Below the pieces are notes generated by a model. The model was not told the DNA's origin. It did not search any database and saw only the letters and a program-made list of their open reading frames with translations. A program made the position numbers and the translations under genes. DNA of 58,909 nucleotides, the filler included, from Platydemus manokwari (Eukaryota), in NCBI GenBank assembly GCA_037951405.1. It is 6 parts of 6 records of this genome, joined end to end, with 100 filler letters (N's around TTAATTAATTAA, not from the genome) between each part and the next. Parts side by side here need not be neighbours in the genome. Positions count along the whole stretch, not along the records: positions 1 to 9,077 come from JBBMOY011302984.1; 5 more parts are not named here. One strand, given 5' to 3'. How positions within the stretch are numbered: position 1 is the stretch's first letter; each line of letters opens with the position of its first letter. Below, piece after piece: positions 1 through 58,909 of this stretch.

Positions 1-191
1 AGTTTATTTTCAAAGTCGTGTACTTCTCAGTCAATTAATTATAAAAAAAATTAGCAAAGCTTTCTTTGGTTATTATGAAATAAACTTTCTTAATTTAAAT
101 TTGGAATTTCATCATTTTAAATTTCTTTAAAAAATAATATTTGCTTGTTTAAATAATTAGTCACTATTGGTGATAATTATTGTTATTGATA

Positions 192-771
192 ATGTCTAAA
201 GTTTTAAGAGCAAAATGTTTAATTGTTGGTATGAATTTAAATTAATATTTAAGTCTGTTTACTAAATATCTAGGAGACTCTACAGTTGGTAAGAGTACAA
301 TAGCTCAAGTATTTTGTAGTGATGGTCAAAATTTATTTAAAAATTATTCAATGGTATAATTAATTATCTTTATATTTACTTTATCTCTATATATTTACTG
401 TTATTATATATTTAGACTACAAATGTTGATATTTTAACAAAATTGATTACGGTTCCTGATTCTAACATTTTAATGGTAAATATTAATATCAAGAATTAAT
501 GACTTGAACTGTTTTTATTCATCCTTTCAAAATAGGAATTGATATTTTATGATTGTGCGGGAAAAGAATGTTTTTATAATTTTGTCCAAAAAACGGTAAT
601 TTTATTTCCAAAATCCGTGTCAAATAAACATTAAATATCTCATCAATTATTAGTGGGATCATCCGAATATCGTTGTGTTGGTTTTTGATTTAACAAATGA
701 TCTTTCGCTGTCTGCTGCCGTCAGATGGCTTGAGCGAATCAGAAATTTCAAACAGGAAATCAAAATACCAG
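192..771 (+). CDS. IFT27: Intraflagellar transport protein 27 (Rab-like 4), 5' partial; exons 192-228, 274-353, 416-475, 536-595, 654-771; 3' exons not found in this contig
   Basis: The spliced translation MSKVLRAKCLIVGDSTVGKSTIAQVFCSDGQNLFKNYSMTTNVDILTKLITVPDSNILMELIFYDCAGKECFYNFVQKTWDHPNIVVLVFDLTND...WLERIRNFKQEIKIPG has the P-loop GDSTVGKS, the IFT27-type SDG..F.KNY.MT and DxAGKE motifs. Four GT-AG introns of 45-62 nt keep the frame. Confidence 0.93.
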
Positions 772-973
772 GTTTATTATTTTTTTTCGATTAAAAATTA
801 TTTTACTGATTTTAATTAATATTTATTAAATTTTCATTAATTATTGCATTCTCTATTTAATTGGTGTATTAATATTTTGTTAAAAACAATTTTAAACTTT
901 AAGTGCAAAGATGAGGATCTTCATTTTAATTGCTAGCTATATTGTAATTGTTTTGATAATTACCTCTATCTGT

Positions 974-1000
974 TTGTGTGTGTGCATGCGTGTGTGTGTG
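974..1000. repeat. Imperfect (TG)n microsatellite at the 3' end of gag copy 1
   Basis: ttgtgtgtgtgcatgcgtgtgtgtgtg is directly visible. Confidence 0.8.
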
Positions 1001-1002
1001 TT

Positions 1003-1905
1003 CGGTTTGAATATCGGCTTCATCTTCCTCCTCATGTATGCACAATATTCTCCTCGAACTATTGTAACTAGGCTTTCTGGCTAAATGTCATTCTCGGAAC
1101 GAATGTCCATCTTTACCGCATATCAAACATTTATTCCCCAGTGGACATTCAAACTTCCGGTTTCCAAGCTCACCACATCAAAAACAAGATCCTGGTTTCA
1201 AATAATCACCACGTTGTGTGGGTTTTCCTCTACAATCGTTGTAGAATTTAGAAGCAATAGCTTTCATTGATCTTGTTGGTCTCTCATTGGTTGGAAATTC
1301 CATGTGATTAACTGGTGGTCGATGATGATCCTTTGAAATACCGATTGAGCATATGTCTTCTTGATGGCGTTTATGGGCTTCTCAAAATTGGCAGACAACT
1401 CTCTTCTTCTATCATCGGACATTGAAGGGTCGAGAGTAAATGACTCTTTCAGTTTCTTGCTATTTAGACCTTGCAGAATAAATAGTCTTGAAATTTCTTC
1501 AAGAGCGTTTTTCTTGTCAAAAACCTCCAAAACTGGCTTTTTTACTCGAAGTTCAAAACTGCGATATTTATCATCTGGTCTTTGTTGCATTGCTGCAAAA
1601 TCTTGAACCTTGTCGTATACTGTTTTGGCATGAGAAAATGTTTCTAAAAACCATTTCTCAATTTCTTCATTTGAAACAGCCTCTTTGAAACTGCTGAATT
1701 CTTGCCACAGTTGTTTGGTGTCATCTCTCAAAAGCATATCAAATGCAAATGATAGTTCCATTTGATTAAAGGTCGCAAAATCTTTGGTTGTTTGGAACCA
1801 TTTCTCAGCGTCTTGAATTGATGAATCAAAGAATGATAGTTTTTTGTGCAGATTGCCAAAGATTTTCTGCCTTTCTTCTCGTTTGGCTTCAATATTTTTT
1901 TCCAT
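1003..1905 (-). mobile_element. LTR-retrotransposon (Ty3/gypsy-type) gag relic, copy 1: capsid-like ORF plus two damaged CCHC knuckles
   Basis: ORF 1264-1905 has a capsid-like pattern (FD..IQDAEKWF, LW..F, QQRPDDKYRSFELRV). Downstream in a shifted frame it reads GSCF*CGELGNRKFECPLGNKCLICGKDGHSFRE*H. No pol follows. Confidence 0.8.
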
Positions 1906-1939
1906 TTCAAATTTACACCGTTTGTTTTTTTAATATTAA

Positions 1940-2600
1940 ACTAAATCTCATTTTTTTCTAACTATCAATATTTTGCTTTCACAGATTCTTTAGCTCTAAA
2001 ATATCAGATTAAACATTGAACTCATTGTTTCATGGATTGTTTAATTTTCTAAATTTTTATTGAGAGTGATTTGGCAATGAATTTGATTAGATTCATAGTT
2101 AAAAAAATGTGTCAGTTTAAAGGTTAATCAATATATCAGAGATTTACTAACATCATAATAAGTAATTTTCATCCGGGTAATTTTATTTATAAAATCTTGA
2201 AGTATCATTCTGTTTTACAAAAAACGATTACATGAAATTTATTGTTCGATTAGTATAGCTGAAATAAGCATTCAGACGACATTATTATTTGCATTGAATG
2301 AAGCAGAGTTAGTTTGAAACAATTGAAACGAAATGATACAACAATATCTAGTTAAATATCTAGTGAAAAAACATTATTTAATGATAGTCAATTTTTTAAG
2401 AATAAGAATGATTACATTTCTATATGCTTTGTTTAATCTCGAGAGAATAAATTTCCCACGATAGTAAATGATGAAAAAATATTTAAACTCGTATCCAGCA
2501 ATAAAATGAATTATCATCAACAAAAAATAATCGTCACAACAAATATTATTTTATTAATAAAATATTACTTTTTATTAAGAACAATGGTATTAAAGAAAAT
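1940..2600 (+). repeat. Diverged direct repeat, copy A (homologous to 4929-5670)
   Basis: Colinear shared blocks: aaacattgaa, tcataat.agtaattttcat, aaaatcttgaa.ta..attctgttttacaaa, tatttgcattgaatgaagcagagtt, gatagtaaatga, agcaataaaatga, aaatattattttattaataa, agaacaat.gtattaaa. Confidence 0.8.
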
Positions 2601-4928
2601 GTATATATAATTTTTAATTATAAATTTATTACATCTTTTTCATATATTTTATCTCGAAATACAATTTTTTTATTAATTTTCAATCAAATTGAGTTTGTCA
2701 GTGCTAGTAACAATTAATATGAAATTATAGTTAAATAATTCATTATTTTATTTTATGAATTTTTTCTATATTTTGAGATTTAACCTTCAAGATAGAATAT
2801 CATTGATACCACCTAACTAAGTTTAGCATTTCCAATTTGATTGCATTTTTAGTTGTAACTGAGTTAAAGGTGTAATAGTTTACCTCAGTTGAATAAAGTG
2901 TTTTAGAAGCAATAGTTTAAATGAGATGTGTAATGGAAAATCGAACTGAGAATCGGATCAAAATATAGGTGATTATGCAATAACGAAATAAATCGAAATT
3001 CTCAAAAAAAACAAAATTTTGAAACATGTTTGCATAGTTAGTGAAAAAAGCGTACTCGTGAAATATGTATTCTGCGATTATTTCTCATGATTCATCTGAT
3101 ATTTACAAGATTTAAAAACACAATAACATTTGTCATCACATGGCCATCTATGGCTTTGCCTTACCAATTTTTTCTATAACCACCATTCTCATTGGTTTTA
3201 ATAAAAACACTTATTAAACGCACATCCAATTAAAGTGTCTATATAAGCACGGTTAATAACATGAGCGTAATGCCTACATGTTTTATTTGGTTTATTTAAT
3301 AAAATAAACTTCTGAAAAGATGAAAATTGAAATTGTTCGACCATATCTAATTGAATAATGATAATAATTATCACAATAGAATTCATCATTGTAAATAGAA
3401 ATGTTTATTTTTAATTTAAGAAAGTTTTATAATTTAAAAATTGAGTGCACATTTGCCGTTGTAATTAAACAAATCAATATTATGTTTATTAAATTTTATT
3501 TATGGGAATCAATGTAGATAAACAAAATGAATTATAATAAATATTCAATGATTGTGTTTGAAGATAGACGCATTTAAACTGATAATATAATTTTGTACGA
3601 CATATTTAGATCGTAAAGTACATTAAAAAAAGGAAATTATGTATTTTAGCGGACCAATTATGATATAATTTGTGTGTTGTTTAAATTTCTTAATTTATGC
3701 TAAAATTTGGAATAAATAATATTCTCTTAAATTGTCTTAAAATTATTTTCAAAGAGCCAGTGGTATTTTGTGAAAATAATCGACAATTATTCGGGATATT
3801 TAAATATTTAATTTTCATGATGAAATGAATAGAGGTATTATTGAAAAACTTTATTCAGCTTATTTGACTGAAAATTTGAAAATTATTTCTCTCATTATTT
3901 ATTAGAAAAGATAAAATTATAACGCTTCTTTATCAATTGATATAGCATTTAAGATTAGTTAATTTCATAGAGATCTCAAAAAGTGAATGAATTACTTTTA
4001 ACATATATCGTAGGATTTTTCGGAGTCTCAAATTTTGTAGCCTTTTAAATGTCTCTTCACTTAGTTTTGGTTGACTCACATTGAAAACCTTTAATTTTCG
4101 ATGATTTTGACGTTTAAACAATATGGTCGGTTAGAAACATTTTTAGTTGCCAACTACATAAGTGTCAATTTAATTGACCTATCTAATAGTAATCTATATT
4201 TTGTGTGTAAAGTGTGTTATGGGTGATGGAACTTCGTGATTTAATAAAAATTTTTATAAGCCGTGAGTTTAGATGTATGGTAAGATGATTACACAATATT
4301 TAAAAATATCTAACTAATTGTCTTTACGTTTTTCGTCTGTTTTACACTTCCTTTAATATTTATTTTCGTGTATGCAACGTCGTACTTTTTCTGATTGATT
4401 AGTTGTTTGCCTAATAATTAGTGTTCGTGGCACTTCTCCAGGTTATCATAGTAATATGAAAATAGACAAGGTTGTGCATAAATATTTTGTTTATTTCTTA
4501 GTTTTTATCAATATTTATGCTTATTATTATTTTATTTATTTATTTTCTCGTGCCTGTGAGTAATGAAATCATATTTTGTTTATATTTATTGCATCTTATT
4601 CTCGTTTAAAAAACATAAAGAAATGGAATTGTTAAAACCTGAACAACTATTAATATTAATTTGAGCAAATAAGCAATTAATATGATTTTGTTTCTCTTTT
4701 TTATTTCTTGTTTGAATTTGTAAATGTTTCTATTTTAGATATTTTTTATTAATTTTTTATGAATAAAAATACGAAAGATCTATTTCAAATAGTCTTCAAG
4801 ATTTTGGGTTTTATTACGATATGTCTTTATAATTTCGTTAAATATTATTCAGTGAATTAACAACATTATTATTGTCACTTTTTTGACAGCTATTAAATTT
4901 TTAATTCATGGAGCAATTCCAATGTTGA

Positions 4929-5670
4929 CTAATCTATTTATTGTTATTTACTACTATACTGGTTTCACATGTCTTAGATCTCTAATGAATCGTATGAAAC
5001 ATTGAATTACTTAATTTATGAATTGATTGAATTGAGCTTCAACCATTTTAATTGATAAAGATTTTGAATTCTTATTGACAGTTTTCAAGCAATTAATTCT
5101 GTTGTATTCAAAATCAATTATTCAATAAATTTTTCATAGATATAAAAACGTCATAATTAGTAATTTTCATTAGAAATGCAAAACAGATATTGAAAAGGAA
5201 ACAAGGTTATTTTATTTAAAAAATCTTGAAATATTATTCTGTTTTACAAATCACGATAGCATCAAATTCATTGTTCGATATGTATGCCTGGAACAACATT
5301 TACATAATATTGCTATTTGCATTGAATGAAGCAGAGTTTTTCATTGTCAATTTGAAACTATTGAAATAAAACAATATGATGATGACGACATTTCATTGCA
5401 GATTACATATCTATTTAAACAAAATATTATTTAGAAGATAGAGAATTTTTTTAAAAATCAGAATGGATATATTTTTATATGTTGTTCCATCACTATAGTC
5501 AAAATTGTGCTTTGATAGTAAATGAAGTAGAAAATATGTTAACTCGAATCAAGCAATAAAATGATTAATTACCAACACAATAATTATCGTCAAAATAAAT
5601 ATTATTTTATTAATAATATAATTATTAATATTCTTTTTTATTGAGAACAATAGTATTAAACAAAATTAAT
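4929..5670 (+). repeat. Diverged direct repeat, copy B (homologous to 1940-2600); possibly a decayed DNA-transposon ORF
   Basis: Same colinear blocks as copy A. One frame reads KNLEILFCFTNHDSIKFIVRYVCLEQHLHNIAICIE*SRVFHCQFETIEIKQYDDDD with few stops for such AT-rich DNA. Confidence 0.75.
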
Positions 5671-5775
5671 CAAGTTGATTTAATGAAGAATCAAATATAT
5701 AATACCACGAAATTAGGTTTGATTATTGAATTACTTTTTAAAAAAGAAAACAATATCGATTTGTGTTAAACAAAA

Positions 5776-6490
5776 TTTTTAGAAACCTTTTCACATGCCA
5801 ATACAGATTATGACAATGTTCCGGATTTGGCAGCAACGCAACAAAGACCAGATGAAAAAAACCGCAAATTTGAACTTCGAGTAAAGAAGCTAGTTTTGGA
5901 GGTGTTTGACAAGAAAAACTGTCTTGACGAAATTATTATTTATTTTGCAAGGTCTAAATAACAAGAAATTGAAAGAGTCATTTACTCTCGATCGTGCGAT
6001 GTCCGCCGATAGAAGAAGAGAGCTGTTGTCAATTTTGAGAAGTTAACTCCGACTAAGCCCATAAACGCCATCATGAAGATATATGCTCAGTCGGTATCTC
6101 AAAGTGAATCAAGGAAGATCTTTAGGACGTAGATGTTGTTCAAAAAGCCAACCCTAATCGTGCAAGAAACTTTGGTAAAAAAGAATATCATCGAGCATAT
6201 CGTTAATCGCACTAAATTTCTAAACAATGAGAGACCAACAAGATCAATGATGGCTATTGTTTCTAAGTTCTATAACGATTGTAGACCAAAAAACACATCA
6301 GGCGGCGATTATTTGAAACCATTTGTTTGTATTTGCTGTGGTGAGCTTGGACATCAAAAATTTAAATGTTCACTGCGGAATAAATGTTTGATATGCGAAA
6401 AAAAAAACATTCATTGCTAGCTACAATAGTCCAAGGAGAATACTGTACATCCATGACGAAGAAGATGAAGCCGATTTTCAAACTGAAAGT
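5776..6490 (+). mobile_element. gag relic, copy 2 (same family as 1003-1905, opposite orientation, 5' truncated and frameshifted)
   Basis: FLETFSHANTDYDNVPDLAATQQRPDEKNRKFELRVKKLVLEVFDKKN aligns with copy 1. ORF 6133-6420 carries CICCGELGHQKFKC (CCHC) and CLICEK. Confidence 0.85.
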
Positions 6491-7049
6491 GAAGCAAGTG
6501 ATTGTGTAAGCTCACTCCCCATTGTAAACAAAAAACTGGAATCAACGGAATCAGCTAGTGCAACGGTACACATATTGAAATGTTATGGGACGAATCAACA
6601 TTATATTTATTTAATTTTGTGTTTTTGTGATGCATGTAAATAAACAAATTGAAATTTATTTATCTAAAAATTTCAATGATCGACTTTCAAGAAAATTTTT
6701 TTTTAACTTGATATTCCAATTTTGTAAGAAAGATTTAATTTTTTAACCATTTATAAAATGGTAATATTAATATTTTAAGCAAGTCATTTTGATATTATTT
6801 ATGCTTTGTATAAACTGTGTTAGTTCTTTTAAAATAGGAAATAAATAATAATCTATCAAATTGATTGAAAATTAATTTAATGGAGTTAGTGACATTTTGT
6901 GGTAATAATGATAAATTATATTTGTTATCCTTTTTCTGAGGTCAATCTGTGGAAGTCGATAGGTTTGAATTGTGATAACATTCGTGGCTTCTGCGATAGT
7001 TGTATTTTTTATCAGAGTGGGTGCCGTAATAATGCTCAATTGTAAGGTG

Positions 7050-8200
7050 ACAATCATTATGGCAACTCATTCGCCATTTCAAGTAATTGTTAGTGTATCT
7101 CAGATCTGGTATCGTAATCTATTGATTATCAACTTTGTACAATGAAGATATGAAATGGTTTCATTCCGCTGGTTGAAATAATGGATTCTTTTTGATTAAT
7201 ACATGTGATATTGCTTGCGTATATCAGTTGCTATATTTTTGAGATTGGCAATTTTTTGGCACTCATTACTTTTAGTTATGATAACTTGCAATGTTTTGCA
7301 TTAACCTCAATACGAAGCTTCCCACTTATACGATGGAATCATCCGTTTGTTATAGGATTTTTCTTGATGTTTATGATAATTTCTTTGTTTTTGTACAATT
7401 ATTTTGTAAGAATATCTAGTAAATATCGATTGAAGTTGCAAATTGTGACAGAAATAACCAATTTATTTAAATAAGCTGATATTTAGTTGTAAACTTCAAT
7501 GATCTTGGTGGCATCTTATGCCATTTTCTCACTGAAGTAGAGGCCTTTGTTGATGGTCTCATACACAAGGATCAAAATTTGTTTATAGATGTTTTTTTTT
7601 ATGAGTTGTATGATATCTCTATTAAGTAGCGGTTTCATTTATTGGCGTATAATTAATTTGTTTCAGTTGTAATGCTAGAGTCATTCTGTTTGGCTTATAA
7701 AATTTTTTCACATTGAATTTTTGTGTGTAGATTTTCTCCGTCGCATAGAATATTGCAATTTGTTGATCTTATAGGTGTATAAACCCCCTGTGACAAACAT
7801 CTAGGTTAGGCTTAAGCATCTGAAGATAAGGAAAATGAAGATGCTGAAATTGTAATAATTTATTCCGTTAGCTACACTTATATAATCTTCAATAAGGCCA
7901 TATTAATGATCGGAATTATAATGCCTTGTGTTTGTGTGACAATTGAAATACAAACATTGTAATCTGAACTTTCGCTCGGGTAACGAAAATGAATACAATT
8001 GAACTAAGGCTACAGCCACTGTCTGGTTGTGCTGTGTATGCATAAACTGTGTGAAGACAGAGAAGGGATGGCTACGTATTCTCGATATTGCTCCGTAAAA
8101 AGAACTTTGGTCGAATTGTAAGGCACTAATTTCATTTGAAATCAGAATAGAGTTGCAGTAATGAATCGAAATCGGGTAAGACAACCATTGCTTTGGTTGA
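7050..8200 (-). pseudogene. Decayed glycoprotein-like ORF resembling class III viral fusogens (chuvirus G / herpes gB-like env)
   Basis: Allowing for stops and frameshifts it reads IHYCN ... FRCLSLT/CLSQGGLYTY/CNILCDG ... CNFNRYLLDILTK*LYKNKEIIINIKKNPITNG*FHRISGKLRIEV/CKTLQVIITKSNECQK/LPISK..LIYASNIT ... LYKVDNQ*ITIP. The Cys/Gly spacing matches my recollection of chuvirus G. Confidence 0.4.
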
Positions 8201-9077
8201 TGTGGTTATCTAGAGTTTTCTTTCATTTCGTGTTGTTGCGGTGAATTGTTTTTGTCTGATTTTTAAAATTTTGAACACACTTTGCTGTTGATATTGCGAA
8301 GGGTTATTGTTTTGGTTGAGAATGAACCCGTATGGTAGTATTTGGGAGTGGGTAAAGTTGATAGACTGTCAATGCTCAAATTTCAATGGATAGTCGATGA
8401 TGATTGATTAGTGAATCTCAGTTCTGAGTGATACGACCTGAGGTCAAACTGAACCCATTTATTGAATACGATATTTGTATAGAAATATTTCCTATTAATG
8501 AAGTATTCTTGAGTGATCTTACCTATAGAAACAGTCCTTGAACCATTATCTAAAAATAAATGTAACTTTTTCATATTACACAAGTTAATAATAAAAGCCG
8601 AATATATAATGTAAAAATAGAATCTTACAAAGCAATTTTAAAATTTAAACTTGTTATGAAAGTACTTATGAAGACCATTATTTTAGGATTTGTTTCAGGA
8701 GTTGATAATAATAAATTACTTTTTTTCCGGGATCTTGTTTATCAGCAATTGAAAAAAATATATTCTGGCTTGCCTTAATGAATGTAGAATTTTTGATAAT
8801 TACTGCGAGTTATATATCTGGAAAAGTTGCATCTATAAAATCGAATATTATTTTTAGTTTTTCAGCTAATAGTATCCTTCCAGGGCATTGATATATTAGA
8901 GAAATGAAATAAAGTAATCGATTTACAAGTGTTTACTAAAAATGTTCTGACAGATTGAAATGATAATTTAATACACTTAAAGTTACATATTAAATAATAA
9001 ACAAGTATCAGGTGTACCGGTATGAAATGAGCGTTAAGATACAAATATGTTGGTAGGGAAGATTTGTTGTGAACAAG

Positions 9078-9177
9078 NNNNNNNNNNNNNNNNNNNNNNN
9101 NNNNNNNNNNNNNNNNNNNNNTTAATTAATTAANNNNNNNNNNNNNNNNNNNNNNNNNNNNNNNNNNNNNNNNNNNN
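9078..9177. other. Artificial contig spacer N44-TTAATTAATTAA-N44
   Basis: The identical 100-nt construct occurs five times. The 12-mer has stop codons in all six frames. Confidence 0.98.
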
Positions 9178-12100
9178 TAATAAAATTGTGAAAATCCTAA
9201 TCATGAATTCTTTTGATTCAACACAAGCAACAAACGAAGTCGCTGCAACTAACAGATATTATTATCAACGTGATAATAATTATTATTAATTATATAGAAT
9301 ATGCACATTGAAATAATATTTATAATATAATATAATACAAAAATTAAATTAAATAAAAAATTCCAAAATTAATGCTCATCAAAATATAACAACACAACTT
9401 TGAAACAAAGTAAAAATTTTAATAAAGAACTTTGAAATCGGAGCCCAAATTTATTTATCATCCAAAAGAAAACACCGATCATTTAAATTATGAAAAGAAG
9501 ACGATTAAATATTGTACTGGCTACAACCAAAGCCAAATTTAAATAAGCACAACACAATTAAAGCTTACTGTGCCAAAAATACTGACAGAAAACAAAGCCA
9601 AAATTTCGTAAAAATTGATAATCAAAACACAGTTATTCACAAGTAACTCAACACAATAACAAAATCTTAACAAAGATTTTCATACAAATCTCTGTTTATC
9701 GTGGAAAGTATTTTACAATCGTATATTGTCGTTGATCAAAGGATAATTCAGTAATGTTTACATTCAATTCTGTCTATTATTATTTCAAACCAATTTATTC
9801 CGACATTAATTTCTTAAATGAATTCTAGTAAACGGTTTTGATGGCATATTTTGAATCCAATATTTATTTGTTTAAAACACACCATGACTATCGCCTGCAA
9901 AATTTGTTTTTGGGTCATTTCAGGTGACACAGCTGATAATCAAAAATCTTTGATGGATTATATTCTGCACAATCGCTAATTTAATTTTATTAGTGTTATA
10001 CTTTATACTATTAATAAATTGGTATATTATACCTTGATATTATTCATTTATTGAGAACGTATGTGTGTGTGCTTGTGTGTGTGGCATTTTCTATTTGGAG
10101 TTACCTTAATTTCTGAAGCCAGGTAGTTAAGGCATATAACAAATCATTGTACTTCATATCTTTGGAGTCAGATATTAACTTCAACCTATCAAATCCCGTT
10201 TTTATTATTAATATTATCATTAATATATCTTATAGATTTGTGACTTAACTTGTAAAATTAGATAATTGATGAAATAGTGTAAATGGAATTATAAAATCTC
10301 ACGATTTAATTTTATTATTTAAGTAAAAAACTCAGTTAATTGATAAGCACAATAAACAACAATCACTTTACCACAAAAATTAAATGTAAATCAATAATTG
10401 GAAATGAAAATATTAAAATTCAATAAATGATGATAAAAATCATAAAATGCACACCGAGAATTAATAATTAGACAACACAAATCCATTGAAAAACAAATAT
10501 AATATATTCCAGCTAAAATAGTTTATTTTGAGCACACAATTCCTAGTAATATTCAATGAAGATGTACTTCAATTCACAGGGAGGCATTTCGTTGTAAGTA
10601 TTTGAAAAATATTGTGTTCAAACCATTTCAAAATTCTGGTAGCAAGATGTGATAAAACGTGAATTTAACCGCGATTTTATATTGAACTTCAAGTGTAGTG
10701 GCCGTGACGTTTTCATTACTATTGTAGTGAAAGATGACAATTGCTAACCATCATGACTAATTACAGTATTTTTTAATGTATATAGAAGCTTATTTTGATT
10801 GAGGAAAGGTAATCCACTCGCAATGAATAAATTATACCAATAATTAATACAAAATCCACTTCCATTTCAATGTATAGTCTACTTCTAAATAACTTGGCGA
10901 ATAAAATGAAAGGGGTTGTAAAGATTAAAAAGGGAAAAATAACTTTTTTGATTTAAAGATTTACTCAATAAGAAGAGGAAGATAAATTAAAGACAGATAT
11001 ATGATAATGCTAGCTGAGTTTATCAAATAACCAAATATTAATTGTTTATTTTCATTTTTAGGTAAATATATAAGCTACACCAAGTAGTCTGTAGCTGGTA
11101 TAGCATAAATACTTAAGCAAAGCAGTGGTATTGATTATTTCAAAAATTGAACCACTCACACTAGCCAGAATTGTATGAAAGAATTTGACGATTAAAAATT
11201 TATAAAGTTATATTTGCAGTATAAATAGCTGTTGTATACGACTGTCGTGAGTCTCTGGTAAGTATATTGAACTTCGTCCAGGGATATTATCTTTTTGAAT
11301 GTTGTACATCATTGTAATATTAGGTTGTGTGTGTTGTTTTAATTGTTGTTGTATGCAACCCAACAGCGTGAGTTCTTTAAATGTTGATTATTATTGATTT
11401 AATTTATCAAACTGAACACTCCAAATTTCAATAAAATGATTTATTTATAATATTAAATTTGTGCACTATCAAAATTAACTCAAACTGTTTTGGCTCAAGC
11501 CAAACCTATTATAACAAATGAGTGAAGTTATCTCTGCTGGAACGCGAGAACTTATTCTATTTGATACCCTACTATTTTAAATATAGAGCTTATAAATAGG
11601 TTCTGAAGGGATTAAAATTGTTTTTAAATATTATTATTATTATCAATAATTATCAAATGTTGTTTATTGAATTCCCAAAGCTTGCTTGATTATTACCAGA
11701 ATTTTATAATTGTTTTATCGAAGCTCTCAAGTTCATGTCGAAGTAAGTTTTTGTAAGCTAATTTTAAAAGAGTGAATTGTTATGGAAATCCATCAGCTTA
11801 TATAGATGCTGAGATTCGTTACTTTGAACCTAGGATTTTTCATTAATTTTGCGAATTAATTATTTTTTGTCACTTTTTTCCTTAATTATTTATCATTTTA
11901 AAAGTGCTTTAAACTTAAAAATTCATTGATTTGGTTGACATTACAAATTATATTTGTCAATTTGTCAACTTCGAAAATAATTATTCATTAAATTCCTTTT
12001 TATTCTTTACTTATTTTAAGATTATAATTATCTGATTTGGAAATAATATTATAAATTTTATTTAAATATTTAACAACACCATTAAAAATAATCAGATTTT

Positions 12101-12374
12101 TACAGATCAAATAATTAGAAATCAAATGTCATAAAAATTATTATCAATTATCGCACGTGCATAATAATAAAAGCTATAATCAGATATCAAATGTGCACAA
12201 AAGTTAAATGATAGATGATCACGTATTTAGAAAAGTTATTTGTCATCACTGTTTGAGTGTTTTCTCTGGATTATCGAATGAATATTTTCGAATGATTATC
12301 TAATGAAATTTTTGAATGAATATTTTGGATTGTCAAATTGGCTACCGAGGCAGTTTCAGTTGAAATTGTTATTG

Positions 12375-12648
12375 ACTTCTAGACATCCAACTCCACACTC
12401 CAGTTTCTCGTTCATCGTATCTTCCATATGTGGTTTGGTTTAAATGTTGCGGTCGGCTTTTTAAAGTCATTTTGAGATGCTTAGGCTATGAATGATTGGG
12501 GTAGTAATATGTTTTTCTTTGGTGTTTCTCCTCTACTTATTACTCTTCCCTTCATTACATGAGCTGGTGATAATAGGACCTTTTTCTTCTTCGCTCTCCG
12601 TAATATCTGAGAAGGGCACCAGCTGGCTAATGGTTTCCTAACAGTCAT
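12375..12648 (-). repeat. Orphan interspersed repeat with decayed basic ORF, copy 1 (homologous to 18846-19140)
   Basis: Minus frame MTVRKPLASWCPSQILRRAKKKKVLLSPAHVMKGR...SQNDFKKPTATFKP...NWSVELDV aligns with KPLTG..TVRKAKKNLPLPSAHLVNGR and SQNEFRNPTAPMKP...NWIVDLDV in the next contig. Confidence 0.7.
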
Positions 12649-13632
12649 AAATTTTAAATTTTAAATATAAAACTAACATCTACACATCAAACCGTGAACC
12701 TAATAGAGAGTCAAAGTCATATATAAAAGGTAACTTGAATTCGCGGTAAGTAGCACACTAAATAATGCTATTATCATGTTTATAATTATTATTATCATTA
12801 TTAATTTCACTTTTAATATTTATATTAACATTAATATTATTTTCGTTATCAATTATATTATTACCAATATTATATATAGTAATTGTAGTTATTATTTATT
12901 CATAATATTCTTGCAACCTATAAATTGGCTTTCGTAGTCTTCCAGATAAGACCTAGTTTCAATAGTATCTTGTTTAAATTTATAATTCTAGCTTTGAAAT
13001 AGTGAAGCAACAATATTCACAATAAAGATCTATTTCATACACATATTGTCAAAATTCAAAATAACATCAATGAAATACAGAATATACAAATATCATTGGA
13101 AAGCTATTAAGAACAAAAGAATAATATTTACACTGAAAAATTCAAATATATTGTCCACTACTAGGATTATCAGTATCAATAAATACAGAATTCGAGAATA
13201 TTAATTGGGAATTATGTACAATTTTTATTTATAAAAGAACCAGATAATAATTAATTAAATCCCTGAAATTATGGAACCAATAATTTATGGACACTATGAA
13301 TTATTAGATATTAATTTATTACGTTAGAATTTTTTTTCAAAAATTATAATTTAGAGTATTAATTTTTGTTTATAAAATACAAACATGTAAAATAATTTGA
13401 ATTGAAATGTTATATTTTATTTTTAATAATTGTTATATAATGATTAATTTTTATATTTTAATATTTTCAAAAATTTTAACAATATTTTTTCAAAATTTAG
13501 ATTAAAAGTTTACTATTAAAGTTCTCTCCATATTTAGCTCGTAAGAATGTGTTAACAATTTGATCTACATTGTTGGTGTTTTCCATTGTAGAAGCTAAAG
13601 ATATAAAGAGACAATGTGTTCAGATATGTAAT

Positions 13633-14801
13633 ATGAGATCTGTTAGGTTGAGTGCTGTTGTTGGTGGTGGAACAATGTGTTGTTATTTCATGATCAGAAC
13701 CGATAATGACTTTATAGTTGATGAATTTCCAAAAACTTTACCAGTAAATTATTTCATTTTGAAATGATATCGTGTTGATCTGATACATTTCTGAAGGTCA
13801 CATTGTACAGAATCCTACCTTTGTGTTGGATATCGAGGATGTGTGGATATCTATCAGAAGTGGAGATTCCAGTTCCTCTCCGAGGTCTCATTTTGGGTAA
13901 TTATGTTCGATTAACCGGTTGTGATCTTTCCGAGGCTAAATTGAGCAATGTTCAAGATTATAAGTCATTATCCGACCTATTTCAACGCCAATTAAAATGG
14001 GACAGTCGTTCAATTGACAGATATGCTGATCTAGTGGGTTTCGTTCTATGAATATAGATGATGTTGAAATTGATTTTACAGATTAGCCCATGCGATGGAA
14101 AAGTTCTTCATGTTGGTGAGGCAAGAAATGGAATCATCGAGCAAGTTAAAGGGGTCAGATTTTCGATTACAGGCTTCCTAGGTAAAGATTTTGATTTCTG
14201 GGAAAGCGCCATCAAAGACCAGAAACCGAAGAACACAACAAAAGCACAACCAAAATCTCTGTTTTACTGCACAATCTATCTTGCTCCTGGCGATTATCAT
14301 CGATTTCATGCGCCGACTGATTGCGAATTGTCTTATCGTCGATATTTCACTGGCAAATTACTGTCGGTGAGTCCACGATTGGCCAAGATTATTCCAGGCT
14401 TGTTCTCGGTGAATGAACGCGTTGCCTACTTTGGCAATTGGAAACACGGATTCTTCACGTTCACTGCGGTCGGAGCGACAAATGTTGGCAATATTCGTGT
14501 TTTCGCGGATACTTCGTTGCCCCAGAACAAGGATGGGCAGAAACTTGATTTGATTGGCAGAAGAAAGGAAGGAGAAGCACTGCGAACCCCTAAAGACCAG
14601 CCTGTGACCTGGGAGAAGAAACTCGCACCCGCTATTAAATTGAGTCGAGGGCAGCTGTTTGGTAAATTTAATCTGGGCTCGACGATTGTACTGATTTTTG
14701 AGGCACCGTGGGAATTTAAATTTAATATCAAGACTGGTGACACCGTTCGAATGGGTTCACCTTTGGGTTCGGCGGTAGTTGAAGAGCATTTAGATAAATA
14801 G
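13633..14801 (+). CDS. PISD: Phosphatidylserine decarboxylase proenzyme (mitochondrial type); exons 13633-13743, 13797-14033, 14082-14801; an in-frame upstream exon 13501-13540 may extend the N-terminus
   Basis: Motifs VTLYRILP..ISR, ISPCDGKVL, EQVKG, IYLAPGDYHRFHAP, NERV...G.WKHGFF, VGATNVGNI and the autocleavage site GKFNLGSTIVLIFE. GT-AG introns of 53 and 48 nt keep the frame; AATAAA at 14831. Confidence 0.96.
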
Positions 14802-14852
14802 TTAGGATAATTTGATGATATCGATTACTCAATAAAATTGTTTTGTTGAGTC

Positions 14853-14915
14853 TTTTGATTGGTTGATTTTGATTAGTCGATTTTGATTGGTTGATTTTAT
14901 TTAGTCATTTGATTC
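14853..14915. repeat. Short imperfect ~14-nt tandem repeat (ttttgattggttga / ttttgattagtcga)
   Basis: About four alternating units directly after the PISD poly(A) signal. Confidence 0.7.
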
Positions 14916-17900
14916 TATTTTTGCTGATCAATTTCTTAATCGTTTAATTGCTCATTAATATTTTTAATTCATTGTTATCAGTTACTTTCTAAATCACACC
15001 TATTTAACTTTAAAATTTTTTAAAAAACAAGTCATACAAAATTGTACTCAATTTTGTATGAAATGTTCCAAGTGTTTTGATAATGAGATTTCGTGGTACA
15101 AGATTATAAAAATGATTCTCACATCCCGAGTTTTGTTATCAGTTATCCAACAACAATAAAAACGTGAATATGTTAACAAAAGACAACTTTGCATTTATTT
15201 CGAAATGATTTCTTCTGATAAATACCGGCGTGTGTTATTGTTTTGTTGGGGCTTTGGGCTTATTTCAGTTATATCAAAACAACGTATTTCATAATCAACT
15301 ACTTTATCAGCAGTACAAATTTCATGACCACCTTTTATATGGTTTTTATCCTTCTAAGCGTTCGACTATAATAGGTATAATCGTTGCGAACTATTAACCA
15401 TCAACGTTATAAAGACTAAAGCACTTATTGATATTTAAAGCAAAAACCGATAAAGAACATTAGATTCAACTAATTATAAGGTAGTTGGAATGGTTTTTGA
15501 GGTCTCCCGTGTCTATCATTTTCCACATCGTTTGGCTCCTCTTCACTATATCTTATTAATATTACAGAATATTTAATGTGCTTTCTCTCCGTTATTGTTT
15601 CTCAATTGCTCGTATTTGATTTTCTGCATGAACTAGTTTTCCTTGTTGGTCCAATTTTTCCTTGTGTGTGCCTTCTATTAAAAGGGATTTAGAAGCCCGT
15701 CATTAACATATTGATTAGGAAATGAAATATATAAAATACAGAGTGTCAAAACTAAACAGAGACACAGAAAGTATAAACACAAGATAACAATTGAATATCA
15801 TAATTGTATATTATTGACTTTGGGTTAGGATTGACGGTTTGTTGATCATTAGTGCAAGGGCTTGGCCACATTGTGATATTAATTATCGTACCAATTCAAT
15901 GTGTGGTTTGCCTTTCGGAGTCTTTGATTGGGCGATATCATTTTCCAACGATTTCTCTGATCGATTGTTGTTGGTATTAATTTCAAAATTAATGAATAAA
16001 ATTGGTGATTAAAATAAGAAATTTTAAGTTAATGTTAATGGTAAAATATAATAACAAAACTATTAATCTATCTCGATTTCAAGCTGGAATGATTTTGTCA
16101 TGTTGGTCACGACAGTTTCTTGAATATGTTTGATTTACTAAAATATTTCAATCAAGTGCTTTCTTCCGAATTAGATTTTACAAACAATTTCATTACAAGC
16201 ACATTACGTCATCGCAAATAATAATGCTTTAAAATCATATTATTGAAATTACATCATTAATGTTTTTATGAAAATAAGTACAAATAAGAAGTACAAAGCC
16301 CATGAGATCATTACATGTGATACACACCAACTCTAATACAAATCTTGAAAGGAATTCCAATACAATAGAATAATCACCATGAATCCCGACTGTAGTCCAC
16401 AAATTGCATTATAAACAATAGTTCACAATCTATAATAATCAGTACAATAACAAGTGGTTCACTTCAACTAAGTCAGACGTTGCAACGAATTTAACAACCA
16501 ATTAAAGTTAAACCAATAAACATTGTTTAATACCAAGCCTTCATCTGGAAAATCATTAATAGTGTACTCTTTCACAAAAATACAGACAGGTCGAGCACAA
16601 TAACGTGGATATCAATTCGATACCTACCTACGACAAAAAAACAAAACATCTACTAGCGCCATATATATATTTTTTCTTTCATTATAGGTTTACCTCACCT
16701 GTAATATCCAACTGAATTTGATTATAAAATCAAGAGTTAAATCACATAAAATATAAACCAATCACAAAATATTTACACATTTAGAGCAAAAAATATCTCC
16801 AATAATGTATAGCATTAACTTTTAAATAAACCACGCTGATCGTTTAACATTAAAAACGAAATTTATTTAGTATTCATCGTGTGACTATCGATGGAAAAAA
16901 TGTAGGTCAAGTACTTTAAACAGGACTAATAACTATTAAAATCGATTACAAAGCAACATCTAGACAAATTATTTAATAATACCGCTATGAGTCTCAAATA
17001 ATGACCGATTTCAATGCACATGTGAAATACAACCTTTATGTAACTCATGTGTTTCCCTGTTGAACTATTAGGACAAAACCAAACACTCTGAAAATATTGA
17101 TTACTACCCTGAATCATTAAATATGCAAACAGATAATTTGAAAAATGTCAGTCTTCATATAAGTTTAAATTTGAAATATTTTAATTTTGTAGCTTTAGTG
17201 GTTGAAATATTAAATTTTTATAAGTAACAATAACTTAGAAAACGAATCAAATCTATATAAAAATTTTAATGTGATATGCTACTTACAATTATCAATATTA
17301 TATGCATGATTAAGAAATGTCGAACATATAATTTCTAGATTTAAATTTCAGACTGCAAATTCGTTGTAAATTTTTATCACACAATTTATAAAAATAAATT
17401 TAGATTATTTACAATCACTGACAAGATTTTCTGCCAACTACCCAGTGTGGTAATAATTGTTATGGCAACTATCTTTAATCAAATCCAAAGCAATGAAATA
17501 GGATATCAATCAGAACTTGAATTTATTGTTGCCATTAACATTCGACAAGGCTTGTAAAATAATTCGATTCTCGGGAAATATGAATATTTGAATGAATAAT
17601 CTTGAAAAATGAGAAGAAGCATGAGTTTTTGAAATTGGAGTTGTTCAATATTGAATGGCACAGTAAAATATGTTAATAAGAAACCATATAAAAATTCATA
17701 AAATAAGATTTAACCTTCGCATGTACCCCGGATTGACTGCCATACAATGCTTAAATCTTTGTTTTATGAAATCTTTGATCTAATTACAGTTGGACAGCTA
17801 TTTACCTAGCACTCTATAAATAATTTTAACAACGCTGGCTATAGCCGACTTTAACGAGAATTACAAAAAAATCTGTAATTGAATTTCAGATTTTTGTATT

Positions 17901-18243
17901 TTGTTTATTTAATATTTATTTAATTCGTAATTTATAAAGATCAATTATCCCTTGGTTTGTACTGATATATTTCCAAACTTTTTAGGTTTTAGATTAATCT
18001 TATATTCCACAAATAGGAATTATATATGTTTCGTTAAGCAGACCTATATGAAGTGTTACTTCAAGACTTTTTGTATGTATTTTTGTTAAGATATGATTTA
18101 ATTTATCAGACACTTAAAACACTTTCATTTAAAAACTTCAACTGCTATTACATCAGGGACTGCAATCTGAAACTGAGGATGATTTTTAAATAACCCTGGG
18201 AACGCAGCTGCTAAACCATAAAAATTGCAAAGGCTCCGACTTA

Positions 18244-18316
18244 TTGGGTCTATAACTTAATAACCGGAATTTGACACCAGATGTAAACACTTGTGTGTGT
18301 GCTGTAGCAAATCATT
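18244..18316 (+). mobile_element. Terminus of a young mariner-like element or MITE, cut by the contig end
   Basis: TA followed by TTGGGTCTATAACTTAATAACCGGAATTT...; 72 nt match 36286-36357 with one mismatch while the upstream flanks differ. Confidence 0.7.
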
Positions 18317-18416
18317 NNNNNNNNNNNNNNNNNNNNNNNNNNNNNNNNNNNNNNNNNNNNTTAATTAATTAANNNNNNNNNNNNNNNNNNNNNNNNNNNN
18401 NNNNNNNNNNNNNNNN
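18317..18416. other. Artificial contig spacer
   Basis: N44-TTAATTAATTAA-N44. Confidence 0.98.
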
Positions 18417-18845
18417 TAAACTGTCTTTATTTTCAGATCACTACTTCTGGGTCTGGTGCAACACTGAATTTCGCAGGAAGCGACCTTCACAAGAAGTCTG
18501 TCTGTGAGTGGAATACTTGTCGCACGTGTGTCTTACTTCTTCTTCTTCAGCCCGTACAGAATACGATAATGAGTTTACATAATTACATCAAAGGCATGGT
18601 ATACAGGTGGTCTAGATTCAACAGTAAATAGTGAACTGAGAACATGGCCAAGAACAACGAGACTTCATGCAGATGGAGCATTCATATACGCAACATTAAA
18701 TAGTAGAATGGGACAGGACTAAGGACATCGGGATTTCATGCAGACTGGATATTAATATGCACAAAAGTTATAGTAGATTATCATCAGGGCTTGAGTATTT
18801 TTGGTTGTCAAATAGGCTGTCTGAGCAATAGCAATAGAATTCTCA

Positions 18846-19140
18846 CTGACCTGTAGACATCCAGGTCCACAATCCAGTTTATCATATCCCATGTGGACCA
18901 TTTTGGTTTTGGTTTCATTGGTGCGGTTGGGTTTCTAAATTCATTTTGGGATGTTTGGGCTGTGGCCGATAGGATCAGTGATGTGGGCTTTGATGTGGAT
19001 TTGTTTTTCTCTGTTGTTGCTTGCAGGTGTTTTCTCCGGCTGTTTTGCTCTTCCATTAACCAGATGAGCTGATGGTAATGGGAGATTTTTCTTCGCTTTT
19101 CTCACTGTCTGAGTAGATCATTAACCGGTTAACGGTTTCT
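18846..19140 (-). repeat. Orphan interspersed repeat, copy 2 (homologous to 12375-12648); overlaps ORF 18808-19056
   Basis: DNA blocks tagacatcca, tccagttt, gcggt.gg.ttt.taaa.tcatttt and atgagctg.tg.taat are shared and colinear; peptide similarity as listed for copy 1. Confidence 0.7.
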
Positions 19141-21799
19141 CCATATTTCTCCACATATCACAGGACTTTATAAAACAAAAAGCAGCACAAGTAAAAAAAT
19201 GAACACAAACAATTGCTTACAATACTCAACACGTTGCGAAAGCGAGTAGTTAAAAATCCAAAGCGGACGTAGAAGTCAAGCTTTAAAAAGGAATTAATTT
19301 CGACATGGACATGTAATTAAATTTTGATATTAAATTAAAGATTGTCAATGAAATGATATATGAATTAGATAATAAAAATATCTTTAATCCGCTCAAATAA
19401 ATTTCGGGTAAAAATTCTCGTCGATAATCCGTTCAAATATCAATAAACAAATACTGTTCCCGATTCGTAATATGATGATTTAAAATTATTTTCTTGTTTG
19501 GTGAATTAATCGTAATTGTTATGCTCTAGTGATGATTACCAAATCTTGTCTTTCCAAGTTGTGCTCTGGTATTTGATGGCTTATACTTCTCATTTCAGGA
19601 CCACATGATAATTTCGTGTATTTTTTTAGAATGGTTACTAATAATTTTACATTCTCTATGTGCTTATTCATGTATTTTGTTAATATGGTCTATTTTCTTA
19701 GTGTAAATTGTGCTATTATTTTTATTAATTATTATATTTATTTTATTTTAATTATTATTATTTGGTCTAAATTTCTTCATCTTTTCCATCTTACATAAAA
19801 ATAAAAATAAATTGATTATAATATCATAATTCTGACAATTATTCATAAAAATAACTCATAGCAATCATTGTTCAAATATTGTTTGTTAATCAAAACATCA
19901 GTTATTTAAAAGTAATTTGTTAATATTTAACCTCTGCTATGCTTATACTGCTCTGCGCTGTCCATAATCAGGGATTTGTGGATTATATTATATTAAATAA
20001 TTGCTGGTTGGGTTAGAGCTTTGTACATATTGTGTGACTGCTGGGTTGGGTTTTGTTTATGTTGTAAAGATATATTTTTGTACATATTATGTAACTGCTG
20101 GTTGGGTGATGCCAACACAACGATAAAATCAATTCGATAAATAAAGCATTATAAATATTGATCATTCATTTATAGTAATCCATTAAAGCTATTGTCATAA
20201 ATTTCATGATATTAAAATTATTAGGATAAGACTGCACAGGATCAAAGTTTGGATTTTTCGACTTTAGCTCTGGTTTCTTTGTTCATATTTTTAATATATT
20301 TTAACAAATACATGCATTATTCGGATTGGATATAATACTAGATTGATTTGTGGACATGTTATCCCCGGATTTGTTGGATTTTAATTTGATAGTGATGGGG
20401 ACTTCGAAATTGAACCCTCGGCACGCGATACGATTTTTGATTATAGGATTTTGATTAGATTGTTGTGTTGTCATTATTAAAGAATTGCTTATTATTACGC
20501 CGGATTAATTGTTGTTATGGGTAGTGAGATTAGAGACTTTTTTCTGCTGTTTTTCTGATTATATTTATATTTATAATTACAAAAAGTGGCTTATTGACAA
20601 AATATCAAAATTATAAAATAAAAATATTTAAGTAAAAAGAAATTGTAATATTTTAAAGCTCAGATTACTTTAAGGGTTATTTTATAATAATTATTATTAC
20701 GATTTTGATAAACCTTAGATGTCATCATAGTCTTGTTCATAATATAATATTGACAAGTATAAAGAATAATATTAATCAATATTTCCACCAATTTTTTTAT
20801 ACAAAACTTGATAAGACAACTCAATAGATGCAACCCATTGTCATCAATAGAAGTTATTAGTGTTCCAAACAAAGATTAAATTCCCGACGCTTAAAATTAA
20901 CAAGTCAGAAATACCTGGTTATAACTATTAAATATGATGATTTTAAATTTTTATTATTATAGTTAGATTAGTTTTTAGGTGAAGGTTGTTTGATTTCTTA
21001 ATTAGCTTTAGTTTTAAACACTAATTCTAGGAGGATTTCGACAACGGGTCTTGACCACGTTATCGGCATTATAACTACTGACTGATATAACATAAAGGTT
21101 CCTAAAACTAACCTCTCTTTTACGAATTTAATAATGATTAGTTTATTTTAATAATGAAATGATTGAGTCTTGATGCAATCTGAAGTTATGATATATATTA
21201 ATGATTACAATCTTACAGCTGTGTTATGTGTCTACAATACTCTTGTTAATTTCCTGTGGGTGTGTGCATGTGGAGGTGTTGCGCTTAACTCTTGATCTGA
21301 CTCCAAAGATCTGTTGCTTTTCGTCAAAGAAATAATATGAATATCAGTTACTATTTATAAATATGAATAACACGATACGTCCTGAAAAATGTATTAACAA
21401 AATATATGATAATTTGAATGACAACCCAATTAGAATGTATTGTATGTAAACAAAGAGCTGGCGAAGTGCTGCGTTACTTTACCAGAGAGACCGATTCACG
21501 ACAAGGGATTAACCGTATAATTAACAAAACTTATGCAAAAACAAAGAGAAAAACGATGATGATTTTGATTGTACCTCGAATGAAGTGAAGTCTCTGATCT
21601 AAATGGTGATTTCGGGGGTTATTCTATATAACAAAGCTTAAATGTGGTTCCGCATTTTGCTTTTTGATACCGTCTTTTCTTCTAAAATAATTCGAGTTAC
21701 GCGTTTTATAAAACATAATTTTCCTTCGACATTGACCGGAAGCTCATTTTTGTACATATGTCATGTTTTATTATTTGTACTTAAATTTCTTTACATTGC

Positions 21800-22372
21800 C
21801 TAGTACTTTGCTTAGAACACAAGCAATTCTCCAATTTGTAGCAAATAACATAAGTTCCATTGCTTTTGGATTTTCAAGCGCTATTATTATCCTATTTCGT
21901 GTGATTTATTTTTTATCTATATAATCCTTTATAATTAGTCTGATATACTTATTTGCTGGATTTTGCTATTGTATCATTTAATAATTGTTGATATCAAGAT
22001 ATTGGGGTTCTCTTTATACTAACCGAGAATTGTTTTTCTTAATCTGAGACGTTCGTTTTAGACATAAACTATTAATAATTTCATTTACGCGTTCTCCTTT
22101 AACTTGAATAAAATTGTTTTTTTTAGGAACGCTAGATTTCAACCCTGTAATTTTAAATTATAAAATAGTACTGATAGCTGTTTGATAACTTATATTTTAC
22201 ATTTACAAAATTGATGGGTTTGCATTTGTCCTGTTAATTCATTAAATATGCCTTCTAATTGTCTTATTTTTACTGAATATTCTTGCATTACTGCTGTATT
22301 ATCCTACAGTTCCTCTAATTAAAATTTAATATCTCATAATATAACCTCTTCTGATAAATTAATTTCCATATG
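21800..22372 (-). pseudogene. Heavily decayed ORF, possibly gag-like
   Basis: Long frame with scattered stops, MEINLSEEVIL*...VMQEYSVKIRQLEGIFNELTG...FIQVKGERVNEIINSL (resembles Q..GESV.E), followed by a Cys-rich remnant ICYK. Confidence 0.25.
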
Positions 22373-25300
22373 TTTTTATTTTTCTAGCTTAGAACGGCAC
22401 TTCAGAATTTTCTACATCTATTTCTAATGTTTTCGGAATTGTTTTAATTAATGAGGTGATTATAATCAAAATAGCACTATATTGATTGTTAAATATTTTA
22501 TTATTAAAGAATTCAAGTAGGTTGCAGCAGAATTCCTTAAACGGGTGCCAACGAATTTAAAAGCTGGGTTGATTTATTATACAATGAATTATAACAAAAG
22601 TTAAAATTAATATTAATGGAACTTAAATGACTTTAGAATTGATTTTATCAAAATTTTGAAAAATTGCCTATGTATGTTAATTTCGAAAAATCAAAATATT
22701 CTGAAAATGTATATATTGGTGGAGAATGTCCATTGCCTTTTGGTTATAATTAGAACATATAAATGCCTTAGTAGTTTTTGGAATAAGTTAATTTATCACA
22801 TTAGTCAATCACAAAATTGATTTTTATTCACAATTTATATTTTTATTCTCTAACTAAAATTTTAGTCAAATGTTTTTCAGTAGCATTAACTCCAAGATGC
22901 TACTTGTAAGTTGTGTCCTGAGTGCACTATGTATTTATTTTACCTTATTTAACCAAAAATTTGCTTATTTATTCTCAATTTTTTATTTTTCATATGCGTT
23001 AGCTGAAATGTTTTTTAATTCATGTTTTTTGATTTATTTTAATACACTAACTTTGTTCCTTTTTGGGGTCAATTGGTATTAAAATTTGTTGTCTAATTGA
23101 TATTTTTTTTCTTAACACTATACGATTTATATCAGTCTCTTGAGTTCTAATGATCTACGGGTAGTAATTATCTTTATGTTTTCGATCTTTCTGAGGACAC
23201 GATATAAGGTGTTTGATAATGTATTAATTAGAAACCTTTGATTTAATCTTACTTGTCAGTAACCGGTTAATATTCCCTAAACTTCTCATACTGTAATTGT
23301 ATCTAAATTCACTATAAGCTTAATCGTTGATTTATCAGTCCTTTTATTATTGAACCTCCCATTTATCAAAAGGTAGTTTAGATATGGATGAATGAATTCC
23401 ACCAATAACCGACTCTTAGTAGTACCGAAGTTTATGTTGAGTGTATTAATTAGGTATATATATATTCATAATACTCAATATCAATTAAATTTATTTATAA
23501 TTAGATATCACAACAAAATTAATTATAATTGTGTGATGTAGTGAATGTTTATGTGGTTCTGTAATACCTTAAATATGTAATGCCACTAAATTCTAGCATG
23601 AAAAGGTCTTAGGGGGAATAAGTTAGAAAGAAGTCAAATGTTTGTTTAGAACTTTGACAAGGATAATAATTTCCTATTCGGAATTATTATGCTATTAATT
23701 ACAAAACGAACAAAATATATTCATTGGTTTAATTAATTTTTGTCTAAATTTTCTGTAAAATCTCTTACTATTTATTGTATTCAATTTTTTATACTTTTCT
23801 CATGTTTTCCTATTTCTTCGTATCTGCACTGTGATTGGCTGTTATTATTTTAGCGTTGTATTTATTTTCATTTATTATATATTATTACTTATGTTTTGAA
23901 TAACAATAACAACTTATTTATGTTTTGAATGACACTATTTCATATTATTTAACATTGCATTTTTCTAATTAATTTATTACTTCAATTTTAATTTATGGTT
24001 TATTTAATAATTACAGGTCCTTATCAGCAACAACTGTTATGTTTGTGTTTAACTTCTTTAATCAGTTCAAAATTTTCTCAATAATTGACCATTGGTCAGT
24101 TTAATTAGCTTGTCATCAACAATTAATTTGTTGATAGTACTATAATGTTTAAATACATTAATCAAATTTCGAATAGGCTTTGACAATAATTATTGATGTA
24201 ATGATTATTGTCTGAATTTTACGAATGTTAATGGTTATTTTATAATAATAATAATAATTATTATTGGCATTTATTGGCGCTATCCGTGTCTTATTAGTTC
24301 TCAGGAGTTCTTATGACCTACTGGTAGTAATAAACCTTATTTTTTGTTTTTTCACTTCGATCGCTTCAAATGATCGCATGAAGACGAGATAAGCGGTACT
24401 GGACAATGCGTTAATTAAAAGTCGGTAATTTAAACCTAAGTCTTAAATTATTAATTATTTCGACAGTGATTACATAAAACCTAAGTTTTCACTCTATTTT
24501 TGGTTAATTATCTTCACTATTTTCGTCAAAAAACAGTTTTCTCTTATCAAAAGGTGATCAAATGATTTTGGATATGATGTTATTTATGTATCGTTCATAA
24601 TTCTAAAACAATTTTTATTGTTGTAAACACGTTTATTGATATAAAATTACAATTATAACAATTAATACCAAGATGATTTGGGATAGCAATATACACCAAA
24701 ACGTTAGATTGTTTAACCTACAAATTTCTGGAAGACAGTGGTTAATATTTTTCACAGGATAGTAAGACCGACATTCAAGGAATTTGAGTGCAACTCGATA
24801 AATAGGAAGAATATGTGATTAAAATTGTATATAACAATATAATTTTATATGAAAATATCTTAGGTGTAAATTTATGGCGTCTTCATAGAAAATCAAAAAT
24901 ATTTGATTTCAGTATGTGTACTGCGCACATACTTCTCGAGTAATCCATATTTCTATTGTTAATGGAAAATGATATTTTGTCAATATGCGGATATACTTGG
25001 GTTTATAATTATTTCTTTTTTAATTATATGAATATTTATTTATTTAAACTGTTATTAAAAATTCTTAAAATTAAAAATTAAATTTTATTAGATTTCAAAC
25101 TAACAAATTGACATTGAAAATTATGATTCATAAATTTTCTTGGTTTAGTTTATTTTTTAGTTATTTCTACAACAATAAATTAAATTATTATAAATAATAA
25201 TAATATTTTTTGTTATACAAATTGGGATGATTATTCGCATCAAAAATATTCAAATCATTTTTTTAAAAGAATGGAATTATACATGCTCAAAAAGAGTCAT

Positions 25301-27422
25301 AAAGAGTAAAATCACTAAAGTTTAAAGGGATAAAGTAAAGTCATTAATGTCAATTGTAATAGATTGGCACTCGTTAAATTGGAAATTGGGATTGGGTCTT
25401 TAAGCTTCAAAATATAAAATTACAATTTAAATTCGAAGACTTTATCAACAATACCAAAATAATATTAATAAATTCCGAAAAAGAGTAAAATCAGTTACAT
25501 GCACTGCTATGTAAATTGGAAGAATATGCGTTTTTTTTTAAATAGATTCATATTGATTTGATAAAATTGTATATTTTTGGTTTTGGCTGTCCTAGCAATC
25601 AATTTCGATGCTGGATTGAATAATGGCAACCTCCAATATCAAAATGGATAAATAAGGTTTCACTGATTTGTTAGAAATCTTTTTAAGGATCTTGGGTGTT
25701 TAATTTACTAACTTGGGATCGAAGTTGGTTTCTGTGATGGTTTCAACAAGCGGGCGTTTTAATGACTCTCACTGGTCTCTATATCAATTATATTCGTATG
25801 TTGTTTAATAGTTTAATTGTTATTATCATTCCTTTTTATTATTTGATATAAAATATCCCTCTTGTTTTAGAGTAATAGTTTTTATCTATTTCTTTCTAAA
25901 TGAGATTTATATTTGTTTGCCATATAGGCTTCATATTAACTATAAATATATGCGGGGTTTCAAATTGAAATTAACGGATAATCTTAAAGAAATAAAATGA
26001 CATTTCTCTTTGTCTTCTTTTATAAGTAGCCTTAATTATTTGGCTTTGAATTTTCGATTTTAATTTTCTAAATCGTTAAGGTGATTGATATTCCAAATAA
26101 AATCAATACATCATGTTTTATTTTAATTTAATATTTGTAAATACAACCGATGTCAGCTGATTTATATATAACACTTTAACCATATATTAACCACTTGAAT
26201 CATTCATTAAGATATTTCGTGGCATTTCCAAATACAATAATTATTATAATAGTATTTTCAGAAGTCGTTTTCCAAGTATAAAAATATATTGCAAAGATAT
26301 TCATACACTGTTATCAATTTGGATTTTGCACTTAACCATTATATATTTCATAACACATTCAAATGCATTTACACTTATTAAAAAATTATAATATTAAATG
26401 CTTATGCACAAGGGACTTTTGACTGTTTCTCCATAACCTCCACAACTTATTTGATTTATTTTTCTTCATAGTCTACTACAAGTTATTGGTTATTGATCTC
26501 ACGATAACTCCTAATGTCATGTATTCATGTTTTATTCAATTTTATTATCTCATAATACCATGTATTTATTTGTTATATAGAATGTTATTTTATTTTATTG
26601 TTATAAAAGTTTACATGTAAACTCGATAAAGTAGAGACATTAATAAATTGGTGTTGTAATAGATGAATATTCATATAAGGTTTGGTGGTGTGCTCTCAGA
26701 ATAATACGCGACGAATAATCAGTAAAGTTTCCGGAAGTTCACATGCAATTATAATGTGAAACAAAATAAATCAGTGATTATGCATACAAATAAATTGATA
26801 GAGATTTTAGTATACTCTTTTGAATTTACTATTTCACAGGTGTGTTCTATTGTTTAGGCACAAAACTGCCATGGATATAGCCTAATACCCGGCACCAATT
26901 ACCTTAAAAATGAAGGAGAGATTTGAGAATTTTCAGTACTTTTTCAGTTGTAGAGGCAGATCGAACAAACCAGTCCTACTAGAGTGACATTAAAATTGAA
27001 TTTACTTAGGGAATGCATCATCAATAAAATTATCGAAATATGAATATCAGAAATCTATAATTGAAGAAATTCTCGAAATAGGACATTCTCTGAAAATTTG
27101 TTTTTTGTAGAAAAGAGTGAAATTGCTATGTTATATTTTTAAAATTCTGTAATAATTTTTTTTGTCAACTGCTTTCATTATTTTTCATTAAATAATGTAA
27201 TTCTGCAATTTTTTAATATAATTATTTTCTTTACTCCGAGCTTTATTTTACAAGAAACAAAATGATCTTTTAAAATAAGATAAGTAATTTAAATTTACAT
27301 AACATCATAGTTATAGAAAAAGGAGTCCTAAGATATTTAAAAAATTATGTTAATAATAAATAGATCATACTAATATTTATAAAAAACAAGGATCTTGCTA
27401 AACAATACTGTAAAACTTTCAG

Positions 27423-27522
27423 NNNNNNNNNNNNNNNNNNNNNNNNNNNNNNNNNNNNNNNNNNNNTTAATTAATTAANNNNNNNNNNNNNNNNNNNNNN
27501 NNNNNNNNNNNNNNNNNNNNNN
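27423..27522. other. Artificial contig spacer
   Basis: N44-TTAATTAATTAA-N44. Confidence 0.98.
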
Positions 27523-27855
27523 AAATAATAATAAAATAATAATAAAAATCATAATTATAATCAAACTCAAAATCAAAATAATGGTAATAATAATCATAAT
27601 AATGACAAATCAAAATAAAAAGATAACCTTTACAAAAGAATAAATTAAAAAAATGAATTTGTGTGCTTACCTTTCCTTTTTATGGGAATCCCTTTGGTTT
27701 TCCAGAGTTTTCTTAATAAAGAACCAATAAATTTGTTGATGTTCATGGTTTTCCAAAAATTATTTTTAAATTCTCAATTTTATTTTTTCGTTATTTTTCT
27801 ATATATAATGATAATAATAATATTAATAATGATAATAATAATGATAATAATAATT
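27523..27855. repeat. (AAT)n-rich low-complexity tracts
   Basis: Runs of aataat/gataat at 27523-27605 and 27805-27855; these explain the spurious Ile/Met-rich ORF 27661-27936. Confidence 0.8.
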
Positions 27856-28314
27856 ACTCTACATAAAAACAAGATGAGAGGGGAAATTTTCTACATACAT
27901 ATTCAGTGTCTCGATAATTTTAAATTTCATCGATAACAATTTGTATGTTTTGAAAATCGTTCACAGGATTGTGTGTTATGCTATTGTTTAGGTGAGTTTG
28001 AATTTCGCACATATTTAGAGGGTTATTGAGAAGAGTTTTGAAGGGGTTTCGAGCCTGAATTGAACATAATTTCTAACTTTTGATTTACTCAACCGATTTT
28101 AATAATTTATATATAAAATTGAAGGAAATTTAATGCGGAATTTAAATAAGGACATTTACGTATAAATTTCATTAAGCTTTAATAAATCTCCTAACTTTTG
28201 TGGAAAATCATTTATAGCATTTAATAACTGGTTTTCAATAATTTTTTCCCTTCAACTTTTGATATTTTATTTGAATATATTTCTTTTGTAATGATATTTT
28301 CTTTTAGAATATCA

Positions 28315-28542
28315 TTAATATTTTTCAATATAAATATATGAAATTATATTTTTATTTTCTGAAGAATTTTTAATGAATTTAACAAATTTAATAATATCAT
28401 ATGTACTATCATGTAAAGTTATTTCATTGTTATTAATAGAAGTGTTAAATTTCGCTATATGGTTTCTTGATTTTTCATGTCCTCTTAAGCCTTGAACATT
28501 TTTAAACAACTTGTTACAAATTTCGCACTTTTTTTCGTTCAT
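28315..28542 (-). pseudogene. C2H2 (matrin/U1-like spacing) zinc-finger ORF, frameshifted downstream; probably mobile-element derived
   Basis: MNEKKCEICNKLFKNVQGLRGHEKSRNH is C-x2-C-x12-H-x5-H. Coding-like sequence continues in other frames toward ~27900 with stops and no clear splice sites. Confidence 0.55.
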
Positions 28543-30176
28543 TTTTAAGCATACTATTTTTAATAGAATTTTATGCATGTTATTTTTATGAATTTTGCCA
28601 ATGCCCTTAATTTTAGAGTAGTATGATACACCAGTCTCCGACGGGAGATTTTGAACCTTCAGCTTTGAGGAAGCGATAAATTTTCTAATATTTAATATAA
28701 TTAGATAATTTAAAATTTTTAAACACTTAGGATTATATTATCAAATTTTCAAACTCAAATTGTTGTTGAATTATGTTATGTTAATACAATTCTAATGATC
28801 AAACGAAAATTTAAATTGAATTCAATTTTTTGAAATTAATAAACACAATTGTTTTAAATTTCGTTAATTAATAATCAAATTTGAATGTTAAAAATTGAAT
28901 TGCTCTTTAAAAATTTAGTTTAATTTTAAATGATACTTAATTAAGGAATCCGTAATTAGTGAAATCACCATTCGGAACTTATATTAAATGATGGCGAAGT
29001 GTAAGGATATAATTTCAATTAAATTTAAATAAACTAACAATTTTTTAGAATTATGAAATGTTGCTAATGAAAGTAAGAATGGAAACTTGACATTAAGATT
29101 TGATGTTCTATTAATGTATTGGTGATGTCGAAGTGTACAATTTTAATTGATATTATATATTGAATTGGAGGAATAAATGAAATGTTAAATGAACATTTCA
29201 ATGTTTTGCTACAAATTTAAATTTAAAATATTTTTAATTCGAAAATTTTTTACTTTTTTTGCATCACAAATTTTAATTTGGTTTCAGACTTGTTTTTTAA
29301 TGCATTTTTTAGTTATTTCTATTAAAGTTATAGGAGATGATCATTTTTTAATGATAAAATGTTTCTTTGTAAATGCGTGCTTGTTGATATTTACTAATTT
29401 TTAATGAGATCCTGGAGAGTATCAAGTATTATTCTTCCTATTAATGAAGTCTCGAATCACTTTTAAACGTAATTATTTGGTTTTGAATCATTTTAACAAT
29501 ATCATTTGAAAACAATAACTGTCAAATATTGCTTTATATTTAAAACTATTAAGATAATGTAGCATTGAATTCCTCCACTTTTAGACTACATGATGTTTTA
29601 TAATCGATTTTTATATTTCAATGCCAGATGTATCTATGAAATATATTTTCATCTCTTCTTGTTTTCGAAAGAATGCCTCGGTTGAAGTTTTATTATATTC
29701 TAGTTTTTATTGAGTTTCCATGGGCTTTAGAAGAATTTATTAATCTGTTATTACATATAGCATTAGATTCATATTGTTAATATTGCATTTTTAATAAACT
29801 TTTCTGTGAGTATATTTGAATATAATTAGTTGATGGAAATACATTAGTTAAGATTTCTATTCCGTTATAATATTGATTGAGAAAAGCTATAAAAATATCA
29901 GTAAACTCGGTGAAAAATTTATACTCAATGTGAGAAAGAAAGTTAAAATATCAAAATTGTTTTACAACAAATTATAAAGGGTAAAATTATTTATTGGATA
30001 ACTAAGAAAGTTGATTAAAATCACTATAACATAATTAATACATCGCTACATCTTAATGAATTCGTTGGATTAGAAATTGGTTGAGGTAGAATTGTGTTTT
30101 CGCCTATTTCTATTTTCTCTTTTTCGTCTGAGTTGGCTGTCCTGTTGTTGTTGGTTACGAGATTCCGGGGATTAAA

Positions 30177-31350
30177 TTAGCTCTCTCGTTCTACCTCAAC
30201 AATTCTTTCTAGGGATTGTACCGTTTCCTTGATCTCCGTGGTTTTCCTTAATTGGGATTGCGATGGCATTTCTTCATCGTCCGTGGCGAAGTATCTCTCA
30301 TCTTTCATATCCACTCGTGCATGCCAAAAAACAAGACAAAGGCAAGGAAGAAACCTAGATGAGAGTTCACAGATCTTCATTTTGTTACCGTTGGGTATTG
30401 ATGCTTCAGTTTTCTGGTCTTGATCTCTATATTTCTGGTTGACTTCTCATCTTTGACGGGGTTCTCATCTATTTTACTTTCTTGTCTTTGTCTTCTTTTT
30501 TTGATTCCTTGGGCTCAATACATTATTGATCTTTCCACCTGGCTTCTACTGCTAAGTGGATCGTATTGATTATATTCAATATTGAGCTTCTTTTATATTT
30601 CATGAATTTCCTTAATGTAGTATATTGGAGAATCAGTCCCTCGTAACTTCTCTTCATGCCATTGTCAGCTTTCATACACCGAGAGTAATTCTTAAAGCTT
30701 TCAGCACTCTGTGATTAATAACCATTAATCGAAGTAAGTTTTTAATATCTTCCTTTGCCAATAATTTATCTTTCTTACCGTGGACTGTTTCTTCTATGAA
30801 GAAACAAATAGCACTTTTTTGTTATCTTCCTGGTCATTTTAATTCTTTGGAACGACCTATGATTTTTTATTTTGAGGTAATCGTTATTTATCTCTCCATT
30901 TTTTCCTTGGATTATCTCGGTATCAAGCCCAAACTTGGTTGTATTTTATCGAATATGGTCTTTGATCACATTCCTCTGTAGTCTTAAAAGTTCATGAGAA
31001 CTATCCTCTTTAGATCTGAACTTGATCCTTCGATCTTAATAGTCTTATAGGGCATGACTATTGTCTTCCATCCTTTCTCCAGGATAGCGACCTGGATTGC
31101 TGTGAGAACGTTATCAATATCTAATTCTGCCTAGTAATCATTCAGCATTTCGATGGCTAATTCGTATTCTTTGGTTGTGCAAGCAAGAACATTTTGCTGT
31201 TTTCTTTTACATTCTTTAGACAGTTTAGTATATCTTGTACTCTTGCTATGCTAATCTACTATGATTTACGTTCATGAAGGCTTTGACTCGATTGTACTTC
31301 AATGTCTTCTTCACGGACATCTCTTCGCTTTTTAGTTTTTAGGATGATTC
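30177..31350 (-). mobile_element. Mutator/MULE-like transposase relic
   Basis: Ordered decayed motifs: PYKTIK...RIVLMNF*DYRG (DxTYKTN..L....D..G), IIGRSKEL...SAICFF (TD....A....H.LC.FH), YSRCMKADNGMKRSYEGL..TLRKFM (W..C...G..T...E), and a SWIM-like KICELSSRFLPCLC. Confidence 0.45.
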
Positions 31351-32289
31351 TGTTTCTGTTTTCTTGTAATTTTTTAGTAGCTCTCTACCTAAGGATTTTC
31401 TTGTTGAGGACGTTGGTTTACTAGTAATTTTGAAACATAAATAACCATTATTATCAATTAATAATCTTTTCACAACAGAACCTATAAAATCTAATCTATA
31501 CAGTAGAGACACTATGAACTGTACTGCCAATCTCTAGTCGCTGTACGTTTCATCAAGGTGGTCGTAGATAACAGTTGCAATATTTTCTGTATCTGTTAGA
31601 AATCGAATCCTGGTTCTATTATATCTACTTCTTCGTATTCTTCAATTTAAAATCGTCCTGATTAATTATTTCAAATATTATACCATATATATAGACTAGC
31701 ACTGGCCTTCTAATGTCTAGTGTCATATCATGTATAATATTCTTCTCATGGAGGACAACTGCTGTGTCACCCCTTTGAATTTCTACAGCGTAATTACTTT
31801 CTGGATTCCAAATACTAATTACATTTAATTTAAACATACACACACACACACATATATATATATATTAATCAGTGCTCGTTTGCACCTAGTTTTCACTTCT
31901 TTTACTTTTTTTAGTCTTTCGCGCACGACTTATTTCGCTCAACACCATTGCTTCGAAATAGTAGAGTCGTGACGATCTGAAAATTTTAAAGTAACTTTTT
32001 GTTTAAATTTTCCTAAATAAACATCTGCTCTATTTTATCCCCTTAGTAATATCGACATTGACACAATTGAATCTAGTTCGCAATCATATTGCGAGTTGAT
32101 TCTGTATGCCTCTACTTCAAAATAAAATTTGGACATTTTTAAGTGTTCTTTGCTACCTTAACATCTGTAGTAAGTATTAATTGTAATAAACACAATGGCA
32201 TAGAAAACCATTTGTGCAACTTCACTCCTTTCTTGGAATCATTGGCGGGTACTGTTTTCGTCTTAGAACTTATCTCATGACGTGTAGAT

Positions 32290-32745
32290 TAGATTTATAT
32301 AAGGCATTTGCATCTATTCGTATGAACAATCATTGGTCCAGCGGGTCCTTTTTCGTTTAAATGAAAATTTGTAAGCAAACCGTTTGTGGGATATCTACTA
32401 ACACCCTATCCTACTTTAATTTGTCATATGTTTGCTTAAAGCTTTTTTTGCTATATTTTATTTCTAATTCAGCTCTCTTCCAAGTAATTCGCGTTCACTT
32501 TTGCATCCCAGTTTTATAATCATTTTTGCCTATGTACTGAGATGAGGGTTGGAAATGTTGTAAATTTATGGCCATGTACATTAGGTACATTCTATAGAAC
32601 GGTGTCTCTTTCGTCATGATGTACACCGTGCTTCTGTACGCATATGGATATGATCCTGTGTATATCCCAGTCTCTTTATTTAGTTCTTGTGTAATAAGAC
32701 CACATATTTCTTAAGGTGTGATTGAATCGTTCTATCAGTAAATCT
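32290..32745 (-). mobile_element. Ty3/gypsy integrase relic (end of the core domain and C-terminal region)
   Basis: LIERFNHTLRNMWSYYTRTK*RDWDIH / AYRSTVYIMTKETPFYRMY ... KQTYDK ... RVLVDIP ... IVHTNRCK match the gypsy ERFNRTL..WD..AYR...T.ETPF.L pattern. Confidence 0.8.
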
Positions 32746-34401
32746 TTTGGAGGTATAACTGACGAGTAATTTAACTTTATCACATGGAATAATTTGCAAA
32801 TTTTAGCAATGATGTTGCTTAGTAAAGATTAAATTTAAAGTTTATTTCGACAACATTTCAGTGGGGAAAATTACATATTTTCATGTGTGCAATCATAATT
32901 GGTTATTCACAAAATTTTCTTTATTGCATATTTATTAATAATCTAATTATTTTGAAATATTTACATACATTTATAGAAAATTATTATGTAAAAAATATTA
33001 TCCTTTACAAAAACTTTTCAACAATTTTATTTAGAAGTTACTTTATGTAAACATCATTTGCTTCTTAAAATATCAACTAATAAAATTAGTTTAACAAATT
33101 TGATGAAAAAATATAATTTATATTTAAATGAAAAATTACATATCTCTCAACTACGCTCATAATTGGTTATCTTTTTTCTTTTAAGTAAGTATAAAGGTGT
33201 GTATTATTGCAGGTGTTTTGAAATTTATAGAAATATATCAAATATATTTTTCTTAAAAGAGTTCTTGAGAGCTTTATAGTTTGCTTGACTTCCTTAAAAA
33301 TTTTGTAATCAATAATTCCCAAATATTTAATTCGAGTACTGAAAGAAGTTACTAACGCAATGATATAAGGTAAGGACAGGATAAAAATATTGAATTTATT
33401 CTATGTTCAAAAGTATATAGGATATTAAGATATAAAAAATATTAAAATATTTTTCATTTATCACAGCATAACTATGTTTTGCTAGGTAGCAATAATGTTT
33501 TTATAAAAATATTCTTTCTAATCAGTTCTGTTTTTTATTCTGCTGCATACATTGCGTGGGGTTTATTTAATAATACTGTAAATAATTTAAATTTAGGTAA
33601 GATTAAAATTAAAAATTAAAAATATTTTTAGATGATTATATTAAAAATATTTAATATTTATATTAATAAAATGGTCTTGCTCAAAAGATTACTGTTTTTT
33701 CTCAATTTATAAAATGAAGATTATAAAAATAAGTGTGATTATTTTATTTTTAAAAAACTGGAAAATAATCTCATATTTGTTTAAAATGGATTTATTATAA
33801 ATACATATTATTTATTAGGTGAAATCATGCCTTTTGATTTAAATATATAAATGAAAACGTTTTAGGCAACTAACACACCGTATTTATGCTTGCGACTTCA
33901 ATTTTAAAACAATGAAATAGACATTGTTCCAACTATTTCAAATCTCAGCAAGACAATGAAAATAAATACTAAATATTGTTCAAAGCTAATGAAATTAATA
34001 AAATTGTAAATTTTTATGTTATCTAACGTAATCTTAATTATATCTCATTGGATTATAAACACAATATTTTGATAGATTGACAAGACGTAAATAAAAATTC
34101 GATTGTAACAACAGACGGTATTAATAAAAGACTCTAGTTTTGTACCTTGAATCGTTTTTTATTTTATTAAAAGTAGTTTTTTATTATTTATTAATAATTA
34201 ATTTCTATTAAATTTCAAATTAAATATTAAAATCAAGTAAATTTAATGAAAACGAAAATATTTTTTAAAAATTATCGTACAGAAAATTAAAATAAAATCT
34301 TCATTGAAGTTTCAATTATCACTTTTGATTGGCTGAGATTTTAAGCCAATATTGGTATATAGTGTTTTGAAAATATTTTATTTAACCATTTTGTGATTTA
34401 T

Positions 34402-35462
34402 ATGTCGCAGAAATACAAAGATATCATTAATGGTTATAACGAAAGTCGAGAATACCTTAACCAGTATACTCGTTTAGTGATTGTGCTAAAGTAAGATCAA
34501 AATTATTTAATTACACTTCAGATAATGTTTTATCTTGTAATTTTAATGAATTTATTACTTTCATGATTGGCTATTTCAACACAATAATGACGATTATTGG
34601 ATTGATGGTGAATGGCTTAGTTATTTATCGATTTTGTAAAATGCCTCATTTTACCAAACACAAATTGTACATGATAGCATTAGCTGTCTCAGATATATTG
34701 ACAAATATTTTTTGTATTTGGTTGTTTCATTTTCCGAATTGGGCACTTCCTGCGATATCGGAAGGCAAATATTTTTGGAATTTTATGTTGAGAAGTGATT
34801 TTCTCTGTAAATTTACACATACTGTGTTTTTCTTCTGGAACCAGATGTCTTTAATAACTTTAGTAATTTGTGGAATCGATAGATGTTTGGCCATAAAATT
34901 ACCACTTCGCTATCGATTATGGGGAAATAAAATAGCAATAATAATTATTATTATTTCAATCATATTGAATGTAATTTTTTCTTCGCCACATTGGATTATC
35001 AGGAAAAGAGAATATACAGTTTCACTGGGTAAATTTAATTGTCATGTAAGTGGACTTCATAGTATTCTTAGAATTTATAATTATTATTTATTACTTTTTC
35101 ACCCTCTTGGTCTTGTTTGGATTTTTATACATTTGGTAATGAATCTTGTATTAATACATGCAATAATCAGTCATTCGAAATATTTAAAGAAATTAAGAAA
35201 TAATGAACAAAATAAAAATAAAAATCGTCGAACGTCTGAGATTAGATCTTGCATCGAAGTATTTACATTATCTACCATATCATTTTTATTAATTTCCACA
35301 TATGCAATATTATATTTTGTGTCGTTTTACTTTCAAGGTATGCCCATACAAGCATTTTTACGTAGTAGTGGTCTCATATCCTTACTTATTTATATAAGTT
35401 CATTAAATATCAACTTTATTCCATTATTAGTAAAATCTTTTAAGAAAATGCGACATTGTTGA
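34402..35462 (+). CDS. Orphan rhodopsin-class (class A) GPCR; exons 34402-34471 and 34522-35462
   Basis: Seven hydrophobic segments with TM1 G..VN, TM2 YMIALAVSD, TM3 C...DRCLAIKLPLRY, TM4 P and an ECL2 Cys. A 50-nt phase-1 GT-AG intron adds the N-terminus MSQKYKDIINGYNESREYLNQYTH, which contains an N-glycosylation sequon (NES). Confidence 0.9.
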
Positions 35463-35782
35463 AAAAATGGGTTTTCTTTTTGACATTAGATTTTGTGATT
35501 AATTGTTGTTTAGATGTACCAGTTTATTGTTTTTTTAATGATTTTCATGCTATTTCTGTACTGTGTCTAAAATGTAGCTTTAAAAGTTCGTATTAGTTAT
35601 AAGATATTTATGTCATGTTATTTACTATAATCATGTGTGTGAAATAAATTCGTCTAGTAGTTATTCATTTTAAAATGATAATTATTTTATCATCATTCTG
35701 TCTTATCCAAATTTCATCTTTATTTTTTAAATTTCAAAATACGTATAACTACAAATAGCAGCAACAATAATAATTCTAACAC

Positions 35783-36100
35783 TTAAAAAATAATTGTGTT
35801 CTTTGGAATTAATTTTCGATAAGCTTCTCCGTATTCTATTTTTAAAATTATGTCATTTAATTTCCTACTAGTAAAAATATCTTTAAAACATTTATTAATA
35901 GCTTTGTTAGATCTCTGTATTAAACAGGTTGAATTAGACGGTAAAAATACCACATCAATAAATTTCAAGTTTACTTGCTTTAAATTAATGCCATCTTGAC
36001 CAGTCTCAATGAATTTTGATCAACCTCAAGATACAATTTATAAAATCTTAATTTACTATTACCTATCTTCACTTCGCGATAGTATTTGATGATAGACCGA
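35783..36100 (-). mobile_element. pogo/Tigger (DDE_1) transposase relic
   Basis: IDVVFLPSNSTCLIQRSNKAINKCFKDIF resembles the pogo consensus V.FLPPNTTSLIQP.DQGII..FK..Y; the catalytic D is lost. Confidence 0.6.
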
Positions 36101-36285
36101 TCAGCAGCAATGATCCGAATATTGTATTTTTCACTATCAGTCTCAAATTCAATTATTTTACAACTATATTTTATCAAATCAACAACTATGAATGCAGTAA
36201 GTTATATTGTTATACACCAAATATAAAATTACAAAATTGCTATTTTTAAACTACAGTATACAATTCCATTAAATAAATTCTATTA

Positions 36286-36357
36286 TTGGGTCTATAACTT
36301 AATAACCAGAATTTGACACCAGATGTAAACACTTGTGTGTGTGCTGTAGCAAATCAT
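36286..36357 (+). mobile_element. Second copy of the young mariner-like terminus, cut by the contig end
   Basis: Preceded by TA; one mismatch over 72 nt to 18244-18315. Confidence 0.7.
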
Positions 36358-36457
36358 NNNNNNNNNNNNNNNNNNNNNNNNNNNNNNNNNNNNNNNNNNN
36401 NTTAATTAATTAANNNNNNNNNNNNNNNNNNNNNNNNNNNNNNNNNNNNNNNNNNNN
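36358..36457. other. Artificial contig spacer
   Basis: N44-TTAATTAATTAA-N44. Confidence 0.98.
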
Positions 36458-36929
36458 TTAAGTAGTTTTTAAAAAATTTTGATTTAAAGTTCAATATATA
36501 AAAATCGGACATTTCATATGGGACAACCTAATAAATAAAATTAATAAAATAATATTATTATTATTATTCAAAATTTGTTCTTTCACCATACAACATCAAC
36601 TATTTGTTCCAGATACACGAAAAGATGAAGATATTTTCCAAACGGTTATTTGGTTAAAATAAGTGGAGTAAACAAATCATCTAGCAATAAATCAAATAAT
36701 TGAAAATCAATAGAAACCAACCTGATAGACCAAAATCTTGTCGTCATTTAGAGTGATAATTTCAGATTAATTATTTAATATCGTAATAGATTTTCACAGG
36801 CATGAACATGATCACTGTGCACTTTACTTTAGCCTAATCTTCTCGTTTCACAATCACCCCGTAATTCATCAATTACCAGACTAAAATCTAAAAAACAGTT
36901 AAGAAACTATAGTTAAGAAACAATAATAA

Positions 36930-38885
36930 AACTCCAAAATTGCAAGCACTGTGTTATGCTTAGAAATCGTCCGTATAACGTTTATCATTGCAATGGTTGA
37001 GTACTTGGGCCATCGATTCCACTGCAGTACTGCATCGACGGCAATTCAATTCTTTACCCTACATTATACGGAGATCTAGGTAATTCAGCAGCAGAAGGTT
37101 CTTTCTACCCAAGACCAGGAAGTTACAAACTTGTAGTGACAACACAATTGAGTCCGAGACTCCCATGGAAACCTTACATAGCGCAATAGACTTAACTAAT
37201 AAACCCTGGCACTATTTCACAGTCCAAGAGATACAACTCAAGAAATCAAACCCATCATGAAGAATAGAAAGCAATTTATCCTTCTCTTTGTTACCTATCA
37301 TATATTGTGAATCCCCTTAGACAACATTTAATAAAGATATGTCCTTCAAGCAAGTCGAATTTATAATTTATGCCTCTCTTCTGCAGAACCCGGACTCTAA
37401 CCAAACCTTCAACCACCAAGAGCCTGTTCCAGCATGCTCATCATCAATTGTGTTGTTTAGTCCTATGGAATTCGTCAACGTCAGAATGATTAAAATGCTT
37501 GTTCATTAGTGCCATCAATCTCTTTTGTGTAAAAAAAGCAAAGATAGAGTCTGAACTGTTCAACAAGAGAAAATCTACTACTATATTCTGGCATTAATAG
37601 TTAATTTTCGCTGGCATAGGGCAAAGACCATCCAACCTCCTACAGGTATATAGAGAGTCATTATTAGGTGATAAAAAAAAGATAAATCCTATTTTTTTCT
37701 TAAATAACTGTCTGATTTTTTCATCGAAAGCAAGTTTCCTGAGCTTACTACCCATCTACCTCTAGTGTGATAGGGAAGAGATAAAATACTCACTTCTCTG
37801 TTTTGAAGGTAAAACGGCAGTCTAGAATGTAGAAACACTCTAAAGGCATTTAGACTTTGGATCGGATGTAAGTTCTTATTACAAATAAACTCGAAGTCGG
37901 AAATGAGATTATTTTAAATGTAATTAAAATCTTTCCTCTTTGAGGAACCAAAGGAACTTCAAGATATTTGTTTGATTCTTTTCATCGACTTCTGGAATAT
38001 CAATATCGTATATTTTGAGAACCGTTCTTTTCATCGAATCAGTACAATGCATTCAATCAAATTAAAAGTAAGGTAAACCTTACTAGCGAAATACACAATT
38101 CGAACTAACAACTCAACAATCCTTGGTGTATCACTAGAAATAACTACCAAGTCGTCAGCATAAGCCATTATAGAAATTTCTATATCAGATAATAGGAGAG
38201 GTCTCGGTAAATTATTAACAGACTTAACAAGGAAATCTATCGATAAACGGAACAAAGACACCCACAAAGGATAACCTTGTTTGACACTCTTAACTAAATC
38301 AAAAGAAGGAGTGACTTTACTCTCATAGTGATATGTAGTATTCAAGCCACTATACAAATTCTTCAGAAGGTCGGTTGTGCTGAATGCACAACCCATCTTT
38401 TCCAGAGTCAAATAAATTAACTCATGAGACCAGCTAGGAAAAGCATCCTTAAGATCTAACCAAAAGAAATGGGAATTTGCCCTTGACATTTTACAAGATT
38501 CGTAAATAAATTGAAGGCATGCATTGTGCTCAGCACAACCATTCTCAGACAAAAGCGTTTTTTTTTTATTTCCAGAGATTAAATCCCCCACTGGTAATCC
38601 AATTGATCATACGAACGTTAATAATGTTACAAAACAATCTATATGTCATGTCCATTAGCGTAATTGGTCGCCAAGATGACACTAAGTGTGCTTGCCCATC
38701 CTTCAGTGTTTTTAATATAAGAGAAGTCCTAAACGGTTTCCACTGATCCAGCACTATCCCTGAACTTAACACTAGATTTAAGAACCTATGCAAAAACACA
38801 AATTTAAGATCAATCTCACACCAATCCTTGAACAACAAGCCATCGTTACCAGGAGCAGATTTTATCGAGGTTTTGAAAGCACAGT
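36930..38885 (-). mobile_element. Non-LTR retrotransposon relic of the R2/NeSL/Utopia (RLE) group: RT plus C-terminal CCHC
   Basis: RT motifs KSAPGNDG, SSWRPITL...YRLF, GCAEHN, WLDLKDAF.S.SH, VKQGYPL, MAYADDLV, YLEVP. Downstream CRRCSTAVESMAQVLNHC...KHNTVL at ~36945-37043. Several frameshifts. Confidence 0.9.
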
Positions 38886-39237
38886 GTATGTAACATCTAC
38901 TATGACTATTTATATTATGTCATCATACATACCGAACCACATGTGTTATTAGTTTTTGATTTTTAAATCGATATGTAATAATAAATACTTTCGATTAGCA
39001 TCTAATTTTATACTGATAAAATCACGGACCTTAAAACTTCATCTCAATTTGTCTTGTCATTAATTTCGCATAACAAAGTAGATTTAGAGCGTTGTGATTT
39101 ATTAATGCATCCATTTTGTCAATTGCATCATCTAAACTGTGTTGAACATTTGTGAAAATGAATATTGATGAATTATTGATAAAATTATGAATAATTGTGT
39201 TGTATTTTTTAATATGAACGATAAATTCTATTCCTAG

Positions 39238-42200
39238 GATTTCAAATAGAAGCACTTTATGATTGGCTTGAAATGTTTAAACTAGGAATAGCTGGTATCG
39301 GATATCTCACATTCGAAATTATACTTTGGGAAGCATGTGTATTTATGGGAGGTATGCATCAAATAAATTTTGATTTATAATTTAAATAATATATTATAAT
39401 GCGACAGAGTTATTATCTTTAAGCATTTGACAATAAGACTGTTCAATATTTATGAACAGATATTTTATCATTGGATTTGAATAAACTTGTTTTAAGTTTT
39501 AAGGTTGAATTCACCTTACCTTGTAATTATTATATATAAAAACCTATTCTTATGATAAAATTCTTTATGTCGATTAAGTAGGTTTTAAAAACCATAATTT
39601 TAAGCAAGCGGATAATTGCTATTGTGTTTCGAAACAAATACATAATCATGAGTGCAGAAAGTTTATTGATGAAACGAACCTAATCGCTTTAAATTTAGTC
39701 ATTTTATGTAAAATAAAAGTGGCTTAAATAAATGCTGAAATATATTTCAAAACTATATAGTTTATTTAATTATATTTACTTTAAAATATTTTTAATTTTT
39801 TATTGAAGTGTTTCAAAAGAATTTTTGTTGTTTGAAATAGATATTAAACACATTGTAGTAAAAATCTTCAAATTTCTTCATTTGATAAACGGGTCAAAGT
39901 AGGTCAAATTGGAATTATTGTAAATTAAGGAGAATCGCTTTTTATAATATTTGATATAAATTGTATTTTTAAACATATATGAGCAGTTTACTAAGTCGAT
40001 TTATAATGAAAAAATATATCTAAACCAATTTCAAATGCACAAAATCAAATCAAAAAGTAATACACAACTCAGTCTCGAATCTTATGTATAAATGCTGATG
40101 GAAAGATAGCCAGCTGAGGAGTAAACCTATTCATCTTAATATTCATAAATTTGCAAAACATCTTAGCCAATAACAGCGTCATTTTTATTAACAGCCATAT
40201 ATTTATATTTAATAATCCATTGTATATTTGTTATAAATTGAATTCTTCTTTTTCTACAGTATTACTAAATAATTGAGAATAAATGTTGGAATTATTTCTA
40301 TTTTTCTTTTTAAGCAAACCAAAGCATATTTTTTCTGATAAACATTCTTTGAAAATATTATTTAATTATTATGCTCTAAAAATTAGGAATGAAAAGAATT
40401 TTCAAAATTAATTTTAATTTTTAATATAAATATTCGTCTATATTAACTGAATACATAAAGTAATTTTTATATTTATCTATGCGGGAAAATTTTCTGCATC
40501 TATTATAAATTTAAAATTTAGGACTCATCGGAAAAATTGAACTTGCGACACAAGCGATAATGATGCAAATGCTGTCAATATCGTTTATGGTACTAATTTG
40601 TTTTTAAAATTTATCTTTACTTGATTAAAATTTCATTTTTCAATTAAATGAGGTGTTCATTTAAGCAACATGCCGCACCATTATTCATCCATAAAAATAA
40701 ATTAATTCTAGTCATAGAATATTGTCATAGTGTTATCTTATAGTGACTCATTGAAAATGGATAAAGATATTAGATAATATTATAAATGTTAATATCGTTT
40801 TACAAAATCAAACTTACAAAACCTAACTAAAAATATTTTGATAATTTAATTTCCAATATTAATTGATCATTGCGGACGAATAGGAAAGGTTTCCCAAATT
40901 TTAGACAACCTATCTTCAATGAATGGATATAGATTTACAAAGATTCAATTAATATCTTAAACAACGAAGTGTGGCATTATAATTTAAAAATATTATATTT
41001 ATAAATATATTTTTTGTTTTCAAAATTGAATCTCAAATTTATCCCTTTTAAAGATACACAACGGATCAGGAATTTCTTGTAATATTCGTGTTGGTCAATG
41101 TCTCGGTGCAAATAATCCAACTCTTGCCAAATTAGCTTACAGAGCTTCATTAACGGTCACAGGTAGCTTATGAATTCTGTTTATATAATACCAATAAATG
41201 TTTCACCCGAATTATTGTTTAGCAATTTCTGTTACAATATTATCTTCACTGATTATCGGCTTGAGATATCAAATTCCTTTAATGTTTACTAATAAACCGT
41301 GAGTATAATTACAATACATAATTGATAATTATATTATTATATATTTAGTGATATCGTCAAAATGGCGACGGAAGTATTTCCATACATTTATTTAATAATA
41401 TTGACAGATCCTTTCTTCGTGAGTATTGATTATAAGATGTCACTTACTAACTTTATCAGGGAGTAGCGGCAGGAGCTTTCAGGGGTTGTGGTCGACAGTT
41501 TACTGGTTGTGTAGTGATTTTTGTGTCATTATATGCTTTGAGTTTACCGTCATCGGTAATTCTGGGATTTGTGTTTCATTTCAGTATTAAAGGTAATGTT
41601 TTGGCATTTATACAAATTTTTGATAGATATAGCGTCCTCTGCATACACTGCACATATATCTTTCATATCTTCACTCGCTTTTTGAAGGAGGTGTCGAAAA
41701 AAGGATTTTTTGTCTACTTGACAATTCAATTGAGGGTTCTAGAAAAGGAAAAAAATAATATAGGCAAAACGACTGTTTTAACCTTGTGAAGCATAGTATG
41801 GTCTTTCTAATGATACAAAACACTTCGACAAACATCAAAACGGTTTCTGTAGGACAAACAGTATGATGTAATGACGAGAAATTATGCAACAATCTAATAA
41901 TAATAAATCTAACTACTGATCTTAAACTGAATGAAATTTATTTTTATTTAAGTTAAACAATAAACCATTTTAAATTTTTTTATTCGTCTTTCCGCTTTTA
42001 AGTACTTCCACAGAATTCATTTATTCATTATCTTTGAATCAGTAATTGGATTACGTTGGATTGTACCATTTATGTTTCTCAATACTTAAATTTAAGGAAT
42101 ATTTCGCCATTTAACTAAATCTTAAAATATTTAATTTTGATGTTATTTGTTTGTTAATGTATTGATCTATTCGCCGTCAGATATCATTCTCAGAAACCGA

Positions 42201-43298
42201 TCTAGGTGTTAAATATCTACAAAACTCTTAGAAATATAATTATTTATTATTATGATAATATTTATAAGTAATATTTCTTTCATAGGTATTTGGTCAGGTT
42301 TTACTATTGGCAGTGTTTCTGCGGTGATTCTTTGTATTATAATCTTGGAATGTCAAGACTGGAGTAAACAAGCAGACTTGGTTAGTTTTTACTTTTGTAA
42401 TGATTTTGAATGTACTTTTTAATGCTGTTATTATCTTTTTCTCTCATATTATGAGGATATATTAATAAGTGGTTTGAATTCTCTTGCTCTATTATCAATA
42501 TTTATGCAGAGAGCAAATGGTATCGAAAATAAATTTTTGAAAACATTAAAGAACAGACATAAATATTGCCAAATAATATTTCCCACAAATATAAACGGAA
42601 ATAGCTCTATTTGGCTAATCTCATAAAAACCGAAACATTTATACAAATAGGCTCTCACTTTTGGGTTTCAAGTGATTTCAAATATTAGAGGAATAAGAAA
42701 AACAGTATTATCAAGATACAATCCAATATATTCGAGTAGAAACTGCTATGGAAATAGTGTTGCTAAGGTTTTCAGATTTATGACAAGAAATTAATTTTGC
42801 TATTCAATGAAACAATATTCGTTAACAATCATCTCCTCCCAGCTTAACTTATTTGTGACAAGCATTTATTTGCTTATATTTTCGTTTAAAATTATCTCAA
42901 TCGGTAATGAAATATCTGTTTTCAGGCTCAACAAAGAGTTTCATCTAAAAATATCGATTCAAACGATGATGAAAACTCAAGTGAAACTACTTTTCGATTC
43001 AAACATTTCCAATATTTATTTTTCTTATTCAGGTCTACTTTCATCACACACAGAGGATATCAAGGACCAGAAGAAATTACCGCCACACATTAAAACTCCA
43101 CCTTTTTCGATTAGTCGTTTGACTGATATTGTAAAGCTTCCACATCCTCGACCATTGATTGATAAGTCGATAATCAACAAAAGAATCATCATATTGGGAT
43201 GTGTATTAATGTTCTTTCTGTGTGGATTATTTGTCCATTTATTTATTCCTAGATCATTATATTTACGATTTGCTAAAAACATGACAATAAATACTTGA
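39238..43298 (+). CDS. MATE family (SLC47A-like) transporter, 5' part missing; exons 39238-39351, 40522-40589, 41054-41162, 41223-41298, 41349-41418, 41460-41592, 42286-42380, 42926-42980, 43033-43298
   Basis: Phase-consistent GT-AG exons give GFQIEALYDWLEMFKLGI...FEIILWE, GLIGKIELATQAI, IRVGQCLGANNP, FTNKPDIVKMA, GAFRGCGRQ, GIWSG, DWSKQADLAQQRV and the extra C-terminal TM helix of animal MATE1 (KRIIILGCVLMFFLCGLFVH). Confidence 0.93.
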
Positions 43299-45392
43299 TT
43301 ATATGATATCGTGCAATAATTTATGTTAAAAACCGTGAGTAGAATGTAATAATGAAATAAAAATATTTATAAAAACCTTTATTTCAATCCGAATAATTAC
43401 CGACATTGACGCTTTTTATTTTTTTAAAAAAAGCGCTAAAGGGAACTTCTCTCATGATTTTTCAACATAAAAATTGATGTTGATCGTGCAAATCTGAATT
43501 GGACTAATCTAATTTGATATTTTCTAAAAAATTTTATAGCGAAATTCATAGAACCAAATATTAATTTGTATTCCATCTATTTCTAAGTTCTATATAATTG
43601 ATCACATGAGGAAATAAGTGGCATCAAGTCAAAATAAAGGACGAAAGAAAGTTCTGTACTTCAAACAATTATTATTTCATTTCTAATCCAGGCCATGATA
43701 TTCAAAATTGATAATACTGATGCTCACTACATCGAATAAACTTATTATTAAATAAAAGCGAAAACACCATTGAAATTCAAAAATCTTTTTTCAATCATTG
43801 TAAAAGATATACCAAAATAAGATGCTTGTAAAAATGTCGTAAAATAATACAAATTTTAGTTTTATTGAATAGCTGTAAATAATTTTAATATTGATAAAAT
43901 AAAAATAAAAAAAATATTAAAAAATAATTTAGGTTCATGTACAACATAAAGGAGGTTTTGAAAATATTTTTCATTAGTACGCAACTCATTGCATGTTTTC
44001 ATATATTGTAAAAAAAATGATTGATTATCGATTGTTCCTATTAAATTTATAACAAACTGTTAGTGATCAGTCTTCCATCCCAATCATTATTTCAAATCTT
44101 ATTATTACTACGACTGAGCGACACAAATTGAAATGTATATCAAAAATTATGATTAAATCTTCCAAACTTTTTTTCACCATTTAAATCAGTTTTATAAAAA
44201 AGTGACTTCAAAATTATTGAGAAGTGCCAGGAACAAGGTACGTGTGTTTTCTCTCAAAATAAGTATATTTATATCTATTTAATATATTGGGTCCCAAACC
44301 TGTATAATGAAATGAAGATTTGATCCAAATCAAATAAATCGTACAGGTAAAGATGCCACAAATATGGACTTGGTTCAACAATTCAGCCTTGTCCCTTTTC
44401 GACATTCACACAAAAAATTATATTTACAAAATGTTATCCATTAGTAAACTAACAGTCAACAAATATTGACAATTTTTATAAAAATAAAACCAACCATTTA
44501 AAATTATTTATTGAGATACAACAAAATTTGTAGATTTCTCGCCAATGAAGAAATGTCTTGGCATATAAATATAATTCGAGGCTTAAATATCGTCTTAGAA
44601 ATTGTCGAGGAATATTTTGAAAGTGTTAACTATAGTAGCGGGCATCGAATACATGGTTTTTGATTGTTAAAGTTGATTTTTGGTTTTTAATCTAAAATTG
44701 AATTTTATGTAAAAATTTCATTAAAAAATCTTTACAAATAAATTTTAATATCAAATAACTCACAAAAACACATTACTTTAAAATTTGGTGAAAGGACCTT
44801 TTTTCTTAGCTTAATCCTTTTATTTATTTAGAACACTTTGTCTTGATTTCCTATTAGTGTAAAATGTTTCGACATCATATTTTCAAAGTTCTCATAAATA
44901 TTTCAGTAAAAACAGCTTTACCTTTATTTAGATGGAATATCTAAATTCCTTATTTAATTATAATTATAAGAAATTTCATAATTTGCAAGATGATTTTTGA
45001 AGATTCGTATCCACTCGTGTAAAATTAAGCACAGGACTTTCTTTATTTGAAGAATTTAGAATCTTTAGTTGACATTCCACAGGATAGTAACCAGTACTAA
45101 ATTCATTTCAAAACTTATAATTTTTAATCGCCTCCATCAACACCAAAACGTCTTAATTTCAAACTTAACATATTTATTCCTACCTCTCATACTCATTCGT
45201 TTTATTCGTATTTATATTATTCATATTATTCATATTCATACAATGCTTATCATTTGTACAACAATATTCATATTATTTATCATATTTAATATGATATTTA
45301 GTTTTATTATGTTTTGATTTATTCAAATTTGGAATTTCTTTATTACGAATCTCCTAACGACTTTAATCATACATTTTTTTTTAATTTTAAAA

Positions 45393-45575
45393 ATGGCATT
45401 TCTTTGTAACGGTAATAAAATAAAATTTAATTATCATTGAAATATTCCCTTTTCTTTTACAATGATAATTATGAGAAGTTCAGGTTATGGAAAAACTAAG
45501 TTACTCTTGAAAATGTTATAAACACCAAGATTGTTTTTATTATGACAATTTTATAATATTTTCAAGAAAAATATT
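45393..45575 (+). mobile_element. Maverick/Polinton packaging ATPase (A32/FtsK-like) relic
   Basis: NIPFSFTMIIMRSSGYGKTKLLLKML*TP / YDNFIIFSR resembles Maverick P.SFR.LI.G.SG.GKT.LL..LL....DY.N..IFS. The first Walker A Gly is changed to Arg; a stop and a frameshift follow. Confidence 0.6.
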
Positions 45576-47198
45576 AAATTTGAACTCATGGAAATAAGAA
45601 TTGATTATCAAAGTGAAGTTTTATAAAAATATTTGTAGATCAAGATAAATTTGAAAAAAATTTAATTGTTAGATAAAATTGTTAATTTTATGCAGAAAAA
45701 TTTTTGTTCGAACAATGTGATAACATCATTTCAATAATCATGGCTTCTAAATTTAATCAAATTATGAATCGTTACTATTAAATAAATATAAACAAACTGA
45801 TTATTTCTTTTGCATTTATTTTATCTTCATCAGTTAATATATTAGCCTCACAAATCACTTTATAAAGTTATTACTGATTTTCATTCATAACATTTTCGAT
45901 TCAATCTTTTTTATGATTAACATAACATGTTTATAACCTAAATAATCTAGAGCATTTAGCAGATAGCTAATTTTATTGGCTTCGATTTTTTATAAAAATC
46001 TTATAAGAAAATATCAAATGGGGATCATTTTCTTTATATAATTTTTTATATCTTCATGATCTTTGTTCGTTAAAGAATCATAAAATATTATAAATTCTGG
46101 CAGATTATTTTTACAGGTTTATCATGAATAAAATTACCAATAAATGGAGTAATCTTATGGGAAATAATGAATTCAATAACTATAAAACTATTCATATAAA
46201 TACAATAACACAGCTTTTACGGAAAATTATTTTGTAAAATTTCGATAAGAGTTTGAAATACGTTGGCCGATACCCGTAAACTTTTTAATTGATGTAGAAA
46301 TGAAAATAAATTATGTCGAGTTATGCCATCACAGCTTTTAAAGAGTAATTCCATGAATTCAGAATTCATGAATGTAATAGTAAAAATGTTAGGTTCTACA
46401 GTGGTTAATCATAAATGAAAAAATTTTGAAATTATTTTTAAAAATTTGGCAGAGTAAAGTTTAATTAATTCTCAAGATTTCGAGATATTAAAATTCAGAA
46501 TGTAACAGAAATGCATCGCATACGTTTTTAATCAGTTTTTACGAGATGATTTATGGCCCGGTGCCATAAAATGATTTCATTGAATTGAGATATTCTGCTG
46601 ATATGATGTCAAAAGTCAGTGGAATTTTAAAGGAATTGTCATTGAATAATAGTAAAACATAGAAAATTTTGGAAATTGTCAAGAAAAATATATCGATGTT
46701 TCGAAGTTTAGGCGGGTTAATAAATTAGCTAGAACCTAATATATTCTAGTTTCAAAAGTATGTTTACGTTGTGTGAAAAAATTTGAATAACTCCTGATAA
46801 ATGGATTTCCTTACCTAATAGAAATATTGGTAAACCTCCTGAGAAATTAGAACTAACTAAATTACTTAATAAATTTTACGTCTTTAAATAATTTAGCAAT
46901 CTCTGGAATTTATTCACCAGAAAACCTGGAGCAGGCTAGACATAACCTACTGTTTCCATTAAAAGGCGACATATTATAACCTAGTTAATCGATAATTTCT
47001 AATTAAAGTGAAAAAGAAAAGGTAATTACAAGTAATTGTTGAGCCTTAATCATAAGGTGACACTCATTATAATGAAATAAAATCTGAGGAAATTTTATAT
47101 TTTTTGGGCAGCTCTCTCTATCTTTTTGATTAGAATGTATGTTTTGTTTACATTTATAAAAGTTCTTGAAACAAAATACTGTCCACATATCTTTTATA

Positions 47199-47972
47199 TT
47201 GGGTTGGTACATAAGTTCGTGCGGTTTTTTACAATTATGAAAAATGCATATTGATCAAGAACAAAATCCATGCAAAAAATTCCAGATAACAAAATGAATT
47301 TATGAAATCATTAGAAAAAACAAATATCTCAGATATTCTCCGTCACAATCGATCACTTCCTTCCACCATTCTGACAGTTCATCAACCCCACATTTGAAGA
47401 AGCTTATTAATTTTTGCTTCTTCATTTTCAAATATGAGACCAGAACGATGGTTCAACATGGAGCGGAAAGATAAAAATCTTTTGGGGCTAGGTCGGACAA
47501 ATATGGATCATGGGGAAGAATTTTCCAACTTTGTCATTGTGGTGACATGAGGTCGAGCATTGTCATGGTGTAAAATTATTGTTTTTGACTGGTCTTCTTC
47601 GCTTTGATTACAGTGTTTACTCGCTTGGGTTGTTCACAATAAAGTTCGGTATTCATTGTTTGGTTTCTTGGCAAGATTTCGCAATGAAAAACACCAATTT
47701 GGTTTCACCAAACGCACAACAAGATTTCGCGTTGATGAACTTCGGGTTCCGCACCTGTTTGAGGCTGGTTTTTGGGACTTATCAAAGCATTTTTGTGTTT
47801 CAAATTTACATACAGGCACCATTTCTCATCACTTGTTACGAGCCTGGAAAGCAAAGATTTATGTTGCTGCACAGCAGATTGATGGTGAACGAGAAAGATG
47901 CACAGATCGAAACACGTTGATTTTTGTGACTTTCTTTGAGAAGGTGAAGTGTCCATGATCCAAGCTTTTGGA
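47199..47972 (-). mobile_element. Mariner (DD34D) transposon, 5' truncated and decayed, with its 3' TIR
   Basis: KLGSWTLHLLKESHKNQRVSIC (WVPHEL-like), RLVTSDEKWCLYVN, LLCVW, ILHHDNARPH, PYLSDLAPKDFY. TIR is TA + TTGGGTTGGTACATAAGTTCGTGCGGTTT at 47197-47227. Confidence 0.93.
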
Positions 47973-48461
47973 AAAATAGTGATGCTATCACAATCCGATT
48001 TGTTATAAATTAGTATGAATATAGAATCAAAGGATTCCCATTCGGTTTACTAATTTTGAAAAGAGTATGGTAACACTTTCTCAGAATACTCATCTTGGAG
48101 TACTATCCAACCAAATCTGATTCCAATAAAAAGTTTTTTTATGATATAAAAACCGATAACGGGATTATAAATGAAAATTAAAATACCATATTGAAATTAA
48201 TCATTAATACGGACCTCATTTATACGGACAGATCTCATTTCAAATTATAATTAATTTGATGATTTTAGGGGTCTGTAGTTTTATTTTATTTGAATTTCAA
48301 AGTTTGAAATTTTTTTTGCTTTGGCAATATCTGAGTCTAATCAGCTAATCGGGTAATCACTAAAGCTAATATTTTTATATTTCTTCGCCTCGATCACATC
48401 AATCCACGTATGAAGACGGGATGGGTGGCTCTAGATATTGCAATAAAGATTTATATTATTA

Positions 48462-48880
48462 TTAACCCTTAACTACTTTAACTATATCTTGCCAAAAAGA
48501 TGATGAGATGATTTTTGATGATGATAATTTTTACTGAAAATGATTTGTGGAACCTAGTGGCACTTGCCAATTTACTATTAAGAAGACAATTTCTTTGATA
48601 AAAGTTTATTAATATGAATTATTACAATTAACTAAATAAAAATGACTACTTTTATACAACTAGCACTTCTTTTATACGATTATAACAAGTATGGTTAAAT
48701 ATATCAATACTTTTATACACTGAAACGATGGAACAATTATGGCACAATTCCAGATAAGCTTCGGTAACAATTCTCCAACAGAGGTATAACCGGATGTTAA
48801 AGATATTTGGGCTTAGCCCTATAAATAGGAAGAATATTTATTTTTTTATCAGTCACTGATGGATTAAATATACAAACGTT
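48462..48880 (+). mobile_element. Possible piggyBac-like left end with decayed transposase start
   Basis: TTAA + CCCTTAACTAC, then an acidic patch, FVEPSG and PDVKDIW; the protein similarity is weak. Confidence 0.3.
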
Positions 48881-48978
48881 CTTTTTTTAATTTCATTGTT
48901 AAATTTGTAAAGAATTTAATCTAATTTGTTAATCGGAGTATTTCTGTTCATTTTCTTATGAAAACTTTGAAAAATATC

Positions 48979-49600
48979 TTACGGGTCATATTTTTTGAGG
49001 ATTTTATATCCTTTTCCTCTATTTATATTTCCTAATTTATTTAGTTTTGTTAAATATTTATGGAATTTTGTAACACTATTATGTCCTCCTTACCTGACTG
49101 AAAATAATTTTCCTATTTCACAAAACAACCCTATTGGATTTTTTAAACCTGTTCCTCACATACTAGATTCATCTTTAATTTTAAATGTTTTTTATTCTTT
49201 TTTCCTTTAATAAATTTTGTAAATATTTAGTATATCTAAAATTTTTAAAAAAGTTTTTTCAAAAATTTTAAAATAAGTATGGATATCATGTTAGAAAGAA
49301 CTCCACACATTTTTATTTTTGTTTTCATTCATTAAAATAATCTTTAATAAATTCTCAGTAATTTCAAATTTGAATTCAAATTTTTATCACCTGATTTTGT
49401 AATCAATAATTCTGTATTATAAATTTTCAAAATTTGTAATTCCTTTTTATTTGATGTTTTATTTTTTAATGTTGTTACAATATAATTTTGGTTACAGTTT
49501 TAAATTTGGCAATTTATATGTTCCCAATTTAAATATTCCGATATCAATATAATCAAGTTATATATCATTTTCTTTTAATAGATATTATTCTTACTATTTT
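48979..49600 (-). mobile_element. Maverick/adintovirus-type accessory ORF relic
   Basis: Decayed frame with GIFKLG, FEITENLLKII and C-terminal GTGLKNPIGLFCEIGKLFSVR*GGHNSVTKFHKYLTKLNKLGNI, resembling the G.GL...P..L..RL.LL....AGHN...EI..I...L...G.I tail I recall from Maverick ORFs. Confidence 0.45.
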
Positions 49601-49691
49601 CAAACCCTTCTCTAATTATAGATCAATGGATTCTCAATATTGGAGCGGATATGATAATTTTCGAAATATTGAAAATTACTGATAGAAAATT

Positions 49692-49791
49692 NNNNNNNNN
49701 NNNNNNNNNNNNNNNNNNNNNNNNNNNNNNNNNNNTTAATTAATTAANNNNNNNNNNNNNNNNNNNNNNNNNNNNNNNNNNNNNNNNNNNN
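49692..49791. other. Artificial contig spacer
   Basis: N44-TTAATTAATTAA-N44. Confidence 0.98.
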
Positions 49792-51239
49792 TAACCAATG
49801 ATATTATTAAACATGTCTGTAATTAACTAACTCGATTTATAATTATAAAAATTTAAATTTAAAAACTCTAATAATCATATAGAAGTGTTGAGATTAGAAT
49901 GGGAACTTGGTTTTAAAACTATGTTTTGTCACTATTAGACATTAGAATTATACGAATAATTCAAACATAGCAGTTATATATAGAATTACGTTATAAAATT
50001 ATCTGATGCGCGAAAATTCATTATAACGAAAGTAGATCAAAGGACCCTTTTTCTTAACTTAATCCATATTTATTGGGATGTTTATTTGAATATATTGTTA
50101 AAAACAGATTATTTAAAAAAATAAAATATTTAAATAAATATTTTTAATTAAATTTATTTTAAATTTATTATTACATTTTTCTAAATATCGATTAATTCTT
50201 AATTTTCCTCACTAGTTGTTTAAGAAATTGATTATTTAACACACACGAGTTTTATTCTCTATGCGTTATATGATATCTACAAATATATGTAAAAATAAAT
50301 TCCCTTATTTCACTTATATAGATAGATCTTTCAAAATAAATATAATGACCAATCAGTGAATTTAGAGAATAAGATTGTTGCAGATGAAACCAGGCCAAGA
50401 TCACAGATGGAGTATAAACTGGTTATAAACTGAAAAAACCGTTAATAGTTTGTGAATCAACAAATCCAAAAAGATAATAGAAGATGAATATTGAGTTCGA
50501 ATTGTGTAACTATGTGTGAAATGAGAATGTTTATTTTCGGGTTGAGTATTTTTTCATAAAAAGTGATATGCCATTGTAGCATGGCTTAAAATAGGAGATA
50601 AGAAATCTCTAGTGAAACTAGTGCAGTTTTTAGTAAGGTTTTATATTCTAGAGTAAAGCACAGCTGGTGCAGTCACGTTTGTAAAATAAACTAGAACGTA
50701 AGTGATGTCACTTCATTTTCATTTATAACTTTTCAAACCAAATCATGATTCGGTTTATGCCCTATCTGCTGTGTACTGAATATAAAATATATTTTGTTTT
50801 TGTTTAATCAAAGTTTGAACCAAATTCTTTAGAAAGCATCAGATACAAAATAAGAGTCCCTTAAGTTTGAGAAGTTATTTTATTTCTTAATACATAAACG
50901 ATTTTAAATCGCAGAAATATTATCATACATAAAATTGAAATCTTAATAATATAATAGATTGTAAAAGAGATCATTTATTGAATAAAGCACTTCAAAGTCA
51001 TTATAACTTTGAGATTTTATTGCCGAATATTATTAAAGTGATTCATATATTTGAACTAATTTGGAAGTAGTATTAAAACAAATACATTAAATTGATTATG
51101 TATTTTATGTCTTCGTAAATTGTATGATAAATTATAATATTTTATTATTTCATATCACTTACTTTAATCAATAGATAATTATTGTAATTTTAAATAAATA
51201 TTTGTGTTTTTGATGTGAAATGTTGTTTCAATGTTTTAG

Positions 51240-51488
51240 GGTGATTCTGGAGGACCTATGGTATGTCGAAATACTAATAGTGAAGACTGGAAATTAGCAG
51301 GAATAGCTTCAGCAGGGACTGGATGTACTAAAATGTCGGATAGGATAATTTACACGAATATTTCTTTTTTTAAATCGTTCATCAATTTGTACATTGGCGA
51401 ACAAGATTTTTGTAGAAAATTTTCTGTGAAACTTCAGCTTTCTTTTATAATTTTTACATTTATGATTTTGGATTTAATCTTCGCATAG
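51240..51488 (+). CDS. Terminal exon of an S1 (trypsin-fold) serine protease with a hydrophobic C-terminal tail; upstream exons not in this contig
   Basis: Acceptor ttttag, then GDSGGPMVC...WKLAGIASAGTGC...IYTNISFFKSFIN with the catalytic Ser motif; ends LSFIIFTFMILDLIFA*. Confidence 0.9.
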   Translation, partial: GDSGGPMVCRNTNSEDWKLAGIASAGTGCTKMSDRIIYTNISFFKSFINLYIGEQDFCRKFSVKLQLSFIIFTFMILDLIFA

Positions 51489-51859
51489 AGTAGTTTAGAT
51501 TGATATTTATTTGATAGGACTAACATAATTAGAATTGTATTCCCCAAATATATTTATCTGGTTTTCTACTATATATTGATTTTTTAAAGGTTCCGTAAAT
51601 AATCCAGAGCTAAGAGTTTATGTGTGTATAAGTCAATGAACCAATCAAGGTTAAAATGCAAAACATTAATTTGAATGTTTCGATAACGTAAATGAAAAAC
51701 CCTTGGGTGAGGTCTGACCACCACTAATTATCAGTGACCTCAGTGCAAGCAATATCGAATATTCTAAAGGAAATAAAAAATTAAATAAAAATTAAATAAT
51801 AAGGACGTTTTATTGTTTTCAATGTGCTAATGGTCAGTCAGAGAAGATTTGACAATTCA

Positions 51860-54800
51860 TTACATATTTTCCAAGATGGCTAGTTTCTTTTTATTAACGC
51901 ATTTTTCAATATTTAAGTAGCTTGTAAATGTTTTATCTTTCAAAACTTCAATCAACCTCTTGGAAGAATAAGGTATTCTTTTCATAATTTGGAACTCCTG
52001 ACTGTCATATAATTTGCTGGGAGAATGGAATCTACCAGTGCATTTTAAATCTTTGAAATCATTGTATAATTCACCATCATAATTTCCGCAGATACCTCGA
52101 AGAGTTGAATAATAATTTGATGAAACCTATATAAAATTAAAAGAAAATTAAAAGAGAATTTTGTGTCTATCTTTATAAAGTCTGAAGGAAGAACAAAGAA
52201 AAGCATATTAAAAGTCAAACCTCCATAATAAGAATACTCGTCACATCTGTCATCACTTTTAACCCATGAAGCGGTAAATTTATCTCATACATGTCTGAAA
52301 CCCCATAAATGGTATTTCTAAGATATTTTATATCAATTACAGTTCCATTTCTAGATCTGTAACGGAGCTATCGATTAATCGAAATTCAAATCAAAGTTTG
52401 TACCGATATTTGTATGGAACAGACGTCTTCGAGTAATCGTTGTAGACATGCAATCCAGATATTGTCTTGACGATTCTAATTGGTTTGATTTGATTTGCCA
52501 GAATTTGAATGATAATCGCACCTTTGAAATTAATCCCTGAAATCTGAAAGTTGTTCTGTTCATCTTGCACGAAGGTTACCTTCTTGACAACACTAGCATT
52601 GAGATAAGGAAGAACATTTGGTATTTGGTAAGAAAAACCATCAAATGATATCACTGCACCTCGATTAGTTTTACCAATGGCCAGTTGGCATGTTTCTGTA
52701 AAAGAAACTATTTATACATTCCGCAACAGTGTACTTTGCATCACGATTATCATTTTCAGTTTTCAATGCCATCCTTTTCAATTTGGGAAAATCTTGTCAT
52801 AATTTTTGTAGGATTTCTTAAGATTTTTAAATCACGTTAATTATTTAAAATATAATTATCTGTAAACTAAATCAAACAAAGCGTATTCTCCTTAAGATAC
52901 CTGAAGCTTATTATTCTTATTAATTTGTTAACACATCAATTAAATATAGATTATTAGATGAATTTTAAACTGATTCCTGCTGAGATAAATAAATAAAAAA
53001 CAATCGTCACATATACAGGAGCAAAATTATGGTAAAATAAATAGCAATTTTACTCGTATGCATGTCTTTATGGGGACATGGACTCAATTTCTTGATTATT
53101 CCTTTTATAACATTACTCTGATAAACGCTCAGAATTTCTTTATGGTAAAGCTCTAAAAGAAGAGATCGAGAATCTCGGGTGATTGATGAACTGGAAAATA
53201 TAGACAGATATGATTTCTTTTCATAATTAAGATTATTTGTGAGAGAATATTTTCGCACAGATTTCGATTGGAGTGGTTTTATGATTCGTAAATATAGAGG
53301 ATAGAAATCTCTTGATTCGGTATTGATTCGATTGAGATATCGTGTTTCGATTTTGATTTCATTGAAGCTATTGAGTCTTATCCAAGCCTTGAAACATGAG
53401 GGACTGTTGGGGATTCCGATTCCGATACTTTCAAGACAATTTTTTATATATTTATCTTGATGCAAGTAATTATTTGGATTAGTCGATATTCTTTTATTAA
53501 GATTCAATGTTTCTTCATCCGTGTCAATGGTGATCTATGAAACACGATATCAATTAATTTATTGATAATAATACTTGTGAGGTATTTTTAATGAATTAAA
53601 TTTGTAAGTCAAATTTAATTCTAATTTTAAATAAAATCATATTATTATAAAATTAAATTAATTTGTTTAATTATTTGTATTTAAATAGATTTTTGGTGTC
53701 TTGACTTTTCAGTTCGTTTTTAATGTGTGGTTTTTAAAATAAAAGTAGCTAACAAGGCAACTACGCATCAGGATTCGATTCTGAAAAGATCAACGACTGA
53801 AAATTATAGAAAAAAGGAGGAAGATACTGAGACTATATTAAGAACATATAAAGAAATTGTAGAACAGATAGAAAGTGGATATAAAAAATATAATGGAGAT
53901 GTAAAAAAATATTAAAAGATTGAAGAAATAGAGTTTTTGTGTAATGAAATATGTAGAGTATTCCATACAGAAACAATTAACAAAATGAAAGGTTTTAAAG
54001 AAAGGGGAGTGTGAGATATATTAAATGAATTAAATTATTATTTCAAATGTAAATTAAATTTAATTCTAATTTTTTAATTAAATCATATTTATATAAAATT
54101 AAATTTATCTGTTTAATTATTTGTATTTAGATAGATTTTTGGTGTCTTGCCTTTTTAGTTCGTTTTTAATGTATGGTTTTTAAAATAATAAAATCAAACA
54201 CACACACATATATATGCGCGTGTATACAGAATAAAAATAAGAACTAACATGATAAAATTCAACATTTTCATGATTTGAAGATTGTTTTGTAATTATGGCA
54301 CTGAAATAGTGGAATTTATTGATTGCTACCTGCAGTGGTTTTGTTGAGTTGAAAATTATCGGTTTAGATAATCGTATTTCGCCACTGATAGTAGCATATT
54401 TTGGTTTGTTTGTCTGAAATATATAATGAAAACAGATCTTACGGCATTTCTCTCTTTTTGCCAATGCCAGATAAATATTTAAAGATATTTTTAATGGCGA
54501 AAGCATTTCACAAATTTACCAGTTTATTATCAGAATTTGGGATCAATATGTTCTCGAGGTCTGCAATGGATTCTGGAATGATAATTGAGATATTGATTTC
54601 GTCACTACAAAGAAGTTCTGAACGAAAAACCAACATCTTGTGAATGACCTTGGAATTGTTAATTGATTCTATGTCTGTATTTTAACAAATAATTTGTTAT
54701 AATCGCACATAATGGTATCGCTTAATAATATCCAATAACATCTAAGATATAAATCAATAGCTACATTGAGCATCATTACTTATTAACTCATTAAATTTAA

Positions 54801-57323
54801 ACAACAATAAATGATAAAAACAAGATATTTTAATTGTTTAATGGATAAATGGACTTGGTTAAAGGAGTTTTTATTAGGCTTCCACAATTTTGTCCATTTT
54901 TCAATTTGAATAAATAGCATAACTACCATAAAATCAACATTTTATTTTTATTTCTTTACAAATCTCGATAATTTTGGAGTTTGGGGTAAAATTAGATAGG
55001 TACCCCTCCCCAGATATCGCTTGATTAAACAATATAAATAAATAATAAAATGTGTTACTGTAATAGTTAATTTCTAATTATTTCTTAATCCAATTCAAAA
55101 GAAATTAAATATTTTTCAGAGTAGAAAGTCCATCGCAGAAATTATTGTGCAGTTGCGTTTAAATCTGTCGAACATTTGATAATTAGATTGCAATACAATA
55201 CTCTGCAAATTATTTTAATTTTAATGCACAAATAATTTACTTATTACTAATAGTAGTAGAAATGTAAATGAATATTTTATTAAAATTTAACAGTTTGGAT
55301 GTTAAAACTCTACTCTTATTTCTTTAAAACTCAGTAGATAACTAAAATTCTTCCATAAACATAATAGATAAACTAACGTTTCACAGTGATATTAAATTTT
55401 GTAGAATATTCCATTTGTTCAAGCCGACCTTCCAGTTTAAAAACATTGTAATTGGATGATTTGGAAGACACAAGCCTGATCATGAAAAACGCATCTCCAG
55501 GAGAGAAAATTGATGAAGCCTGGCCATTTAAATTTGGATCAATCAAATCGCAATAGTACGAAATGATCATTTCAATTCCAAACGGCAAATTAATCGATTT
55601 TGATTTTTTTTCTCTCAAATTGTTTTCTGGAACATATAAAGTATTGACGTTGCTAAAAATCATTAATTTATCCAAATCTATAATTGATTTCAATCGACTT
55701 GTTTTAAAGCGTTTGCTTATGATTCCGCGGATAATATCGTTGTTTGGTTTCAGTTTGTGGAGTTCTACTTCATAAATATTTTTGCCAACCAGTAAACCAA
55801 ATTCGATTTGCAACGTTTTCATGGTTTCAAGAATCCACTCAGACTCGAGTTCAGTTTTAAACAAACCCAAATCAAAACCCAAACTCATGGACTGGACGAA
55901 TTTGAATTCCGGTTGTACTTTGAATAAAAATTGAGTATTTTTATATGGTTTGATCAATCGTTGATCTATTTCGATTTCAATATCCGAATGGATTATTCGA
56001 TTAACGGTTCCTTTATATTTTATTCCCATTATTGTTGGAATATTCAATTCTCCATCAAGAAACATGAGATGCTGTATTTCAACTACTAGGGATTTATTGC
56101 TCTCAAGGAAATCGCGTATCATTTCAGTATGATTTTTCAAATAATCCTCAAACACATGTTCGATTCCAAAAAGTATGACTTCATTGTTGAAATATCTCAA
56201 TGCTATTGTGAAATCGGAAGATTCGACGAGGTTTTTATTTTCTTTCAAGATTGAGAATATTTTATCAATGAAATTTCTATTAGTGAGAAAGATTTCAGAA
56301 ATGTTTCCCATGTTTGTCAATTTTAATTCCATTCCAAACCCTTCAAAGTACTGATTCGAGTGGCTTTCAATTGCCAAAATGTTGATGGATGCAGGAAGAT
56401 GATGATATGAATTGTAAACGGTGGTTGTCAAGAAGAAAATTTTTTGACTGGGTACTCTTATAATTTGGGAATTTGAGTATTGGAATTCGAATTCTTCTAA
56501 TTTGATTTTCCGAAGAAGATCTTTGTAGACACTTTGAGGAAAAATTTCATTCAAACTTAGTAGCATACTTTGAAGAAATGATCTAATTTGTTTTATAGGC
56601 TCATTTCTGTGAGCGTCTATCAATGCCTCAAGTATTTGTCGATTTTTGCATTTGAGTAGAATGTCGAAACACGCTGCTATTCTCACCTCTATGTCATCGT
56701 TAATGTCAGAAAATATAGCAAAGAGCAATTCATTTATTTCTTTTCCTTTTTCAATTCTCGACACTTTTCTCAGTGAGTTAATCGCTTGAATTCTCAGTAT
56801 TGCAGAATATTTTTGGTTCATAATAATTTCTTCAAGAATTGGAAAAACCTCGACAATACCTAAATTTCCGAGACATTTTATCAAAATAAGATTTTTGATG
56901 TTCGTATTCAAGCTAGTATTAGAATATTTTAGATGCTCGGTAAAGTAATTTATCATTTTCATTCTGCCATGATACTGTTCCGATTGACTTTGAGAGAAAA
57001 ATGCGTTTGAAAGGCTTCCTATTGTTAGCCATAGGGATTTTAGAGTGTTAGAACAATAGATATTTGTTTTTATTTTCGGATTTTCTGCGGCATCCTAATA
57101 AAGATGATAATATTATTATTTAGATAAAAAAAATAATTAAACCATAAGGAAATCAATAATTTCATAGTCATCGACAATGCTTAAACTGGCCAGTTTGCCA
57201 ATTCGCCAAGCCATTTGATTGTCATATCTTGAATTATAATATTGATTTGATAGAAAAGCGTTCACAATAAATTTCGTTGATGCAATTGTCTGAACATTTG
57301 AGAGAATATCATAGAACCGTTTC
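51860..57323 (-). CDS. Large lipid transfer protein (vitellogenin/apolipophorin-like: lipovitellin helical domain, DUF1943-like region, VWD), 5' part missing; resolved exons include 57323-57143, 57094-55378, 53534-53054, 52695-52404, 52356-52221, 52126-51860
   Basis: RFYDILSNVQT, LWLTIGSL, LIKCLGNLG, LRIQAINSLR, DIEVRIAA, EPIKQIRSF, IPTIMG. VWD motifs TC...VISFDGFSY and LRGICGNYDGELYNDF. Introns checked in the VWD region keep the frame; several small middle exons (54330-55330) are only partly resolved. Confidence 0.9.
53576..54200 (+). mobile_element. TRIM-like miniature or internally deleted LTR retrotransposon in an intron of the lipid transfer gene
   Basis: Direct repeats 53576-53754 and 54010-54200 both start TGTGAG and end AACA. 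A purine tract AAAGAAAGGGGAG (53997-54009) abuts the second repeat. The internal region is ~255 nt. Confidence 0.7.
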
Positions 57324-58909
57324 CTAAAGACAATAGCATTTTATAAGGATTAGCTTTCCCGCTGTCCTTAGAAATCAAAATATGATTCTCAAAATAAGGC
57401 AAGTGTCTACCAAATATATATTATTTCCTATTTAACAATCGATATTGTTTTTTCAGCGCTAATGGAAGAAAGATTGGAAAAATATTTCACTCCAAATGTT
57501 ATTCATTAAAATAATAATAAATCCTAACATTAAATATGTTAGCTTCATCGATTTTACATTGCTATTTCATCTTCGAGATTCATTAAACTTACAACGGAAC
57601 TTTATCTTTTTTCTTTTTATATTTGAATATTATTTGCTAGTACTTCATTTAATAATTCGTTCCAAAATTGTTTCTCATATTAATAAGTAAAGATGGAAAA
57701 ATATAAGACATCAGACGATATGTCTTTATACACCTATAATAAATTTTTAAGTTATAAAGGTATTACAATTAAAATTGACCAAACACACTGAACCGATTTG
57801 TATCAAACATTCTATGAAAAAAGGCAATAATTTGAAATCTAAGTTTGATTTTCACTTTTACTGAAATCAATAAGTTAATCAATTGTGGTTATTCTTATAA
57901 TTAAATTAAATTAATTAAATAATTTTGATAATTGTAATTGTTCACAAAACCGAATTTGCTATTGAATTATTTCGTCCAATAAAATTGAAGATTTCTCTAA
58001 ATTTTTCTCATTGATTTTCAAAACTTAATATAGAGTTCAGAAAAGCCGAAATATTGATTGACTTCAAATAAAATGCATGCCTGTGGCCAGTTTTGAGGTT
58101 AACACAAATAGGATTGTAATATAGAACAATATCGATTTCAATCTTGGTAGTTGAAATGGATTAACTGAACTCCGTCCAATTATAATAGGTTTTCACAGTC
58201 TACTGGAAGAAAATAATAAGTTCAAAATACAACAGTAAGTGGATTGTGAGGTAATTATTTTGTAGTGTTTTATGATAATTATTTGTATCAAATTTTATCT
58301 TAGTAGTCTTTCAATGAACTACTCACTAGAAATGCAACAGATAAAAATACCAAAGCCTTCAAACTCTTACTATAATGAAAAAAAACCATTTCGAGATTGA
58401 CCAAAATTTCAGCCATTGATTTTTCGTATTTTTAACCGAAACCACATTTGATATTTGAATATCTCTGATCGACTTATAGTATAAATAAACAAATAACAGG
58501 AAAATAATAAAAACCTATTTAAAATTGATTTTATTTCGTTTGATTTTTGAAAATCAAATCTCAGGATATTTATCTTTAATGCCAAATTAGCCATAAAAAT
58601 TTTCTGACATTCTCCAATTGGTATTCATTAAATATTTTTCACTCGATGGATTATTTGCAAACACTTCTCAGAATTGGAGCAATTGTCCCATTGAAACAAT
58701 AACACGCAATGATTTATACAAAAATGCTAATAATCAAAAAGTACTTTTTGGGATGATTTGCTAACATATTTTAAATTGGTGATGAAAAGGTTTCGAAATG
58801 ATGAAATTTATAAATAAGTTCTGTTCGTGGAGTCCAGGTGGTCGAGTGGATGTAAATCAATCAATTTTAAGGGACTGGATGAAATAAATGACAGAATGAC
58901 GGAGATCGG

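Follow-up and report, generated by a model that had tools for sequence, protein, structure and literature searches.

The closest described systems are the giant gypsy-like LTR retrotransposons of planarians, Burro and GYPSM1, in which BCL2 and protease flank an in-frame env (Arkhipova & Yushenova 2019, PMC6431247). The passages of that paper on Burro describe a polyprotein of Gag with CCHC knuckles, a BCL2-like motif, an env with matches to mononegavirus fusion glycoproteins, and PR-RT-RH-IN, and they report decayed Burro fragments in Dugesia japonica too. GAG-ENV-POL errantiviruses with an ENV of the HSV/gB type are known from Platyhelminthes, Nematoda and Bryozoa (Chary & Hayashi, eLife 2026, PMC13524379). 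In the relevant sections of that survey, the intact platyhelminth elements come from Macrostomum, Prostheceraeus and six Schmidtea families (nine rows), the errantivirus ectodomain is flanked by a signal or second membrane segment, and the furin site is not always retained. A gag-env-pol layout with a class III env has thus already been published for planarians (PMC6431247, PMC13524379). In mosquitoes, BEL/Pao elements named Anakin are described as carrying a chuvirus glycoprotein (Dezordi 2020, PMC7642597).

The window, as the whole 58,909-nt stretch of Platydemus manokwari DNA that was analysed is called below, is a pack of six parts with 27-29% GC. The locus lies in the first part, contig C1302984 of a very fragmented genome assembly (911 Mb, 1.99 million contigs). 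The initial annotation read the minus strand of 7050-8200 as one decayed class III fusogen-like glycoprotein gene, and all of its peptide words were found on that strand: IHYCN (8166-8152), RCLSQG (7802-7785), GGLYTY (7788-7771), CNILCDG (7757-7737), NNCTK (7403-7389), FHRISG (7338-7321), KLPI (7254-7243) and YKVDNQ (7139-7122). They do not make up one gene. The last four lie within an env fragment at 7071-7700 and the first four within a different repeat at 7702-8589, here called repeat B. The class III reading was kept for 7071-7700, which covers about 250 of 653 profile positions, and was given up for 7702-8589. A DNA search of the genome with window 7000-8300 gave 27 matches in two sets, one for 7071-7700 and one for 7702-8330. 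With high confidence, 7071-7700 is taken to be a dead internal fragment of a class III env from a Ty3/gypsy family with gag-env-pol layout; at about 7701 it meets an unrelated repeat, probably by way of a deletion or truncation.

The env fragment proper, on the minus strand at 7095-7700, is a decayed internal piece of a gB-type env (PF24664, Monjiviricetes_fusion) that corresponds to about profile positions 205-450 of 653. Next to it, also on the minus strand, is a 24-nt tail at 7071-7094 that is common to the closest decayed copy, L064, and absent in L061 and L063, where the match ends at 7095. The common tail suggests that the window copy and L064 go back to a common ancestor that was already rearranged. 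About seven stops (near 7516, 7483, 7416, 7339, 7224, 7161 and 7119) and five to six frameshifts (near 7457, 7428, 7393, 7301 and 7245, with one at about 7617-7653) interrupt the fragment, at places that depend on the alignment. Env similarity is confined to 7095-7700, and the signal, the N-terminal part and the transmembrane helix or membrane anchor are missing. The window copy cannot work and is drifting sequence.

In frameshift-aware searches, the fragment aligned to open env relatives far above shuffles. Against L011, the score was 155, with 68 of 145 residues identical over 7617-7188, compared with 31-39 for 12 shuffles and 32-38 for nine other window segments. L009 matched at 7223-7098 (29 of 42 identical, E 4e-11), and a further short env match was found at 7666-7628. 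Protein identity to L011 and L009 was 47-69%. At the DNA level, L064 is 79% identical over 598 nt, L011 71% and L009 82%, within a range of 69-82% for same-genome copies at K2P distances of 0.21-0.37. The fragment has a GC content of 30%, against 43.5% in the open copy L011. It scored 173 on a 35-sequence profile of retroelement envs from its own genome and 50.8 on a profile of 108 stand-alone G proteins (shuffles up to 47.6). The window's own frames, with X at stops, matched no relevant Pfam family, so that the link of the fragment to class III is transitive, via its relatives; none of 152 proteins (P0001-P0152) matched it at E<=1e-3. Many broken copies of this already known type of element exist, and window 7071-7700 is one of them. 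Elsewhere in the window, 46875-46958 (+) weakly resembles the C-terminal part of the L009 env over 28 aa (E 0.008) and is possibly another env relic.

The open relatives carry the profile clearly. With a PF24664 cut-off of 27, L011 (405 aa) scored 142 bits (E 2e-41) and L009 (493 aa) 123 bits (E 9e-36), and the env frame of L009 continues into an aspartyl protease without a break. At least 76 matches over the cut-off are present in this genome (68 scored of 629 candidates), and 0 of 14 control genomes matched. The ectodomain of L051 was modelled from an alignment, and the model is moderate (pLDDT 60.7) and of a distant family member, not of the window copy. Every PDB match listed for it was a herpes gB (best E 1.2e-10, TM about 0.25), and among viral G proteins it matched those of qin-, chu- and xinmoviruses (best E 1e-31). 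A PDB sequence-profile search with the env profile gave no match. The predicted fold of L051 is class III, of the chuvirus-G/gB type.

A profile search of 1.84 billion proteins returned 2119 relatives at E<=0.001, and 10 of 12 long top matches scanned had protease or RT domains after env. In a tree that took in 56 of 57 rows, with the window copy left out, 15 envs of this genome form one group (94/90) within the polyprotein envs; the node uniting all polyprotein envs has only 85/86 support, and 29 stand-alone glycoproteins fall outside it. When L011, alignment A3 and the window GPCR served as queries in word-based protein searches, nothing matched, which is weak evidence. The database proteins P0003, P0004, P0005, P0007, P0015 and P0153 are env-pol polyproteins, several with repeated aspartyl-protease matches; P0153 (4844 aa) has up to six aspartyl-protease stretches together with ankyrin and C2H2 matches. 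P0008 carries a Flavobacteriaceae MAG label, probably a binning error.

In contig C1468085, gag, env and pol share one frame of 3304 codons. Its first 2828 residues hold, in this order, zinc knuckles, env, protease, RT, RNase H and integrase, and the contig ends carry a direct repeat of 426 nt that is 88% identical. Env and pol domains share single frames in L051, L053, L054, L055 and L056, with the full order gag-env-PR-RT-RH-IN in one frame in L051 and partial order in L053-L056. The family nearest to the window is represented by L156, where gag, env, PR, RT, RH and IN lie on the same strand with breaks; none of the nearest-family contigs has a whole unbroken frame. The pol domains of the relatives are RVT_1, RT_RNaseH, RT_RNaseH_2, Integrase_H2C2 and rve, and no Pao-specific Pfam family was found among the 21 frames scanned. 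Judged from sequence, with the Ty3/gypsy assignment taken from these Pfam domain types, the source family is a Ty3/gypsy one that carries env between gag and protease, in the same frame as both and mostly preceded by a Bcl-2-like domain.

The Bcl-2-like domain is best seen in L158, of the nearest family, where the stretch L158:968-1708 is in frame with the env start and reached E 5e-7 and 30.6 bits with the Bcl-2 family of Pfam, just below the cut-off of 31.4; its match to Bcl-xL had an E of 0.006. Bcl-2 matches of about E 0.002 were found in L054, L055 and L057; in L051 and L053, where the aligned GW motif of the region is also present, no such match was listed. Across several divergent families a conserved W..GGW motif, which we take to be BH2-like, is seen in this domain directly upstream of the env signal helix. 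An AT-hook-like word occurs upstream of the domain in L054 and L055. A single-sequence model of the domain was uninformative (pLDDT 43) and was set aside. Hydrophobic segments over threshold were found just upstream of env in L055 and L158 and not in P0001 and L053, and downstream of env in P0001, L053, L055 and L009. A Bcl-2-like domain upstream of env was considered as a new feature and dismissed as such, being already described for Burro.

Just past the gag-env-pol frame of C1468085, within the terminal direct repeats, is an ORF of 677 aa (L052:1644-3674, equal to G000:C1468085:11644-13674). It matches the ISG20 exonuclease (1wlj, E 3.7e-7) and has no Pfam match. Its relatives give at least 131 matches in the genome (150 scored of 346 candidates), many without stops, and at seven other loci checked no pol match was found beside the ISG20-like ORF. 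DEDDy exonuclease cargo is described in rotifer LTR elements, in passages from which ISG20 is absent (PMC5408684).

The relatives share with Burro, as the passages on that element present it, the in-frame order of Gag, Bcl-2-like domain, env and PR-RT-RH-IN. They differ in size and cargo: the Burro ORF is given there as 4873-5140 codons with MATH, BIR and ankyrin cargo, whereas the whole relative found here is compact, at 3304 codons, and the first 2828 residues of its frame gave no Pfam match to MATH, BIR or ankyrin. The family is Burro-like and not Burro proper. To the GAG-ENV-POL errantiviruses, as far as the survey sections go, the family is likened by layout, not by sequence identity, with Ty3/gypsy pol, gB-type env and the same order; the survey entries are intact, whereas the window copy is a fragment. 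The Anakin glycoprotein, as described, belongs to the same superfamily and was likewise captured by an LTR element, but in another retrotransposon superfamily and host, and the env described here precedes a Gypsy-type pol in the same frame. Sacco is said to have reported in 2022 that nematode non-canonical ERVs have ENV placed before POL; that order is alike, and the host is different.

Repeat B is present in the window as a truncated minus-strand copy at 7702-8589 that holds IHYCN, GGLY and CNILCDG and lacks about 570 model positions on the side of the env fragment. A DNA profile of 24 copies, 1637 positions long, matched the window copy at 7707-8589 with its positions 570-1607. The repeat is 1.33-1.43 kb long in five copies with both ends and gives at least 60 genome matches (40 scored of 155 candidates). 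Among 24 other copies, IHYCN and C..S..C were found in none, C.IL.DG in one and GG[LV]Y in seven. In eight of nine copies compared, the match to the window ends at 7701-7707 and is followed by each copy's own sequence, unlike the env fragment. Window 7702-8360 aligned to 13 of 13 repeat B loci (scores 130-585), and none of 13 env loci aligned (26-43; shuffles at 38-52). For the env half, 10 of the 13 env loci aligned (145-484) and no repeat B locus did (39-60; shuffles 49-59). The locus sets were partly picked by the half that they matched; what is informative is therefore the lack of any locus, among those examined, that matched both halves. The repeat B profile found no match at env loci, including 0 of 15 in a second set.

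Repeat B also gave no env signal of its own. On the 35-sequence own-genome env profile, nine loci scored 34-42 (shuffles 28-49; true envs 152-918). On the 108-sequence stand-alone G profile, the 24 copies scored 29.5-46.3, at shuffle level, although this profile is limited in power and also missed a true decayed env, L064 (score 46); tblastn gave nothing at E<=0.05. No env family of Pfam was found in 21 frames of four copies, and 3-nt periodicity was absent, with one of 17 windows at p 0.048. The frames share 9, 13 and 13 stops on the minus strand and 24, 24 and 25 on the plus strand. An ancient coding origin of repeat B is possible, because the stand-alone profile missed L064 and the minus strand has fewer shared stops. 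Window 7700-8300 was also considered as a plus-strand integrase and rejected, with no Pfam match and no tblastn match from P0001. In five copies, the ends of the repeat are TTCACTTG and TTAG, TTAA or TCAG ahead of a T run. The base preceding TC is not A, the hairpin is weak and variable, and the 3' flank is T-rich. Head-to-tail junctions occur at two loci, L092 and L098. No shared terminal inverted repeat was found in five copies, and Rep/helicase was not found. Rfam gave a single match on repeat B and the window locus, below gathering score. Repeat B (window 7702-8589; L084-L108) is an old, separate interspersed repeat with fixed ends; from these ends, a Helitron/Helentron-like nature may be guessed.

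On the other side of the env fragment, a gag relic (towards protease) of a high-copy Gypsy family lies at 5776-6590 (+), as context outside the feature, and another repeat, 69% like window 3469-3780, fills 6590-6909 between the two. The gag family has 1391 candidates; its copies are gag-protease-RT, with no env found. This relic was considered as part of the same element as env and rejected: env or repeat B was present at 0 of 14 loci of the gag family, and pol matches at 7 of 14. The caution of the initial annotation, which did not join the two, was borne out. The gag relics at 1001-1963 (-) and 5776-6590 (+) belong to one high-copy Gypsy family, in inverted orientation and 75-82% alike.

Other parts of the window contain a 573-aa frame for a vitellogenin-like lipid transfer protein (55373-57094, -), a 333-aa frame for a rhodopsin-family GPCR (7tm_1; 34461-35462, +) and an open frame of 247 aa with a phosphatidylserine decarboxylase match (E 2e-46; 14058-14801, +). 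An RT relic, non-LTR-like, lies at 38031-38919 (-) and a mariner-type transposase relic at 47546-48046 (-). The vitellogenin-like and 7tm_1 frames show that the host is an animal, and the low GC (27-29%) together with the Burro-like layout suggested a flatworm.

An env-like word order by eye, the same orientation of both parts and the fewer shared stops in the minus-strand frames of repeat B would each fit a single decayed glycoprotein gene at 7050-8200, with repeat B as a far-diverged gB-type env or the whole as a recombinant of two env lineages; the stand-alone G profile is a weak negative here, having missed an equally decayed true env. This reading is unlikely, since none of the loci examined holds both halves, the other repeat B copies run past the junction into non-env sequence, the repeat stays at shuffle level on both env profiles without a Pfam env or periodicity, and it shows its own fixed ends and, at two loci, head-to-tail junctions. 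An assembly error as the cause of the junction at 7701 is very improbable: the assembly is very fragmented, yet one Logan contig (depth 11) covers 6594-8931 without a joint and differs at a single letter. The run behind it may be the assembly source, so that this support is not independent.

The initial annotation had left the origin as an endogenous viral element or the env of an LTR element and named BEL/Pao among the sources; the enveloped LTR element was upheld, and a free chuviral insertion was not. An independent insertion derived from a chuvirus or one of its RNA virus relatives, or an Anakin-like BEL/Pao env, is scarcely credible and largely refuted. The family fold is indeed nearest to qin-, chu- and xinmovirus G, and no gag or pol of its own lies beside the window copy, but its DNA is 69-82% identical to copies that are joined to protease and RT. 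The far higher score on the retroelement env profile than on the stand-alone one points the same way, and the pol of these gag-env-pol relatives has Ty3/gypsy-type domains, with no Pao-specific family among the 21 frames scanned. The preferred reading is thus a dead env fragment of the Ty3/gypsy family beside an unrelated repeat, and it most likely arose by insertion followed by decay and deletion. More generally, a motif series read by eye can span two unrelated repeats.

For an intact element, the proposal is that the helix following the Bcl-2-like domain would serve as internal signal and thread the ectodomain into the ER, and that a second helix would stop transfer, so that Env would lie in the ER lumen and the Gag and Pol parts would remain on the cytosolic side. 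Cleavage by signal peptidase and by the element's protease would then free Gag and Pol, and a gB-type trimer might let particles fuse with other cells. The open relatives, and not the window fragment, suit the questions of how Env can reach the ER with Gag and Pol kept in the cytosol and whether the Bcl-2-like domain is functional.

The locus adds one more host genome with Burro-type gag-env-pol elements. We put forward, tentatively, that this genome hosts several compact open-framed families of Gag, Bcl-2-like domain, gB-type Env and Pol, with the Bcl-2 tail helix serving as the Env signal and one family carrying an ISG20-like exonuclease, and that these might form infectious particles which pass from cell to cell and blunt apoptosis. 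If so, the compact families would provide a small, tractable stand-in for the giant Burro, and the window fragment would be their fossil.
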